The translations under genes were made by a program, and so were the position numbers. A stretch of 64,000 nt of DNA. Source: Longimicrobiales bacterium. GTDB lineage: Bacteria > Gemmatimonadota > Gemmatimonadetes > Longimicrobiales > Gaopeijiaceae. This document shows positions 1 to 64,000 of the stretch, in pieces (position 1 is the stretch's first letter; every line of letters starts with the position of its first letter). Location: contig OZ220732.1 of the NCBI GenBank assembly GCA_965116905.1, positions 1,856,001 to 1,920,000 on the forward strand, written 5' to 3'. The notes beneath the pieces were generated by a model. It saw nothing but the letters and a program-made list of their open reading frames with translations. It made no database searches and was not told where the DNA came from.

Positions 1-1525
1 CCGAGCCGATGTCGGAGTGCGCGGAGACCGCATCGCCGCCGTGGGCAACCTCACGGGCCGCGAGGCCAGCCGCACGATCGACGCTGCCGACCGCGTGGTC
101 GCGCCGGGCTTCGTCGACATGATGGGCCAGGCCAGCCTCGTGCTGATCACCGATCCGCCGAGCGCCGAAAGCAAGCTGCGCCAGGGCATCACCACCTACC
201 TGTCCGGCGAAGGCGGCTCGGCCGCGCCCCAGAGCGAGGCCACGCTCAGCAATCCGCCCGTGATCGACGGCGACACGCTCCGCTGGCGGCGCTACTCCGA
301 GTACTTCGCGATCATGGAGCGCTACGGGATCCCGATCAACGTGGTCCACGACGTCGGCCTGACCCAGGTGCGGCGCGTGGTGCTCGGCGACGAGGACGTC
401 GCGCCTACGCCCGAGCAGCTCGAGCAGATGAAGGCGTTGGTAAGAGAGGGGATGGAGGATGGAGCCGTCGGCGTGTCCACGTCCCTGATCTATCCGCCAG
501 CGATCTACGCGTCCACGGAGGAGTTGGTCGCCCTCAGCGCGGTGGCCGGCGAGTACGGTGGCGTCTACTTCACGCATATGAGGAACGAGAGCCACGCGGT
601 TCTCGAAGCCATCCGCGAGGCCCTCACGATCGGCGAAGGCGCCGGCGTCCCCGTCCACATCTACCACCTCAAGGCGGCCGGCCAGCGCAACTGGCCCCTC
701 ATGGACGAGGCCCTTGCGCTCATCGACTCGGCGCGCACCGCCGGCATGGACGTCACCGCCGACATCTACCCGTACGTGCGCAACGGCATCGGCCTGGGCT
801 CGTTCCTGCACCCGCGCCACTACGCCCGCGGCACCGGGGCCTTCCTGGCCACGCTCGGCGACCCCGACCTGCGCGCCCGACTGCGCGAAGAGGTCGAGAC
901 CGATCCCGACTGGGAGAACTGGTACCAGCACGTCGGGATGGACTGGAACAACGTGCTGATCGTCTCGGCATCGGACGCCGTCGATCCGGGCGTGGTGAAC
1001 CGCTCGGTGGCCGAGGCGGCCGAGGTCCTCGGCACCGATCCCTGGAACGCCTTCTTCGATCTCGTGCAGGCGGGCGGCGTCAGCGTGAACCCGCTCAGCA
1101 TGAACGAGGAGCAGAAGTGGGCGGCGCTCAGGGCGCCGTTCGTCATGATCGACACCGATGCCTCGCCGGTGAACCCGGCCTCCGTGTCGAGCACGCACCC
1201 CCGGGCCTTCGGGGCCTTCCCGCGCGTGATCGCCAAGTACGTGATGGAGGACGGCGTGATCACGCTCGAGGAGGCCGTGCGCCGCATGACCTCGCTGGCG
1301 GCCCACCGACTGGGCATGTACGACCGCGGCATCGTCGCTCCCGGGATGGCCGCCGACCTGGTCGTGTTCGATCCCGCGCGGCTGCGCGACCGGGCCGACT
1401 TCGGCGCCGACGCGACGCTGCAGTCCGAGGGCGTGGATTACCTGTTCGTGAACGGCGCGCTGGTCATCGACGACGGCGAGCTGACCGACGCCAGACCGGG
1501 GAGGCTGCTCAGGCGGGGGGGGTGA
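1..1525 (+). CDS. N-acyl-D-amino-acid deacylase family amidohydrolase (5' end outside window)
   Basis: Motifs VAPGFVDM, YFTHMRNE, HIYHLK, HPRAFGAFPR, TLEEAVRRMTSLAA, GMAADLVVFDP; frame is open to the window edge. Confidence 0.9.
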   Translation, partial: RADVGVRGDRIAAVGNLTGREASRTIDAADRVVAPGFVDMMGQASLVLITDPPSAESKLRQGITTYLSGEGGSAAPQSEATLSNPPVIDGDTLRWRRYSEYFAIMERYGIPINVVHDVGLTQVRRVVLGDEDVAPTPEQLEQMKALVREGMEDGAVGVSTSLIYPPAIYASTEELVALSAVAGEYGGVYFTHMRNESHAVLEAIREALTIGEGAGVPVHIYHLKAAGQRNWPLMDEALALIDSARTAGMDVTADIYPYVRNGIGLGSFLHPRHYARGTGAFLATLGDPDLRARLREEVETDPDWENWYQHVGMDWNNVLIVSASDAVDPGVVNRSVAEAAEVLGTDPWNAFFDLVQAGGVSVNPLSMNEEQKWAALRAPFVMIDTDASPVNPASVSSTHPRAFGAFPRVIAKYVMEDGVITLEEAVRRMTSLAAHRLGMYDRGIVAPGMAADLVVFDPARLRDRADFGADATLQSEGVDYLFVNGALVIDDGELTDARPGRLLRRGG

Positions 1526-1574
1526 GGGGCTGCGTCGCGGCCGGGACGAATCGCGGCAGCGGATGAGCGCTCTG

Positions 1575-1595
1575 CGTTTCAGCTGAAACGTTTTT
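1575..1595 (+). terminator. Perfect 16-bp palindrome CGTTTCAGCTGAAACG followed by TTTTT; candidate intrinsic terminator or operator
   Basis: Seen directly, 50 bp after the deacylase stop. Confidence 0.4.
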
Positions 1596-1787
1596 CGGCG
1601 GGTGGCGCGGATCTACAGCGTCAGGTTGAACGGTCTGCTGTAGTTGATCACCAGCTGGCGTGGATGAAGCCGCGCGGGCACCGGGAGGGGCGAGGTGCCG
1701 GGCTGGCATGTGGTTGTTGATTCGCATCTTCTTGCGGTAAATGCATTTGCGTGTTCGACAGCCCGGATTCCCGCTGTTTGACTCCCG

Positions 1788-2691
1788 CTATTGCCGGTTT
1801 CCGTCGCGAGCCCGGCAGCGGTCTTCCAGAGCCTTCCCGTCCAAGAGGATCGCCCCTCGCGCCTCGCTCAACGCGGAGAGTGCCTCGGGAGTGACGGGAG
1901 TGGCGTGTTCATAGCCGGACTTGTCGTGCTCGGCGCGCCAGAGGATCGTCCCGCCCTCGAAGTCGATGTCCGCCCACCGAAGCTGGCGGATGGAACCGAT
2001 CCGGTGCCCCGTCTCGTGCGCGAGCACGAGCGCGACGTGAAACCGCCAGTCCACCCGGCGCGACACCTTCAGCAGCGCCCGGTACTCCTCCTCAGTGAGC
2101 ACCACCCGGGTGGGGTTCTTTTCCGTGGGGGTCCTGAGACCTCTCAGCGGATTCCGGTCGAGCAACCACCGGCCTGCTCGTCCCGGGACTTCGCGGCCCA
2201 ATTCAGGACCGCGACCAGGAGCTTGAGGTCGTATTCGACGGTTCGATCCGAAACGTGCCTGCCGCTCGGGCCGATCCTGCCCGCCCTCCGCTCCCGGATG
2301 AAACGGTCCCAGTCCCGTTGTGACAGGGTGGCGGGGTCGCGGCTTCGTCCGAAGAACCGGAGGAACATCCGCATCGCGGCGCGGTCATGCCCCCGCGAAT
2401 GAGCGCCCTTGGTGGGCGTCACCTCCTCACCGTAGATGTCAAAGAGCTTCTCCAGCGTGAGCAGCTCGGGCTTGGCCTCTCCGGCGCGTCGATGAACCCG
2501 GCGGCGAACTGATCCGCCTGCCTCTTTGCGCGCCTCCAGTCGCGATGTTTCAGCGACCGGCTCAGCCTTCGGCCGTTCTCGCGCCACCCAATCTGAAAGA
2601 GGCCGGTCTTGGGGTCGGGAAAGATCGTCACCCGGTTCCGGCCCCACTCGCCGGCGCCGTAGCTCCGCCGGCTTCGTTTCGTGCGTGCCAT
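1788..2691 (-). pseudogene. Tyrosine recombinase/phage integrase pseudogene (two frameshifts plus internal deletion)
   Basis: ATG at 2691 with GAGAGGA RBS. MARTKRSRRSYGAGEWGRNR...FAAGFIDAP, shifting to EAKPELLTLEKLFDIY...DRTVEYDLKLLVAVLNWA, shifting to NPLRGL...LAHETGHRIGSIRQLRWADIDF (catalytic Arg box). The HxxR/Tyr region is missing before the C-terminal KALEDR. Confidence 0.85.
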
Positions 2692-2916
2692 CGTTCGATT
2701 CCTCTCGATTGATGGACTGCACGATCTGCGCAACGCAATCTCGCTGGCCGCGGGCTGTTTGACCAGTGCGACACCCGTGCCGTTCAGTTCGCGAAGCCGA
2801 CCCGAGCCCTTCGTCGAGAACCGATGGAGGAGTGGCCGCCAAGGCCGTTCCCGTATCCGAGGCCGCGCCGGACGGCTCGGGACGATCACCCAAGTCGTTT
2901 CTCGGGCTTCTGGGAC

Positions 2917-3450
2917 CTACCTCCGTCGCGCCCAAAGCCAACGTAACATGCCCGAACGCTCCGGAGCGGACACCTGAGGCTCAACATGGGATGCGTACGC
3001 CTTCTTTATCGCATCCTTCATAGCGTGCCGGTAGGCTTCCTCTGCTTCGCGCAAGGCCGATTCCCGTTGGTCGGTCAAGTTCTGGTCCGGAGGTACTTGT
3101 CCGAGAGCAGCCGTGAGTTCCTTCCTTTTCGTTTGAGCTTCGGAACCAGCATCATCGACTCTTCGTCTCAACTCCTCTGGAACCGCCGGTCGCGCGCGTT
3201 CGAATACCGCTCTCGCCGCCTCAAGCAGCCTTCGTCGGCGCTTGAGCGCTGCCTGCGCCGGATCATCGCCCTCGACGTGCGGCGCTACGGTCGAAGGCAG
3301 GTCAACCATATCAATGTGGGCTTGCAGAAGTATGGTTAGCCGCTCACCTCGCTGTTGCGATTCCCTCTGGCGGCGGGAAATCGTCCGGCTAAACCAACCA
3401 GAAATGATGGCGGCAATGACGCCACTGAAGAGGATCGTCGGCCAATCCAT
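2917..3450 (-). CDS. Hypothetical protein, N-terminal TM helix plus helical body
   Basis: MDWPTILFSGVIAAIISGWF start inside ORF 2917..3864; lower GC than flanks. Confidence 0.55.
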   Translation of the reverse strand: MDWPTILFSGVIAAIISGWFSRTISRRQRESQQRGERLTILLQAHIDMVDLPSTVAPHVEGDDPAQAALKRRRRLLEAARAVFERARPAVPEELRRRVDDAGSEAQTKRKELTAALGQVPPDQNLTDQRESALREAEEAYRHAMKDAIKKAYASHVEPQVSAPERSGMLRWLWARRR

Positions 3451-4194
3451 CGCTTCGCTATTTTCCAAAATGAGAATTTGCCCAAGCCCACCCAACTCAA
3501 ACGTGCGGCACGCCAGCAACCTTCGCAAGGAGACTGAAGCTTCGGGGAGCCATCGCGTTCTGGTGACGCCCCCTGCTTCGCTCAGCGCATGCTGGCCCTC
3601 CCGCAGGGATATTTGTTCGGGAGCGACCCGGCATGAGGGGCGAGGGTGTGCAAGCACGCTCGCCTCTATTGCCGTACCGATCCTTCGGCGAGGGGGTCGC
3701 TCCCCTCCACGGCCTGAGTGGCTACTGTTGCCACGACCGGCCGTGCGGCGGTACCGCAAGACCTTGCCGTGCCGACGGATACGCCGGGGTAGCCGGTGTG
3801 CATCACCGGAACGCCAAAGTGTGCATCGACCCCCGTTGTTTCTTTCACACCTCCGGCCCGGCACGAGACATCAGGCCTCCCAGTAGAATCGAGCCCCGGT
3901 CGGCCGATCCGTCATCCACGTGTCGACCCGTTCCGTCCGCCCCGCACGCCTGCGCGCGCGATGCTCAAGTGCGACGGCGCGCTTCAGGGCGGCCTGCAGG
4001 ACTCCTGACCGAGCTACATGCGAGAGGGAGGCAAGAACCCCGACCAAACCAGCGCCCGACACAGTGTTGCAGAAAGCCGACTTGGTCCCCATCCTGTGGT
4101 TAGTCGATCCGGGTCTGCTCCGCGAAAGCCGCGTCACTGGAATCGAGGGCGGCGCCCCGAAGGTTCGGACATCAGCACCGCCCGGGAGGAAAGC

Positions 4195-5544
4195 ATGAGC
4201 AGGGCGCACTTGGGACCGATCGTCGTCGCACTGGCCGTTGTCCCGCCCGGCGCGGCGCAGGCCCAGGAGGCTTTTGGGGCGGTCGTATGCGTGGGGAGCA
4301 AGTTGGAGAGCATGGCGAACGCCGGGCCGGTACGGCGGGTGGTCCAGAAGGATGTCGAGCTGGTCTACCGCGCGGCGGTCGCATTCGCGGACCGGGACCG
4401 GATCGAAGCGGGCCTTGTGGAGGAGTTGGAACAGACGGAGGTCCGCTGCGTGTGGTCGGAGCCCGGGAACACGCATGTGGTGGTGGTGAAGTACACGGGG
4501 GTGATTCCGCTCGACCTGACGATCGACCCGGATGATCCGCGATTCGACGGTTTTTCGGTGGGGTACGGAACGGACTGGGATGGAGCGGAGGCGAACGCGA
4601 GGCTCGACGCCCGTTTCGACACGTACTACGACCGCCAGGGCTACGAGGTGATCGTGCGGGAACAGTGGAATGCGGGGGGTGCGCGGCAGCCCGCCGGCGC
4701 GGCGCGGGAGGCGCCCCGCCCGGCTGCGGCGGCGGTTGCACCGGGTGGAGGAGGGGACCGGCGGGCCGGCGAGCGCTTCAGTGACTGCGCGGCCTGCCCG
4801 GAGATGGCGGTGGTGCCCGCGGGAAGCTTCATGATGGGGTCGCCGGAGTCGGAGGAGGGGAGGTGGGACGACGAGGGGCCACGCCGCCGGGTGACGATCG
4901 GCAGGCCGTTTGCGGTGGGCGTGTACGAGGTGACGTTCCCCGAGTGGGACGCGTGCGTGGCGTCCGGAGGGTGCGGGGGCTACCGGCCGGGGGATGAGGG
5001 GTGGGGGCGTGGGAGCCGCCCGGTGATCAACGTAAGCTGGGAGGATGCGCGGGAGTACGTCCGGTGGCTGTCCCGGGAGACCGGCGAGGAGTACCGGCTG
5101 CTGACGGAGGCGGAATGGGAGTACGTAGCCCGGGCCGGGACGCAGACGGCGCGGTACTGGGGGGAGAGTGAGTCGGGGCAGTGCCGGTTTGGCAATGGAG
5201 CGGATGCAGCGGCGTTGGCGGAAAACCCGGACTGGATAACGGTATCCTGCAATGACGGTTACAGTCGGACAGCGCTGGTAGGCCTGTTCGAGCCGAACGG
5301 ATTTGGACTGTACGATGTTCTGGGGAATGTCTGGGAGTGGACGCAGGACTGCTGGAACGAGAGCTATTCGGGGGCACCGGCGGATGGCAGCGCGTGGAGT
5401 TCGGGTGATTGTTCCCTGCGTGTGTTGCGCGGCGGCGCCTGGTACCTCGAACCGGGGAACCTCCGTTCGGCGTACCGCGACAGGGACTCGACCGGGACCC
5501 GGAACAACCGCCTCGGTTTCCGGGTCGCCCAGACCATGAATTGA
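4195..5544 (+). CDS. Secreted FGE-sulfatase (SUMF1)/C-type-lectin-fold protein; probable DGR target
   Basis: GGAGGA RBS, signal peptide ending AAQA; CPEMAVVPAGSFMMGS, YEVTFPEW, PVINVSWEDA, YRLLTEAEWEY, NGFGLYDVLGNVWEW, RVLRGGAW...GFRVA. Confidence 0.92.
   Translation: MSRAHLGPIVVALAVVPPGAAQAQEAFGAVVCVGSKLESMANAGPVRRVVQKDVELVYRAAVAFADRDRIEAGLVEELEQTEVRCVWSEPGNTHVVVVKYTGVIPLDLTIDPDDPRFDGFSVGYGTDWDGAEANARLDARFDTYYDRQGYEVIVREQWNAGGARQPAGAAREAPRPAAAAVAPGGGGDRRAGERFSDCAACPEMAVVPAGSFMMGSPESEEGRWDDEGPRRRVTIGRPFAVGVYEVTFPEWDACVASGGCGGYRPGDEGWGRGSRPVINVSWEDAREYVRWLSRETGEEYRLLTEAEWEYVARAGTQTARYWGESESGQCRFGNGADAAALAENPDWITVSCNDGYSRTALVGLFEPNGFGLYDVLGNVWEWTQDCWNESYSGAPADGSAWSSGDCSLRVLRGGAWYLEPGNLRSAYRDRDSTGTRNNRLGFRVAQTMN
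5419..5544 (+). other. Putative DGR variable region (VR) and IMH
   Basis: RGGAW-YLE-PGNLRSA-Y-R-D-R-D-STG-T-RNN-RL-GFRVA. Positions that are Asn (AAC) in typical FGE-type templates are NNC codons here (TAC, CTC, TAC, GAC, GAC, ACC, AAC, AAC, CGC, CTC). Confidence 0.65.
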
Positions 5545-5582
5545 CTCCTGCATCCTTACCTTCTCACCTCCTGCGCGGGGGT

Positions 5583-5617
5583 CCAGGGACGGCGCCCCCT
5601 GGTCGCGGCACGCGACC
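5583..5617 (+). promoter_or_regulatory. Tandem hairpins 3' of VR (candidate DGR homing stem-loop)
   Basis: CCAGGG(5583-88)/CCCTGG(5597-5602) and perfect GGTCGCG-GCA-CGCGACC (5601-5617). Confidence 0.6.
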
Positions 5618-5697
5618 ATAGTCAGATACCCGGACCGGAAGCAGACTTGACGCAAGCGGAGGCGAACGAATCGAGTGTGCCTCGCCCGGAGGCGCCA

Positions 5698-5791
5698 AAG
5701 CACTCCGGCGATGGCGCCCGTGAGACCGGTCCCGCCCTCGAGCTCGACTACCGCTTCATCCTCTGGCTCGTCCCCACGCTGGACCGGTTCC
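5698..5791 (+). pseudogene. avd: DGR accessory protein Avd, 5' fragment
   Basis: Not in ORF track. Frame reads GDGARETGPALELDYRFILWLVPTLDRF, resembling the bAvd-family N-terminus (ETGPALE..Y.F.LWL.P...FP). GGAGG RBS is followed by AAG where ATG is expected. Confidence 0.7.
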
Positions 5792-5840
5792 GGCCCGATG
5801 CGCCGGCGCCGTAGGAGCGCCGGCTTCGTTTCGTGCGTGC
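5784..5840 (-). mobile_element. Second fragment of the same integrase (N-terminus)
   Basis: ARTKRSRRSYGAGASGRNR, nearly identical in DNA to ~2633-2688. Confidence 0.85.
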
Positions 5841-6327
5841 GACCTGCGCGTTGTGAAACTCTGCGCGGGCAGGCGCGTCGTTACCGACGGGCGGTTGACC
5901 GCGTACTGGGTGTTGCGGCATTCGGTCCAACTACACCGAGCACCAGTCGGACGGTGGGCGGAGGCGCCGCCCGAGCATCATCCCCGTTCCGCCCCGGCCA
6001 CGAGGCCCCGAGCGCGGCGGGGGAGGGTTCGAGCGATGACCCCTTGATGTTGGCATTACAGTGTGACCAGTGTTCGAACGACCATCGCGTCGACCATCGC
6101 GCGCGGCAACCCGGATGTCCTATTTTGCACTGCCGACCTGGCGTTCCAGCGAATCGGAAGGAGTTACCATGGGGCAAGAAGATGCCCACCAAACAGACCG
6201 ACAGCGGTGCCGCGACCGGTTGCCAGTGCGAGCCATGGGCGATGGCCGATACGTTCTGCGGCTCGATTGTGGAGAGCATGCTTCCCGGTGTCGCTGGAGG
6301 CAGGCTGGACGCGCCTGAGTCTGACAC

Positions 6328-8682
6328 GTGACTACACCTACCGAGGCCCGACCGAAGACCATCGACGGACGCGCTCGCACCGTCTGGGATCTGCTCCACA
6401 GGGCCAAGTACGCTATCGATTTCTACCAGCGGGAGTACGCATGGAAGGAGCGTCAGGTCCGCGAGCTGATCGACGACCTCACGGGCAAGTTCCTCGACTC
6501 GTACGAACCCGGTCATTCGCGTCACGAGGGTGAGAGGTACGGCCACTACTTCCTCGGCTCCATCGTCATCAGCCACAAGCGCGGACAGCGGTTCGTCGTG
6601 GACGGACAACAGCGCCTGACGACATTGACGCTCCTGCTCATCCACCTCCATCGGCTTCAGGAGGGGCGCGACAAGACCGTAGAGGTGCAGCATCTCGTCT
6701 ACTCTGATTATCGCGGTCGGAAGAGCTTCAACCTTGACGTTCCCGACCGGGCAGAGGTGATGGAGAAGCTGATGGCCGGCAAGCCGCCTGAGGTGAACGG
6801 CGAGAGCGAATCCGTCCGCAATATCGTCGCCCGGTACAGCAACATCGCGGACCACCTTCCCGAAGAGGTAACCGGGTCCGCACTTCCCAGTTTCGTGGAC
6901 TGGCTGTTGTACAACGTGCACCTCGTCGAGATCGAAGCATTCTCGGATGAGGACGCCTACACGATCTTCGAGACGATGAACGACCGGGGCCTGAGCTTGA
7001 GCCTCCCGGAGATGCTCAAGGGGTACGTGCTGGCCAACATCCGCCAAGAGGACGACCAGAAGGCGGTGAACCAGACTTGGAAGAGCCACATGCAACGCCT
7101 GAAGGAACTGGGCGATGAGGAGGACGTGGACTTCTTCAAGAACTGGCTCCGCGCGCGGCACGCCGAGACTATCCGGGCCGGGAAGAAGGGAGCGGAGAAC
7201 CGCGACTACGAGCGGATCGGCACGGAATTCCATCGTTGGGTGCGGGACCAGCGCCAGCGGCTGGGGCTCACCGAGTCCGACGCCTTCTACCGCTTCGTCT
7301 CCCGCGATCTCAACTTCTACGCTCGACGCTCGGCCGAGATCCGCAAGGCCGCGGGCAATCTGACGCCCGACTGGGAGTCCGTCTACTACAACGAGGACCG
7401 GGGGTTCACCCTCCAGACCCAAGCTCTGCTTGCCCCCCTCGCGCCGGACGACGATGCCGACGAGATCAGGCGGAAGGTCGCACTTGTGGCTGACTTCCTC
7501 GACATCTGGCTGGCACGGCGGGTGTGGAACTTTCGCACGATCAGCTACTCGTCGGTCAAGTACACGCTGTTCACCCTGACGAGAGAACTGCGCGCGAAGG
7601 ACTCTGGCGACCTGTCGGCGTTTCTGCTCGGGCAACTCGACGAGCAGCAGGAGCGCTTCGCTAGCGAGCCCCGCTTCCGGCTGCACCATCAGAACTACCG
7701 GCAGGTGAGGCACATCCTGGCTCGGCTGTCGCACTGGGTAGACGTGCGGTGCGGCCTATCGTCGAGCTTTCAGGACCTAGCTTCGAGAGGACGGGCACGA
7801 CCGTTCGAAATCGAGCACATCTGGGCGGACCACTACGACCGGTTCAGCGACTGGTTCGCCCACCCGAGCGACTTCCAAACCGAGCGCAACAAGCTCGGGG
7901 GCCTGCTCCTCCTACAGCGCGGTGTGAATCAGAGCATCGGTGACGCCACCTACGAGGCCAAGCGGGACGCCTACCTCTCGAACAGCCAGAACCTCCTCGC
8001 TCGGAGCCTTCACCCGCTCGCGTACAAGAACCTGCCCGAATTCCAGCGGCTGCTGGACCGGACGGGCCTGCCGTTCCGCGCCTACGACTCATTCGGTCCC
8101 GAGCAGCTGGCGCAGCGACAGGAACTCTACATTCGCATCGCCGAGTGGGTGTGGAATCCGTCGCGACTCGATCTCGACGGGGAGAAGCCGCCTACGCCAG
8201 AACTCATCGCTGAGCATCAGAAGGAGGTGTCGAACGCGACCGGCCGACGGGACCGGAGCGATGCGTGCTTTGACTTCTGGCAAGCCCTCCTGGCCCATGC
8301 GAAAGAGGTCTCCGACCTACATTCGCGGATTTCGGCGAGCCGCATGAACTGGATCGGCACGCGGAGACACGGGCAGTGGTGGAACTACGTGGTCCTGCAA
8401 CATGAGGCGCGAGTGGAACTGTATATCGACGCTCCGCAGGCCGCGGACAACAAGGCCCTGTTCGACGCTCTGTACAGCGACCGTGAGGCCATCGAGGCCG
8501 ATTTCGGCGCGGCGCTCTACTGGCAGCGTCTCGACGACAAACGCGCTTCCCGGATCAGTTTCGCCGTACCGGGAGGGTGGGTGGACTCCGAGGCTTGGCC
8601 GTCTGCGGTTAGTCGCGCCGTCGACGCGATGCAGCGTTTGTACAACGCTATTTCCCCTCGCGTCGAGGTCGCCACGGCGTGA
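6328..8682 (+). CDS. GmrSD-family type IV restriction protein (DUF262+DUF1524/HNH) with C-terminal DUF4268-like domain
   Basis: YQREYAW, VVDGQQRLTTL, FETMNDRG, FEIEHI, NKLGGLLLL; C-terminal RVELYID...IEADFG..LYWQRLDDKRASRI. Confidence 0.88.
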   Translation: MTTPTEARPKTIDGRARTVWDLLHRAKYAIDFYQREYAWKERQVRELIDDLTGKFLDSYEPGHSRHEGERYGHYFLGSIVISHKRGQRFVVDGQQRLTTLTLLLIHLHRLQEGRDKTVEVQHLVYSDYRGRKSFNLDVPDRAEVMEKLMAGKPPEVNGESESVRNIVARYSNIADHLPEEVTGSALPSFVDWLLYNVHLVEIEAFSDEDAYTIFETMNDRGLSLSLPEMLKGYVLANIRQEDDQKAVNQTWKSHMQRLKELGDEEDVDFFKNWLRARHAETIRAGKKGAENRDYERIGTEFHRWVRDQRQRLGLTESDAFYRFVSRDLNFYARRSAEIRKAAGNLTPDWESVYYNEDRGFTLQTQALLAPLAPDDDADEIRRKVALVADFLDIWLARRVWNFRTISYSSVKYTLFTLTRELRAKDSGDLSAFLLGQLDEQQERFASEPRFRLHHQNYRQVRHILARLSHWVDVRCGLSSSFQDLASRGRARPFEIEHIWADHYDRFSDWFAHPSDFQTERNKLGGLLLLQRGVNQSIGDATYEAKRDAYLSNSQNLLARSLHPLAYKNLPEFQRLLDRTGLPFRAYDSFGPEQLAQRQELYIRIAEWVWNPSRLDLDGEKPPTPELIAEHQKEVSNATGRRDRSDACFDFWQALLAHAKEVSDLHSRISASRMNWIGTRRHGQWWNYVVLQHEARVELYIDAPQAADNKALFDALYSDREAIEADFGAALYWQRLDDKRASRISFAVPGGWVDSEAWPSAVSRAVDAMQRLYNAISPRVEVATA

Positions 8683-8859
8683 ACGGTACGGTGTTCGCGG
8701 TTCCGTTCATGCTCCTTCCCAAGGCGTGGTTCTGGCCCAAGTTCGCTGGCTACCGACGGCGGGGAGGAAACAGTCGGAGGGCGGCGGCCCGCACGTCGGT
8801 GGACAGTCCGAAGATGACGGCGACGGCCAGCGCCCCGAGGGCAACGTAGAGGAGCAGGC

Positions 8860-9213
8860 TCACGGCCCGACCTCCGGGAACCGATCCGACTGCTCGCCCG
8901 CCGGTATCTGGCGGAGCTTCCGCACCGCGCGCGACACGTCGCGGGCATCGGAGCGGATCAGGAGCCAATCGTCGCCGAACCGGGTCAGGCGGACCCAACA
9001 CAACCCGTCCCCGGCTTCGTCGATAGCAACGACTTCGCGGGCGTGGATTCTCCGCCTGTAGGCTTGCCCGATGATTCCGGTGTCGCTCACGGAATGAACT
9101 TGCCCCCATGATGGTGTAATCCTGCTCATCGGGCGACCACGGTTTGATCCGATGCTGCCCGGGCGCGGGACTTGTCGCAGGACGCCGACGAACTTCCCGA
9201 ATAGGCTGGTCAT
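8860..9213 (-). CDS. Small hypothetical protein
   Basis: Plausible globular composition; start uncertain. Confidence 0.3.
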   Translation of the reverse strand: MTSLFGKFVGVLRQVPRPGSIGSNRGRPMSRITPSWGQVHSVSDTGIIGQAYRRRIHAREVVAIDEAGDGLCWVRLTRFGDDWLLIRSDARDVSRAVRKLRQIPAGEQSDRFPEVGP

Positions 9214-9404
9214 CGGGATGCGCCGTCAAGGGAGAAGGGGCGATGACGCCCCCGCGCGCGCGCTCCTATCCGGGGCGCGGGTCTTCTGGGTTCGAAGGGC
9301 TGGAGTATGCTGCTCGGCCAAAAATGCACCGGCACTGTCTCAGTGGCGGTCTCCAGTAGCGGGGGCTGGGGTTGGACGGTGGCATGGGGTCTCCGACTCA
9401 ACCC

Positions 9405-9902
9405 TCACGCTTTGGATTCTTCGACCGGGGACTCGTCGCTAACAATGAGGGCTGGCTTAAGTCTCTTTCGCGCCACCAACAGTCTCGACGCCAGCGCTCT
9501 GATCCACGCGTTCAGCTGTTCCCCGTCGTAAGAACCATCAGGGTGCTTGGCCTCCGGATGGGCCTTCTCGAAGTCCACCAGAAGGCTATGCCACACAAAC
9601 AGCTTCTTCTCACCCAGACCGTCCTTCACATACTGGTTGATGAGTTCGTAGGCTTGATCCACCCGCAAGTTCCTTAGCGCTGCGGCATTCTTCTTCTCCT
9701 GCCAGCGTGCCCGGATGGCTCCGTAGACCACCGGGGACACCAACACGATGGTCCCCAACGACCACAGCGCGAGCCGAGCACCGCACTCGTCAAGTCTCGC
9801 AAGTACGGCGAGCAGGTGGGCCAAATCCCACGGCAACACGAATATCGCCACGATCCAAGCGGCTACCGCGAACATCACCCGGAGTACGTCTCTCTTGCCC
9901 AT
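9405..9902 (-). CDS. Hypothetical membrane protein (2 N-terminal TM)
   Basis: Two hydrophobic helices then a soluble domain; lower GC. Confidence 0.55.
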   Translation of the reverse strand: MGKRDVLRVMFAVAAWIVAIFVLPWDLAHLLAVLARLDECGARLALWSLGTIVLVSPVVYGAIRARWQEKKNAAALRNLRVDQAYELINQYVKDGLGEKKLFVWHSLLVDFEKAHPEAKHPDGSYDGEQLNAWIRALASRLLVARKRLKPALIVSDESPVEESKA

Positions 9903-10288
9903 CTCGCACGCTAACGAACCCGGCGACCCATGTCACCTCTAGAGATGGTGGCAGGTGCGGGCGGCCTTCGCCTAAGCCCACCAGTCGGCGGACTAATCCG
10001 GCGTGAGGGCAGTATGGCGCTGGTCATCGGGATGCGGCGTCCGGGACTATGTGCGACGCCGCGCGCGCGCAATCCACCGGAGCGCGGGTCTTAGGGGGAT
10101 CGAAGGGGCGCAGTCCCTCGCCAGCCCCTCCGGGGCACGCACGGGAGTGTGGCGAGGGGGACGGCCAAGCCACACCAGCGTGGCTCGAGCCAGCCTTGCG
10201 GATGCCCGCAAGACGCTTCAACTGCGCCGGACGGAAGGACCGGGCACCAAGCCGTCGCGGGGCGCTCCTCGGCCTGTTGGACGCCAGC

Positions 10289-10621
10289 CTACTTCACCTC
10301 GCGAGCCAGGATGCGCTCGATTTCCTTCCTCACTTCTCTGATGATCTCGTCTTTGACTTCGTCGCGGCTTCGTTCCAGCGCGATTCGTTCGTACTTGGCT
10401 GGGTTGAACCCCCGAGGCGCATTCAGCGTGTAGCCCTTGCGTTGGAATAGGGCCTCGATCCGCATTTCGCTGTCCGCGTTCTCTTTCTTCACAGCGGTGA
10501 GCGTCTCTGCCTGCACCTTTCTCATCCCGCGCCGGGTCCAGATGCCCCAGGCCAGCACAGTCGTCACGAGGATACCAGTGTAGTGGTCCTGGAGCAGTTG
10601 CGAGAGCCACGACGAGTCCAT
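10289..10621 (-). CDS. Hypothetical protein, single TM plus charged helical tail
   Basis: GILVTTVLAWGIW then coiled-coil-like C-terminus. Confidence 0.5.
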   Translation of the reverse strand: MDSSWLSQLLQDHYTGILVTTVLAWGIWTRRGMRKVQAETLTAVKKENADSEMRIEALFQRKGYTLNAPRGFNPAKYERIALERSRDEVKDEIIREVRKEIERILAREVK

Positions 10622-10718
10622 GCATCCACGTTGACGCTGCCGACGCTCAGAGTCAACGGGGATTCTCCACCGCTGCGAGAAGGTCCGCGAACCATTCGAG
10701 GCGGCCCGATCCAGATCT

Positions 10719-13505
10719 CTATCGCCGCCGCCGTTTCAGCTTCTTGATCCCAACGCCCAGCGGCGCGCGCATTTTCTCGTAGAGCATGAACAGGTACTCG
10801 GCGCGTTCGCGTTCGGAGGCGAAGCGCCGGGTGCGGTAGAGCCGATCCACGGCGCGGTCGAGCGCCCAATGGGCGCGTCGAAGACCGAGCGGCATCAGAT
10901 CAGGATCGTAAAGGTCCGCCAGAGTCGCGTCGGGGTGGGCGGCGCGAGCGTCGAGAACGGCCTGCGCCAGAGTCTCAAGCCTGTCGTTGTTGGCCCAGCG
11001 GGTGGGCGTCGGAAAGGTGTTGTAGACGAGGCCGATGGAGTAGCGGTAGTCGCTCTTCAGCCGTCCGCCGATGTGGCGCAGCCACGCCATGTGCATGGCC
11101 GAGGTGAGAAGCGCGAAGTGTGTGAGCGTGGCGTTCTCCAGAATGCGAACGAGGTTGCTCGGTATCGTCGGCGGCTCCAGCCAGCCGATGGGAACGTAGT
11201 CCCGCCTTTCCGAACTTACCTCGGGGACGACGAGGAAGGGTGCGGTCGGGATGACGTTGACATGATACAGCGTCGGCGTCTCGGCCAGCTTCCGCGTCGG
11301 CGCGCTCCGGCTGGCCTCGCGGTAGGAACGCACCGCTGCGATCCGATCCCGTACGGCTGGCATCCCCGCCAAGACATTGGGCGGGGCATCGTGGAGAGCG
11401 AGGATCCACCTGCCGCCGCCTTGCAGATACTCGCGTGCGCCGATGTAGGGCCGTATGTACGGCTTCGCCGCCGGTTCGCCCGCGACGAACTCGGCGCACT
11501 TCTCCTCTGTGCGGAAGATGTAATGACCACCATCGATTGGTTTGGAGCCGATTCTCAGCTTCGGCAGCCCGTTCACCGGGGCGCTCTCCTCCCGTACCGC
11601 CAAGTGTGGATCGGCGAGTCCTCCAGCATCGAACAAATAGGGTGAGAGCACGGCGTGCCGGCTTTGCTCGGGGTCGCCGTTGATGTCGGGATAGCTGAAC
11701 AGGCGCTTCCTCCTGGGTACCGCATCGCGGCCATCGAGCCCGACTATGACGACATGCACATGGGCCTTTCCGCGTGCGTCCGATCCCCACGCGAAGGTCC
11801 GGTGGGCGAACGCGATCTCCAGCCCACAGCGGTCGAAGAGGACCGGCCACAGCTGAGCCACCTGCTCGCCCTGGGCGATCGAATTCGTAGCCACGAAGCC
11901 GATCCGGGTACGGGTGCCATTAGCGTACTCTCCGGCCTTGATGAACCACGCGGTCACGTAGTCGAGCGTCCCGCCCGTCCCGCCGAGGGCCGCGATCCCC
12001 CGCACTTGGGCGCGCTGGGCCTTGCTCTGGAACTTCGAGCCCCCAAAGGGCGGGTTCCCGAATACGAAGGAACACTTCTTGGGTGCCAGCAGATCGCCCC
12101 AGTCCATCTCCAGCGCGTCCCCGTGGACGATGTGCGGGGAAGTCTCAAGCGGAATCCGCGTGTACGTCTGTCCGAACTCCAAGCTCAGCCGGTTGTTCAT
12201 GATGTGGTCCATCATCCACATCGCGGTCTCCGCGATGCGGACGGGGAACTCACCGATTTCGATCCCGTAGAACTGGTCCACGTTGACGAGGGACAGTTCC
12301 GACGCCAGCGCGTCCAACTGTCGGTCGCCCTTCCGGTGAAGCTCCTTCAGGACCTCGATCTCAAGTTCCCGCAACTCGCGGTAGGCGATGATGAGGAAGT
12401 TCCCGCACCCGCACGCGGGGTCGAAGAAGGTCATCCGTCCGAGCTTCTCCTGAAACCGGCGGAGGTCGGCCCGGCGGCGGCTGTCCTTTCGGGCTTTCAG
12501 GCGCTCGAACTCGGCGCGAAGATCGTCCAGAAACAGCGGCCCAATCACCTTGAGGATGTTCTTCTCGGTCGTGTAGTGCGCCCCCTGTTTGCGGCGCTCC
12601 ACCGGGTCCATGACCGACTGGAACAGCGCGCCGAATATGGCGGGCGAGATGTTCGACCAGTCGAACCGGCAGGCGTCCAGCAACGCCGTCCGCATCTCCC
12701 GGTTGAACGCAGGGATGCGTAGCGGCTCCTCGAACAACCGGCCATTGACGTAGGGGAAGCGGGCAAAGTCCTCGTCGGTCGTCGTATAGCGCGCCTCCTC
12801 CCGCGTGTCCAAGACCTGGAACAGGTAGGCCAATCGCGATCCCGTATCCGATCCGTCCGCGGCCGTGCGGCTCTCAAGAAGGTCGAAGAAGATGTCGCGC
12901 GGCTCGAAGATGCCCGTGTCGTCGGCGAACAGGCAGAACACGATCCGCACGAGAAAGCGCTCCAGATCGTGGCCACGGTAGCCTGCGGCGTCGAGTGCAT
13001 CGTGCAGCCGCCCGACCAGTTCGGCGGCCTCGATGTTGACGGGGTCCTGATCGCGGAATGTCCGGCGCTGGACGCCGAGAATGAAGCCGAATTCCTCGAC
13101 ATGGCCGGGCAAGTCCGCGAGGGAGAACAAGACGGTCTCCCGTTCGTCCAAATCGTGAAGCTCGAACGTCTGAAAATCGCTGACGAGGATGTACCGCGGG
13201 CGGTCGCGCTCGGGGAGCGCATCGAAATATTCCCCAGCCTGCCCGTACGCCTTCCCTAAATCGCGCCCGGCGCTCTTCTGCTCGACGATCAGGACGCCCG
13301 GCCAGAACAGGTCTATGAAGCCCGACCGGTTGTCGAGCTTGCCGACATGCTCCTCATAGCGTGCCACTGACCGCCGGCGCACGTCGAACACCTCGAAGAA
13401 ATCGTTGTAGAAGCTCTGCGTCTCGCCCTTCTCGTAGGCCGCGTCCCGCCAGTCTTCGGCGAAGGACGCTGCACGGACGCGCACCTCGTTCCACGAGAGG
13501 CGCAT
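10719..13505 (-). CDS. MmeI/YeeA-like type IIL/IIG restriction-modification enzyme (N6-adenine MTase with endonuclease N-terminus)
   Basis: GFIDLFWPGVLIVEQKS, GAHYTTEKNI, FFDPACGCGNF, GNPPF, GGRLKSDYRYS, LADLYDPDLMP. Confidence 0.93.
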   Translation of the reverse strand: MRLSWNEVRVRAASFAEDWRDAAYEKGETQSFYNDFFEVFDVRRRSVARYEEHVGKLDNRSGFIDLFWPGVLIVEQKSAGRDLGKAYGQAGEYFDALPERDRPRYILVSDFQTFELHDLDERETVLFSLADLPGHVEEFGFILGVQRRTFRDQDPVNIEAAELVGRLHDALDAAGYRGHDLERFLVRIVFCLFADDTGIFEPRDIFFDLLESRTAADGSDTGSRLAYLFQVLDTREEARYTTTDEDFARFPYVNGRLFEEPLRIPAFNREMRTALLDACRFDWSNISPAIFGALFQSVMDPVERRKQGAHYTTEKNILKVIGPLFLDDLRAEFERLKARKDSRRRADLRRFQEKLGRMTFFDPACGCGNFLIIAYRELRELEIEVLKELHRKGDRQLDALASELSLVNVDQFYGIEIGEFPVRIAETAMWMMDHIMNNRLSLEFGQTYTRIPLETSPHIVHGDALEMDWGDLLAPKKCSFVFGNPPFGGSKFQSKAQRAQVRGIAALGGTGGTLDYVTAWFIKAGEYANGTRTRIGFVATNSIAQGEQVAQLWPVLFDRCGLEIAFAHRTFAWGSDARGKAHVHVVIVGLDGRDAVPRRKRLFSYPDINGDPEQSRHAVLSPYLFDAGGLADPHLAVREESAPVNGLPKLRIGSKPIDGGHYIFRTEEKCAEFVAGEPAAKPYIRPYIGAREYLQGGGRWILALHDAPPNVLAGMPAVRDRIAAVRSYREASRSAPTRKLAETPTLYHVNVIPTAPFLVVPEVSSERRDYVPIGWLEPPTIPSNLVRILENATLTHFALLTSAMHMAWLRHIGGRLKSDYRYSIGLVYNTFPTPTRWANNDRLETLAQAVLDARAAHPDATLADLYDPDLMPLGLRRAHWALDRAVDRLYRTRRFASERERAEYLFMLYEKMRAPLGVGIKKLKRRRR

Positions 13506-13591
13506 CCGGCTACTCCTCCGTCATCCCGATGACCGAACGCGATAACCCAGAGGCTGCATCGTCAGCAACCAGCCGGATCGCCGGCAATGGG

Positions 13592-13909
13592 TTACCGAGG
13601 GACCGCATCGCGCACCCCGATGTCCTCCCGCCATCCGCGCGCCCTGCGTGCCTGCGCAAGCTCGTAGCTCGCCTGCATCCGCATCCAGTGGTCGGCCGTG
13701 CCCCAACCAAGGTCCTCCAGTGCCAGCGCCATGTTCGCTGACACGCCCGCCTTGCCGTTCAGCAGCCGCGATAGCGTGCCTCGCTCGCAACCCAGGTGGG
13801 CGGCGGTTTCGGTCACGTTCCATCCGACCTCGTCCATGCTCTCCCGGATGAGTTCGCCCAAGTGCGGGGGGTCGAGCATCGCAACGACGCGCTCGCCGCT
13901 TCCGGTCAT
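13592..13909 (-). CDS. higA: HigA antitoxin (XRE HTH)
   Basis: PPHLGELIRE...TLSRLLNGKAGVSANMALAL...WMRMQASYEL; directly downstream of higB. Confidence 0.9.
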   Translation of the reverse strand: MTGSGERVVAMLDPPHLGELIRESMDEVGWNVTETAAHLGCERGTLSRLLNGKAGVSANMALALEDLGWGTADHWMRMQASYELAQARRARGWREDIGVRDAVPR

Positions 13910-13926
13910 GTCCTTCCTCCTTCCGT

Positions 13927-14199
13927 TCAATGGTAATCTACCAGATCCACGTCCACTGCCTCGCCGTCCTCGAAACGGAACACCACGCGCCAGTTCCCAG
14001 AGACACGCACGCTCCATTGGCTTGCCCGGTCCCCTTTCAACGGGTGCAGCCTGAAACCAGGGGCGTCCGCGCTACCGGGACGCGTCGCTTCCTGCAATCG
14101 GAACAGAATGCGCCGAAGCCGGGGAACCAGATTGGCGGGGAGCCGGGATCGGTCACCCCGTTCATGGAGCGCCCGCAGTCCCTTGTGCCGGATCTTCAT
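13927..14199 (-). CDS. higB: HigB toxin (RelE/ParE superfamily)
   Basis: IRHKGLRAL...GFRLHPLKGDR..WSVRVSGNWRVVFRFEDGEAVDVDLVDYH. Confidence 0.92.
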   Translation of the reverse strand: MKIRHKGLRALHERGDRSRLPANLVPRLRRILFRLQEATRPGSADAPGFRLHPLKGDRASQWSVRVSGNWRVVFRFEDGEAVDVDLVDYH

Positions 14200-14413
14200 G
14201 GACCAACTGTAGCGCGTCGCGTTACACGCCGCCAGTTCTTGGTCACCTGGAGTGCCGCACTACGGCGGTGTGGTTCAGACTCGTTCTGAGGCGACCTACA
14301 GCGGGCGGTGTACCCAACGCCTCGGCCCGCTGAACGGGCAGTCGTCGAATACCGTTTCGGATGAGCGTGCCGTCAGTCCCCAGCCCCTACCGTCTGGGTT
14401 GAGGCCGGAGATA

Positions 14414-15670
14414 CTACTCCGTGATGTCCGTGCCTTCAGCCGCGCTGACTACGACTCCGGCGATGGCGTTCAAGAGATCCCTCGGCGATTCGGCCTCACC
14501 CTCGGGCACAGTGAAATGCGGGTCCGACAGAAACTCGGCGATGGCGGCTTGAATCAAAGCCAGGGAAATCCGTCGGCAGAGGTCCTCGTCCGCACGCGCA
14601 TTGCGGGGCACGATCCGCTTTTCCCGCTCACGGCCCGGAAGCGTAACGAAACAGGTGGTAGGCGTCAGCGGTGCGATCAATCGCATGCCGTCCTGTGTTC
14701 CCGTCCGAATCGCAAACGTATCGGGCAGGACAAACACCGGTCGCGCGGAACGAATCATCGCCCAAGGACTCCACATCAGCGGAGACGCAATCTCATGATA
14801 GAATTCGTTGTTTCCGTACAGCGCTTCATAGGCCTTGCGAGGCATCTCCGGATCGCCGCCGTAACCGAGTTCGACAATCACCGGTGCGATGCCTCGGTGA
14901 AGCGCGGCGACGGTGTAGGGGTTCCGCAAGAACTGGATGACAAGGAATCCGACAAGCGCCTCGCATTGCGGTGAGTTGAGGGGCCTCGTCCCGAGAAGCA
15001 TCTCGATTGGACGCTTGGCGTCGCCCTCCAGCAGCCCGAAGTACGCCTCCAGCCGATCGCTGTACAGATCGCGGCGGTAGCCCCACTGGCCGAATCCGCA
15101 CTCCTTCGATGTCCAGCCCTCGGACGTTCGTCGCCACCGCAGGACCTTCCCGTTTGTCGCCCAGTGGTCACGGATCAACCAGCGCGGAATGAAATGGTTC
15201 TTGCCTACCGGCTTCACCGCCAATTTCGCCCGCCGGGGGTTCGCCTCGCGCTCGGCCGCTTTGGCCGACTTCGGCTTCCATCGCTCCTCCAAGCGTTTCG
15301 ACCAGAAGCGCTCATGGATTATCCGCGCCGTAGCGCTAATGGTGTCCGCGCCATCCGGGCCGAGACATTCCTCCTTCTCCTGATCGGGATCAATGGATGA
15401 CAAGTCCCGACCGGCGACCCGCTTCTCGACGACCTTCTCGGCCAGCCAAGGCTGCAGCTGGGCAAGTTCCAACACCATTTCCTCGCGGACGTTCACGTGA
15501 AGTTCGACTCTGTCGGCCCCGTTCAGCGTCAGCATCTCGGTGACGATCCGTTTGACAACTTCGTCCCAGATCGCTGTCAGAACACTGATCGACTGGTGGT
15601 CGACTTCCGGAAACAGCTTCTGGACTGCCGTCCCAGAAACCCAGCCTTTCCTTGTAGGGGGAAGATCCAT
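14414..15670 (-). CDS. DUF4238-like domain protein with N-terminal extension
   Basis: NHFIPRWLI motif, LEAYFGLLEG, FLVIQFLRNP, FVLPD, IAPLTPTTC. Confidence 0.65.
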   Translation of the reverse strand: MDLPPTRKGWVSGTAVQKLFPEVDHQSISVLTAIWDEVVKRIVTEMLTLNGADRVELHVNVREEMVLELAQLQPWLAEKVVEKRVAGRDLSSIDPDQEKEECLGPDGADTISATARIIHERFWSKRLEERWKPKSAKAAEREANPRRAKLAVKPVGKNHFIPRWLIRDHWATNGKVLRWRRTSEGWTSKECGFGQWGYRRDLYSDRLEAYFGLLEGDAKRPIEMLLGTRPLNSPQCEALVGFLVIQFLRNPYTVAALHRGIAPVIVELGYGGDPEMPRKAYEALYGNNEFYHEIASPLMWSPWAMIRSARPVFVLPDTFAIRTGTQDGMRLIAPLTPTTCFVTLPGREREKRIVPRNARADEDLCRRISLALIQAAIAEFLSDPHFTVPEGEAESPRDLLNAIAGVVVSAAEGTDITE

Positions 15671-15893
15671 TCTCAATCCACGGCTGCTGTGACGGTTTGA
15701 GTCCTGCCTGAAGTTGGGTCGCGCGAGAATGGGCGGTTGTGGCCCCTCTGCTCTTTGCGAGCCTCGGCTCGCCGCAAATCTACTGCCCCGAAGAATCGAT
15801 TTGAATCGTTGACCCCATCGATCCGCGACCGGGATGCTCAGATCGAGCGGCTGAGATTAGGCGCGGTGGGTTTCTCTGGACGGTCTCCAGGAG

Positions 15894-15982
15894 TTCCCGC
15901 CATTCCAACCCGCTTTTCCCGCTTTCGCGGCACGGTCCAGGAGGGTCCAGCCGATCGGCAGGAAGCGCAGATCGTGCAGTCC
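15894..15982 (+). mobile_element. End fragment of the integrase element (inverted relative to the 1788-2731 copy)
   Basis: 15965-15982 GCGCAGATCGTGCAGTCC is the exact reverse complement of 2714-2731; TTCCCGC repeats resemble those at 1768-1789. Confidence 0.55.
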
Positions 15983-16303
15983 GATTTGACTTTAGACGGT
16001 TTCCTGCCGTGATTCAGACCTCAGGTGCCTTGCCGGGCTGGCGGAGTGGTTCTGATGTCCGCTTCTTCATACACGACCACGCAGTCTCGGCGCGGGTTGG
16101 GCAAGGTCGCCCCGAGCAAGTCCTTCGTCTTCAGCGCGTCCGACTTCTTGCCAGGAATTGGGCAGACCGCCGAACTTGGGGGCCGTCCATTGGATCGTTG
16201 AGCCTGGCGTCAGCGGTGGCTCAATTGCCTTTGTCACCTGGTCTTGGACACCCCAGCTACTGCAATTCCTATCACCGTCATCACACCTTGGAGACCCTTT
16301 CGG

Positions 16304-17482
16304 ATGAAGCGCCTCTGTTGGACTACCGCCGCCGCCGCGGCGGTTTCTGCCCTCGCCGCCATGTGCGATCCCGCTCGCGCCCAGGCAACACAGATGAGGC
16401 CAGCCACCGAAATCCGCCTCTCTATCGAACCGGTCCTGTCCGTCGGGCGCCTCGATGGGCCGGACGAGTTCCTGTTCGGTGACATAAACGGCGGCGCCCG
16501 GCTCGCCGATGGCAGCGTGGTCTTATCCGACCGGCAGCGCTTCCGGGTTCAGCGATTCAGCGCCGAAGGGGAACTCCTTTGGAGTCGCGGTCGCGAGGGT
16601 GAGGGCCCGGGCGAGTTCGAGTATGTCCGGATCCCGGAAGGGTGCGTCGGCGAGGAGTCGATCATCGTTTACGACATCTGGTCCACGCGGGTCTACGTGT
16701 ACGACAGGGAAGGGAATCTCGTTGACGAGTACCGCTTCCTGTACAACGGATTGCCGCTGCGCGACTTCGTGTGCGCGCCGAACGGGCGCTTCGCGTTCAC
16801 GGGCAACAGTGTCCGTATGGGGGAGGAGGGGGTCGAGCCCGGGGAACTCTTTCGCACACTCCTGTCGCTGGGCTCCGCGGAAATGGACGACACGTCCGGG
16901 ACGACGCTGCGTGAACAGATCCCCGGCCCCGAGCGGACGTACCTGGGCCCGGGCGACGCCATGCCCGGCAGCATCTGGACGCACGACATCGCACTCGCCG
17001 CGACCAACGACGGAGTGTGGCTTGGGACCAGTGACGACTACGAGGTCGAGTTGATCGACTGGACGGGGGCGACAATTCGCCGGATCCGCTGGGAGGGGCC
17101 AGATCTGGCCGTGACCCAGCGAAATGTCGACCAATACCGGGACGCGCTAGAGGCGAGCTACCGCGACGACGATGATCCCGACTGGCGCGCGCGCTTCGAG
17201 AGGCGCTGGGACCGGGAGAGGGAGATCGTTCCCGACGTGTTCCCGGCGTTCCACAGACTCATGGTGGGGGACGATGGTGTGCTGTGGGTTCACGACTACA
17301 TCCGGCCGGGGGAACGGAGCGAGTGGCTTGCCTTTGACCCGGAAGGCAGGTGGTTGCGCACCTTGCTGTTGCCCGCACGCACCTATCTTCTGGACATCGG
17401 ATCCGACTGGGCGCTGGTGCGGACGTGGGACGAACTAGGCGTACAGCGGGTTGAGGTGCGCACGCTGGTGGAGGGGGAATAG
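16304..17482 (+). CDS. Secreted 6-bladed beta-propeller protein
   Basis: Signal peptide (..ARA-Q), GPDEFLFG, GREGEGPGEF, DDGVLWV, FDPEGRW, C-terminal DELGVQRV. Confidence 0.85.
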   Translation: MKRLCWTTAAAAAVSALAAMCDPARAQATQMRPATEIRLSIEPVLSVGRLDGPDEFLFGDINGGARLADGSVVLSDRQRFRVQRFSAEGELLWSRGREGEGPGEFEYVRIPEGCVGEESIIVYDIWSTRVYVYDREGNLVDEYRFLYNGLPLRDFVCAPNGRFAFTGNSVRMGEEGVEPGELFRTLLSLGSAEMDDTSGTTLREQIPGPERTYLGPGDAMPGSIWTHDIALAATNDGVWLGTSDDYEVELIDWTGATIRRIRWEGPDLAVTQRNVDQYRDALEASYRDDDDPDWRARFERRWDREREIVPDVFPAFHRLMVGDDGVLWVHDYIRPGERSEWLAFDPEGRWLRTLLLPARTYLLDIGSDWALVRTWDELGVQRVEVRTLVEGE

Positions 17483-17599
17483 GCCGCCGCCGGGTTCATC
17501 GACGCACCAAACCGCAAGGCCGAAGCCAAGCCCGAGCCGCTCACGCTGGAAAGGCTCTTCGACATCTACGGTGCGGAAGTGACGCCCAGGGAAAAGGGA
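17483..17599 (+). mobile_element. Third integrase fragment (internal)
   Basis: AAAGFIDAPNRKAEAKPEPLTLERLFDIYGAEVTP, homologous to ~2415-2505 on the minus strand; starts immediately after the propeller stop codon. Confidence 0.85.
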
Positions 17600-17714
17600 C
17601 CGGGTGTAGTGCATGCTCTCGTTTCGTTAACAGTTCTCGCGCCGAAAACGTGTCATCGGGACGCTGCGGTGACCCGGCATGAGCCCGCCGCGCGCACCGC
17701 GTCTGTGCACCCAC

Positions 17715-19010
17715 TCACCCCAGGGACTGAAGCCTGCTCTCGATCCACGCCACCATCTCGCCCGGCACGCTTGCCCGGCGGGCATGCCGCCGCCAGTCCC
17801 CCACCTCCGCCGCCACCTGTTCGACGATCTCCCGGCCACCCTTCGGCACGTCGAACATTTCTCCCACTTCGAGCAGATCGCGTCGGCTGATCGCCTGGAA
17901 CTTTCCGTTCACCGACATCTGATGCTGGCGCGTCCACGCGTCGTTTTCGGCATAGGTCACGTCGTACGCGGGGGCGAGGCGCCACCTGCCCGCCGGATTC
18001 ATCAGGAAGCCGAAGTTCTTGACGTGGTCGTCGAAGTTCACGGTGGCCACGGTAAAGACCATGCGCCTGAATGCCTCGTTCACCGAGCGCTGTCCGAGCC
18101 CGATGGCGCGCATGGTGTCGAACCAGCCCTCGTAGCTGAAGACGTACTGGTCGTTGAAGTCGACGTGCTGCAGTCCTCCCAGGCTGTGGAAATGAAAGCG
18201 CCGGAAGGAGCCGGTCGCCTCGTCCGGTGCACGGTCGAAGCGCCGCACCATGAAGTGCGCCCGGTCTCCGTCGCGGAAGAGATGCGTCTCGGGCATCTCG
18301 ATCCCCGCCTCCCTCGCCATGCACGAATAGGCGTATTCGATACGCCCCCACGGTCCCGGCCCCCCGGCGGCAACCATGCCCTGTCCCGCGGCCTCCCTGG
18401 TCACCCCGTCGAACTTGATGAGCCATGGTTCGTCGCCGGACCGCGGCGACGCGAATCCCGAGCGCACCTGGCCGGTCCCGCGGTTCCAGAGAATCAGTGC
18501 CTTCGCCCGCGCGCCCCCCGCACTGCCCCCCACCTGCATGATCTCCGGTACCGCCACCGACACGTCCCCCTCGATCACTCGGCGGGCCTGATCCACGAGT
18601 TCCCTTACCTCAAGGGCCTCTTCGGTACCTGGTCCGGGATCCAGGGGAGGGCGGAACTCCAGTGCGCCCATGGCGCGATCGCCGATGTACAGAAGCCTCT
18701 GCAACGGGGACAGCGCGTCGTCCGGCTGCTCTCGGGCCTCAAAGTACCGGCGGATGACGGCGTTTCCGAACTGGTCCGGCAGCGCATCGGCGAACACGCC
18801 CGGCAGACCGGCGAATGCGGGCTTGCGCGCCAGTTCCGGAAAGGACACCGGGCCTTCGCGGCTGGTGGGAAGGTGGATCGGCGAGATTTCGAGGTCGGAG
18901 GCCCGGAACCGGGGGTCGTATTCGAAGGTGATTCGTCCGTCGGGACCCTCTCGGAGCATCCCGGCCTCACGCCCCCAGATCCAGACGCGAACCCTGACAT
19001 CACCAGTCAC
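17715..19010 (-). CDS. hipA: HipA-family Ser/Thr kinase toxin
   Basis: DALPDQFG, P-loop GGSAGGARAK, WLIKFD, NFDDHVKNFGF, WRLAPAYD; overlaps the antitoxin stop. Confidence 0.92.
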   Translation of the reverse strand: MTGDVRVRVWIWGREAGMLREGPDGRITFEYDPRFRASDLEISPIHLPTSREGPVSFPELARKPAFAGLPGVFADALPDQFGNAVIRRYFEAREQPDDALSPLQRLLYIGDRAMGALEFRPPLDPGPGTEEALEVRELVDQARRVIEGDVSVAVPEIMQVGGSAGGARAKALILWNRGTGQVRSGFASPRSGDEPWLIKFDGVTREAAGQGMVAAGGPGPWGRIEYAYSCMAREAGIEMPETHLFRDGDRAHFMVRRFDRAPDEATGSFRRFHFHSLGGLQHVDFNDQYVFSYEGWFDTMRAIGLGQRSVNEAFRRMVFTVATVNFDDHVKNFGFLMNPAGRWRLAPAYDVTYAENDAWTRQHQMSVNGKFQAISRRDLLEVGEMFDVPKGGREIVEQVAAEVGDWRRHARRASVPGEMVAWIESRLQSLG

Positions 19011-19317
19011 GACTCCGCCTCGACGCACGGCGCCTGATCTTCCCTCTCAGCCTCTCGACATCGTACGGGGACACTTCGGGCACGGGGACAAGCGCCTCGA
19101 ACGCCTGCAGCCGGCCCAGCGCACGCATGATCTGCACCAGGTTCCCGGTTCCGACGCTGTGGCCCGCTTCCAGGCGGTTGATCGTGCGCGGGCTGACTCC
19201 GGCGTCGGCGGCAAGGTCGCTGACCCGGCGATTCTGCTGCAGCCGGAGCGCCTTCAGCCGCGCGCCCACTTCGCGAAGCACATCCGGGGTCCGGCTTGTG
19301 GCGACGATCGCTTTCAT
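19000..19317 (-). CDS. HipB-like XRE HTH antitoxin
   Basis: VGARLKALRLQQN...LAADAGVSPRTINRLEAG; directly upstream of hipA. Confidence 0.85.
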   Translation of the reverse strand: MKAIVATSRTPDVLREVGARLKALRLQQNRRVSDLAADAGVSPRTINRLEAGHSVGTGNLVQIMRALGRLQAFEALVPVPEVSPYDVERLRGKIRRRASRRSRDW

Positions 19318-19375
19318 GGCCCGGCAACCTCCTTCCACGACAAAGGTAACCGGGGAGGTGCGGGAATGTCTATAG

Positions 19376-19429
19376 CGTCATATACGGCGTATCATGGTCT
19401 GTACTGGTGTTAGCACGCCATATACGGCG
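19376..19429. promoter_or_regulatory. Two operator-like boxes CG(T/C)CATATACGGCG upstream of hipBA
   Basis: 19376-19389 and 19416-19429, 40 bp apart, with palindromic arms CGCC/GGCG. Confidence 0.65.
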
Positions 19430-19478
19430 GTATGCTACATTAAGGCGGAACGCCACATGCGGCATCATGGCCCAAGCC

Positions 19479-21233
19479 TCAAGCGGCTTTGTTTCCGACC
19501 GGGTCCACGCGCACGGTCACGATGTCGGTGTCGTGGTACTTCTGGTGCCGCACGGCCGTCGCGATGTGGCGCAGGAGGCGCAGGGAGAAATCGCGCTCGA
19601 CCGGGACCTCCGTCACGCTCCCGCCGATGAAGGCCATGCGGTCCTCGATGTTGCCCTCGCCCGCGGCGGCGAGGAACTCGAGTTCGGCTCCGCCCCCCTC
19701 GGCACGCGCCGTAACCCGAAGGCGCCTCACTCCGAAGGCGTCGTCCTCGGCGACCTGGTCCAGGACGATCAGCAACGTCTCCTCGGCCGCCAGCCCCAGC
19801 CTTCGCGCCATCTCGTCGCCCAGTCCGGTACGCGCGGCAAAGTCCTCCAGGAACTCCTGGATCTTCGGCTGGGCCTCGATGTCCAGCGTGGTCTCGATGC
19901 GCCGCCGTCGCGGTCCGGCAAGCTCCATGAACGCGGAGAGCAGGATCGCGGTCAGGCCGCCCGAGGTCATCCCGTTCTCCAGCAGCTGTCCCGCCCAGTT
20001 CCCGAAGTACTCGGACGGGATCTGGCCGCTCTGAAAGCCCGCCCCGATCCAGAACGAGACGCCGATGATCGTGGCCTTGCGGTAGTCGATTCCGTCCTGG
20101 GTGACCATCTCCAGGCCGAGCACGAAGAGGATCGCGATCAACACGATGATGTAGGCGCCGACGACCGGGTTCGGAATGGCCAGGAGCACGGCGGTGGCCT
20201 TGGGGAAGAATGCCAGCGCGATGAACGTGAGCCCGATGCAGACGCCCACGCGCCGCGCGGCGATCCCGGTGATCTCGACGATGGAGACGCTGTTGGAGTA
20301 GGTCGTGTTGGGGACCGTGGCGAGGAGCCCCGACAGGAGGTTGCCCACGCCGTCGGCGGCCACGGCGCCCTGGACCGCGCGGAAGTCGGTCGCGCGGCGT
20401 CGCCGCCAGGAAACCCGCTGGATCGCCATCCCGTCCCCGATGGTCTCGATGGCGCCGACGAGCGTGACGAAGACGAAGGCCGGCAGCATCGTCCAGAACT
20501 CGGGGCTCAGGCGGAGGTCGAACCCCGGCCACCCCGCCGCCGGCACACCGAACCAGAGCGCGTCGCCCACGATGCCGGTGTCGTAGATGCCGTACCCGGC
20601 CGCGACCAGGCACCCCCCGGCGGCGCCGACCACCGAGCCCCACAGGCGCAGTGCTCCTCTGGCCCGCAACACGATCAGGATCGTGATGACCATCGTCGCC
20701 AGCGCGGTCATGGGGGCGGCTTCCGGCGCGGCGCCCTCGGGTGCCTGGAAGACGAGGTCGAAGCCGATGGGCATGACCGTGACCGCAATCAGCATGATCA
20801 CCGTGCCCGCCACCGTGGGCGTGATGACGCGCCGGAGCAGCGACAGCCGCGACGAGATCAGGAACTGGAAGAGCGACGACGCCACGATGAGGGTGGCGAG
20901 CAGCGCGGGGCCTCCGCGTTCGAGCGCCGCCACGGACACCGCGATGAAGACTCCGGACGTCCCCATGAGCAGGATGTACCCGGCCCCGATCCGGCCGCCG
21001 ATGGGCTTCGCCTGGATCAGCGTCGAGATCCCGCAGACGATCAGCACCGCGAATGCCGCCCACGTGAGGTAGGTCTCGCTGCCGCCCCCCGCGCGCACCA
21101 CGATCGCCACCGTGATGACGATCCCCGCGATGTTCAGCAGGATGTACTGGAAGGCGAGCCCGAACGATACCGGGTAGCTGGGGGTCTCGTCGGCCTGGAA
21201 GCGGAGGCCCTGCCGCGTGTCGGGAGAGGTCAT
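19479..21233 (-). CDS. NCS2/NAT (xanthine/uracil permease family) transporter with C-terminal degenerate HATPase-like domain
   Basis: Multiple TMs, RVITPTVAGTVIMLI, AIETIGD, GAVAADGVGN, PNTTYS; soluble C-tail with LAAEETL...FSLRLLRH. Confidence 0.85.
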   Translation of the reverse strand: MTSPDTRQGLRFQADETPSYPVSFGLAFQYILLNIAGIVITVAIVVRAGGGSETYLTWAAFAVLIVCGISTLIQAKPIGGRIGAGYILLMGTSGVFIAVSVAALERGGPALLATLIVASSLFQFLISSRLSLLRRVITPTVAGTVIMLIAVTVMPIGFDLVFQAPEGAAPEAAPMTALATMVITILIVLRARGALRLWGSVVGAAGGCLVAAGYGIYDTGIVGDALWFGVPAAGWPGFDLRLSPEFWTMLPAFVFVTLVGAIETIGDGMAIQRVSWRRRRATDFRAVQGAVAADGVGNLLSGLLATVPNTTYSNSVSIVEITGIAARRVGVCIGLTFIALAFFPKATAVLLAIPNPVVGAYIIVLIAILFVLGLEMVTQDGIDYRKATIIGVSFWIGAGFQSGQIPSEYFGNWAGQLLENGMTSGGLTAILLSAFMELAGPRRRRIETTLDIEAQPKIQEFLEDFAARTGLGDEMARRLGLAAEETLLIVLDQVAEDDAFGVRRLRVTARAEGGGAELEFLAAAGEGNIEDRMAFIGGSVTEVPVERDFSLRLLRHIATAVRHQKYHDTDIVTVRVDPVGNKAA

Positions 21234-22546
21234 GGGTGGCCGTCGATGGCGGCTCGATGGCGCTCGAGGAACGTCTCGAACGCGCGGGCCAGCCTGTCAC
21301 AGTCCTCGTTGTCGTGGGCGAGTGAAACCGAGATGAAGCCGCGGCGCGCGATCCACAGGCCGGCAAGCAGCATCTCGAGGTGGAAGAGGTCGCGAGCGGG
21401 GGCGGGCGTCGCGGCCAGGTCGGAGTGACGGCGGATCGGCGTGCGCTGGAAGTGCACGTTCATGATCGACCCCCGGCCGGTCACCTGCGCGGGTGCGTCC
21501 AGCCGGGTCGCAACGGCGTTCAGGGCGTCGCGCAGTTCATCGCCGCGACGGTTGAGCGTGCGCACCGCCGCGGGCGTGAGCACGTCGCGCAGCCCTGCCA
21601 GGCCCGCGGCCATCGTGAGGGCATTGTTGTTATGCGTGCCGGGGTGGCTGAAATGATCCGGACGGCGCGGGTCGAACCGGTCCATGAGGTCGGCTCGGCC
21701 ACCGAACGCCCCGAAGGAAGCGCCGCCGCCCAGGTATTTGCCGAGGGTCGTCAGGTCCGCGTGGATGCCGAGCAGCTCCTGGAGTCCGCCCGGCGCAAGG
21801 CGCGAGGTCTGCACCTCGTCGAAGATCAGCAGTGCACCGGTGCGCTCCGTGGCGTCCCGCAGCTTGCTCAGGAACGGCCGCGTCCCGGGAATGCAGCCGC
21901 CTCCGCCGAGCATGGGTTCGACGAGCACGCACGCCAGTTCGTCCCCGTGCGTCTCGATCAGCGACCGTGCCGACCCCACGTCGTTGTATTCGCCGACGAT
22001 CCAGCGGAATGGGAGGTTGAGCCGCCGATCCGTCCCGGTGAAGCTCAGGGGACCGCCGTGGTATGCTCCGTCGAACACGAGGACCGTGTCGCGTTCCGTG
22101 ACCGCCCGCGCGAGGCTCACGGCCATCAGGTTCGCCTCGGTCCCCGAGTTCGTGAACCGCACGCGCTCGACCGACGGAAAGCGCCTACAGATCAGCTCCG
22201 CGAATTCCTGCTGGTTCGGGGTGGGGCCGCCGAGCGTGAGGCCGCCCTCGGCCGCAGTCGCGATCGCGGTCCGGATCACCGGATTCGAGTGGCCGTAGAG
22301 GCCGGCCGTGTGGTCGTTCAGGAAGTCGACGAACTCGTGCCCGTCGAGGTCCTGGAGCCTGGCGCCCTCGCCCCGGACGATCGTCACCGGGAAGGGCGCG
22401 TAGTGGTTGACGGTGCGCGTGTCCCCGCCGGGAAGGAATCCCGTGGACCGCTCGAAGCTGGCCTGGCTCAGTGGGTTCGCCGCCGTGTACCGGGCGGCCG
22501 CCTCGGAGGTGAGATCCTGCAGGGTCGGCGTGATTACCGGAGTCAT
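21230..22546 (-). CDS. Class III PLP aminotransferase (GSA-aminomutase-like)
   Basis: RFTNSGTEAN, LLIFDEVQT, DLTTLGKYLGGG, HPGTHNNN. Confidence 0.9.
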   Translation of the reverse strand: MTPVITPTLQDLTSEAAARYTAANPLSQASFERSTGFLPGGDTRTVNHYAPFPVTIVRGEGARLQDLDGHEFVDFLNDHTAGLYGHSNPVIRTAIATAAEGGLTLGGPTPNQQEFAELICRRFPSVERVRFTNSGTEANLMAVSLARAVTERDTVLVFDGAYHGGPLSFTGTDRRLNLPFRWIVGEYNDVGSARSLIETHGDELACVLVEPMLGGGGCIPGTRPFLSKLRDATERTGALLIFDEVQTSRLAPGGLQELLGIHADLTTLGKYLGGGASFGAFGGRADLMDRFDPRRPDHFSHPGTHNNNALTMAAGLAGLRDVLTPAAVRTLNRRGDELRDALNAVATRLDAPAQVTGRGSIMNVHFQRTPIRRHSDLAATPAPARDLFHLEMLLAGLWIARRGFISVSLAHDNEDCDRLARAFETFLERHRAAIDGHP

Positions 22547-22603
22547 GATGGGATAATCGGTGCCAACTGGCGGGAATCGCAAGCCGGGGGATGATGTCCA
22601 CCG

Positions 22604-24391
22604 CTAGCCTGCCGGATCCACCCTCACGGTCACCACATCGATGTCCTCGTACTTGTGGTGCTGCACCGAGGTCGCCAGGTGGCGCAGCAGCCGCAACGAG
22701 AACTCGTGCTCCTCGGCGGTGTCGACCGCGTGTGTGCCGACGACTGCCAGGTGATCCTCGATGTTGCCCTCGGTGCCTCCGGCCAGGAACTCCAGTTCGG
22801 CGCCTCCCGACTCGGGTCGCGCGGTGAGCCGCACCCGACGCTGGCCGGTCTGGCCGTTCTGGCCGCTCTGGCCGCTGGAGCGCGCCTCGTCCCCCTCGCC
22901 TTCGTCCGTCTCTCCGATCAGCAGCAACAGCGTCTCCTCGGCCGCGTGCGCCAACCGGTTGGCCATCCGGTCCCCCAACCCCCGGCGGCTGGCGAAGTCT
23001 TCCAGAAAGCGGGTGATCTTCGGCAGGGAATCCACCTGCAACGCCGTCTGCATGCGCATGCGCCGCGGCCCGGTCAGCTCCGTGAACGCGGTCAGGACGA
23101 GCGCGGTCAGGCCGCCCGAGGTCATCCCGTTGCTCAGCAGCTGTTGCAGGAACGGGGCCAGCCCGTCGGTGGGAATCTGGCCGCTCTGGCAGCCGACACC
23201 GACCCAGAACGAGAACCCGACCACCGTGGCCTTGCGGTAGTCCATGCCGTCCTGCAGCACGATCCTGGTGCCCAGCATGAACAGCACGGCGATGATCACC
23301 ATCGCGTAGGCGCCGAGCACCGGATCCGGGATCACCAGCAGCACCTGCGTCACCTTCGGAAGGAAGGCGAGCACGCAGAAGATCACGCCGATGCACACGC
23401 CGACCCGCCGCGAGGCGATCCCCGTGATCTCGACCACCGAAACGCTGCTCGAATAGGTGGTGTTCGGCACCGTGGAGAACAGCCCGGAAAGCAGGTTGCC
23501 GAAGCCGTCCGCGGCCACGGCTCCCTGAACGGCCCGGTAGTCGGTGGCTCGCCGCTCGCGCCACGAGACCTTCTGGATCCCCACCGCGTCTCCGATCGTC
23601 TCGATCGCCCCCACCAGGGTCACGAAGGTGTAGGCGGGCAGTATGGCCCAGAACGCGGGACCGAAGTCGAACCCCATACCCGGCCAGCCCGCGAGCGGCA
23701 CGCCGACCCACATGGCCTCGCGGATCGGTGCGCCGTCCAGCAGCCCGAAGAACGACGCTGCGATGACCCCGGCGACGATCCCGATCAACGGCCCCCAGAG
23801 CCGAACCGGGCCACTGAACTTCAGCATCACCGCCAGCGTCACCGCCAGCGTCGCCATCACCGTGACCGGTGCCGCGAGGGGTCCGCTGTCCTCCGGCACG
23901 TTGTCCATGAAGTCGAAGAGGAACGGCATCACGTTGACCGCGATCAGCATGATCACGGTGCCCGCCACCGTCGGCGTCAGGATCCGCCGCAGAATCGCCA
24001 GCCGTCCCGCAAGCAGGAACTGGAAGAGCGACGACACGATGATCAGCGTGGCCAGCAGACCCGGTCCCCCCTGCTGTAGCGCCGCCACCGACACCGCGAT
24101 GAACGCCCCCGACGTGCCCATCATCAGCACGTATCCCGATCCCAGTCGGCCCACGCGCCGGGACTGCAGCATGGTGGCCACCCCGCTTACGAAAAGCGCG
24201 CCGAAGGCTCCCCAGGCCAGGTATGCCGCGCTGCTCTCCGCGCTGCGCAGCACGATCGCGACGGTGAGCACGACCCCCCCGATCGCCAGCACCGAGTACT
24301 GAAGGGCAAGCCCGGCGGCCAGCGGCCAGGGTGGTCTTTCGTCGGGTTCGTAGCGGACGCCGTGCGCGGCCCTGCCTGGCTCGGATGCCAT
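22604..24391 (-). CDS. NCS2/NAT transporter paralog with C-terminal degenerate HATPase-like domain
   Basis: Highly similar to 19479..21233 along its full length. Confidence 0.85.
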   Translation of the reverse strand: MASEPGRAAHGVRYEPDERPPWPLAAGLALQYSVLAIGGVVLTVAIVLRSAESSAAYLAWGAFGALFVSGVATMLQSRRVGRLGSGYVLMMGTSGAFIAVSVAALQQGGPGLLATLIIVSSLFQFLLAGRLAILRRILTPTVAGTVIMLIAVNVMPFLFDFMDNVPEDSGPLAAPVTVMATLAVTLAVMLKFSGPVRLWGPLIGIVAGVIAASFFGLLDGAPIREAMWVGVPLAGWPGMGFDFGPAFWAILPAYTFVTLVGAIETIGDAVGIQKVSWRERRATDYRAVQGAVAADGFGNLLSGLFSTVPNTTYSSSVSVVEITGIASRRVGVCIGVIFCVLAFLPKVTQVLLVIPDPVLGAYAMVIIAVLFMLGTRIVLQDGMDYRKATVVGFSFWVGVGCQSGQIPTDGLAPFLQQLLSNGMTSGGLTALVLTAFTELTGPRRMRMQTALQVDSLPKITRFLEDFASRRGLGDRMANRLAHAAEETLLLLIGETDEGEGDEARSSGQSGQNGQTGQRRVRLTARPESGGAELEFLAGGTEGNIEDHLAVVGTHAVDTAEEHEFSLRLLRHLATSVQHHKYEDIDVVTVRVDPAG

Positions 24392-24536
24392 GGATGAGTC
24401 CCTTGTGCGGGAGTTGGTGAGTTGCCCGCACCACAGTCGGGGCGAGAGGTACCGCGTTGTCAAGATCCATGTGGATTCCCGCGCATCAGCCTCGCTCCAC
24501 CCGATCACTCCTGCCCGGATACACGGTGAACATGGA

Positions 24537-27131
24537 TCAGCTCATGCCCGAAACCGTCGCCGCGTCGTCGTCCGCCCCCTTCACGAACCGGTCGAACCAG
24601 TCGATCCAGCGGGCCCACATGTCGAGGTTGGTCTCGATCGCGCGCGGCGTGTGCGACTCGAAGGGGTATTCGTACAGCACCGCCGTCTTTCCGAGCCCGG
24701 TCAGCGCCTGGATCAACCGCTGCGACTGGACGGGGTACGTGCCCGAGTTGTTGTCGTCGGCCCCGTGATATAGCAGCAGCGGGGTGTTGATCTGGTCCGC
24801 CTTGAAGAACGGCGACATCTCCATGTAGATGTGCGGCGCTTCCCAGATGTCGCGCGGTTCGGCCTGGAATCCCATCGGCGTGAGCGACCGGTTGTAGGCA
24901 CCGTTGCCGGCGATCCCGGCCTTGAAGAACGGCGTGTGCGCGAGGAAGTTGGCGGTCGCGAAGGCCCCGTAGCTGTGCCCTCCGTGCCCGATCCGGTCCA
25001 TGTCGATCATGCCCAGCCCGTCGACGGCGCGGATCGCCGCGTACATCCCGTCGACCATGTTCGAGATGTAATAGTCGTTGTAGTTCTCGCCGACGATGGG
25101 GATGTCGGGATACACCAGCGCGTACCCCTGGGTGAGCCAGAGGTCCGACCACCGCAGCCAGGTGAGCCGAGTGTGCGCGTTGTGGTTGCGTGCGCGAATG
25201 GTGGCGTTGGCGAAGTCGTCCTCGCTCCGGTACTCCCGCGGATAGGTCCAGAAGATGGCGGGCACCTTCGTCCCCTCCACGTAGTCGACCGGCAGCGAAA
25301 CCCGCCCCTGAATCTCGAGGCCGTCACGGCGGGTGAACTCGAAGTCGATGCGGCGAGCGGCGGTGAGTTGCGGGAAGGGATCCACGTTGCGGGTCAGGTT
25401 GTCCATCGTGCCGCCCGGGGTGGTGCCACCCGTGCCCCGCGTCCACAGGTGGCTGTCCGGGAACAGGTTCTTGCCCTCGCGGCTGACGATCATGCGCTCC
25501 AGATCCGGGTCGAGCGGCACCAGCGGCTGGTCGAAGGTGTCGCGCGAGCCCTCGAAGAGCCGCTCCGTCATGCCATCGGCGATGGACAGGCGATCCACGA
25601 AGGGCCGCGGCCGGAAGTCCTCCGTCCATCCGGCGCCGCGCAGATACGCGCTCTCCCCGTTCGACGACACCCAGGCGTGCTCGATCCCGTTGCCGGAGCG
25701 CGCCGTCAGCAGGTCGCCGGGGAGCGCCAGTGCGTCGCCCGGGTCATGGAACGGCACCAGCGTGCGGCCCTCGGCAGGGGCGGGCCGCGGAGTGTCCGCC
25801 GAATCCAGCGCGTAGTGGACGATCGCGTCCTCGCCCTCACGGCTGACCGACGCGAACGCATGACGCCCGTCTCGCGAGTAGGCAACCGAGGTGATGCGGT
25901 GCTCGCTACGGGCGATCTCGATTGCGTCCCCGTCTCCGTAGGGTGGGGGAAGGAGCATGATGCGGTCCCCACGGGACCTGTCTGCGCCCTCGGCCTCGTC
26001 ATCGCTGCCGGCCCCGGCCTCGCCGGCGGCGACGCGATGGAGGTACGCGATCCCGCTGCCGTCGGGACGCCAGCGCCAGTCGCGCGGGCCATCCTGCGTC
26101 CCTCCGCCCCTGCCTTCACGCAGTTCACGCTCTTCCAGCATGGCCAGGACCGCGCCCGTCGCGATGTCCAGAACCTCGGTCACGCGCGGGAACCCCGTGT
26201 AGCTGTTGATGAAGGTGAAGGGACGCTCGATCCGCGTAGCGATCAGGTGGCGCCCGTCGGGGCTGAGCGAGATGGACTCGTACATTCCCGGCCCACCGAT
26301 CGGGCGGGCGGCCCGGCCCGGCGCCTGCTCCACGATCTGGCTGCGCGTGTAGTGTTCGAACAGGTCGGCGTCGTGGTCGTCCTGGAGCAGGAACGGCATG
26401 GTGCGATTGGGTGTGGCGGTGTCGCGTGTATGGCGGATGGTCGGGCCGGAGGGAAGGGCGGGTGCCGGTGGCGATGCCGCGCGGTCGTGCGGCGCGGCCA
26501 GCGTGATGAGCGAACCCGAGGGCGTCCACTGCAGCATGCGCGAGGGGGCGGACCCCTGGCCGCGCGAGGATGTCCCGATGCTCGTGATCACGTGGGTGTC
26601 GCCGGCGGGGCGAACCGAGCCGTCGCCGGGCGAGGCGATCCAGACCTGCGTTGCGTCGTCGAGGTGCGCCAGGAAGGCAAGCTGCGACCCGTCCGGCGAC
26701 CACATGAGGTCGCTGACGTAGACGCCCTCCGGCAGTTCAGCATCGGTGAAGGAGCGGTCGGAGAGCGAGAAGAAGCGCAGACCGTACAGGCCGTAGATGT
26801 CCAGGTGCCACGGGCGGTCGGTGCGGGGGCGGATCTCGAGCATCCCGAGACGGAGGGTCTCCTCTCCGACTTCCGCCAGGGTCGAAAGCTCGGTCGAGAG
26901 CGGGATGACGAAGTGGTCGCCGTCCGGGCTGATATGATTCAGGGTGGCGAAATTGGGGTCCGCTGCGAACAGGCCGGCGACAGGGTCGGGCGGCAGGATG
27001 TAGCCGGGTTCAGGATCGAGGCGCTCTCCCGGCGGGATCGGGCCCTGGGCGGACAGCGCGGACGCGACGAAGAGCGGGATCGTGACGGTGGGCAGGCACG
27101 GGAAAACGCGAAGGGCTTGGAGCGTGGTCAT
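24537..27131 (-). CDS. S9 family (prolyl oligopeptidase-like) secreted peptidase
   Basis: GGHSYG nucleophile, GNGAYNRSLTPMGFQAE, HGADDNNSGT, YPFESH. Confidence 0.92.
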   Translation of the reverse strand: MTTLQALRVFPCLPTVTIPLFVASALSAQGPIPPGERLDPEPGYILPPDPVAGLFAADPNFATLNHISPDGDHFVIPLSTELSTLAEVGEETLRLGMLEIRPRTDRPWHLDIYGLYGLRFFSLSDRSFTDAELPEGVYVSDLMWSPDGSQLAFLAHLDDATQVWIASPGDGSVRPAGDTHVITSIGTSSRGQGSAPSRMLQWTPSGSLITLAAPHDRAASPPAPALPSGPTIRHTRDTATPNRTMPFLLQDDHDADLFEHYTRSQIVEQAPGRAARPIGGPGMYESISLSPDGRHLIATRIERPFTFINSYTGFPRVTEVLDIATGAVLAMLEERELREGRGGGTQDGPRDWRWRPDGSGIAYLHRVAAGEAGAGSDDEAEGADRSRGDRIMLLPPPYGDGDAIEIARSEHRITSVAYSRDGRHAFASVSREGEDAIVHYALDSADTPRPAPAEGRTLVPFHDPGDALALPGDLLTARSGNGIEHAWVSSNGESAYLRGAGWTEDFRPRPFVDRLSIADGMTERLFEGSRDTFDQPLVPLDPDLERMIVSREGKNLFPDSHLWTRGTGGTTPGGTMDNLTRNVDPFPQLTAARRIDFEFTRRDGLEIQGRVSLPVDYVEGTKVPAIFWTYPREYRSEDDFANATIRARNHNAHTRLTWLRWSDLWLTQGYALVYPDIPIVGENYNDYYISNMVDGMYAAIRAVDGLGMIDMDRIGHGGHSYGAFATANFLAHTPFFKAGIAGNGAYNRSLTPMGFQAEPRDIWEAPHIYMEMSPFFKADQINTPLLLYHGADDNNSGTYPVQSQRLIQALTGLGKTAVLYEYPFESHTPRAIETNLDMWARWIDWFDRFVKGADDDAATVSGMS

Positions 27132-27178
27132 GCTGGCAGTCCTGACAAGGGGGTTCGGCGAGCCTCGCTGATCGAGAT

Positions 27179-28255
27179 ATGACCGCAAACTACGACATCG
27201 CCGTCATCGGTGCCGGGTTCGCCGGCCTCGCGTGCGCCCGCCGCGCGGCACAGCGCGGGCGCTCCGTAGTGGTCCTGGAGCGCAAGACCGAGCCGGGCGA
27301 GCGGATCCACACGACGGGGATCCTGGTCCGGGAAGCGTGGGAGGAGTGGGCCGCTCCCAGCGCCCTGGTCCGCCGGATCAACCGTGTCAGGGTGTATACG
27401 CCCAGCCACCGCTTCGTCGAACTCAACGGCGACCGCTACTTCTTCATGGCGACGGATACGGCGCGGCTGATGCGTCACCTGGTCGAAGAGACTCGGCGCT
27501 CCGGTGCCGAGGTCCGGTTCGGGGAGACGTTCCGGGGGATGGCGCTGCCGGAGGACCGGTCGCCGGAGACCTCGCTGTCGCTCGGCGATGCCGGAGTCGA
27601 CTGCCGTTTCCTGGTCGGGGCGGACGGCGCCCGCTCCCGCGTAGCCGAGAGCTTCGGCCTCGACCGCAACCGCCGGCTGCTCAAGGGAGTGGAGTGGGAA
27701 TTCGAGCCGTTGAGCAGCGCGGGCGACTGCCTGCACTGCTTCATCGATTCGAAGCATGCACCGGGGTATATCGGGTGGGTGGTGCCGGGCGTGGCCGCGA
27801 CCCAGGTCGGTCTGGCCGTTCATCGCCACCGCCGCGCCGACATGCCGGGCTTCATCCGCAGAATCGATTCCCTGTTCGGGTTGTCGGGAAAGCGCGTGCT
27901 GGAGAAGCGTGGCGGAGTGATCCCCATCGGGGGACTGTTGCGGAACTTCCATGGGGAAGATGTGGTGCTCATCGGAGACTCGGCCGGCATGGTGTCTCCG
28001 CTGACCGCCGGCGGCATTCACAACGCCTACCGGTTCGGCAGGCTCGCCGGCGACGCCATCACGGACTATCTGGAGAGAGGTGGGCCGCACCCGGGCGACG
28101 TCATACGCGGAGCATATGCCAGGGGGAGGTGGAAGCACGCCGCCCGTTGGAGCTACGACCACCTGCCCGTGGCCAGGGCCCTCGACGCCGGACTGGTGAC
28201 GTGGGGGATGTTTCGCAGACTGGCGGGCGCGGTTTTCTTCGACCGGATGCGATAG
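27179..28255 (+). CDS. FAD-dependent oxidoreductase, geranylgeranyl reductase family
   Basis: VIGAGFAG, LVGADGARS, IGDSAGMVSPLTAGGI. Confidence 0.85.
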   Translation: MTANYDIAVIGAGFAGLACARRAAQRGRSVVVLERKTEPGERIHTTGILVREAWEEWAAPSALVRRINRVRVYTPSHRFVELNGDRYFFMATDTARLMRHLVEETRRSGAEVRFGETFRGMALPEDRSPETSLSLGDAGVDCRFLVGADGARSRVAESFGLDRNRRLLKGVEWEFEPLSSAGDCLHCFIDSKHAPGYIGWVVPGVAATQVGLAVHRHRRADMPGFIRRIDSLFGLSGKRVLEKRGGVIPIGGLLRNFHGEDVVLIGDSAGMVSPLTAGGIHNAYRFGRLAGDAITDYLERGGPHPGDVIRGAYARGRWKHAARWSYDHLPVARALDAGLVTWGMFRRLAGAVFFDRMR

Positions 28256-28398
28256 ACTTCGGATCGACCGCGTCCCGTGGGTGTCGCGTAGAGGACCGGA
28301 ACCACGGAACGCGGTTCCCCCTGTCGGTCCCGGAGAGTCGTGGCTAATGTCCAGCTACACTCTGCAGGACCAGGGAGACAGGACCAAGGGGACGCAAT

Positions 28399-29775
28399 TT
28401 GCAGCACCCTGTGAATCGTCGCGCCAGGACCCTCGGGCTACCGTGGCTGTTGGTCGTGTGCATGGTCGCTGCCTGCGGCGGGGGCGAAAGCGGCACCGCG
28501 CCGACCGATACCAATCAGGCGCCGACGGCCGTGGGCTCGATCCCGGCCCAGACCGTAACGGCCGGAGAGGTCGTCTCCTTCGATGTAGCATCGTACTTCA
28601 GCGACCCGGACGGTGACGCGCTGAGCTATGCGGCTGCGACTTCCAGCCCCGCAATCGCGTCGCCCACGGTTTCCGGCAGCACGTTGACGATCGCGGGAGT
28701 GTCCGACGGCGCGGCGACGGTGACGGTGACGGCGCGTGACCCGGGAGGCCTCACTGCGACGCAGAACGCCGCGGTCACGGTGGAGCGGCCAAACGGGCCG
28801 CCGATGCCCGCCGGCTCGATCCCCGCCCAGGTCCTCGAGGCAGACACGGAAGTCTCCTTCAACCTCGCGGAGTACTTCAGCGACCCGGACGGGGACGCGC
28901 TGACCTTCGCGGCATCCTCGTCCAACACGGATGTGGCTGCCACGCAGATTTCGGGCAGCCTCCTGACCATCACCGCCGTGGCACCGGGGGACGCGACGGT
29001 AACGGCGACGGCCACCGATCCGGGCGACCTGTCCGCCGAACAGGCGGTCACGGTCACCGTGGAAGAAGCGTCCATGGACCGGGAGATCCTGACCGCGTTC
29101 TACATTGGAACGGACGGCGCGGGCTGGAGAAACAACGCCAACTGGCTCAGCGAGGGTGCACTTGGCTCCTGGCACGGAGTTACGACGGATGATCGCGACC
29201 GCGTCACTCATCTTGAGCTGCCCAACAACGGCTTGCGCAACGCGATTCCGCGTGAACTCGGTGGACTGAAGAAGCTCGTCCGGCTGGACCTGAACAACAA
29301 TCGGTTTCTGAAAGGGATGATTCCGCGAGAACTCGGCGATCTCGAAGACCTGGAATGGCTGGATCTCAGCGAGACCCTGTTCTTCGCTCGCGGCGCGCTT
29401 CCTCCCGAGCTTGGGCAACTGAAGAAGCTGAAGCACCTCGACCTCAGCGAGATCGTCTGGTGGTCGCCTGACGATCCGACGATACCGTCGGAATGGGGGA
29501 ACATGGAGAGTCTGGAAACCCTGAACCTGAGCCACATCGGACTCAGGGGCATACTCCCTCCGCAGCTCGGCAATCTGACAAACCTCAAGCGCCTCGAAAT
29601 CAGCTACAATGTGTTCGAAGGGTCGATCCCGCGTGAATTCCTGAATCTCATGCTTGACAGGTTTTACTGGGTCGCGACGCAACAGCTGTGTGCTCCCGCC
29701 GACGACGAATTCCAGGCGTGGCTCAACGCGATTCCCGACCACAAGGGTCACTGGACCTGTGCGTCGGGTGGATAG
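28399..29775 (+). CDS. Lipoprotein with two Ig/cadherin-like repeats and LRR domain
   Basis: Lipobox VAAC; YFSDPDGDAL x2; NWLS...WHGV cap; LxxLxxLDL..N...G.IP repeats. Confidence 0.9.
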   Translation: MQHPVNRRARTLGLPWLLVVCMVAACGGGESGTAPTDTNQAPTAVGSIPAQTVTAGEVVSFDVASYFSDPDGDALSYAAATSSPAIASPTVSGSTLTIAGVSDGAATVTVTARDPGGLTATQNAAVTVERPNGPPMPAGSIPAQVLEADTEVSFNLAEYFSDPDGDALTFAASSSNTDVAATQISGSLLTITAVAPGDATVTATATDPGDLSAEQAVTVTVEEASMDREILTAFYIGTDGAGWRNNANWLSEGALGSWHGVTTDDRDRVTHLELPNNGLRNAIPRELGGLKKLVRLDLNNNRFLKGMIPRELGDLEDLEWLDLSETLFFARGALPPELGQLKKLKHLDLSEIVWWSPDDPTIPSEWGNMESLETLNLSHIGLRGILPPQLGNLTNLKRLEISYNVFEGSIPREFLNLMLDRFYWVATQQLCAPADDEFQAWLNAIPDHKGHWTCASGG

Positions 29776-31123
29776 GGCAACAGGGCTCGGCCCGGTCCTG
29801 CTGTGGGTCGGGTGGATGGTCGCCTGCGGCGGCGACGGCGGCGGCACGGGACCGTCCGATGACAACCGGGCCCCGGCGGCCGTGGGCACGATACCGGCGC
29901 AAACGGTCACGGCTGGGGAGATCGTGTCCCTCGATGTCACCTCCTACTTCAGTGATCCGGACGGCGATGCGCTGACCTACGCGGCCGCAACGTCCAGCCC
30001 CGCGGTCGCGTCGCCGACGGTTTCGGGCACGACCCTGACGATCGCGGGAGTGTCCGAGGGTTCGGCGGCGGTGACCGTCACGGCCAGCGACACCGGGGGA
30101 CTCACCGCGACCCAGAACGTCTCCGTGACGGTGCAGCGGCCCAACGAGGCTCCAGCCGTTACCGGAACAATCCCTCCCCAGGTCATCGATGCCGGTGGCG
30201 AGGTCTCCGTCAACCTTGCGGACTATTTCGGCGATCCCGACGGGGACGCGCTGATCTATTCGGCCTCGTCGTCCAGCGTCACCGTGGCCACCGTGCGGGT
30301 CGCGGGCAGCATCATGACCATCGCCGGGGCGGCGCCGGGCGACGCGACCGTGACCGCGACCGCCACCGACCCCGGTGACCTCTCCGCGAGCCAGGCCGTG
30401 ATGGTGACGGTCGAAGAGCCGTCGATGGACCGGGAGATCCTGCGCACGCTCTTCATCAACACGAGCGGAGGGAGCTGGACCAACAGCGGTGGCTGGCTGA
30501 CCGACGCCCCGCTCGACGACTGGTACGGCGTCAAGGCCGACAATCGTGACCGAGTTTCGGCGCTGGACCTGCCGGACAATTGGCTGCAGAACCGGATTCC
30601 GGGCGAACTCGGCGGACTGAAGCTTCTGGTCCGGCTGGACCTCAGCGAGAACAGGATGGAGGGCATGATCCCGCGCGAACTCGGCGACCTGGCGAATCTC
30701 GAGTGGCTGGACCTCAGCAACAGCCTGTTCTTCGCGCGCGGCACGATTCCGCCCGAGCTCGGCAAACTGAAGAAGCTGAAGCGGATGGACCTCAGCGAGA
30801 CCAGCTTCTTCGGGAGTGACGCCCGTCTTCCGAGTGAATTCGCGAATCTGGAGAGCCTGGAGCGACTGGACCTGAGAGATGCCGATCTGCATGGCAAGCT
30901 TCCGGTGCAACTGGGCGAGCTCCAGAATCTCAAGTGGCTGGACATCAGCGACAATTGGATGGAGGGCGAAATCCCGCGCGAGTGGATGAACCTCGATCTC
31001 GAGTACTTCCACTGGAAGCCCATCCTGGACAGCGTCGATCTCTGCGCGCCCGCCGATGCGGCTTTCCAGGCGTGGCTGAATTCGATTCCCGACCATGAGG
31101 GGGGTCGGACTTGCGGCGGATAG
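29759..31123 (+). CDS. Tandem paralog: Ig-like plus LRR lipoprotein
   Basis: MVACGG lipobox and same architecture; start uncertain (GTG 29759 or 29768). Confidence 0.88.
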   Translation: MRRVDRATGLGPVLLWVGWMVACGGDGGGTGPSDDNRAPAAVGTIPAQTVTAGEIVSLDVTSYFSDPDGDALTYAAATSSPAVASPTVSGTTLTIAGVSEGSAAVTVTASDTGGLTATQNVSVTVQRPNEAPAVTGTIPPQVIDAGGEVSVNLADYFGDPDGDALIYSASSSSVTVATVRVAGSIMTIAGAAPGDATVTATATDPGDLSASQAVMVTVEEPSMDREILRTLFINTSGGSWTNSGGWLTDAPLDDWYGVKADNRDRVSALDLPDNWLQNRIPGELGGLKLLVRLDLSENRMEGMIPRELGDLANLEWLDLSNSLFFARGTIPPELGKLKKLKRMDLSETSFFGSDARLPSEFANLESLERLDLRDADLHGKLPVQLGELQNLKWLDISDNWMEGEIPREWMNLDLEYFHWKPILDSVDLCAPADAAFQAWLNSIPDHEGGRTCGG

Positions 31124-32736
31124 GTGGCGCACTCCGCCTCGCCACGACCGTCGCGGTGATCGGCCTGGCGGCCCCGGCGGCACCGGGTATCGGCGAGGCG
31201 GCTTTCGGCCAGTCGATCCCGCTTTCCGAGGCCACGATCGCCGACCTCAACGCCGCTTTTGCGTCAGGATCGCTCACCTCGGAGCGCCTCGTCGAGCTCT
31301 ACCTTGCGCGCATACGGGCGTACGACGACCAGGGGCCGCGCCTGAACGCGATGATCGCCCTCAACCCACGCGCACTGGAAACCGCCCGGGCCCTCGACGA
31401 CGAGCGCCGGAGAAGCGGGCCGCGCTCGGCGCTGCACGGTATTCCGGTCATCCTGAAGGACAACGTGGACACGCACGACATGCCCACGACCGCGGGGTCA
31501 ATCCTGCTCAAGGGCTCGATCCCGCCTGACGACGCCTTCATCGTGCAAAAGCTGCGCGACGCGGGCGCCATCATCCTGGCCAAGGCGAACATGAGCGAGC
31601 TCGCCTCGGGCGTGCAGATGAGTTCGATCGACGGCCCCATGCGCAATCCGCATAATCTGGGCCGCACCCCGTCGGGATCGTCCGGGGGCACCGGGGTGGC
31701 CATCGCGGCCTCGTACGCACAGCTCGGCATCGGCACCGACACCGGCGGATCGGTCCGGGGGCCCTCCACCTCGAACGGCGTTGCGGGGCTCAAGCCCACG
31801 CTGGGACTGCTGAGCCGGGACGGGATCGTGCCCCTCGCGCTCTCCTTCGACACTGCGGGCCCGATGGCCCGGAATGTCTACGACCTGGCCGCCATGCTTG
31901 GCGCGATGGTGGGCGTGGACCCCGCCGACGAGGCTACTCTGGCGAGCCAGGGGCGGTTTGAGACCGACTACACCTCTTTCCTGGACGCCGCTGCTCTCGC
32001 CGGCGCCCGGGTCGGCGTCGCCCGCGACTTCCTCGGCTACGACACCGAGGTCGACTGGATCATCGAGGCCGCGCTCGACCGCATGCGCGAGGCCGGCGCG
32101 ACGGTGGTCGACGTGCGCTACCCGTCCTGGCTTCTCGACGTCAAGGCCGATTTCTACCAGACCATCCGCTTCCGCGAGTTCCCGGTGCAGATGGAGGCTT
32201 ACCTGGCCACGCTGTCGCCGGGCTATCCGCGCACCGTGGAGGAGATGGCAGAGCGTGCGAAGCAGGTCCTCGCGCCGATGCCCGACGGCGGCAGGCCCAA
32301 TCCCACGCGCTGGAGCTTCTTCGAGCAGGAACTGGCCGGTGGATCGCTCGACGACGCCGAGTACGCGGCGATGCGCGACCACGGTCTGCCGCTGGTCCGC
32401 GACCTCCTGGTCGGCGTGCTCGACGACCACGGCCTCGACGCGATCGTCTACCCCACGTCACCCACGCGGCCCGGTCCCGCGGGCGTCTACCGCGGCTCGT
32501 CGGCCCCCAATCCGGCGCCGTCCGCGACCAACCTGGCCAACCTGAGCGGCCTCCCCGACCTGATCGTGCCTGCCGGCTACACGGGCGACCGCCTCCCGGT
32601 CGGGATTTCCTTCCTGGGGCGCGAGTTCAGCGAGGCCCGGCTGCTCGCGCTGGGATATGCGTTCGAGCAGGCGACCCGCGTGAGGCGCGACCCGGTGCAT
32701 GCGCCCGCGCTGCCGGGAGATACGATCCCGCGCTGA
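31111..32736 (+). CDS. Amidase signature family protein (secreted)
   Basis: LKDN, GSSGG, GTDTGGSVRGP. Confidence 0.92.
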   Translation: MRRIGGALRLATTVAVIGLAAPAAPGIGEAAFGQSIPLSEATIADLNAAFASGSLTSERLVELYLARIRAYDDQGPRLNAMIALNPRALETARALDDERRRSGPRSALHGIPVILKDNVDTHDMPTTAGSILLKGSIPPDDAFIVQKLRDAGAIILAKANMSELASGVQMSSIDGPMRNPHNLGRTPSGSSGGTGVAIAASYAQLGIGTDTGGSVRGPSTSNGVAGLKPTLGLLSRDGIVPLALSFDTAGPMARNVYDLAAMLGAMVGVDPADEATLASQGRFETDYTSFLDAAALAGARVGVARDFLGYDTEVDWIIEAALDRMREAGATVVDVRYPSWLLDVKADFYQTIRFREFPVQMEAYLATLSPGYPRTVEEMAERAKQVLAPMPDGGRPNPTRWSFFEQELAGGSLDDAEYAAMRDHGLPLVRDLLVGVLDDHGLDAIVYPTSPTRPGPAGVYRGSSAPNPAPSATNLANLSGLPDLIVPAGYTGDRLPVGISFLGREFSEARLLALGYAFEQATRVRRDPVHAPALPGDTIPR

Positions 32737-32814
32737 AGGCCCATCTGCGCTGCACGCCGCGGCGCACGCTGCGTTGCACGAGGATCGCGCCGCGCCGAAC
32801 GAGTAACGAGTCGC

Positions 32815-35800
32815 CTATTCCGCCCTGGCCTCTGCAGCCATGACCAGCGACGGCAGCAGGTAGAGTATGAAGAAGCCGGAGAATACCAGTCCGCCGAGCA
32901 TGCTCACAACGAAGGGCACGAGAATCATCAGTTCCTCGGTCCGCACGTAGAGCAGGGGTGCGAGCGCCAGGATTGTCGTCAGGCTGGTCAGAAACACCGC
33001 CCGGAAACGATGGCGGGTTGCGGCGGATGCGGCGGCGATCGCCGGGATCATGCTGCTCTCTCGGCGCAGGACGTTGTAGCGATCCATCAGCACGAGCGCG
33101 TCGTTTACGATGACGCCCGCGACTCCGATCACCCCGAACAGCGACATGGCGCTGAAGTCCCATCCCAGGATCCAGTGACTCACGACCGCTCCCGCAAACG
33201 CGATCGGAATACCGACGACGGCGATCACGGGTTTCCAGTAGCTGCGGAGGAAGGCAGCGATCAGGACATACATCGCGATGAGCAGCAGGGGAATCAGCAC
33301 GGCCAGGGTCCCAAGCAGGTTGCCCTCCGTGCGGGCGCTGCCGTGGGGTTCGATTCGGAGATTCCGGTAGCTCTCGAGCAGCTCCGGAACAAGGTTCTCG
33401 TTTATCTGGCGCCTGGCCTGTAGGGGGGTCAGCAGGGCAGGGTCGGCTTCGGCGCTCACGAGGGCGGTCTGCTGTCCGTCGATGCTGACCAGTGCAGACA
33501 GTTCGCGCCGCTCGCTCAGATCGGCCACCGTTGAGAGAGGGACCTCTCCTCCGGATGCCGGGGGGGCCGGGCTGGCGCGATTCTCCCCGGTGCCGGGCCG
33601 ATGGATCCGTTCGCTGGCGAGCTCGCGCATGCTCTGGCGCCGTTCCCTGGGGTATCTCACCATCACCCTGATCTCATCGTGGCCGCGCTGAATGCGCTGG
33701 ACCTCCGCCCCATGGAAACTGGCACGGAGCTGTACCCCTATCCCGGCGGGCGTCAGCCCCGCCGCCTTCCCCGCAGGAGTCAGTTCGATTTCGAATTGAC
33801 GCTTGCCCAGCACCAGGTTGTCGGCGATTCCGTATATCCCGGGCATGGACGCCATCGATGCGGTCAGCTCGTTCGTGGCGGCTCGCAGGCTGTCCAGGTC
33901 GTCGTGCTTCAGGGCGTAGGCCACGCCCGCCTCGGACTGCGTGCGCTGCGTGTAATAGGTCACGTTCTGCAGGTACGACACATCGCCGGCGTTCTCGCGC
34001 CATTGACGCGTGATCCCCGGTACCGACATGCGCCGGATCGGCCGCTCATGCAGATGGACCACTACGGATGCCAGGTGGCTTCTGTTGGGACCGGCTTCGG
34101 CTGTTCGCCGCGAGAGGACGTTGCCGGCGATGATGCTGACCGCCTCGACCGACGTTCCTTCGCTCTGATCATTCACGGCCAGTGCCGCGTCGGAGAATCG
34201 CTCCGCCGCGGCGAGCGTCACCTCGAACGGCGTGCCCACGGGCAGCGTGAGGTCGGCCTGAATGTTCTCGGAGGAATTCAGCACTTCGTCGAAGTAGACG
34301 ATGCGCACGGCGTCGCTCCGGAGCAGCAGGAGTGCGAACAGGACGAGCAGGGTCCCCAGAACCGGCGCAAACCAGAGGTGGCGAATGGACCAGGAGACCG
34401 CGGGCACCACGACCATGTCGCGAAGCGTCTGCAAGCGAGCGTGTGCCCGATGCTGAAAGTCTGACAGCGGCGGCAGGCTCCAGCGCCCCCGATGGGACAG
34501 GTGGGCCGGCAATATGAAGAATGCCTCGATCAGCGAGACCGTAAGGACAAAGAGTGCCACATACGGGAACACGTTGACGATCTGGAGTCGAGGGGGGGTG
34601 ATGAAGAGAAGCGGGATGAACGCGAGCATTGTGGTTACCGCACCGATTGTGATCGGCCCCACCATGGCGCGTGCGCCCGACACCGCGGCCTCAAGTGGAC
34701 CCTTCCCGCCCTCTCGTTCGGCCGCGATGCTGTCGCCGACGACCACCGCGTCGTCCACGACGATGCCCACCATCAGGAAGAACGCGAAGATCGTTCCCAG
34801 ATTGAGCGTGAGGCCGCTCATTCCGAAGAAGATCAGGGAACCCAGAAAGGACAGGGGAATGCCCAGGGTGACCCAGGTGGCCACACGAAGGTCGAAAAAC
34901 ACGACAAGGCACAGCAGGACCAGTATTGTGCCCACCACTGCGTTTCCGACGATCGACGATATCGTGTGGACGGCATCGCCCGCCCGGTCGCTCCAGATGC
35001 CGATCTCGACGTTCGGAGGAGGCTGGTAGCTCGCAAGCCAGCTTCTGATGTCGTCGCCCATGGTCACGATCGACTGCTGCCCGGACGCGTCGACGCGAAC
35101 CAGTATGGCGGGGTCTCCATCAACCCGGGTGACGATGTCTTCGTCCACGAACCCGTCACGAATCTCCGCAACCTCGCCGACGGTGAGAATCGAGCCATCG
35201 AGCCGCGTGATTACCGGAATGTCCTCGAACTCCTCGCCGAACTGCCGCTTGGAGACGGTGTGCAGCACGAGGCCTCCGGCGTCCGTACGCAGTTCGCCAA
35301 AGGTCAAATTCAGGGAGGCACGCCGAATCGCATCCGTGATCTGGTTGATGGAGAGTCCGTTGCGGCGCAGCTCCACCTCGCTCAGCTCGATCGAAATCTC
35401 GCGATCCCGCGTGCCGAGGAGCGTCACCTGGGAAACGGACGGCAGCTCGAGCAGCCCTTCCCGCAACGCCTGGGCGGCCAGCCGCAATTCGTTCTCGGTG
35501 GCCGATGCGGACGAGACGGAGAGCGTCAGAACCTCGATCTCCAACCGATTGTATTCGATCTCGGGCTGTTCCGCGGAAACCGGCGGAAAGTTCTCGATAC
35601 GGTCCACGGCATTCTTGACGTCGTCCAGGACGGCGGCGGCGTCCGCGAAGGTGGCCAGTTCGACCGTGACGTGGGCAAGCCCCTCATAGGCCGCTGCAAC
35701 GACACGCTCCACCCCTGGCAGCCCGACCACGTTTTCCTCGAGCCGCCGTACGATGTCCTCCCGAACCTCCCTGGGCGAGGAACCGGGCGACCTGACGGAG

Positions 35801-35946
35801 ACGGTGACGCTGCGGAGGTCGATCTCCGGAAAGTTCTGGACAGGGAGGTTGGAGCCCGCGATCAGGCCGCCGACGATGAAGAACAGCATTAGGAGGTTCG
35901 CGGCGACCGGATTTCCGGCGAAGTATGCGATCAGCCCGTTTTTCAC
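32815..35946 (-). CDS. RND efflux permease (AcrB/AcrD/AcrF family)
   Basis: 1043 aa, NPVAANLLM, GIVVDDAVVV, GVIVNDALV, RFRAVFLTSLTT. Confidence 0.93.
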   Translation of the reverse strand: MKNGLIAYFAGNPVAANLLMLFFIVGGLIAGSNLPVQNFPEIDLRSVTVSVRSPGSSPREVREDIVRRLEENVVGLPGVERVVAAAYEGLAHVTVELATFADAAAVLDDVKNAVDRIENFPPVSAEQPEIEYNRLEIEVLTLSVSSASATENELRLAAQALREGLLELPSVSQVTLLGTRDREISIELSEVELRRNGLSINQITDAIRRASLNLTFGELRTDAGGLVLHTVSKRQFGEEFEDIPVITRLDGSILTVGEVAEIRDGFVDEDIVTRVDGDPAILVRVDASGQQSIVTMGDDIRSWLASYQPPPNVEIGIWSDRAGDAVHTISSIVGNAVVGTILVLLCLVVFFDLRVATWVTLGIPLSFLGSLIFFGMSGLTLNLGTIFAFFLMVGIVVDDAVVVGDSIAAEREGGKGPLEAAVSGARAMVGPITIGAVTTMLAFIPLLFITPPRLQIVNVFPYVALFVLTVSLIEAFFILPAHLSHRGRWSLPPLSDFQHRAHARLQTLRDMVVVPAVSWSIRHLWFAPVLGTLLVLFALLLLRSDAVRIVYFDEVLNSSENIQADLTLPVGTPFEVTLAAAERFSDAALAVNDQSEGTSVEAVSIIAGNVLSRRTAEAGPNRSHLASVVVHLHERPIRRMSVPGITRQWRENAGDVSYLQNVTYYTQRTQSEAGVAYALKHDDLDSLRAATNELTASMASMPGIYGIADNLVLGKRQFEIELTPAGKAAGLTPAGIGVQLRASFHGAEVQRIQRGHDEIRVMVRYPRERRQSMRELASERIHRPGTGENRASPAPPASGGEVPLSTVADLSERRELSALVSIDGQQTALVSAEADPALLTPLQARRQINENLVPELLESYRNLRIEPHGSARTEGNLLGTLAVLIPLLLIAMYVLIAAFLRSYWKPVIAVVGIPIAFAGAVVSHWILGWDFSAMSLFGVIGVAGVIVNDALVLMDRYNVLRRESSMIPAIAAASAATRHRFRAVFLTSLTTILALAPLLYVRTEELMILVPFVVSMLGGLVFSGFFILYLLPSLVMAAEARAE

Positions 35947-35951
35947 AGGCC

Positions 35952-37037
35952 CTAGGACCCTGCGTCCGCCAACTCGACCGCCAGTCCTTCCCGTGCCCCG
36001 GGCAGGGCGCCGATGACGATGCCGTCGGCCGCGTCAAATGCCTCGACCACCAGTCCCTCGCTGGTCCACCCGATCGCGTTGGGGACGACCCGACGCAGGG
36101 TACTGTTTTCGACAACCCACACGGCGTCGTCCTGCTGCAGAACCGATTCCGGCAGCAGATAGACGTTTCGGTGTGGGGGGCCCTCGATCTCAACTTCGGC
36201 GAAGGTGTTCGGCAGAGGCAGCGAGCTGGTACGCCGAGCGGGCGAGAACCGCAGGAAGATCGTGGACAGACGCGTCCTCGGTGCAAGCACGGATGAGACG
36301 CGGACAATCCTCGCAGCATGAACGCCGGAATCCGTGGATACCCGCGCGGAGCGGCCGACTGCCGGGGCCAGATAGGCCAGGTCGGCCACCTCGATCGGTA
36401 CATCGACCTCCAGTGCGTCGGTGCTGTAGACGATGCCCAGCATCGCCTGGGCGCCGACAAGCTCCGGCGGGCCGACCAGCTCACCCACGCTCACATCCGC
36501 GCTGATCACCCGAGCCTCGTAGGGCAGGGAGATTTCCGTGCGGCTGAGCGCGAGTTCGGCCAGGCGCAGCGCGATTCGAGCGCTCTCGAGCGCGGCTGCG
36601 GATGCGGGCCCGGGCTGTGTCGACAGTCGCGCCTCGGCCTCCGCAACCGCGTAGTGCGCGGCTTGTACCTCGAGCGAGTACTTGACCGTGTCAATCCTCA
36701 CGAAGGGCTCGTCTGCCGCGAGTCTCCCCCCGTTGGTGAACTCCGGAGATACCCAGGTCACGCGGCCTCCCACTTCGGCCATCACCGAGACGCGGTCCGC
36801 GAGTGTGACCGTACCCGTGAGTTCCACGGTCATCGACTCTTCGGTCACGACCGGGTCGAATGTGCTGACCGTCGGCGTCCCGGATTCGACCGCGGCTCTG
36901 GAACCCACGTCGACTTCGACTCGGGCGGGCGCGCGGGCCATGCGCAGGGCGACTACGACCAGAAACGCGATGAGGAGCAGTTGCGCGTACCCGCGCCACC
37001 TCGGTCGATTACCTCGGTCAGCAGAATCGCTTGGCAT
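35952..37037 (-). CDS. RND periplasmic adaptor (MFP)
   Basis: N-terminal TM, AEVGGRV, RTEISLPY; upstream of the RND permease. Confidence 0.88.
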   Translation of the reverse strand: MPSDSADRGNRPRWRGYAQLLLIAFLVVVALRMARAPARVEVDVGSRAAVESGTPTVSTFDPVVTEESMTVELTGTVTLADRVSVMAEVGGRVTWVSPEFTNGGRLAADEPFVRIDTVKYSLEVQAAHYAVAEAEARLSTQPGPASAAALESARIALRLAELALSRTEISLPYEARVISADVSVGELVGPPELVGAQAMLGIVYSTDALEVDVPIEVADLAYLAPAVGRSARVSTDSGVHAARIVRVSSVLAPRTRLSTIFLRFSPARRTSSLPLPNTFAEVEIEGPPHRNVYLLPESVLQQDDAVWVVENSTLRRVVPNAIGWTSEGLVVEAFDAADGIVIGALPGAREGLAVELADAGS

Positions 37038-37220
37038 CGTTCAACCGTTGCGTCTTGAAGGGGTCGGGTAGCCATCTTAACCGCTTGTGCGAATAACCAC
37101 AACTTCGCTCCAACCGTCTGCCGCCAGCATCGGGCAACGGGTTCGCCGTCAGCGTTGTCGGCCCTTAGCTTCCTGTATGGACAGCTGGCAGGATGGCACC
37201 TTTTGTGGGAGCCAGGGGAA

Positions 37221-37274
37221 CAAGGTTCCGTGATCCCACCAGGTCCCGCGATCCCACAAGGTCCCGCGATCCCG
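37221..37274. repeat. 3 x 18-bp tandem repeat upstream of the TBDR
   Basis: CAAGGTTCCGTGATCCCA / CCAGGTCCCGCGATCCCA / CAAGGTCCCGCGATCCCG. Confidence 0.85.
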
Positions 37275-37308
37275 CCGCATGCGCCCCACGACACGAGGAT
37301 GGAGTCTC

Positions 37309-40008
37309 ATGACAACCCCATCACGGCTCGAAGGTCTCGTTCTTGTCGTTTCCGCGTTTGCGTTCGCCGGAGCGGGCGTCGTTCCGGCGGGTGTCCAGGC
37401 CCAACAGGGGACGATCGCCGGCCAGGTTACGGATGCCGAAACGGGAGAGGCCCTTTCCGATGCGGCGGTCGAGGCGCTTGGGGCGGCGGGGCCGGTCGCG
37501 ACCAACCAGCAAGGACGTTTCAGCCTTGGCGTGGCTTCCGGGTCGCACACCCTCGTGGTGACGCTGATCGGATACGAAACCGCCCGGGTGGATGGTGTCG
37601 AGGTGGCCGCGGGCGGCGCTGCGGAAGTCTCCGTGTCGCTGCGCTCGCAGGCGCTGCTTCTCAATCCCATCGTCGTGACTGCGTCGCGCCGTCAGGAGAA
37701 GGCGCTCGACGCGCCGGCGTCGATCTCCACCGTTTCGTCCAGCGACGTGGCCCGAACGGCGGCGGTCACCGTTGCGGAACACGTGCGCGGGCTGCCCGGG
37801 ATCGACGCGGCGCAGACCGGGCTGAGCCGGACGGCGGTTGTGGCCCGCGGGTTCAACAACGTGTCTTCCGGCTCGCTCCTGACGATCATCGACAACCGCT
37901 ATGCACGCATTCCCTCGCTTCGATTCAATGCGTACAGCCTGTTCCCGACGACGGATCTGGACATCGAGCGAATCGAGGTTTCGCTGGGCCCGGGAGCCGC
38001 GCTCTACGGCCCGAACGCATCGAACGGCGTGATGCACATCATCACTTCGTCGCCACTCGACGAACAGGGCTCCACCATTTCACTGGCGGGAGGTGAGCGT
38101 TCGGTTTTTCACGGTCAGTTCCGCTCCGCCCACGCTGCTTCCGAGAACTTCGGCGTCAAGATCTCGGGACAGTACCAGCAGGGGAACGACTGGGAGTACG
38201 ACGATCCGTTCGAGATTGTCTCTCGCGACTATGAAACGTCGCGGTACAGTGCCGATGCCCGGTTCGACGTGCGCTTCGGCGATGACGGCGCGTTCATCCT
38301 GAATACCGGAACCAGCAAGATCGGCAGCGGCATCTCAATGACGCGGATCGGTGCCAGCCAGGTGAGAAACTGGGGCTACAACTTCGCCCAGACCCGCCTG
38401 ACGAAGGGTCGGCTCTTCGCCCAGGCGTTCCTGAATCAGACGAACTCCGGGAGCACCGCAACGGGGGGATCGGCCGAAGCGGGAACATTTCTGCTGCGGA
38501 CCGGCGGCCCGGTGGTGGACCAGTCGCGCACCATGGCGGCGCAGTTTCAATACGGCTTCGATGTCGGACCCTGGCAGAGCTTCATCTACGGCGTCGATTG
38601 GCAGCGCACCGAGCCGCGCACCGGGGGTACGATCTTCGGGCGGAACGAGAATGACGACGTCGTCTCCGAAGCCGGCACGTATCTGCACTCGGAGACGTCT
38701 CTGGGCGACCGGGTGGACCTCGTCACGGCCATCCGCCTGGACGATCACAACCGCCTTGCCGACATGAACATCTCCCCTCGCGCCGCCCTCGTGGTCCGCC
38801 CGGCCGACGACCACAACTTCCGCCTCACCTACAATCGGGCCTTCGCGACTCCGACCACCACCAATCTCTTTCTGGACATCATCGCGGGGCGGATCCCCGT
38901 GGCCGGAGACATCAGCTACAATATCCGCGCGCTCAGCGTGCCCTCGGGTGGCTTCACCTTCGGGGCTCAGTGCCCGGGCGGCGTCATGTCCTACTGCATG
39001 CGCTCGCCCGTGGTTGCCGGCCCCATCCCGGCAAACGCCGCCTTGCTCTGGGAGGCGCTCCTCCAGCTGCTGCCGTCGCTCGATCCCCGGACCGCACCGA
39101 TCGTCAATTTCCTGAAAGACCCGGGAACCCGCCCCGGGGATCCCACCCTCGGCACGGTGCTCCGCCTCCTGGACCAGTCGGCCACCGATCCCTCCATGAG
39201 GTTCCCGCTGAACGACTCGCCGACGGAGAACAGGGCCGAACTCGTCTCGACCATCAACAATACGTACGAGGTCGGCTACAAGGGCATGATCAGGAACAAG
39301 GTGCTCCTGTCCGTCGACGCCTGGTTCAGCCGGGTGGAGAACTTCATCGGCCCGCTGCAGATCATCACGCCGAACGTGTTCCTCGATCCCGCCAGCGCCG
39401 GGGCATTCATCGTCCATCGTCTGACTCCGCTTATCCGGGCGGGCCGCATCACCCGGGAGGGTGCGCTGGGAATCGCCGAGCTCCTCGCTTCAGCGCCGCT
39501 GGGCACCGTCGTGCCCGATCAGTCGGAGTCCGCTGACCTCATCGTGACGTATCGGAACTTCGGCGAAGTCGATTTCTGGGGGACGGACCTGGCGGCGCAG
39601 ATCCTCGCGTCGGACCGACTGCGGATCAACGCGAACTACTCCTTCCAGAGCGACGAGTGCTTCGATTTCAACGAAGACGGCCTGTGCACCAGTTCGGACG
39701 ACATCGCGCTCAATGCCCCCAATCACAAGGGATCGGTGGGGTTTACCTTCGACGACCGGGCCGCAGGCTTCTCTTTTGGCGGACGGCTGCGGATGACCAC
39801 CGCCTTTCCGATGAACTCCGGCGTGTACAGGGGTGATGTGGACGGATACAGCATTCTGGATGTCCTGATCGGATACCGGCTCCCCTTCCAGCCCGGCACG
39901 GAGGTTTCGCTGACGGCGAACAACATCCTCAACAACCTGCACCGGGAGTTCGTGGGTGCGCCGGAGATCGGCAGGATGCTGGTGGCGAGGGTGAGGTACG
40001 ACTTCTGA
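37309..40008 (+). CDS. TonB-dependent receptor with N-terminal carboxypeptidase-regulatory-like domain
   Basis: IVVTASRR, plug IERIEVSLGPGAALYGPNASNGV, C-terminal VRYDF. Confidence 0.93.
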   Translation: MTTPSRLEGLVLVVSAFAFAGAGVVPAGVQAQQGTIAGQVTDAETGEALSDAAVEALGAAGPVATNQQGRFSLGVASGSHTLVVTLIGYETARVDGVEVAAGGAAEVSVSLRSQALLLNPIVVTASRRQEKALDAPASISTVSSSDVARTAAVTVAEHVRGLPGIDAAQTGLSRTAVVARGFNNVSSGSLLTIIDNRYARIPSLRFNAYSLFPTTDLDIERIEVSLGPGAALYGPNASNGVMHIITSSPLDEQGSTISLAGGERSVFHGQFRSAHAASENFGVKISGQYQQGNDWEYDDPFEIVSRDYETSRYSADARFDVRFGDDGAFILNTGTSKIGSGISMTRIGASQVRNWGYNFAQTRLTKGRLFAQAFLNQTNSGSTATGGSAEAGTFLLRTGGPVVDQSRTMAAQFQYGFDVGPWQSFIYGVDWQRTEPRTGGTIFGRNENDDVVSEAGTYLHSETSLGDRVDLVTAIRLDDHNRLADMNISPRAALVVRPADDHNFRLTYNRAFATPTTTNLFLDIIAGRIPVAGDISYNIRALSVPSGGFTFGAQCPGGVMSYCMRSPVVAGPIPANAALLWEALLQLLPSLDPRTAPIVNFLKDPGTRPGDPTLGTVLRLLDQSATDPSMRFPLNDSPTENRAELVSTINNTYEVGYKGMIRNKVLLSVDAWFSRVENFIGPLQIITPNVFLDPASAGAFIVHRLTPLIRAGRITREGALGIAELLASAPLGTVVPDQSESADLIVTYRNFGEVDFWGTDLAAQILASDRLRINANYSFQSDECFDFNEDGLCTSSDDIALNAPNHKGSVGFTFDDRAAGFSFGGRLRMTTAFPMNSGVYRGDVDGYSILDVLIGYRLPFQPGTEVSLTANNILNNLHREFVGAPEIGRMLVARVRYDF

Positions 40009-40132
40009 GGGCAGTCGGCTCGACGCCGAGGCCGCCACCCCGCGTGGCAGAGTCGGCGCTGGCGCCGAACTTGTCGCCGGGACTGCGGCTGCCTACCGTG
40101 CCAGTCACAACTCACATCTCCCGGAGACACGA

Positions 40133-41188
40133 ATGACCCGCACCAAGTTCGCTTTCGGAGTCGTTGCCACCACGGCGCTGGCCACCGCGGCCCTGGCCGC
40201 AGCGGCCCTCCCCACCGCGGTCCCCCTCATGGCCCAGCACGACACCAGCAGCCCCTTCCGCCCCATCTACGGCTGGGGCGAGCTGCCCGAGGGCAGGGAG
40301 TGGGGCTCGACCAGCGCCATCGAGATCGCGCCGGACGGAAACATCTGGGTCGCGGAGCGCTGCGGGCGAAACACCTGCGTCGGCTCGGACGTCGACCCGA
40401 TCCTGCTCTTCGACAAGGAGGGGAACCTGCTGCGCAGCTTCGGCGCCGGCCTGATCGCGTGGCCGCACGGGATCGACGTGGACCACGAGGGCAACGTCTG
40501 GGTGACCGACGCGTGGCGGTCAATGGCGACCACCACCGGCAACACGGTGCTCAAGTTCTCTCCCGAGGGCGAGCTGCTGATGACGATCGGCACTCCCGGG
40601 GAAGCCGGCGACCCCCCCACCCACCTCACCCAGCCCTCCGACGTGCTGGTCGCTCCCAACGGACAGATCTACGTCGCCGACTCGCACGACCGCACGCGGG
40701 GCCGGATCGTCCGGTACGCCCCCGACGGCACCTACATGGAGACGTGGGGCGAACTCGGCTACGGACCCAAGCAGTTCCGCGATCCGCACGCGCTCGCGAT
40801 GGACTCGCAGGGCCGCATCTTCGTGGGCGACCGCTACAACAACCGCATCCAGATCTTCGACCAGGAGGGCGAGTTCCTCGCGATCTGGACGCAGTTCGGG
40901 CGCCCGAGCGGGCTCTACATCGACGCCGACGACAACATCTACGTGGCCGATTCGGAGTCGAGCCCGGCGCCCAACGAGTTCACCGGGCAGCGCAACGCCG
41001 GGTGGGAGAAGGGGATCCGCATCGGCGACGCCCGCATGGGGTGGGTGCACCACTTCCTGCCGGACGACCGCGCCAACGTGATGGGGTTCAGCGGCCCGGA
41101 AGGCGTCGCGGTCGACGACGAGGGCAACGTGTATGGCGCCGAGGTGTCCCAGCGGCGCATCACGAAGTGGGTGCGGTTCAGGCGGTAG
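40133..41188 (+). CDS. NHL-repeat protein (peptidyl-alpha-hydroxyglycine alpha-amidating lyase-like)
   Basis: WPHGIDVDHEGNVWVTD, DPHALAMDSQGRIFVGDRYNNRIQIFDQEG. Confidence 0.88.
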   Translation: MTRTKFAFGVVATTALATAALAAAALPTAVPLMAQHDTSSPFRPIYGWGELPEGREWGSTSAIEIAPDGNIWVAERCGRNTCVGSDVDPILLFDKEGNLLRSFGAGLIAWPHGIDVDHEGNVWVTDAWRSMATTTGNTVLKFSPEGELLMTIGTPGEAGDPPTHLTQPSDVLVAPNGQIYVADSHDRTRGRIVRYAPDGTYMETWGELGYGPKQFRDPHALAMDSQGRIFVGDRYNNRIQIFDQEGEFLAIWTQFGRPSGLYIDADDNIYVADSESSPAPNEFTGQRNAGWEKGIRIGDARMGWVHHFLPDDRANVMGFSGPEGVAVDDEGNVYGAEVSQRRITKWVRFRR

Positions 41189-41191
41189 GGC

Positions 41192-42274
41192 TCATGCCCC
41201 CTGAGCCCCCCGAACGCCCCGCACCGCCCGCTTCACCAGGTTCCTGAGCAGCGGGACCTTGAAGTGGTTGTAGTCGAGGGGATCGGCGCCCCTGACCGCG
41301 AGCTCACCGGCCATCTCCGCCGTCTCCTCGTCGCGGGGACGCCCCCGCACCAGGTCCTCCACGGCGGTCATGCGGCGCGGAACGCACTGCACGGCCCCGG
41401 CGACGATGCGGATGTCCTCGATGATGCCCCCGCCGTTCGCCCGGCTGCCGTTCCCGCCGGCGCCGTTCCCGCCCCCGCCGTCCTCCGTCCGCACCGCCGC
41501 GGCCACGCTCACGAGCGCGAAGTCCCAGGTCTTCCGGTCCGCCACCTTCTCGAAGTGGAAGTCGGCGCCGGCCCAGCGGCCCGGGATGCGGATCGCGGTG
41601 AGGAGGTCGCGCTCTCCCAGCACGGTCATGCGCGTGATGTCGACGCCGGGCGGCATGAAGAACTCCGCCGCGGGGACGACCTTCTCGCGGCGCGCGCTCC
41701 GCACGACCATGTCCGCTTCCAGCGCCACCAGCGCCGGCGCGACATCGGACGGGGTGACGGCCACGCAGCGGTCGGCGCCGAAGATGGCGTGTTCGCGGTT
41801 CATTGCGCCGGGGGCGCCCGCATAGCAGGTGTTGCCGCCCGCCCGGTAGCAGGTCATGCCATAGCGGTAGTACCAGCAGCGGGTGTCCTGGCAGACGTTC
41901 CCCCCGATGGTTCCCGCGTGGCGGATCTGCGGACTCGCGACCTCTGCCGCGGCGTCGGCCAGGAGCGCGTAACGTGACCGGATGAGGGGGTCGGCCTCCA
42001 CCGCGGCCAGCGTGGTCATCGCGCCGATCTCGATGCCATCGCTGCCGCCGGGGCCGTCGTCGCCCTCCCGTCCCCTCACACCCCTGAGTTCGGCGATCCC
42101 CTCGAGATCGATGACCACGGCGGGCTGCTTGCCGCGGTTCTTGAACCAGTCGAAGCTGTCGTAGCCGCCGGCCAGCGGCCACGCGTCGGCTCCGTGGCGG
42201 CTCAGCAGTTCGAGCGCGCTGTCGAGGTCGGCCGGCTGGAGCAGGTCGAAGTGGGTCATCATGTCGTTCATCAT
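41192..42274 (-). CDS. Xanthine dehydrogenase family FAD-binding subunit (PaoB/YagS-like, 4Fe-4S insert)
   Basis: ASPQIRHAGTIGGNVCQDTRCWYYR...CY....C, KVADRKTWDFA. Confidence 0.9.
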   Translation of the reverse strand: MMNDMMTHFDLLQPADLDSALELLSRHGADAWPLAGGYDSFDWFKNRGKQPAVVIDLEGIAELRGVRGREGDDGPGGSDGIEIGAMTTLAAVEADPLIRSRYALLADAAAEVASPQIRHAGTIGGNVCQDTRCWYYRYGMTCYRAGGNTCYAGAPGAMNREHAIFGADRCVAVTPSDVAPALVALEADMVVRSARREKVVPAAEFFMPPGVDITRMTVLGERDLLTAIRIPGRWAGADFHFEKVADRKTWDFALVSVAAAVRTEDGGGGNGAGGNGSRANGGGIIEDIRIVAGAVQCVPRRMTAVEDLVRGRPRDEETAEMAGELAVRGADPLDYNHFKVPLLRNLVKRAVRGVRGAQGA

Positions 42275-42293
42275 GGCCGACTCCCGAGCCTTC

Positions 42294-44693
42294 TCACTGC
42301 GTGTTGACCTCGAGCGGCCGGTGCGACTGGGCCTGCTCGGCGAGCACGTTGACGATCATGTCCGGGACCACCGGAATGCGGTTGAAATAGTGGCCGCCCA
42401 GGGCGTCGGAGATGGCGCACAGCAGCGCGGCCGCGGAGCACCCCATCAGGGGCTCGCCGACGCCCTTTGCGCCCACCGGGTTCTGGGGGTCGGCGATGTC
42501 GGTGGCGGCCCAGTCGAGGTGGGACGGCACGTCGAGGTAGGACGGCGGCTTGGCCTGGTGGAAGCCGATGTTTCCGGCCACCCCGTAGCGCCGGTCGTAG
42601 ACGTGACGCTCGAGCGCCGCCATCCCGAAGCCCATCACCGCGCCGCCCTTGACCTGGGCCGCGAGGCCCTGCGGGTGCACGACGGTGCCGCAGTCGGCGA
42701 CGCCGAGGTAGTCGACGATCTCTACGGCGCCGGTTTCGACGTCGAGTTCGATCTCGATGAATCCGGCGGCGAGCGCGGGAACGGTGCCATCGCGGGGCAG
42801 GTTGTCGCGCGCGACGCCGATCAGGCCGCTTCCCGCCAGGTTCGCGACCGCCGCCGTGGTGACCGGGTTGAGGTCGTCGGGGACCTCGTGCCCGGCGAAG
42901 CGCCCTCCCAGGCGGATCGCCTGCTGGGCCGCCCGCGCATAGCTGATCCGTCGCGACGGGTTGGCGCGCGCGAAGACGGCCTCGTCGCCGATGTCGTAGT
43001 CCCCGGAAGAACCGCCCAGCTCCATCGCCGCGATCGCCTTCAGCTTCTCGACCGCGTCGGCCGCCGCCACGTAAGCCGCCCGGGTCATGGTAAAGGTCGT
43101 GTTGCTCCCGACCTGCGGGCTGGCCGACGCCAGATTACGCGACGAATCCCCGCGCACAATCACGCAGTTCTCCCAGTCGTACCCCAGCACCTCCGCGGCC
43201 GCGCGCGAGACCGCCGCATACGAGTACGTGCCGAGGTTCCCCACCCCGCAGTGGATGTGCAGCTTGCCGTCGGGCGTGATCCGCACGAGTCCATCCTGTC
43301 CGCTCATCCCGGCCGAATGAAAGGCCTGGCCCACCGCGACGCCAGTCACCTTCGAACCGCGCCGTACTCTGCCGCGGGCCAGCCGCTCGTCCCATCCGAA
43401 CCTGCGGGCGCCCATGTCGAGCGCTTCCCGCAGGTGCGCGCTTGTGACCGGACCCTGGTTGCCGCCGTAGCGCGAATCACTGTCGGGCGCGTTGATGCTG
43501 CGGATCTCGACCCGGTCAATGCCGAGCCGGGCCGCCGCCTTGTCGAGGATCGGCTCGACCGCGCAGGCGATCTGGTTCTGGCCCGGACCGCGCTGCGCCC
43601 CCCGCGCGGGGGTGTTGGTGAGCACCGGGATCCCGCGGAAGCGCATGGCAAGGGGGGTATAGACGATGGAGATGGCGCCGGCCGCGCTGCCGAGGTCGCC
43701 GAACCCGCTGTTGGGACCGTTTTCCTGCACGATGAAAAGGTCCGCCGCCGTGATCCGGCCGTCATCCCTGAACCCCATGCGGATCCGTCCCTGGAAGCCC
43801 GCCCGGGCCGACCCGATCGCGTATTCCTCCGCCCGGCTGATGCGCATCATGACGGGACGCCCAGTCTTCCTGGCCATGTGCGCAGGTATCGACATGACCG
43901 GGTACGCGCTGCCCTTCGACCCGAAACCGCCGCCGCAGAACTCGGCCACGAAGACCAGGTCGTCCGGGTCGATCCCGATGTAGCGGGCCAGGCTGCCCAG
44001 CGTCGCGCTCTGGCTCTGGCTCGACCCGAAGACGTGACACTTCCCGTTCTGCCAGTACGCCATGGCCGAGCGCGGCTCCATGGAGTGGTGCGAGGTGCCC
44101 GCCGTGACGAAGCTCTCGTCGAGCACGACCGCCGCATCCCGGAAGCCGACCTCGAGGTCCCCGTAGGACCACTCGTTGTTGACCTCCCCCATCGGCAGCT
44201 CGCCCTCGCCCGCGTCCTCGAAGTCGGCGTCGGTCCACTTGATCTCGGAGACGCCCTCGCGGCGCACCACCGTGTTGCCGTCCAGGCGGGCGTTGGGGCC
44301 GTCCGGACGCAGGCTCTCGAGCGGGTCGAGCACGAACGGGAGCGGCTCGAGGTCCAGCCTGACCTTCCTGATCGCGTCCTGCGCCGTGGTTTCGTCGACC
44401 GCGGCCAGCGCGGCGACGGGCTCGCCCACGAAGTGGGGCGTGTTCGTGAGGATGGGGTTGCCAGGCGCGGGGATTTCGGGCACGTCGTCGGCGGTGAGGA
44501 TCGCGACCACGCCCTCCATCGCGAGCGCCTCCGAGGCGTCGATGCCGCGGACGCGCGCGCGCGGCATGGGGCTCGTGATGAGGCGGCAGAAGAGCATCCC
44601 GTCGGCGCGGAAGTCTTCGGCGTACCTGGCGCGTCCGGTGACCTTCGCGATCACGTCCGGGGGCGTGAAGTCCCTGCCGATCAGTTCAGGCAT
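42294..44693 (-). CDS. Xanthine dehydrogenase family molybdopterin-binding subunit
   Basis: AKVTGRARY, CGGGFGSK, QVKGGAVMGFG, AKGVGEP. Confidence 0.93.
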   Translation of the reverse strand: MPELIGRDFTPPDVIAKVTGRARYAEDFRADGMLFCRLITSPMPRARVRGIDASEALAMEGVVAILTADDVPEIPAPGNPILTNTPHFVGEPVAALAAVDETTAQDAIRKVRLDLEPLPFVLDPLESLRPDGPNARLDGNTVVRREGVSEIKWTDADFEDAGEGELPMGEVNNEWSYGDLEVGFRDAAVVLDESFVTAGTSHHSMEPRSAMAYWQNGKCHVFGSSQSQSATLGSLARYIGIDPDDLVFVAEFCGGGFGSKGSAYPVMSIPAHMARKTGRPVMMRISRAEEYAIGSARAGFQGRIRMGFRDDGRITAADLFIVQENGPNSGFGDLGSAAGAISIVYTPLAMRFRGIPVLTNTPARGAQRGPGQNQIACAVEPILDKAAARLGIDRVEIRSINAPDSDSRYGGNQGPVTSAHLREALDMGARRFGWDERLARGRVRRGSKVTGVAVGQAFHSAGMSGQDGLVRITPDGKLHIHCGVGNLGTYSYAAVSRAAAEVLGYDWENCVIVRGDSSRNLASASPQVGSNTTFTMTRAAYVAAADAVEKLKAIAAMELGGSSGDYDIGDEAVFARANPSRRISYARAAQQAIRLGGRFAGHEVPDDLNPVTTAAVANLAGSGLIGVARDNLPRDGTVPALAAGFIEIELDVETGAVEIVDYLGVADCGTVVHPQGLAAQVKGGAVMGFGMAALERHVYDRRYGVAGNIGFHQAKPPSYLDVPSHLDWAATDIADPQNPVGAKGVGEPLMGCSAAALLCAISDALGGHYFNRIPVVPDMIVNVLAEQAQSHRPLEVNTQ

Positions 44694-45333
44694 GCGAGAC
44701 CTCCGGGGTAGCGGTCGACCCCGTGCGCGCTGCGCGCATGACTCCGTTCAGGTAGTGGTCGTAGGCTCCGCAGCGGCAGAGGTTGCCGGACATCGCGCGG
44801 CGGGCCTCGTCACGCGTGGGATTCGGGTTGGCGCGGAGCAGCGCCGCGGCCGCCATCACCTGCCCCGGCGTGCAGAATCCGCACTGCGGCCCCAGCTCGT
44901 CGATGAAGGCGCGCTGAACGGGGTGCAACTCGCCGCCGGGGCCCTCCAGTCCCTCGACCGTCGTGACCTCGCGGCCCCGCACCCGGTGCGTGAGCGTCGA
45001 GCAGGCATAGTGCGCCACACCGTCGATCATGACCGTGCAGGCTCCGCACTCGGCACGGTCGCAGCCGAGCTTCGTGCCCGTCAGGCCGAGCTTGTAGCGC
45101 AGCGTCATGGCGAGCGTCTCCTGCGGGAGGACGTCGACGCGGCGCGTGCGTCCGTTCACCTGGAGCGAGATCAGCCGGCCGACCGATCCTCGCGCGGCTC
45201 CCTGGGGCCGTGCCGCGGCCGGCGCGGAGAACCACGACATCGCCGACACCGAGGCGCTGGTCGCGATCACGCTCTTGATGAAACTGCGGCGCGACACATG
45301 GCCGCGTCCCGCCAGCGGCTGGCTCTCGTTCAT
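44686..45333 (-). CDS. (2Fe-2S)-binding subunit with Tat signal (PaoA/YagT-like)
   Basis: SRRSFIK; GCDRAECGAC, QCGFCTPG, NLCRC. Confidence 0.92.
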   Translation of the reverse strand: MNESQPLAGRGHVSRRSFIKSVIATSASVSAMSWFSAPAAARPQGAARGSVGRLISLQVNGRTRRVDVLPQETLAMTLRYKLGLTGTKLGCDRAECGACTVMIDGVAHYACSTLTHRVRGREVTTVEGLEGPGGELHPVQRAFIDELGPQCGFCTPGQVMAAAALLRANPNPTRDEARRAMSGNLCRCGAYDHYLNGVMRAARTGSTATPEVSHA

Positions 45334-45448
45334 CCTGTGGATCCCCTTCCCGGAGCGCGGTTCGGGCTGCCCCTTGATGGTACGCGACGGCCGATTCGCG
45401 TACAACCGCGGCGGAACCGGGTCCCCGGCGGCGGTTCGCCCGCGCCGG

Positions 45449-46816
45449 CTACCGGCGAAAGCTCCTGATCTCGACCGCGACGGGCCCGCCCGCCGAAGCG
45501 ATGCTGTCCGCCAGCGCGAAGGTCCCCGGCTCGTAGCGGAAGATCTGTGGCGGCAGGCCCTGCCGGACGCTCCCGAAGAAGGTCTGGTAGAGCGATCCGT
45601 CTGCGGCCGTGTGCGCGGCAAAGGCACCCCGGCATCCGCCGCCCTCCAGGGGCGCGCAGATCGGGGCGGTGGCGTCCCGCACGAACGCCCCGGCGGCCGT
45701 GTTCCAGGCGACCGTGCCCGTAAAGAACGCCGACGCGAAGAGCATCCCGTCCCGGGAGACGTGCACGTGCCCCGAGCCCGCGGGGAATCCGCCGGCCAGG
45801 CCGACCCGCTCCAGGGTCGACGGATCGATGATCGCCAGCGTCGATGGAGAGACGTAGTCGCCCGTGTTCATCACATAGAGCATGCCATCGGGTCCGACAG
45901 CGCCCAGCTGCGGATTGGTGCCCCCGGTCCCGATTTCGGCGGTCACGGTCATGGTGCGCGGGTCGAGCACGGTCACGACCCCGTTGCCGGCAGGGGCGTA
46001 GCTGTCGTCCAGGTTCGCCGAGATCACGAAGGCCAGCGAGTCGGAGAACGGCACGATGCCCGTGGGGAACTGGGTCACCGAAAGCAGATCGGTGATCCTG
46101 TCGCCGTCCTGGCCGAGCATGAACCTGCCCACCTCGTCGGTTTCCTGGTTGGCCACGAGCACCGTCCGGTCGTCCACGAAGGCCGAGCCGGTGGCGTTGC
46201 CGGACTCGAAGAGGAAGAACGACGCGATCTGCCGGCTGCGAAGATCGATCGTGGCCACCGAGGCCGCGTTGCCAAGGGGCACGACCGCGGTCTCTCCGCG
46301 GATGCTGATCCCCGTGGCCGTCACGGCGCTCGATGCGCCCAGCGCGATATCGTGCCGCTCGTCCGGGTCCCCCACCCGGAAGAGCCGCACCGCGTTGGCA
46401 AGCGAATGCACGACGATCCCGATCTGCGGATCCGCCACGGTCCCGTCGAGAAACTCCAGTTCCTCGACCAGCAGCGAGACGGCGGCGTCGCCCGTGTTGC
46501 CGTCCGAGTCCGTCGCGGTGAGCGTGATCGTATGGACGCCCGTCGACGGCAGGGTCAGGTCCAGTGACGCGCCGGTGCCGAGGGCGCCGTCGATCGAGCT
46601 CGACCAGGCCAGGGCCGCGGCCGCGAGCGGACCATCCTGCGGGTCCGTGGCGCTGCCGGCCAGCTGCACGGGCAAGCCTTCCGTGAGAGTGAGTCCGGAC
46701 GCCGGCGAGGTGATGACGGCGGTCGGGCTGTTGGGCCCGGTGGGCGTTTCCTCGCTACAGCCGGCCAGGCCGACGAGGGCGATGAGGATGGTGGGGCGGA
46801 GGGCGGTGTGCGTCAT
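45449..46816 (-). CDS. Lipoprotein, Ig-like domain plus beta-propeller (BtuG/YncE-like candidate)
   Basis: Lipobox LAGC; WSSSIDGALGTG Ig domain; propeller-like repeats (IGTGGTNPQ); follows btuB. Confidence 0.7.
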   Translation of the reverse strand: MTHTALRPTILIALVGLAGCSEETPTGPNSPTAVITSPASGLTLTEGLPVQLAGSATDPQDGPLAAAALAWSSSIDGALGTGASLDLTLPSTGVHTITLTATDSDGNTGDAAVSLLVEELEFLDGTVADPQIGIVVHSLANAVRLFRVGDPDERHDIALGASSAVTATGISIRGETAVVPLGNAASVATIDLRSRQIASFFLFESGNATGSAFVDDRTVLVANQETDEVGRFMLGQDGDRITDLLSVTQFPTGIVPFSDSLAFVISANLDDSYAPAGNGVVTVLDPRTMTVTAEIGTGGTNPQLGAVGPDGMLYVMNTGDYVSPSTLAIIDPSTLERVGLAGGFPAGSGHVHVSRDGMLFASAFFTGTVAWNTAAGAFVRDATAPICAPLEGGGCRGAFAAHTAADGSLYQTFFGSVRQGLPPQIFRYEPGTFALADSIASAGGPVAVEIRSFRR

Positions 46817-46880
46817 GAGGTCTCTGTCCTTTGTGCAGTGAGGGTGCGGATGTGTGCGTCGGGATGGGGGGATGCCACGT

Positions 46881-49139
46881 TCATCGCCCGGCTCCGAGGC
46901 GCAGTCGGATCGACCAGCCACGGCCCGGCAGGGGGTAGTCGACGAGGAGCGCGGCCCGCTCGTCGAGGATGTTGTTCACGGCGAGGTCGAGCCGCCCGGA
47001 TGCCTTTCCGAACGCGACGGGAATGGCGATCCCGGCGTCCAGCAGGGTGTAGCCCTCCAGCGCGTTCAACTCCGATCCGGGCACGGTGCGCCGTTCTCCC
47101 ACGTGTGTGGCCGCGGGCGCCAGCGTGACGCCGCCGGGGAGCGCAATCCCGAGCGAGAGGTCCGCGGTGAAGCGGGGTCGGTACGCGACCTGGCCGTCGA
47201 GCACGGGTCCGGTGTACTCGACCTCCGACCAGGCGGCGTTCGCGGCGACGGAATGCGCCAACTCGCCCGTGGCCAGCTCGGCGGTGGCCAGCTCGGCGGT
47301 CGCACCGAGCTCGAGACCCCGGCGCATCACGTCGTAGTTGTCGGGACTCCACACGAAGCGGTGGTCGGGGAACCACAGGATCATGTCGTCCAGGTCGGCC
47401 CGGTAGGCGGTTCCGCGCACCTGTCCCGCGGCGCGGCCCAGCGACCACGCGTGCGACATGGAGACGGCGAGTTCCCCGCGAATCCGTTCCGGCCCGAGGT
47501 CCGGGTTGGGCTCGACAAGCACGCCCTCCCGGAAGAACAGGTCGCCGAGTCCGGGTGGCGAGAAGCCGCGTCCCCAGCGCAGGTCCAGGGTGAGGCCGGC
47601 GCGGTTCAGGATGGCGTCGACGGTGGGCGACAAGGTGGTGCCGGCGACGAGATCGTGGCGGTCCGCGCGGACGGCGGCGCCGAGGTCGAGGCGGACGCCG
47701 TGCCCGGGGTTCCAGCTGCGCCCGGCCCGCGCCCACGCCCCGAACTCGCCGGGGTTGACACGCGAAGACGCGAGCGCATCGGAGGCGATGTCGAGCCGGG
47801 CGGCGTGGAGGCCGGCCCGCAACGAGGGCGCCCCCCGCCGCCACCAGCCTTCCAGCGCGATTTCGGCGCGGCGCACACGGGTTCGATTGTCGTAGGGGCG
47901 GCCGAAGGGGGGCGCCGGGTCGGCGAACCGGGCGCGCTGCCACTGGACTGCGGTGCGGACCGTGCCGCCCAGGCCGGAGTCGCCCGGCTGGACTCGTGCG
48001 CTGACGCCCCAGCGCCGATGGTGCTGGTGACCGGTCAGCGACGGTTGCGCGATCGTTCCCGGGCTGCCGCGCTCGGCGTCGCTCACATGGGCGTGCAGTG
48101 ACGTGTTCAATCCGCCCCGTTGCGTGACGCGAACGTCGCCGCCCGCCTGGCTGAAGGCGGCATTCTCGCGCGTCGTCTCGCCGCCGCCGCGGAAGGCGGG
48201 CACGTCGTAGGTGAAGGCGCCGCCGGAACGCCGCCAGCGTGCGGCCGCGGCCGCCACCCAGGCCCTCCCGAGTGGCCGCGAAACCGATGCCGCGGTCTCG
48301 GCCGAGGACCAGGAGCCTGTGCCGGCAGTAACCGTGGCGCCGGCAAAACCGGCCTCGCGGCTCTCCAGGAGTACGACCCCTCCGAGGGCGCGGGGGCCGT
48401 ACCGCGCCGACTGGGCGCCCGGGATGACGACGATGCGGGCCAGGCCTTCGAGGTCCACGGTGCCGAGGTCCGCCTCTCCCGTCAGGGGCGAGTTGATCGG
48501 CGTGCCGTCGAGGAGGACCAGCACCTGGTCGCCGCCCGAGCCGCGGAGCTGGACGACGGCGGAGGCACCCGGCCCCCCCTGCCGCACGACGGTCGCGCCC
48601 GGGACGCGGTCGAGCGCGGCGGCCAGGTCCGCCACACCGGGAGGCAGGCTCGACGCGTCCACGATGGTCGCGCGGCCCGCCCCCTCACGGGACGCGACCC
48701 GCACATCCAGCCCCGCGAGTCGCACGGGCGCGGGATCGAGCACCACGCTCGCACGCGTCAACCGGCCGTTGGCGGCCTCCACTTCGACCGTGGCTTCCGC
48801 GAAGCCGAGCGCTGAGATCGTCAACGCGTGCCGTCCCGGCGACAGGCCGCGCAGCAGGGCGCCGCCGCCCGGGCCCGTCAGCACGGTGAGGCCCGTGCCC
48901 ATCACGGTAACGGCCGCGCCGGCAACCGGGATCGTCGCGCCCGCGACCGGGATCGTTGCGCCCGCGACCGGGATCGACGCGGCCGCCCTTGCGCCACGGT
49001 CGGCCATCGCTGCGGCGGGCGCCGCACGTACGGTGACGTGAACGGTCGCCGTGACCTGGGAACGCAGCTCCGCCGGGGTGACAAGCGTCGCGGCGGCGAT
49101 TGGCGCTGCGGCGGCGAGCAGCGTTGCGGCTCTTCTCAC
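46881..49139 (-). CDS. btuB: TonB-dependent cobalamin receptor
   Basis: Plug LRGS..DQVLVLLDG, SARYGPRALGGVV, PNPDLGPE, YPLPGR; downstream of a B12 riboswitch; start GTG 49139 (alternative 49172). Confidence 0.85.
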   Translation of the reverse strand: MRRAATLLAAAAPIAAATLVTPAELRSQVTATVHVTVRAAPAAAMADRGARAAASIPVAGATIPVAGATIPVAGAAVTVMGTGLTVLTGPGGGALLRGLSPGRHALTISALGFAEATVEVEAANGRLTRASVVLDPAPVRLAGLDVRVASREGAGRATIVDASSLPPGVADLAAALDRVPGATVVRQGGPGASAVVQLRGSGGDQVLVLLDGTPINSPLTGEADLGTVDLEGLARIVVIPGAQSARYGPRALGGVVLLESREAGFAGATVTAGTGSWSSAETAASVSRPLGRAWVAAAAARWRRSGGAFTYDVPAFRGGGETTRENAAFSQAGGDVRVTQRGGLNTSLHAHVSDAERGSPGTIAQPSLTGHQHHRRWGVSARVQPGDSGLGGTVRTAVQWQRARFADPAPPFGRPYDNRTRVRRAEIALEGWWRRGAPSLRAGLHAARLDIASDALASSRVNPGEFGAWARAGRSWNPGHGVRLDLGAAVRADRHDLVAGTTLSPTVDAILNRAGLTLDLRWGRGFSPPGLGDLFFREGVLVEPNPDLGPERIRGELAVSMSHAWSLGRAAGQVRGTAYRADLDDMILWFPDHRFVWSPDNYDVMRRGLELGATAELATAELATGELAHSVAANAAWSEVEYTGPVLDGQVAYRPRFTADLSLGIALPGGVTLAPAATHVGERRTVPGSELNALEGYTLLDAGIAIPVAFGKASGRLDLAVNNILDERAALLVDYPLPGRGWSIRLRLGAGR

Positions 49140-49243
49140 TTGACCCCGTCTTCTCCAGACGGGGAGAAGCACGGCCTGCCCGCGCCGTAGCGCAGACCAG
49201 GAACCCCGCCCTCCCTCGAGGGTGATGGTCGATACGACGGAGG

Positions 49244-49405
49244 AGAGGTCTCCTGGCTTGGGACGGACCCGCTCGCCTTCCCGGGCATCGCTGCCCAGTG
49301 GCCTCGTTGAGCGGGCCCCTACGGAACCGGAGTCCCGTGTCCCTTACAGTGGCGGGGCCGCGCCGGCATTTCACCGGACTTCCGAGCGCCCCTCCGTCTG
49401 CGAGT
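49244..49405 (-). ncRNA. Cobalamin riboswitch (controls btuB)
   Basis: Minus strand: GGAAGTCCGGTGAAATGCCGGCGCGGCCCCGCCACTGTAA ... GCCACTGGG..CCCGGGAAGGC ... AGCCAGGAGACCT. Confidence 0.92.
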
Positions 49406-49549
49406 TGTGAAGGAATGGGTAGTGACTTCGGCGTCCGCGCGCAACGGACCGGGGCCTCTGCGCGTAGCGGACGGGGGCCTCTGCGAGCAACGGAGGCGCG
49501 GGCGCCAGGGTTGCTGTACCGCCCCGATCAGATTATCGTGGCGCGCTGT

Positions 49550-49780
49550 AGCGAGGGGGCCACCGGAAGTCGGTCGGAAGCCGACGCGGCCCCGCCACTG
49601 TAGGAGGCCCGGATCCCGCACCGGATCCGGATTGACGCGCTCGACAGCCACTGGGTTTCCGCCGCGGGTCTGGATTGCCGCGGGCGGATCCTGCGGATCG
49701 CCGCGGATTCCCGCCGCGGACCTCCGCTCCCCCGGGAAGGCGAGCGCCGTCGCCTCGAGCCAGGAGACGCGGCCCCCTCG
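49550..49780 (+). ncRNA. Cobalamin riboswitch (controls btuF-cob operon)
   Basis: GGAAGTCGGTCGGAAGCCGACGCGGCCCCGCCACTGTA ... GCCACTGGG ... CCGGGAAGGC ... AGCCAGGAGAC; closing stem GAGGGGGCC/GGCCCCCTC. Confidence 0.9.
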
Positions 49781-49812
49781 GCCAAGCACCAACCTTCGAG
49801 GGAGGGGAGCCG

Positions 49813-50760
49813 GTGTACATCGATGTCGAAACCCGAGCCGCTCGGATCGGCCAGGGTCCCCGCGGAATCCGGCGGCCCGCCCGCCTCGTTCTCACGGCCG
49901 TCCTCCCCTTGCTCGCCGCCTGTGCGCCAGTCGACGGTGCAAGGCCGTCGGCGCTTGCCGTCGCGGACGACACCGGGCGCACCGTGTCGCTGTCCGCACC
50001 CGCCGGGCGCGTCTTCTCCGTCATCCCGTCGCTCACCGAATCGGTCACGGCGCTCGACCCGACCGTTCTCATCGCCCGTACGCGTTTCGACCGGGCACCG
50101 GAACTGGCGCACCTTCCTTCCCTGGGTGACGCCATCCGCCCGAACCTCGAGGCATTGGTGCGGCTGGCACCCGATCTCGTCATCAGCTGGGACGATCCGG
50201 ACCAGCGCACCTTCGCCGACCAGGTCGCGGCGATGGGCATACCGGTCTATCGGGCCAACGTGCAGACGATCGCCGACGTGCGCAGCCACTTGCGGCGTCT
50301 GGGCGTCCTGCTGGGCCGCGGCGACAGGGCCGAAGCGCTGGTGGACTCGCTGGATCAGGCGCTCGCCCGCGTAGCTGCGGCGGTCCACGGGCGTGACCGC
50401 GTGGCCGTCTACTATTCCGTCTGGCACGACCCGCCGCAGACCACCGGGCCCGGTACCTTCATCGACGAGGTCATCGAGTACGCCGGAGGCAGGAACGTGT
50501 TCGGCGATGCCTCGAACGCCTGGCCGCTGGTGTCCCTCGAGGCGATCCTGCAGCGCAACCCGGACGCCCTGGTGATTGCTCGCCATACGGAGGACCAGCC
50601 TGCCGCGCCCTGGCTCGACCGACCCGGTTGGCGGGAACTGGAAGCCGTCCGGACCCGGCGCTACCTGGTGGTGGAGGGGGACCTGTTCAATCGCCCGGGC
50701 CCGCGCGTGGCCGAAGCGGCGTTGCAACTAGCCCGCTTTCTGCACTTCGAGTCCAAATGA
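49813..50760 (+). CDS. btuF: Cobalamin ABC transporter substrate-binding lipoprotein
   Basis: LAAC lipobox, DDTGRTV, VIPSLTE, PNLEAL, AGGRNVF, NRPGPR. Confidence 0.88.
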   Translation: MYIDVETRAARIGQGPRGIRRPARLVLTAVLPLLAACAPVDGARPSALAVADDTGRTVSLSAPAGRVFSVIPSLTESVTALDPTVLIARTRFDRAPELAHLPSLGDAIRPNLEALVRLAPDLVISWDDPDQRTFADQVAAMGIPVYRANVQTIADVRSHLRRLGVLLGRGDRAEALVDSLDQALARVAAAVHGRDRVAVYYSVWHDPPQTTGPGTFIDEVIEYAGGRNVFGDASNAWPLVSLEAILQRNPDALVIARHTEDQPAAPWLDRPGWRELEAVRTRRYLVVEGDLFNRPGPRVAEAALQLARFLHFESK

Positions 50761-50803
50761 CCGCAATAGTCCCCGATTCGATCACTCCCGGAGGATCACC
50801 GCG

Positions 50804-51958
50804 ATGAGCGTCCCATGGTCGAACTGTAAATTACAGTTTACACAATGTCATGTTTACTTTACATTTGTGGCCGCGGCCGTGGCCCTTATGCCGGCGTTTC
50901 CCGCCTCTGCGCAGTCGCCCGAACTCGTGTTCCTGTCGAACATCACCGGCACGGTGCGCGACGGTGAGGCGCTTGCGACCGTCGAGGAGCAGACCGCGGC
51001 GGCGCTGGACGCCCTCGGAGACCAGCTGACGGCCCGCGGGCTCGGCTACCGGGATGTCGTCGCGGTCAACGTGTTCCTCAGGGACACCCGGCACTTCCAG
51101 GCGATGAACGGGGTCTACCGAGGCTACTTCCCGGTCGATCCCCCGACACGTGCGACCGTCGAGGCCGACCTGCCCGACCGGGAAGCCCACGTGCAGATCT
51201 CGGCGGTGGCCACGCCGGACGAGACCGAGGTCATCTCGCCCGCGGGGCTGCAGTCGCCGGCGCTGCCGTATTCGTGGGGCATCCGCGCGGGCGACGTGCT
51301 CTTCATTGCGGGCGCGACGAGCCGCGATCCGGAGACCTATCAGCCCGTGGAAGGCGACGTGCAGACGCAGACGCGACGCGTCTTCGGGAACATCGGGATG
51401 ATCCTGGAAGAGGCCGGAATGGGCTACGGCGACCTCGTGAGCTGCAAGGTCTTCCTCGACGACGTGCGCCTGTGGGGCGACATGAACGAGGCCTACCGCG
51501 AATTCGTCACCGCCGACGATCCGCCGGCGCGGGCGGCGGTGCGCGGCGGGCTGATGAATCCCGCCTTCCTCGTCGAGATCCAGTGCGTGGCAGAGCGGTC
51601 GGACGAGCGCCGCGTCGTACTCCGCGAGGGTCAGCAGCGGGGACGGTCACCACTGTCTCCGGCGATCGCGACCGGTGGTCGTGTCTGGCTTGCCGGAATG
51701 CTCGCGCGCGGGGAGGACGCACGGGACGAGGCGCGGAACACGCTGGCGAGCCTCGGGGGGACGCTCGAGGCCGCGGGACTGGGGTTCGGGGACGTGGAGG
51801 ACGTTTGGGTCTATCTGACCGACGTGCGCGATGCGCCGGCCGTGCTGGAGGTGCTGGCCGAGACGATGCCGGGCGAGGTCCCGCCGGTGACCGTTGGGGG
51901 GCTGCCCCTCGTGGGTCGTTTGGGGGTGGAGATTCAGATGACGGCGGTGGTGCGCTGA
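50804..51958 (+). CDS. Rid (YjgF/RidA) family protein with three tandem domains and signal peptide
   Basis: AMNGVYRGYF..PPTRAT, MNEAYREF...PPARAAV, third degenerate domain ending VEIQMTA. Confidence 0.85.
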   Translation: MSVPWSNCKLQFTQCHVYFTFVAAAVALMPAFPASAQSPELVFLSNITGTVRDGEALATVEEQTAAALDALGDQLTARGLGYRDVVAVNVFLRDTRHFQAMNGVYRGYFPVDPPTRATVEADLPDREAHVQISAVATPDETEVISPAGLQSPALPYSWGIRAGDVLFIAGATSRDPETYQPVEGDVQTQTRRVFGNIGMILEEAGMGYGDLVSCKVFLDDVRLWGDMNEAYREFVTADDPPARAAVRGGLMNPAFLVEIQCVAERSDERRVVLREGQQRGRSPLSPAIATGGRVWLAGMLARGEDARDEARNTLASLGGTLEAAGLGFGDVEDVWVYLTDVRDAPAVLEVLAETMPGEVPPVTVGGLPLVGRLGVEIQMTAVVR

Positions 51959-51965
51959 GCGGCTC

Positions 51966-53060
51966 GTGAGCACATCCGCCACACTGCTGGAAGGGGCCAT
52001 CAGCCGTGTGGCCGCTGCCGCCCCGCCGGGGGATCCGGCCGCGGTCCAGGCGCACCTCGACGCGCTGACCAAGCCGCCGGGAAGCCTCGGCCGTCTGGAG
52101 GAACTCGCTCTGCAGGTGGGCTGTGTGCTGGGCGATCCGCCGCCCGCGCTCGACGGAGCCGTGGTGTTCGTGTTCGCGGCGGATCACGGGGTCTCCGCGC
52201 AGGGCGTGTCCGCGTATCCGGCCGCGGTCACGGCGCAGATGTGCGCCAACTTCTCCGGTGGCGGTGCGGCGATCAACGTGCTTGTGCGGACGTGCGGCGC
52301 CGAGGTGCGGGTGGTCGATGTGGGCGTCGCGTCGGATGTCGCCGCGCTGAACGGGATTGAGCACCGGAAGATCCGCGCGGGGACGGCCGATCTGTCGGCG
52401 GGTCCCGCAATGACGGCGGACGAGGTCATGGCGGCGCTGGCGGTGGGGGTGGAGGCGGCGAGCGATGCGAACGCGCGGATCGTGGGCGTCGGCGAGATGG
52501 GCATCGCGAACACGACCGCGGCGGCTGCGGTCACGGCCTGCCTGACCGGGGCCGCGCCACACGGGGTCGTGGGCCGAGGCACGGGGGTTGACGATGGTGG
52601 ACTGGCCCGCAAGCGCGAGGTGGTGGAGCAAGCGGTGGCACGAGTGGTTCGGCTGGAGGGTCCGCGCGACGAGGCGCTCGAGGTGCTGCGCCAGGTGGGC
52701 GGACTCGAGATCGCCGCGATGGCGGGCGCCATGATCGGCGCGGCGGCGCGGGGTGCGCTCGTGCTGGTGGATGGCTTCATCTCCTCGGCCGCGGCGCTGG
52801 CGGCCTGCCACCTGTGCGCCGCGCTGCCGCCGTACCTCGTCGCGTCGCACCGCTCGACCGAGCCGGGTCACGCCGCGGCGCTCGACGCGCTCGGCCTGGT
52901 TCCCCTGCTCGACCTCGAAATGCGGCTGGGCGAGGGGACCGGGTGCGCGCTTACCATCCCGATCGTGCGGGCAGCCGGGGCGCTGCTCACCGAGATGGCG
53001 ACCTTTCGATCGGCGGGGATATCGGGGCCGGGCGGTGGTGTGCCTGGGGGCGCTCCATGA
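51966..53060 (+). CDS. cobT: Nicotinate-nucleotide-DMB phosphoribosyltransferase
   Basis: LTKPPGSLGRLE, AADHGV, GEMGIANTT, MRLGEGTG. Confidence 0.95.
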   Translation: MSTSATLLEGAISRVAAAAPPGDPAAVQAHLDALTKPPGSLGRLEELALQVGCVLGDPPPALDGAVVFVFAADHGVSAQGVSAYPAAVTAQMCANFSGGGAAINVLVRTCGAEVRVVDVGVASDVAALNGIEHRKIRAGTADLSAGPAMTADEVMAALAVGVEAASDANARIVGVGEMGIANTTAAAAVTACLTGAAPHGVVGRGTGVDDGGLARKREVVEQAVARVVRLEGPRDEALEVLRQVGGLEIAAMAGAMIGAAARGALVLVDGFISSAAALAACHLCAALPPYLVASHRSTEPGHAAALDALGLVPLLDLEMRLGEGTGCALTIPIVRAAGALLTEMATFRSAGISGPGGGVPGGAP

Positions 53061-53590
53061 TGAGACTCATCGTCGTGACGGGAGGCGTGCGGTCGGGCAA
53101 GAGCCGGTGGGCGCAGGACGAGGCGCTGGCGCACGGGGGCGAAGAGGTCACCGTGATCGCGACCGCGGAGGCCGTCGACGACGAGATGCGCGGCCGGATC
53201 GAGGCGCACCGCCGCAATCGTCCCGCAGGGTGGCGCACCGTGGAGGCGCCGGAACGGGCGGGTCAGGCGATCCTGGCCGCCGTGACCGACACGGTCGTGC
53301 TTGACTGCGTGACCGTGCTCACCGGCATGGCGATCGGACGCGCGGGCGCGAAGAGCGAGTCCCGGGCGCTGGAGGCGATGGCCGCCGAGATCGACGGAAT
53401 CCTCGACGCGAGGGAGGCGCGCGCCGGGTTGCTCATCGTCGTGACGAACGAGGTGGGATGGAGCGTGCATCCCCCCACCGCGGTCGGACGCTGGTATCAG
53501 GACGGATTGGGGATGGCCAATCAGCGTCTCGCCGCCGCCGCGGACCGGGTGGTGCTCATGGTCTCCGGGCTGGAGACCCGACTCAAGTGA
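53057..53590 (+). CDS. cobU: Adenosylcobinamide kinase/guanylyltransferase
   Basis: TGGVRSGKS, RIEAHRRNRP..W, VTNEVG, G.ANQRLA. Confidence 0.95.
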   Translation: MMRLIVVTGGVRSGKSRWAQDEALAHGGEEVTVIATAEAVDDEMRGRIEAHRRNRPAGWRTVEAPERAGQAILAAVTDTVVLDCVTVLTGMAIGRAGAKSESRALEAMAAEIDGILDAREARAGLLIVVTNEVGWSVHPPTAVGRWYQDGLGMANQRLAAAADRVVLMVSGLETRLK

Positions 53591-54402
53591 GGGCCGCTCT
53601 CCGGGGCGCGCGTGCCGCCTTCGTCTTCATGACCCGTGTGCCGGTGGGCGGCTTTCCGTACGCGGCCGGGGAATGGCGGTGGACCTCGGCGTGGTTCCCG
53701 TTGGTGGGGCTGGCCGTTGGGACGGTGTGCGCGGCGGTGTGGTGGCTGGTGGCTCCGCTGGGACCGTGGGTCGCTGCAATGGCCGTGCTGGTCGCGTCGA
53801 TCCTCCTGACCGGCGCGTTCCACGAAGACGGACTCGCCGACACCGCCGACGCGCTGGGCGGAGCACACGACCGCGCGAAGATCTTCGTCATTCTCAAGGA
53901 CTCGCGGGTCGGTGCCTTCGGGGCTCTGGCTCTGGTGGTCTCGATCGCGTTCCGGTTGGTCCTGCTCGCGCAGCTGACGGGTGCCGCGGCCGTCGCCCTG
54001 CTCCTCGCGCACTGCCTTGCGCGGGTCGGGCCCGTCTGGCTGATGGTCGCGATGCCCTACGTCAGCGATGCGGCGGCGAAAAGCCGCCAGGTCACGCGTG
54101 CCGGCCCGGCCCAGGGCGTGCTCGCCACCGCGATCGGCGTGGCGGTGGCCGGGGGCGTGGTGCTGGCCGGGAGTGGAGTGCTGGCCGGGGGCGCAGTGCT
54201 GGCCGGGGGCGCGATCGGCGCAACCACCGCCGTCGCGGCACTCGCTGCGATGGCCCTTGCCACAGCGTTCTGCGGCTGGCGGTTCCATGCGCGGACAGGC
54301 GGATTGACCGGCGACTTCCTGGGTGCCGCGGAGCAGGTGAACGAGATCGTCATCCTTTTCACAATCCTCGCGGTGCTGCGGGTGGCAGGGTTCGGCCCAT
54401 GA
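53587..54402 (+). CDS. cobS: Adenosylcobinamide-GDP ribazoletransferase
   Basis: TGAFHEDGLADTAD, KDSRVGAFG, GGLTGDFLGA. Confidence 0.95.
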   Translation: MRAALRGARAAFVFMTRVPVGGFPYAAGEWRWTSAWFPLVGLAVGTVCAAVWWLVAPLGPWVAAMAVLVASILLTGAFHEDGLADTADALGGAHDRAKIFVILKDSRVGAFGALALVVSIAFRLVLLAQLTGAAAVALLLAHCLARVGPVWLMVAMPYVSDAAAKSRQVTRAGPAQGVLATAIGVAVAGGVVLAGSGVLAGGAVLAGGAIGATTAVAALAAMALATAFCGWRFHARTGGLTGDFLGAAEQVNEIVILFTILAVLRVAGFGP

Positions 54403-54977
54403 TCCGCCTCCTCGCCATCCGCCACGCGCCGGTCACCGTCGAGCGGGTCTTCTACGGGCAGACCGACGTGCCCACGACTCTCGACGCCACCGAGGCGGCC
54501 GTGCGCATCGAGGCCACGGTGGCCGAGTTTGGCCCGGGCACGATCTGGTCTTCCGATGCCGTTCGCTGCCGGGAGCCCGCCGCACTGTTGTCGGAGCGTC
54601 TCGGAGTACAGCATCGGATCGACGAGCGGGTGCGCGAGATGTCCTACGGCGATTGGGAGGGGCGGGGCTGGGACGCCGTGCCGCGCGCCGAAATCGACGA
54701 GTGGATGGCCGACTGGCAGAGCCGATCCCCGCCTGGGGGTGAGAGTGTCGCCACGTTCACCGCACGGGTCGCGGCGTGGTGGCGGGAACTCGAGGCGGGG
54801 CAGCACTTCCTCATGGCTCACGCGGGGGTGGTGCACTGCCTCGATGTCGTCGCCGACGGTCTCGCCTGGGAGAAGACCGTCGAACAGCGACTGGACTTCC
54901 TGCAGGCCAGGCGGTTCGCGCGGCCGCCCGTGTCCCGGGCGCGCGATCCTTCGAGCGAGGGGATTCGCCCAAAGTGA
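54399..54977 (+). CDS. cobC: Histidine phosphatase (alpha-ribazole phosphatase)
   Basis: IRHA, YGQTD, EMSYGDWEG, PPGGES, AHAGV; cob context. Confidence 0.88.
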   Translation: MIRLLAIRHAPVTVERVFYGQTDVPTTLDATEAAVRIEATVAEFGPGTIWSSDAVRCREPAALLSERLGVQHRIDERVREMSYGDWEGRGWDAVPRAEIDEWMADWQSRSPPGGESVATFTARVAAWWRELEAGQHFLMAHAGVVHCLDVVADGLAWEKTVEQRLDFLQARRFARPPVSRARDPSSEGIRPK

Positions 54978-55969
54978 CGCGCACGCCCCGCCGGCTCGTC
55001 CTCCTCGCGCTCGCCCTCGTGGCCGCAATGGCGATCAGCGTCTCCTTCGGCGCATCCGGGCTCGGTCCCGTCGACCTGTGGCGTGCGCTGTCGGCCGATG
55101 GCGACCCCACGGCGCGATCGATCCTGTTGCAGTTGCGGCTGCCGCGCGCCGTGCTTGCCGCCCTCGTCGGCGGTGCGCTCGGCCTCAGCGGCTGCACCTT
55201 TCAGGCACTCCTGCGCAACCCGCTGGCCGACCCGTACGTGCTCGGTGTTTCGGGGGGGGCAGCCGTCGGCGCGGTGGCGATCGTCGTGACCGGAATCGGC
55301 GTCATTCTGCCCTGGACGCTCCCGGCGGGCGCGTTTCTCGGTGCGGTGGCCGCGATGGCGCTCGTACTCGAGGTCGCGCGGCGCGCCTCGCCCGGGGCGA
55401 TGGACACGCGCGTCCTGATCCTCTCCGGGGTCATCATCGGCGCCTTCTTCAACGCCATCATCCTGCTCATGCTCTCGATCGCCGACGTCGAGTCCTTCCG
55501 CTCGGCGGTCTTCTGGATGATGGGCAACCTGTCGGGCGCCGACTGGGGCTCGACATCGCTGCTGGCGGTGCTGCTCGTGCCCACGGGCGCGGCGGTGCTC
55601 TCGATGGCTCGTGCCTTCAACCTCCTGTCCAGGGGCGAGGAGGTTGCCCACTACCTGGGCGCTTCGGTGCAGCGCGTAAAGCTGACTGCGTACCTGTCCG
55701 CGTCGCTGATGGTCGCCGCGGCGGTCGCGGCCGGCGGGGTGATCGGCTTTGTCGGACTGATCGTGCCGCATGCGGTCCGGCTCGCGTGGGGGAACGATCA
55801 CCGCCTGCTCCTTCCCGCGTCGTTCCTGGCCGGGATGGCGTTCCTCCTGGTGGCCGACACGCTGGCCCGGCTGGTCGTGGCGCCGGCCGAGCTGCCGACC
55901 GGAGTGGTGACCGCCGTGGCCGGCGTGCCCTTCTTCGTGGCGCTGCTCATGCGAGGCGGGCGGCGGTGA
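54974..55969 (+). CDS. btuC: Cobalamin ABC permease (FecCD family)
   Basis: LRLPR, LRNPLADPYVLGVS, IGFVGLIVPH, ELPTG. Confidence 0.9.
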   Translation: MTRTPRRLVLLALALVAAMAISVSFGASGLGPVDLWRALSADGDPTARSILLQLRLPRAVLAALVGGALGLSGCTFQALLRNPLADPYVLGVSGGAAVGAVAIVVTGIGVILPWTLPAGAFLGAVAAMALVLEVARRASPGAMDTRVLILSGVIIGAFFNAIILLMLSIADVESFRSAVFWMMGNLSGADWGSTSLLAVLLVPTGAAVLSMARAFNLLSRGEEVAHYLGASVQRVKLTAYLSASLMVAAAVAAGGVIGFVGLIVPHAVRLAWGNDHRLLLPASFLAGMAFLLVADTLARLVVAPAELPTGVVTAVAGVPFFVALLMRGGRR

Positions 55970-56784
55970 GCGCTGACCGGCATCCCGTGCTGAACGGTCG
56001 CGGCCTGACGTTCGCGCACCCGCGCGCGAAGGAGGCCGCCGTGCGAGACATCTCGCTGTCCCTGCATCCGGGGCAGCTTCTGGCCGTCGTCGGCCCGAAC
56101 GGTGCGGGGAAAACCACGCTGTTGAGGCTCCTCACCGGCTCGCTCGCTCCGCAGCAGGGTGAAGTGCGGCTCGGTGGTCGACTCCTGGGCGAACTCGGCG
56201 ACCGTGAACGGGCCCGTGCGCTCGCGGTGGTGCCGCAATCCGAGTTTTCGCCGTTTCCGGTGACGGTGCGTGAGATGGTGGGGATGGGGCGGTACGCGCA
56301 CCTCGGCCCGTGGGAGCGCACCGGCGTGTCCGACCGGGCCGTCGTCGAACGCGCACTCGAAAGGTGCGCCGTCGCCGAGTTCGCCGAGCGTCAGCTCGGT
56401 GAACTTTCCGGGGGTGAGCGCCAGCGTGCCCGTATCGCGCGCGCGCTTGCCCAGGAAGCCCCCACGCTGCTTCTCGACGAACCCTCGGCCGGCCTCGACC
56501 TGCGCTACCGCATGGAGCTCTTCCACCTGCTTCGGGAGTTGCGCACCGAGGGACTTGCCGTGCTCGTCGTCACTCACGACCTGAACCTCGCGGCCCGTTT
56601 CGCCGACCGCCTGCTGCTACTCGACCGCGGTCGGGCAGCGGCTCGCGGAGCCCCCGAGCACGTGCTCTCGCGCGAGGCGCTGGAGGCCATCTACGAATGG
56701 CCGCTCCGGCTCGTCCCGCACCCCGGACCCGGGAGCGATACCGGGGCGCCGCAGACGATTCCTCTCAGGCGCGACGGTCCGTAA
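55966..56784 (+). CDS. btuD: Cobalamin ABC ATPase
   Basis: GPNGAGKT, LSGGERQR, LLDEP, THDLN. Confidence 0.9.
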   Translation: MSADRHPVLNGRGLTFAHPRAKEAAVRDISLSLHPGQLLAVVGPNGAGKTTLLRLLTGSLAPQQGEVRLGGRLLGELGDRERARALAVVPQSEFSPFPVTVREMVGMGRYAHLGPWERTGVSDRAVVERALERCAVAEFAERQLGELSGGERQRARIARALAQEAPTLLLDEPSAGLDLRYRMELFHLLRELRTEGLAVLVVTHDLNLAARFADRLLLLDRGRAAARGAPEHVLSREALEAIYEWPLRLVPHPGPGSDTGAPQTIPLRRDGP

Positions 56785-56856
56785 CGGGCCGACGCTTCGA
56801 TGCTCGCCCTGCCATGAGACGCCGCCGAGGCCAGGGCTCACCCACCCGCGAGCCGG

Positions 56857-57570
56857 TCACTCCCGGGCAGGAGCACGGGACTCGCGCACCACCATGACCT
56901 GCGCGCCGTCGACCGGGCGCTGCTCGTACGTTGTCGCTGCCGCCTGTTCGAGCCGTGCAACGTACTCGTTGATACGACCGCGGTCGTCGGTCCAGAAGGT
57001 CAGCAGCGCCCCCGACTGGGGGATGGCACCGGCGACGAAGGCCCGCAAACCCCCATCGGTGTTGACGCCGTACAGGATCAGGTCCGGAGCTGCCTTCACG
57101 GTATCGATCCGTGGACCCTCCACCGAAAGCACCACGGCGCCGACGTCCAGCTGATCGTGCTGGATCACGACCTCGACGTACCCGAACCGGTTGTCCACGT
57201 CGACTCCCATCTGCTGCTGGGTCGACAATCCCCCCGGGTCGCGGGCCGTCACCGTCACGACGGCGCCGCCCATGGCCAGCCCGGTCACCGTGAGGAAGTT
57301 GCCCGAGACGGTGGCCGTGGCGATCGCGTTGTTCGACACGGTGGCGGTGTAGGTCAGACGGTCGTTGTCGGGGTCGCTGAAGTAGCCGGTCAGGATCACC
57401 CTCACCGTGTCGCCGACGAGCATCTCGACGGCGGGGATCGCATCGGTCGCCACCGGTGGCCGGTTGGTCGGCGGCGGGGGCGCCACCGGTGCGTCCTCGC
57501 CGCCACAGGAGTGGACGACGACCGCCGCCGCTGCAGCCAGAATCAGCAGAGCACACCGCTTCAGGTTCAC
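56857..57570 (-). CDS. Lipoprotein with Ig-like (DPDxD) domain
   Basis: VHSCGG lipobox, YFSDPDND; GTGA overlap with the upstream gene. Confidence 0.8.
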   Translation of the reverse strand: MNLKRCALLILAAAAAVVVHSCGGEDAPVAPPPPTNRPPVATDAIPAVEMLVGDTVRVILTGYFSDPDNDRLTYTATVSNNAIATATVSGNFLTVTGLAMGGAVVTVTARDPGGLSTQQQMGVDVDNRFGYVEVVIQHDQLDVGAVVLSVEGPRIDTVKAAPDLILYGVNTDGGLRAFVAGAIPQSGALLTFWTDDRGRINEYVARLEQAAATTYEQRPVDGAQVMVVRESRAPARE

Positions 57571-60500
57571 GGTCGCTCCCTCCCGTCCGGTCGTCCCGGG
57601 GTGCCGCAGCCGGACTCCTCGCCGCCGGCAGCGCAGTGGTCGAGCCACCGCAGCACGTCGCCCGCGTTAAAGGTCCCATCCTGGTTGCCGAACCAGTCGA
57701 GAAAGCGCTCCTGTTCGGGCTGGAGCTGTCCGTCCCCGAGGAGGTGTTGCGCCGCTCCCTCGACCGTCATCGGGGCAACCACCTCGAAGCGGTCCACGAT
57801 CATGCCCAGCAGGTACGATCGACCCGGCACCCGGATCATGATCGTGTCCTCGAACGTCCCGGGATCCAGAGACTCCGAAGAACGTGACCAGACGATCGGA
57901 GCCTCCCGGCCTCCGGCCGTCTTGTCGATCATCAGCCACTCCGAACCGCTGGAGGCCGTCCACACCGCCGAGGCGGCCCCGAAGCCGGTCAGGCCGGACG
58001 GCAGTGAGTCCGAGGTGACGACGGACCAGCCCGACACGCCGTAGCCCGAGGTGAGGCGCAGTGCGGGAAGGGTCAGCGGCGGCTCGACCGACAGGCTGTA
58101 CACCAGCGTCGCGGGGCTTCCCGTCGCCAGGGGGGCCAGGACCACTACCGAGTCCACGTAGACGCCCGGGGGCAGACTATCCGGATCGATCGTCCACCGG
58201 ACGGAGGCGCTGCCGACGCCGGTCGTATCGATGAGCTCGAACCAATCGGTACGTCCCGGGTGGCTGGCGATCCATTCCACCGTTGCCGCCCGGGGCCCCT
58301 CGAAGTCGACCGCCAACGAATCCGTGAAGGCCTCCGTGCTGTCCTGCTCCACCGACATCAGCCGCTCGGTGCTGCCCAGTGTCATGTGGCCCCTGGGAAC
58401 AGCGCTGTGGACCGTCACCGGAATCGTGACGGCGTCGGCTACGCCGGCGACGTTCACGCGGATCGTGGCCGAGTGGTCGCCAGGGGTAAGCTCGGTTGCG
58501 GCGACGCTGTAGCCCAATCGCCCGCGTCCGGCTCCGGTCGCTCCCTCAAGGGTCATCCAGGGCGCGTCCGAGGCGGTTGCCGTCCATGTGGCAAGTTGTT
58601 CGTCCCGTCCGCTGGGCGCCACGATCACCTGACCCTCCGCCTGCGTTTCCACGCCGGAGAGAATCGTATCGCTCACCGCCGAGGGCCGCGTCCGCGCCGT
58701 CAGCGGAACGTCGATCGGGATCTCGTACATCCCCCGGCCGTGCGTGGCGGCGAGCAGCCTGCCCGTCCCCGGACTGGCCGCGATGTCGAACACGGCAGCC
58801 ATGGGCAGGTCGATGTCGAGCATGTCCCAGGAGTCCCCTCCCCGGGGCGAGTGGAACACGCCCAGGTCGGTTCCGATGTACACGGCGTCGGGGTTCTCGG
58901 GGTCGTACAGGACCGCGTTGACGGGGTGGTCCGGGAGGCTGCCCGTGCGGTCACGCCACGTGCGCCCTCCGTCGGTCGTCTGGAAGACGTGGCCGGCTCC
59001 GAAGCCGCCGGCGACCGCGTAGGCGACATCCGGGTCGTCAGGATGCACCGCGAGGTCACCGATGTACCGATCTGCGGGAAGCCCCTCGGCGGGCCCGACG
59101 ATCGACCAGGACGCCCCCGCGTCGCGAGTCACCGCTACCCCCCCAAGGGTCAGGGAGATGTACACGGTATTGGGGTCGGACAAAGAGGGGGCGATCGCGG
59201 AGATCCTGCCTTCCCAAGTTGGTCCGGGGAAGGCTTCCGAGACCCGGATCCACTCTTCGGCCGCGTTGTCGGTGCGATACAGTCTTCGGGTGCCGAAATA
59301 GAGCCTCTTCGAGTCGATCGGATCCATCACGAGCGGGGGGACAAACGCAGCGTCTTCACCCATGTCGATCCCGGAGATCCGCCGCTCGCCGTTCTTTCGC
59401 GGCCCACCGACGACCGGGTCCCACTGTGACTCGTTGTACCAGGTGTCGCGGTTCTCGGCATCGATAGCCGTGAACCCGCCGTCTCCGCCAATCAGCTTCG
59501 TCCATGTCGTGGTCCCGGCCGCGGACCGCACAGTGCCCTGATCCTGAGTTCCCCCGAGCGTCACGGCAGGATCGGACGGATGTGCGGTGATGCCCGGATA
59601 GAACTGAGCCAGGGCCAGGTTGGTGGCCAACGAAGTCCAGCTCGTGCCGGCGTCCGGAGACCGGAATACGCCGCCGTCGTTGGCCACGTAGAGGACATCC
59701 GGACCGCTCAGCGTGTCGAAGACCAGCAGGTGTTGATCGACGAAGAGGTTGTTCGGATGGATCTGCCGAAAAGTGCGGCCGCCATCGATGGAAGCCTGAA
59801 GGACGATGGCCCCCAGGTAGAGCCGGTCCGGGTCCAGGGGGTGCACCGCCAGGGTCATGTCGTACCAGCATTGGTGATGGCACGTGGCGCCGTCCGCCTC
59901 GAGTTCCTGCCAGGTCGCCGCGCCGTCGTCGCTGCGGTACAGCAGCAAGCCCTTTCGAGTCTCGCGGTCTTCTCCGACGTTCACGACACCGGCATACAGG
60001 GTCTCGGGTGCCGATGGGGAGATCGCCAGATTGATGCGCCTGATGTCGGTATCGCGGAGACCGGCGGAGGCTTGCGTCCATGAGCGGCCGCCGTCGCTGG
60101 ATTTGTGGATGCCCCAGTTGGCGTATCGTGGAAGCGAGTGGAACGCTGCGTACAGGACCGAGGGATCGGCGGGATCCATGATGAGATCGGTGGCGACGCC
60201 ACGCCTGACCAGGGTCCAGCTGCGGCCGCTGTCCGTCGAGCGAAACAGCCCGAAGTCCGTGGCCGCCAGCACCGTCGTAGAGCTGAGTGAACCGGCGGTT
60301 GCCGGGTCGACGACCACCCGGGAAATCCGTGCCCCTATGTTCCCCGGTATGCGCAAAACGTCGGCCCCCTGCTCCTCCCACGTCCTGCCCCCGTCCGCCG
60401 ACCGGAGCATTCCGCAGCCGTAGTAGCTGTCTCCCGAGAAGTGCTGCTCCCCGGTGCCCGCGTAGACGATGTCGGGATTGACCGGGTCTATGGCGATCGA

Positions 60501-61013
60501 CCCCATCGCCAGCGAACACTCGTAATCGGTAAGCGGAGTCCAGGAGGCACCACGGTCTTCGGACTTCCACACCCCGCCCTGAGCCCCGCCAATGTAGAGA
60601 ACGGCCGGGTTGGCCGGGTGGATAGCGATCGCCGACACTCGTCCGGCCATGGGACCTCTACGCCGGTCGTCGATCTGTTCGGGGCCGATGAAGCGCCAGG
60701 GCGCGCCGGGGCCACGCACCCGCCGAGGCCCGAAGCCGCGTACGGCCATGACCTGTCGTCTCGCGATCTGGAGGCGGGCGGCGATATCCGTGGCGCCGCC
60801 CGAGTAGAGTCGCACCCTCTCGTATTCCATGCGGCCGCGAAGTTGCTCCTCCTCCTGGGCGGCGCCACCGGGAGTGAGGAGCAGAGCCGCCAGGCCGGTC
60901 AGGAATGCGGTGGAACCCCACCTCGCAACCACCCGGCGCGCGCGCATTCTCCAGCGCATTCTCCAGCGCATTCTCCAGCGCATTCTCCAGTGTGGTGACT
61001 GCGGATTATCCAT
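57567..61013 (-). CDS. Large secreted BNR/Asp-box beta-propeller (VPS10-like) protein with C-terminal Ig/BACON-like domains
   Basis: Many SxDGGxTW repeats, GGTQDQG, GGDGG, AATHGRG; start uncertain. Confidence 0.85.
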   Translation of the reverse strand: MDNPQSPHWRMRWRMRWRMRWRMRARRVVARWGSTAFLTGLAALLLTPGGAAQEEEQLRGRMEYERVRLYSGGATDIAARLQIARRQVMAVRGFGPRRVRGPGAPWRFIGPEQIDDRRRGPMAGRVSAIAIHPANPAVLYIGGAQGGVWKSEDRGASWTPLTDYECSLAMGSIAIDPVNPDIVYAGTGEQHFSGDSYYGCGMLRSADGGRTWEEQGADVLRIPGNIGARISRVVVDPATAGSLSSTTVLAATDFGLFRSTDSGRSWTLVRRGVATDLIMDPADPSVLYAAFHSLPRYANWGIHKSSDGGRSWTQASAGLRDTDIRRINLAISPSAPETLYAGVVNVGEDRETRKGLLLYRSDDGAATWQELEADGATCHHQCWYDMTLAVHPLDPDRLYLGAIVLQASIDGGRTFRQIHPNNLFVDQHLLVFDTLSGPDVLYVANDGGVFRSPDAGTSWTSLATNLALAQFYPGITAHPSDPAVTLGGTQDQGTVRSAAGTTTWTKLIGGDGGFTAIDAENRDTWYNESQWDPVVGGPRKNGERRISGIDMGEDAAFVPPLVMDPIDSKRLYFGTRRLYRTDNAAEEWIRVSEAFPGPTWEGRISAIAPSLSDPNTVYISLTLGGVAVTRDAGASWSIVGPAEGLPADRYIGDLAVHPDDPDVAYAVAGGFGAGHVFQTTDGGRTWRDRTGSLPDHPVNAVLYDPENPDAVYIGTDLGVFHSPRGGDSWDMLDIDLPMAAVFDIAASPGTGRLLAATHGRGMYEIPIDVPLTARTRPSAVSDTILSGVETQAEGQVIVAPSGRDEQLATWTATASDAPWMTLEGATGAGRGRLGYSVAATELTPGDHSATIRVNVAGVADAVTIPVTVHSAVPRGHMTLGSTERLMSVEQDSTEAFTDSLAVDFEGPRAATVEWIASHPGRTDWFELIDTTGVGSASVRWTIDPDSLPPGVYVDSVVVLAPLATGSPATLVYSLSVEPPLTLPALRLTSGYGVSGWSVVTSDSLPSGLTGFGAASAVWTASSGSEWLMIDKTAGGREAPIVWSRSSESLDPGTFEDTIMIRVPGRSYLLGMIVDRFEVVAPMTVEGAAQHLLGDGQLQPEQERFLDWFGNQDGTFNAGDVLRWLDHCAAGGEESGCGTPGRPDGRERP
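60942..60989. repeat. 4 x 12-bp perfect tandem repeat GCGCATTCTCCA, encoding (WRMR)4 on the minus strand
   Basis: Seen directly. Confidence 0.95.
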
Positions 61014-61171
61014 CGGAGCGCTTCGACAAACGTCCTCTCCGTCACTTCGCGGTCCGGCGTTTGCGATCACGAATGCTGGCAACCGTAGACGCCTGCTGCT
61101 TATTGTGTCAAGCCCGCAAACCACCTGCCTGGCTGGCCTGAGACCGCAGCCCAAAACCAGCGAGCCCGACC

Positions 61172-62776
61172 ATGATGATCGAGATCCGCCGCCACCCGGG
61201 TCCGCATGCCACTCCTGCTGCGGCGCCTGTCCCGTTCCTGGTCGCCCTTGCCCTCGCCGCGCTCTCCGCCTGCGACCGCCCCGCACCCGCCCCCATCCCC
61301 GTCGTCGAGGCCACCATCGTCGGCGTCCAGAAGGCCATCTTTTCGGGCGCTACAACCTGCCGCATGGTCGTGCAGTCGTACCTTGACCGCATCGAAGCCT
61401 ACGAGGACCGGATCAACGCGATCACCGTCGTCAACCCGGCCGCCCTGGACCGTGCCGACGAACTCGACGCCGCGGTGGCCGCCGGTGAGGAGCCCGGCCC
61501 GCTATTCTGCGTGCCCATGCTCGTCAAGGACAACTTCGACACCCATGACATGGTCACCACCGCGGGCTCGATCGCGCTGGCCAACAACATCCCGCCCGAC
61601 GACGCGTTCATGGTACGGCGCATCCGCGAGGCGGGCGCCATCGTGCTCGCCAAGACCAACATGGCCGAGTGGGCCTTCAGCGCACGCCAGTCGGTGAGCT
61701 CGTCGTACGACACGACGCGCAACGCTTATGCCCTCGACCGTGTGCCGGCGGGCTCCAGCGGCGGCACGGCGTCGGGCGTCGCCGCCAACTTCGGCCTGAT
61801 CGGTCTGGGCAGCGACACGGGCAACTCGATCCGCGGGCCCTCGTCACGCCTGGCCCTGGTCGGCATCCGTTCCACGATCGGGCTGACCAGCCGGGACGGG
61901 GTGGTGCCGCTTTCCTTCGACCGCGACATCGCCGGACCGATGGGCCGCACGGTCGAGGATGTGGCCCGCGTTTTCGACGTGGTGGCCGGTTTCGACCCCG
62001 CCGATCCCTACACCGAGGCCGGCCGCGGCCGCGGAGAGGACGACTACACGGCCTTCCTCGACGCCGACGGTCTGCAGGGCGCCCGGATCGGTGTGTTGCG
62101 GGCGCTCGTCGACACGGAGGACGCGGATTCTGCCGTGGTCGCTGTCTTCGAGCAGTCGCTCACCGAACTGGCCCGGCTCGGCGCCGAGATCGTGGATCCC
62201 TTCGACTTCGACGTCCAGGCCCAGCTGGATCGCGAGAACATGTTCTGCGGCCGCTTCCGCTACGACATGCACGTATACCTGAACTCGCTCGGCGAGGCGG
62301 CGCCCATCACCGACGTCGTGCAGGTACTCGAGACCGGCCAGTACTCGGACTACGTCGAGAACTCGCTCCGCCGCGCCGAGGATTCACCGCTCGACGTGCA
62401 TCCCGCCGACCGCGATCCGCCGTGCCCGGACTTCCTCGAAAACGAGGGGCGCCAGGCCTATCTGGCCGACCTGGTGGCCGCGATGGACGCCGCGGAAGTC
62501 GACGCGCTCGTCTACCCGTCGTGGCTGAGCCCCCCCGCCCACATCGACCGCGGGCGCGAGGAGTACAGCGGCGACAACTCCCAGCGCGTCGCCCCCGCCA
62601 CCGGAATGCCCGCGATCACCGTGCCGATGGGCTTCACCGACGGGGTGCACCCGGCCGGGTTGCAAATCCTGGCGCGTCCGTACGCCGAGGGGTTGCTCTT
62701 CCGGTATGCGTACGCCTATGAGCAGGGGACGCGGCATCGGCGGCCGCCGGAGGGGTTCCCGGAGCTGGAAGACTGA
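61172..62776 (+). CDS. Amidase signature family lipoprotein
   Basis: LSAC lipobox, VKDN, GSSGG, GSDTGNSIRGP. Confidence 0.92.
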   Translation: MMIEIRRHPGPHATPAAAPVPFLVALALAALSACDRPAPAPIPVVEATIVGVQKAIFSGATTCRMVVQSYLDRIEAYEDRINAITVVNPAALDRADELDAAVAAGEEPGPLFCVPMLVKDNFDTHDMVTTAGSIALANNIPPDDAFMVRRIREAGAIVLAKTNMAEWAFSARQSVSSSYDTTRNAYALDRVPAGSSGGTASGVAANFGLIGLGSDTGNSIRGPSSRLALVGIRSTIGLTSRDGVVPLSFDRDIAGPMGRTVEDVARVFDVVAGFDPADPYTEAGRGRGEDDYTAFLDADGLQGARIGVLRALVDTEDADSAVVAVFEQSLTELARLGAEIVDPFDFDVQAQLDRENMFCGRFRYDMHVYLNSLGEAAPITDVVQVLETGQYSDYVENSLRRAEDSPLDVHPADRDPPCPDFLENEGRQAYLADLVAAMDAAEVDALVYPSWLSPPAHIDRGREEYSGDNSQRVAPATGMPAITVPMGFTDGVHPAGLQILARPYAEGLLFRYAYAYEQGTRHRRPPEGFPELED

Positions 62777-62801
62777 AGCAGGCCATCGCGCAGACGCTCG
62801 G

Positions 62802-64000
62802 TCACACGCCTTCTCCTGGTGCGGCAACTCCAGCCTCGGGAACTGCCGCCGCCAGAAACCAGGGCAGGACCCGGAATCCGCTCAATGCGAAATCCTCGGT
62901 CCCTCCGTGGACCAGCACACCCCCCCGATTCGGGTTCGACGGGATCGAGGTCCACCACTTCAGCGCCGACAACGCGTCCGCGGGCACGGTCCGACCCGAC
63001 TTGACCTCCACCGGGATCAGGCGGTCGCCCGCGTCGACCAGGATGTCGATCTCGTGCCCCGTGGCGTCGCGCCAGAAGTACAGCTTCGGATCCTGCCGCC
63101 TTGCCGCGTACGCCTTGACGAGTTCGGCGACGACGAACGACTCGAAAACGGCACCACGCAACGGGTGTCTCTCAAGTGTCACGGCGTTTTCGATGCCCAG
63201 CAGATAACACACCAATCCGGGATCGAGAAAGTGCAGCCGCGGTCGCTTGCGGAGGCGCTTTCGGAAGTTTGCGTGATGCGGCGGAAGGGTGGTCGCGATG
63301 TACCCGATCTCAAGTGCCGTGAGCCATCGACGCGCTGTCTGGTGCGTGACGCCGGCGTCGCTGGCCAGCCCGCTCAGATTGAGCTCCGTGGCCGTGCGTG
63401 CCGCGGCCAGGCGTACGAAATTCTCAAACGATCTCACGTCCAGGACCTGGGAAACGTCGCGCAGATCGCGCTCGACGTAGGTTCGGAAGTAGTCGGACAT
63501 CCACTCACCCGCCGAGAGCCCGCGGTCGTGTACGGGCGGATAGAAGCCGGTCACCAGCGTCTCCCACAGATCCTGCCCGGAGAGCCGCTCCGCCGCCGAC
63601 GCCGACACTCCACCCTGGCGGTCCAGTTCGCGTGGATCCAGCGGCGGCAACCCGTGCAACTCGGCCAGGGAAAACGGCAGGAGCAACAGTAACGCGGTCC
63701 GGCCCGCCAGGGTCTGCGACACCGACTTCAGGAGCAGGATGTTCTGCGATCCCGTGACAATGAAGCGTCCGGGCCGGTCGTCTTCATCCACGAGTTCCTG
63801 CACATAGGACAACAGCTCGGGCGCCCGCTGGATTTCGTCCAGGATCAGCGGGTCCCCTCGCGCCAGGAATCCGCGCGGATCCGCCAGGGCCCGGGCGCGG
63901 ACATCGGGTGCCTCGAGTGAGGCGTAACGATGCCCTGGGAAGACGGCTCGCACGAGGGTTGTCTTCCCGGACTGCCGTGGCCCGGTGAGGGTAACGACGG
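62802..64000 (-). CDS. AAA ATPase with DUF4143 domain (5' end outside window)
   Basis: TGPRQSGKT at the edge, ILDEIQ, VTGSQ, TYVERD, FLDPGL, EID..EVKSG. Confidence 0.92.
   Translation of the reverse strand, partial: VVTLTGPRQSGKTTLVRAVFPGHRYASLEAPDVRARALADPRGFLARGDPLILDEIQRAPELLSYVQELVDEDDRPGRFIVTGSQNILLLKSVSQTLAGRTALLLLLPFSLAELHGLPPLDPRELDRQGGVSASAAERLSGQDLWETLVTGFYPPVHDRGLSAGEWMSDYFRTYVERDLRDVSQVLDVRSFENFVRLAAARTATELNLSGLASDAGVTHQTARRWLTALEIGYIATTLPPHHANFRKRLRKRPRLHFLDPGLVCYLLGIENAVTLERHPLRGAVFESFVVAELVKAYAARRQDPKLYFWRDATGHEIDILVDAGDRLIPVEVKSGRTVPADALSALKWWTSIPSNPNRGGVLVHGGTEDFALSGFRVLPWFLAAAVPEAGVAAPGEGV

Follow-up and report, generated by a model that had tools for sequence, protein, structure and literature searches.

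A DGR target gene beside a severed avd in a Longimicrobiales genome: a probable relic

A Longimicrobiales genome carries a DGR target gene that ends in a variable repeat (VR) with an adenine signature, followed by hairpins and by the severed start of avd, which is joined to an integrase remnant. The genome yielded neither an RT nor a TR nor a whole avd, and intact relatives show the layout to which these pieces belong. Very probably this is the left half of a DGR whose machinery was lost in one deletion, with the integrase cut as well, and whose variant is frozen. In the mechanism proposed, the locus would derive from a DGR of the avd-RT-TR type, and the last rewriting of its target likely used a template that the genome no longer has. 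The end of avd, the RT and the TR were likely removed by one microhomology-mediated deletion that also cut the neighbouring integrase, and the target protein is probably a frozen binding variant. The preliminary description had proposed a DGR target with a severed avd and lost TR and RT, with a frozen variant as one of two outcomes; the VR signature and the failure to find RT, TR or whole avd agree with it on both counts. The window, i.e. the whole stretch of 64,000 nucleotides analysed, sits in a single 4.2-Mb contig (G000) that is 97.4% complete and in which no terminal overlap was found. Its features are listed in Table 1.

Table 1. Features of the locus, with positions in the window
Feature	Position	Strand	Remarks
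Frameshifted copy of the same integrase, left side of the island	1788..2691	-	PF00589; stop after 89 codons; syntenic with a G010 locus
Target gene, 449 aa	4195..5544	+	Open frame: signal-peptide-like start, unnamed N-domain, linker, FGE/C-type-lectin-fold domain ending in the VR
Likely Sec signal peptide	4195..4263	+	Hydrophobic core, A-Q-A end, without lipobox cysteine; judged by reading the sequence
N-domain, 137 aa, no known family	4264..4674	+	Residues 24-160
VR, residues 409-445	5419..5529	+	Likeness to the G258 TR; variability at TR-A positions
IMH-like 3' end of the VR	5518..5544	+	TR/VR homology stops here in G258; putative IMH role, after PMC5758913
Hairpin 1, eroded, 6-bp stem	5583..5602	+	A at 5589 where relatives have G
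Hairpin 2, perfect 8-bp stem, 3-nt loop	5600..5618	+	Overlaps hairpin 1 by 3 nt
avd 5' fragment, 48 of about 140 codons	5647..5791	+	Begins about TTG 5647; frame continues into antisense integrase DNA, stop 5812-5814
8-nt word CCGGTTCC, common to avd and antisense integrase	5784..5791	.	Likely deletion joint
Tyrosine-integrase 5' remnant and upstream DNA	5784..5925	-	About 19 codons; start codon and ribosome site missing; coding fragment 5784-5840

An intact FGE-domain gene had been described here, and it stands: the 449-residue frame is open, and PF03781 matches residues 201-445 (E 5e-55, Pfam profile search). The solved relatives of the protein, by sequence, are PvdO (E 5e-58), TvpA (E 6e-11) and FGE as well, and the protein has the CLec/FGE ligand-binding fold expected of a DGR target. 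It does not have the two cysteines after the GGS motif that distinguish a formylglycine-generating enzyme. These active-site cysteines are catalytic in FGE; in an alignment to human and bacterial FGE their positions fall inside the VR. By eye, the N-terminus reads as a signal peptide with no cysteine after it, and neither a lipobox nor an anchor is visible in the sequence. The protein would be exported and would bind a ligand via the VR surface without FGE chemistry. The Treponema denticola protein TvpA (PDB 2y3c) offers a parallel, as it has a lectin fold of the FGE subtype in which VR residues replace the catalytic loop, and the portion of PMC5758913 available describes it as being without FGE activity. 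TvpA has a working DGR; the protein here differs from it also in its additional N-domain and in showing no lipobox.

The N-domain has no match in Pfam or in the Atlas. A sequence search gave 49 matches, itself included, one of them a protein of Candidatus Palauibacter sp., and in relatives the domain is also fused to PF04151, to beta-propeller-type and to unannotated C-termini. Its structure model has a pLDDT of 79. The best fold match, 7nhz (Rv1813c; Z 7.6, rmsd 2.8, 88 aligned), is a weak likeness inside the usual background, and Foldseek gave no clear fold (best E 0.5). The window contains no tRNA; Rfam gives no family match in 1500-9000, and 3800-6400 has no sigma-70 promoter match.

The C-terminal VR shows the adenine-restricted change that marks a DGR target gene, here as a relic. 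It is 80% identical to the TR of G258, the nearest intact DGR, and is changed at 13 of 27 A positions and at 9 of 84 others. Among 15 VRs of the genus, variability is 0.49 at TR-A positions, as defined by two outside TRs, and 0.058 elsewhere; these are the in-register members of 22 distinct 3' ends from genus loci (7, with gaps or in other frames, were left out), and as the sequences are related, the p-value overstates. The third C of AAC-derived codons is retained in 132/135 cases in genus VRs, while positions 1 and 2 vary. With the homologue P0163, the VR shares 3/16 variable residues and 20/21 constant ones. Against three homologues in G010, dN/dS of the target gene is 0.12-0.36 outside the VR and 2.5-5.2 inside it, where sites are few, and dS is 0.07-0.15 in the VR vs 0.19-0.52 outside. 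Fourfold sites differ between species in 191 of 1,087 comparisons in the VR and in 2,070 of 4,894 upstream. Given this low synonymous divergence, it is likely that closely related templates served to rewrite the VRs once these genes had split, or that VRs were swapped among paralogues.

How well preserved are the signals for homing? By homology to G258 and to its remote target, the locus appears to retain an IMH and a downstream GC-rich hairpin. The hairpins of the preliminary description survive in part. Hairpin 2 is perfect, and G258 forms a similar second stem. Hairpin 1 is eroded (6 bp, -4.7 kcal/mol vs 9 bp, -10.6 in G258), and folding of the hairpin region is not above that of shuffles (z -0.8 vs -4.4 for G258). 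Private changes at non-template positions are found at 5437 and 5491 in the VR and downstream at 5531, where contigs of relatives have G and this genome has A, and at 5589. In the text available of PMC3240598, stem structure is required for efficient homing; the later point changes in the VR, the IMH and hairpin 1 would lower the efficiency of re-targeting.

The frame thought to resemble the N-terminus of Avd is confirmed, with a start at about 5647, earlier than the 5698 first given. The Avd profile check suggested at that stage had a mixed outcome. Generic profiles (Pfam, NCBIfam) give no match on the stub; PF22296 matches the closest full-length Avd only from residue 51 on and so has little overlap with the stub. 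A family HMM, built from 120 homologues of Avd from an intact DGR, ranks the stub first of 85,685 six-frame stretches of the genome (E 2.6e-7; next E 2); on the reversed genome, as a control, its best E is 0.6. Used as a query, the 48-codon stub matches 21 longer proteins, the best of them a PF22296 member that is 83% identical over the full stub. Spacer and avd together are 80% identical over 65 residues to P0121.

That avd is severed by an integrase fragment is correct insofar as a 5' piece of an integrase lies on the minus strand at 5784-5840. It is not a simple insertion, as both genes are cut at one 8-nt word. Contigs of relatives that carry avd, from other runs, align through 5791 and then carry on in Avd (with loose ends), and the integrase copies of the genome align from 5784 onward; the two genes therefore overlap in this word. 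From the sequence, a single microhomology-mediated deletion may have taken at least 1,461 nt of the DGR and most of the integrase, about 1.1 kb. Judging by depth arithmetic, coverage of the joint in run X1 is close to that of a single copy. The integrase family has nine copies in the genome, six of which are open for 385-389 codons. Integration via an att site within the integrase was also considered and is ruled out, as six of the nine copies are complete and the genome has no avd 3' half to match.

Intact cognate DGRs are found in three more distant relatives, G258, G441 and G434, the last of them from the same class as G000. Their order is target-avd-RT-TR, and the layout avd-TR-RT assumed in the preliminary description has to be corrected. 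In G441 the avd-adjacent target also carries this N-domain, and 61% of 404 aligned columns are identical. VRs beside the working DGRs of G258 and G441 show 0-3 non-A differences from their own TR. G258 also has a remote target, 2.67 Mb from its DGR, which carries the hairpin and differs from the TR at 13 A positions and at no others; this match to the TR with adenine-only changes shows that remote targeting exists in the DGR family. The avd-adjacent target of the intact G441 DGR (L159:9502-10935) has a one-base frameshift inside the VR, and the cassette is flanked by two further targets, one of which is interrupted by a gene pair that we take, from its motifs, to be IS21-like. A Paracoccaceae DGR of the same layout (L109:2530-4100) has an RT split over frames and a stop inside the target VR.

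This layout is familiar. In the part of Wu et al. (PMC5758913) available, architecture B2 is avd-RT-TR, category 'b' comprises FGE-sulfatase/CLec1 targets, and remote targets are described for chromosomal DGRs. G258, G441 and G434 match B2 exactly, with remote targets as in that account. Like a B2 DGR as described there, the locus has a C-terminal VR in an FGE domain, an IMH-like end, a GC-rich inverted repeat and avd next to it. It differs in its unnamed N-domain and in that the genome lacks RT, TR and two-thirds of avd.

Could RT and TR act from elsewhere in the genome, as had been proposed? In the scan for an adenine-only TR, recommended with that proposal, every second site in G000 had at least 11 non-A mismatches, whichever 60-nt tile was used, on a single contig that is 97.4% complete, so that an unbinned plasmid or phage could be missed. 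The search for a DGR RT was likewise negative: G000 has no PF00078 match, and three cognate RTs reach a best E of 0.18 by tblastn. The avd-RT-TR DNA of G258 matches G000 at the VR, the avd stub and two FGE paralogue ends only, with no match to the RT, and the six-frame search with the family HMM found no whole avd. In all, neither a DGR-type RT nor an adenine-only TR nor a whole avd was found in G000; a cognate TR and RT elsewhere in the genome, as a remote target needs, are present in the relative G258 and were not found here.

The question extends to DNA outside the assembly. A cognate DGR might sit on a replicon missing from the assembly, or in part of the population, and go on diversifying the target in trans; this is quite unlikely. 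Action at a distance is known in the family from the G258 target, with its adenine-only differences and its hairpin. Contigs with avd run past 5791 in runs X2, X3 and X5, and in X1, possibly the source sample, there is a VR/TR-like contig at depth 3.8 alongside avd-like contigs with other flanks. Against this, the assembly is without RT, TR or whole avd, and hairpin 1 is eroded. In X1 the VR lies in one unbroken contig, which covers 3800-5789 at depth 38 with zero differences (these are contigs only, from which rare variants get dropped). There is no second X1 contig near depth 38 over 5479-5520, at an alignment cut-off of 80% that is close to the 80-85% likeness expected of a cognate TR, and 5549-5702 is covered at exactly depth 38. 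VRs near the working DGRs of G258 and G441 have 0-3 non-A changes, whereas the VR here has several private ones.

Relics of this kind recur across the genus. A DGR-type RT was found in none of the 53 genus genomes searched: what matches there are share just 25-35% identity with a cognate RT, the commonest being open frames of 457-513 aa, and cognate DGR RTs are 83-84% identical among themselves. The same 53 genomes have no whole avd, with two fragments from an Avd alignment search, and NF033474 is found in 0/36 genus genomes. VR-stamped genes, in contrast, occur in 10 of the 53 genomes, with 24 matches to the VR/TR pattern, none in the all-AAC template form. The closest Avd has matches in 3/314 family genomes, one of them whole, and in 9/401 phylum genomes. 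Neither the VR-end pattern nor a relative of the closest Avd turned up on viral contigs, and the sole metagenome match is another orphan target. Full-length Avds (83%) seem to be co-located with targets that have the same signal peptide, and probably close relatives outside the 53 representatives still hold the machinery.

Several genus genomes carry relics: Avd residues 38-83 with a stop in G068, a frameshifted middle piece of avd in G006 (weak by HMM, E 0.057), RT codons 25-58 in G207 and an FGE start fused to an avd start in G171. Their break points differ, so repeated loss of the machinery is likely. In G010 the pattern matches 10 times, duplicates included, and the hairpins range from near-perfect to lost. 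Its target arrays with identical VRs, at G010:C1:28411-38839 and 4082812-4090474, lie near both contig ends, through either genuine duplication or an error of assembly. Repeated gain and loss of one DGR family across the genus is likely, and would have left paralogues with different fixed VRs that were also shuffled by recombination.

Did recombination alone produce the locus? A VR-hairpin-avd tail could have been grafted from a target diversified elsewhere, onto a gene copy that was never in a working cassette, with variety arising from RT-independent shuffling of modules. This is very improbable as the origin of the locus. In its favour, more than one FGE backbone bears a VR-stamped end, which requires two changes on a tree of 33 genes, drawn from retrieved loci only; one change suffices in 0% of bootstrap trees, but the starred branches by themselves force only one. 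Two G010 genes have one common VR and the N-domain is in only one of them, and P0163 is identical at 130/137 N-domain positions but at 150/202 in the FGE core. On the other side, the N-domain target of G441 lies directly 5' of avd-RT-TR, and in the window the spacer and avd continue unbroken from the hairpins, as the match to P0121 indicates. Grafting would in any case leave the VR frozen too, and differs in history alone. An ordinary FGE-family paralogue with a tail and downstream frame that are DGR-like by chance deserves almost no credence: G000 has eight other FGE paralogues without hairpin or stub and generic Avd profiles find nothing, but the score and identity of the stub and the retained third-position C refute it.

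The targets adjoin the same integrase family in several genomes, and here the gene lies ahead of GmrSD, MmeI-type and HigBA genes; with integrase and defence-type genes as neighbours, the targets are likely island cargo. The defence-type cluster at 6328-15676 of the window comprises GmrSD with DUF4268, an MmeI-type enzyme, a HigB-like toxin with an HTH partner, and DUF4238. The stretch at 3585-3998, between integrase and target, is conserved in G010 (88%), in G171 (76%) and in a sister island, and has no Rfam match. The sister island (G000:C1:2192966-2198538) has a whole integrase copy, an 88% match to window 3595-3998 and an FGE paralogue that lacks a hairpin. By tblastn, further FGE paralogues form tandem arrays at G000:C1:4105797-4114841 (four) and 3576909-3579318 (two), with divergent tails and no hairpin. 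Possibly these are older DGR products.

Degenerate DGR loci are already in print (10.1101/2023.09.22.558884; PMC7517822, as far as these texts are available), and taken singly the locus is an ordinary relic. In the available text on Thiohalocapsa PB-PSB1 (10.1101/2023.09.22.558884), machinery is also missing or pseudogenised, mobile elements cause breaks, and CLec targets have modular N-terminal domains. Each class there keeps one complete locus, whereas no machinery was found in G000, and the breaks are made by an IS or MITE array, whereas here a tyrosine integrase is fused. Orphan variable-protein paralogues of cyanobacteria, e.g. all3226 of Nostoc PCC 7120, are likewise remnant VRs without a nearby RT, and in the part available of that account the authors suggest removal of the machinery after variant selection (PMC7517822). 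According to the same partial source, Nostoc PCC 7120 still has two DGRs; the genus here has a DGR RT in 0/53 genomes and VR-stamped genes in 10/53. Among openly accessible papers, no report of such a genus-wide pattern of stamped genes without machinery was found.

What gives the locus its value is that it records cleanly how a DGR is shut down: the joint can be identified, and there are intact relatives to compare it with. Most worth pursuing is the pattern of stamped genes across the genus. Stamped genes, the lack of a DGR RT in all 53 genomes and the lower synonymous divergence of the VRs suggest that the output of a DGR outlives the element, and that RT-anchored surveys undercount. The published idea that machinery is dropped after variant selection becomes testable with strain-level data. 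As a tentative proposal, rather doubtful at present, a mobile DGR may cross strains of the genus, rewrite VR-bearing paralogues in trans and then be deleted, a hit-and-run that would leave a fixed repertoire open to re-randomisation on its return. If this is true, RT-anchored surveys would miss such a repertoire entirely.

Follow-up and report, generated by a model that had tools for sequence, protein, structure and literature searches.

Twin SLC23-fold permeases with a predicted RsbW-type pseudokinase tail, a possible dock for a STAS switch protein

Two permeases encoded on one strand of a Longimicrobiales contig (OZ220732.1) join an NCS2/SLC23-fold transporter core to a C-terminal tail that lacks the ATP-binding residues and is predicted to adopt the RsbW fold. 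Our preferred reading, held tentatively and at somewhat less than an even chance, is that the tail is a dock for a small STAS protein that gates solute uptake. Within the window (the whole 64,000-nucleotide stretch analysed), the upstream permease, subtype A (P0002, 595 aa; 22604..24391, − strand), ends in a tail of 152 aa (22607..23062, −) whose N-box helix is followed by a Gly/Gln-rich insert. The downstream permease, subtype B (P0001, 584 aa; 19479..21233, −), has the same architecture, with a tail of 143 aa (residues 442–584; 19482..19910, −). The last membrane helix of subtype B ends at residue 439 and tail strand 1 begins at residue 444, giving a linker of five residues.

The twins are separated by a class-III aminotransferase (21230..22546, −), HemL-like but below the cut-off, whose stop codon overlaps the ATG of subtype B. 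We rejected this enzyme as a fixed partner, as it is seen in only 7 of 83 loci, two of them from one genome; it is a lineage-limited insert, and in 7 of the 29 pairs A and B lie about 1.4 kb apart. The permease cargo is therefore not defined by the aminotransferase. Neighbor genes in the 83 loci around tail genes share no common pathway, and no σ70 promoter or terminator match was found in positions 19000–27400. In a run with a metatranscriptomic label, intergenic DNA is covered just as the genes are, so the run is no evidence of expression. Close copies of the locus are present in sponge metagenome runs (runs with small word shares were left out).

The initial annotation had read an RsbW-like HATPase domain into both tails. 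Scores of the tails alone against HATPase_c_2 are weak (E 0.04–0.07; PF13581 13.7 and 14.3 bits, below the gathering score of 27.4), and E ≤ 0.01 against PF13581 is reached by 10 of 97 family members. The fold therefore had to be tested. The AlphaFold model of the tail (pLDDT 86) has the order strand-helix-helix-strand-strand-helix-helix-strand-strand, with a variable lid region of low confidence (pLDDT <50 at model residues 97–102). Its best Foldseek matches are RsbW, UsfX and SpoIIAB. Compared with 48,161 chains, the model finds six at Z ≥ 8, all six of RsbW type, with Z 13–14.6 and rmsd 2.3–3.2 to RsbW/SpoIIAB/UsfX and Z 7.2 for the best match outside the family. Profile–profile comparison with 35 intact kinases gives a probability of 89% and E 2e-6 (reversed-sequence controls, E ≥ 1). 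Sequence searches of the PDB with the tail profile returned no RsbW match; only structure and profile–profile comparison found RsbW. The models thus bear out the annotation, predicting a Bergerat α/β fold of RsbW type. Tail dN/dS of 0.05–0.42 (28 orthologue pairs) argues that the tail is not read-through junk.

The ATP motifs of this fold are gone from diverse tails (N-box Asn, 1/116; D-box Asp, 0/116; both G2 glycines, 0/117), whereas Asn, Asp, GxG and Glu are each present in 35/35 intact kinases. The annotated loss of the ATP site therefore holds for the EETLL and xFSL sequences and for Asn, Asp and GxG, but the catalytic Glu (E485) is retained in 117/117 diverse tails. Two motifs annotated as conserved, GNIED and H(Q/H)KY, occur in both twins but do not extend through the family, in which the G of GNIED is conserved at 19% and the K of HQKY at 29%. 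Residues conserved family-wide are N528, D531 and an invariant H563, and position 570 is D/E in 97%; R478, E484, E485, S550, R552, H556 and D570 are further conserved residues of the subtype B tail. In the profile alignment, D570 coincides with the G-N/T position, which in intact kinases adjoins the nucleotide site. Part of this conservation may be structural: N528 and S550 immediately precede predicted helices, and R552 could form an internal salt bridge with E484/E485.

The tail-permease family comprises 713 clusters at 50% identity and occurs in at least 589 GTDB stretches, the best 73 loci of which span many phyla, with 1–12 copies per genome. In this genome the tail is found on six of seven NCS2 genes; the seventh, tail-less protein is presumably AzgA-like. 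In the few cases where a source name was seen, it read 'hypothetical protein' or 'purine/pyrimidine permease'; the literature searched contained no permease–RsbW-tail fusion. Apparent fusions joining the tail to PAS, thiolase or DctM turned up singly in the best 150 representatives; they resemble frameshifts or chimeras and were discarded. Free-standing tails form 74 clusters, 46 with one membrane helix and 28 soluble, and keep E485, H556 and D570 at 100% and R552, H563 and N528 at 98% (dN/dS 0.11–0.29). They are a single clade nested among the fused tails (SH-aLRT 99; the nesting has moderate support in a quick tree).

PMC7340262 gives R23, D42, K44/S48, E49 and Y118 as the RsbW residues hydrogen-bonded to RsbV. 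These map to tail positions 459, R478, 480, E484, E485 and R552 by a weak profile alignment (13% identity). Of the 135 columns, 17 are conserved at ≥90%, and these include four of the six STAS-contact positions (P = 0.002; 0.012 without E485), with changed chemistry. Across 117 diverse tails, the catalytic Glu and three more contact positions are 92–100% conserved; the R23 position is not conserved and is mostly Asp.

The candidate ligand belongs to a partner-switching cassette of a STAS protein, an intact kinase, a receiver-SpoIIE phosphatase and a sensor kinase, located about 850 kb from the twin permeases (STAS at G000:2726521-2726856). Of nine cassette kinases compared, six have K/R and three Q at the position of R478, all nine have D/E at that of E484 and eight have H at that of R552. 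The cassette kinase of this genome matches the tail profile weakly (E 0.68). The cassette STAS has Glu at the RsbV R87 position in 56/56 closest rows, complementary to tail R478. It is single-copy in 51/51 genus genomes, this genome having two more free STAS proteins, a lone one (391400-391744) and a housekeeping one (2156706-2157035), and glnA, glnE or amt is present in 8/12 cassette loci. The cassette STAS occurs in 7/8 tail-bearing versus 1/53 tail-less family genomes; because these genomes are not independent in kinship or habitat, Fisher P values for the co-occurrence were not taken as proof. A close STAS is present in 5/5 tail-bearing genomes of other phyla. Of two exceptional genomes, G109 has the tail but lacks this STAS subtype, and G107 has the STAS but lacks the tail. 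The tail-bearing family genomes are also eight of the nine richest in symbiont-type LRR/Ig control protein candidates, so the co-occurrence may reflect habitat or kinship. A cassette kinase lies within 6 kb of a permease in 4 of 73 GTDB loci (best of at least 589 stretches), and none of 99 loci around tail genes contains a free STAS gene; in one genome (G162) a free STAS gene lies 7.4 kb from a tail gene, beyond the flank examined. Docking-face conservation, free-standing tails and co-occurrence lend indirect support to the annotated idea of a putative STAS partner.

Under the preferred reading, the unphosphorylated STAS of the nitrogen-linked cassette would bind the permease tail, where it could not be phosphorylated, and the intact cassette kinase would phosphorylate the STAS and so release it from the tail. 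As a linker of five residues joins the tail to the last gate-domain helix, binding would bias the transport cycle. One nitrogen-linked switch would then control many paralogues with different cargo, and free tails would sequester STAS. Our working analogy is GlnK–AmtB, in which a small nitrogen-status protein docks on the cytoplasmic face of a transporter; the folds are unrelated, and in the system proposed here a pseudokinase domain would provide the dock and a Ser-phosphorylated STAS the switch. The sequence fits either direction of signal, 'transceptor' or 'regulated transporter'.

Both permeases match PF00860 (151.5 and 163.5 bits; gathering score 27) up to near residue 400, and the P0001 model (pLDDT 85.6) has UapA, SVCT1 and UraA, of the 7+7 fold, at Foldseek ranks 1–13. 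Both fall short of the curated TIGR00801 cut-off (177.6 and 181.1 versus 291.8), and that of NF037981 is reached by P0002 only. The nucleobase-specific NAT signature in TM10 is Q/E4, N5, G7 (PMC5972032); the twins have N/S, S, S at these positions (N, S, S in P0001, whose TM10 substrate motif is residues 308–323; 20265..20312, −), and with the signature absent we rejected the label 'nucleobase permease'. They keep motif positions T1, Y2, S3, T12 and G13. In the alignment to UapA, the His of the TM1 Gln-His pair is replaced by Tyr30, and TM8 E263 and D267 are retained. Among 29 full-length representatives (50% clustering), substrate-site positions are hypervariable (mean top-residue conservation 0.40), the TM8 Glu position being Glu in 5 and Lys/Arg in 18. 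The Arg-rich TM8–9 loop (residues 272–288 of subtype B; 20370..20420, −) is conserved at 0.81, the tail motif at 0.94, and T322, G323 and R327 of the general transport scaffold at 0.85. Judged from these residues, the cargo is probably non-nucleobase and different among paralogues.

A variable substrate site set against a conserved loop and tail, and multiple permeases per genome for one STAS of cassette type, would also fit paralogues that mainly sense solutes. Ligand would expose or hide the tail, sequestering or freeing the shared STAS, and many sensors would feed one switch much as chemoreceptors feed one kinase. The conserved scaffold and the twins' TM8 Glu/Asp pair weigh against this, a varied substrate site is equally compatible with varied cargo, and no output gene was identified; we consider it unlikely. 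A shade less likely is the elaborated form, in which up to 12 SLC23-fold paralogues with diversified sites are transceptors whose conserved tails all address a single nitrogen-linked STAS switch, with free tails, membrane-anchored and soluble, as decoys that tune it.

On a par with the sensing model, and so also unlikely, is a tail that acts only within the transporter dimer, stabilizing or gating it without STAS. Its acidic face would lie on the Arg-rich TM8–9 loop, placed on the cytoplasmic side by analogy with UraA/UapA, or the tails would pair by strand 1/helix 1, RsbW itself dimerizing via α1/β1 (PMC7340262). Loop conservation in step with the tail, the short linker and the absence of STAS genes as neighbors all agree with this, but free tails keep the same residues with the core absent. 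We find it improbable that the tail has become an allosteric metabolite sensor through a pocket re-purposed, with H563, D570, H556 and N528, for binding a metal or small molecule: invariant H563 and the acidic residue 570 beside the nucleotide site speak for it, whereas all ATP-coordinating residues are gone and the lid is variable and poorly modelled.

Upstream and downstream copies form separate clades (A and B), both present in 29/51 genus genomes, always on one strand, A first, within 15 kb, and within 200 bp in 14 of 29 pairs; this order holds in 29/29 pairs, and the twins represent two old subtypes. At the threshold used, six genomes have B only and six A only, lone-subtype genomes including the single-contig G001 (B) and G106 (A) and, in another genus, G072 (B); G017, G108 and G110 each have one family member in total. 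The annotated heterodimeric system, taken as an obligate A–B transporter and suggested by the paired clades and their fixed order and strand, is very improbable, since each subtype stands alone in complete genomes and tandem duplication followed by linkage accounts for the gene order. Each twin likely functions as a homodimer of its own, and the two would differ in cargo.

The tail shares with RsbW/SpoIIAB/UsfX (HATPase_c_2; PDB 6m36/6m37, 1l0o, 8ih8) the predicted topology and the catalytic Glu; four of the six positions aligned with STAS contacts are conserved, with changed chemistry. The tail differs from these anti-sigma Ser kinases in lacking the N-box Asn, D-box Asp and GxG, in its 10–16% identity, in being attached to a transporter or to a single membrane helix, and in that most loci have no adjacent STAS or sigma gene. 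The core resembles NCS2/NAT/SLC23 proteins (UapA 5i6c, UraA, SVCT1) in PF00860, best structural matches and TM8 Glu/Asp, and departs from them in the TM1 Tyr, the N/S-S-S signature, the TIGR00801 score, the conserved Arg-rich loop and the folded C-terminal domain. SulP/SLC26 transporters have a related 7+7 fold and likewise carry a partner-switching-derived domain directly after TM14, but as a mirror image: the twins' fused domain is the kinase half and SulP's the STAS half. The twins have no C-terminal STAS domain, and the two SulP-STAS genes of this genome are separate.

If the preferred reading is true, partner switching, known from sigma-factor control, would act directly at a transporter via a pseudokinase. 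SLC23 would gain a cytoplasmic regulatory domain mirroring the SLC26 STAS domain, and with it a testable model for coupling to an elevator transporter. Given the copies in sponge metagenomes, the locus may bear on symbiont regulation of organic-nitrogen uptake.

The locus carries two minus-strand genes for NCS2-type permeases with C-terminal tails: permease A, the upstream subtype (595 aa, 22604-24391), and permease B, the downstream subtype (584 aa, 19479-21233), separated by a minus-strand class-III aminotransferase (21230-22546) whose stop overlaps the start of permease B. The twins are 60% identical, and their residues 26-401 correspond to Pfam PF00860. Records with 96% tail identity are titled Gemmatimonadota, and five runs labelled as sponge metagenomes, from three studies, contain 0.34-0.40 of the sampled words of the locus, two of them yielding long close pieces. 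A HipA-like kinase and an HTH gene lie immediately downstream of the twins (17715-19338); similar genes are found beside or between the twins at two other loci (L067, L063). A beta-propeller S9 peptidase and a divergent geranylgeranyl-reductase-like FAD protein (24537-28255) are each found again in other genomes, upstream of A-type genes. Two tandem lipoproteins with Ig-like and leucine-rich repeats (28399-31123, 65% identity) are presumably of symbiont type.

The initial annotation assigned the tails to the RsbW/HATPase_c_2 fold, and the motifs that it named are present. By themselves the two tails match HATPase_c_2 only at E 0.04-0.07, and 10 of the 97 family members score at E≤0.01. An ESM Atlas search led, at 0.93, to a cluster in which HATPase_c_2 accounts for 15%. 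A structure model built on the 97-row alignment (pLDDT 86) has the element order of RsbW, and its top Foldseek ranks are RsbW, UsfX and SpoIIAB. Exhaustive alignment to 48,161 chains gave six matches at Z≥8, all RsbW-type (UsfX, 14.6; RsbW, 14.0; Rv1364c, 14.0; SpoIIAB, 13.0; SiaB, 11.3; LvrC, 10.1; next, 7.2), and the tail profile matched a profile of 35 intact kinases with 89% probability. These predictions agree on a Bergerat fold of RsbW type. The full-length model of permease B (pLDDT 85.6) is nearest to UapA, SVCT1 and UraA, with the last membrane helix reaching residue 439 and the first tail strand starting at 444.

RsbW hydrogen-bonds the STAS protein RsbV through R23, D42, K44/S48, E49 and Y118, according to excerpts of PMC7340262. 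By profile alignment, the contacts described there provisionally map to tail positions 459, R478, 480, E484, E485 and R552 (permease B numbering). Four of these six mapped positions are among the 17 of 135 tail columns conserved at ≥90% (P = 0.002; 0.012 without E485); weighing against a docking role, the position of R23 is not conserved. Some of the invariants may be structural rather than docking residues. The chemistry at the mapped positions is unlike that of Bacillus RsbW, whereas it resembles that of the kinase of one partner-switching cassette. Cassette kinases carry K/R (6/9) or Q (3/9) at the R478 position, D/E at E484 (9/9) and H at R552 (8/9), and in the cassette STAS the residue aligned with RsbV R87 is Glu in the 56 closest of 99 rows. 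The tail profile gives a somewhat closer fit to cassette kinases (92.7%) than to 28 others (79.4%); the kinase of this genome's own cassette scores poorly.

That cassette (L204, G000:2721000-2736000; relatives L205-L215) encodes a STAS protein, a kinase, a receiver-SpoIIE phosphatase, a binding protein and a HAMP histidine kinase. It is interleaved with glnE and amt, and in relatives also with glnA; glnA, glnE or amt accompany 8 of 12 cassette loci. We saw no sigma factor at any of these loci, and a literature search found no published description of the cassette. The genome holds two complete STAS-kinase-phosphatase modules, both away from the twins. A lone STAS without an adjacent kinase (L148:1483-1827, G000:391400-391744), which has the phosphorylatable Ser, is a second candidate partner; in its G-x-x-D motif, Phe replaces the conserved Asp. 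Around tail genes, a free STAS gene was found at 0 of 99 loci and a cassette kinase at 4 of 99; in one genome (G162) a STAS lies 7.4 kb from a tail gene.

The tail is present in 19/19 and a further 10/10 genomes of the genus and in 8/61 of the family, and is absent from 12/12 genomes of other families in the order. Tail loci in GTDB come from, among others, Alpha- and Gammaproteobacteria, Nitrospinota, Binatia, Latescibacterota, Dadabacteria, Spirochaetia and Rhodothermales. A particular STAS type has exactly one copy in 51/51 genus genomes and occurs in 7/8 tail-bearing vs 1/53 tail-less family genomes. Habitat or kinship may explain this co-occurrence, because the genomes with the most candidates for a control LRR/Ig protein are largely the same as those with the tail. 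We consider it fairly probable that the tail binds STAS, with the signal passing in either direction. The favoured mechanism, though held with less than even confidence, is that the tail offers unphosphorylated cassette STAS a docking site that needs no ATP; once docked, this STAS would gate uptake in line with nitrogen status. A transceptor built on this STAS dock is unlikely.

Equally unlikely is a tail acting purely within the transporter dimer. The tail also exists without a permease core: this genome matches the tail seven times, in six permeases and in a short gene whose only membrane helix is N-terminal (L012:8013-8507, G000:1813012-1813509; relatives L043-L055). The short gene is sequence-confirmed in 14 of 19 genus genomes, where its site is largely syntenic. 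In three genomes such a gene stands in tandem with a soluble copy. Among 74 clusters examined out of 86 matches (46 one-helix, 28 soluble), E485, R552, H556, H563 and D570 are 98-100% conserved, with dN/dS of 0.11-0.29. In a quick tree free tails form a single clade (support 99), nested with moderate support among fused tails. Retention of this surface after leaving the transporter suggests that it probably contacts a partner other than its own core.

The tails had also been described as lacking the ATP-binding residues. Among 117 tails (50%-identity clusters covering the domain among the best 150 of 713), this holds for the N-box Asn (present in 1/116), the D-box Asp (0/116) and both G2 glycines (0/117) but not for the catalytic Glu, E485, kept in 117/117; all are invariant in the 35 intact kinases. 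Judged from these losses, canonical ATP binding is very unlikely. E485, R552 and H563, every one in the tail, are the sole invariant columns over 117 full-length proteins, and purifying selection acts on the tail (dN/dS 0.05-0.42; core, 0.05-0.20). That the tail is instead a small-molecule pocket is improbable.

Copies lying upstream and those lying downstream fall into separate clades. Across 51 genus genomes (subtype calls at E≤1e-255), 35 have A and 35 have B: 29 have both, A alone and B alone each occur in 6, and 10 lack both. Of the B-only cases, a contig end truncates A in one, and a further family member lies alongside in three. All 29 pairs are on the same strand with A first, spaced by <200 bp (14), a 1.4-2.3 kb insert (13) or 13-15 kb (2). 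That the twins form an obligate heterodimer is very improbable, given genomes assembled as a single contig that hold one subtype (G001, G106, G072) or one family member in all (G017, G108, G110). Family copy number turns over. Broken members occur at L056 (G001), G004:C137 and G150:C4; in one, an internal deletion fuses the first helices to the end of the tail, and the others are frameshifted.

Excerpts of PMC5972032 give Q/E, N and G at NAT signature positions 4, 5 and 7; aligned to UapA, the twins have N or S, S and S at these positions. Tyr replaces the TM1 His, TM8 E263 and D267 are kept, and neither twin reaches the TIGR00801 cut-off. Average conservation over 29 divergent full-length members is 0.40 at the substrate site, 0.81 in the TM8-9 loop and 0.94 in the tail motif. 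Signature loss and a variable substrate site suggest that the cargo is likely varied and other than a classical nucleobase; we saw no shared pathway among neighbour genes of family loci. Two paralogues (L010:7609-9369, L011:6778-8535) with TM8 Glu changed to Arg or Lys and rewritten TM10 motifs are possibly anion-binding; one adjoins a polyketide synthase and one lies within a TRAP transporter operon. Another locus (L119) has four tandem permease-tail genes with differing substrate motifs, one cut by the locus end. Molybdopterin dehydrogenase subunit genes adjoining a family member (L100, L114) hint at N-heterocycle cargo in some lineages.

A full-text literature search, with subscription papers mostly outside its coverage, found no description of the permease-tail fusion, and the paper on NAT/NCS2 classification, PMC6308229, does not use the word 'fusion' in its accessible passages. 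The component parts are already known; the permease-tail architecture mirrors that of SulP-STAS.
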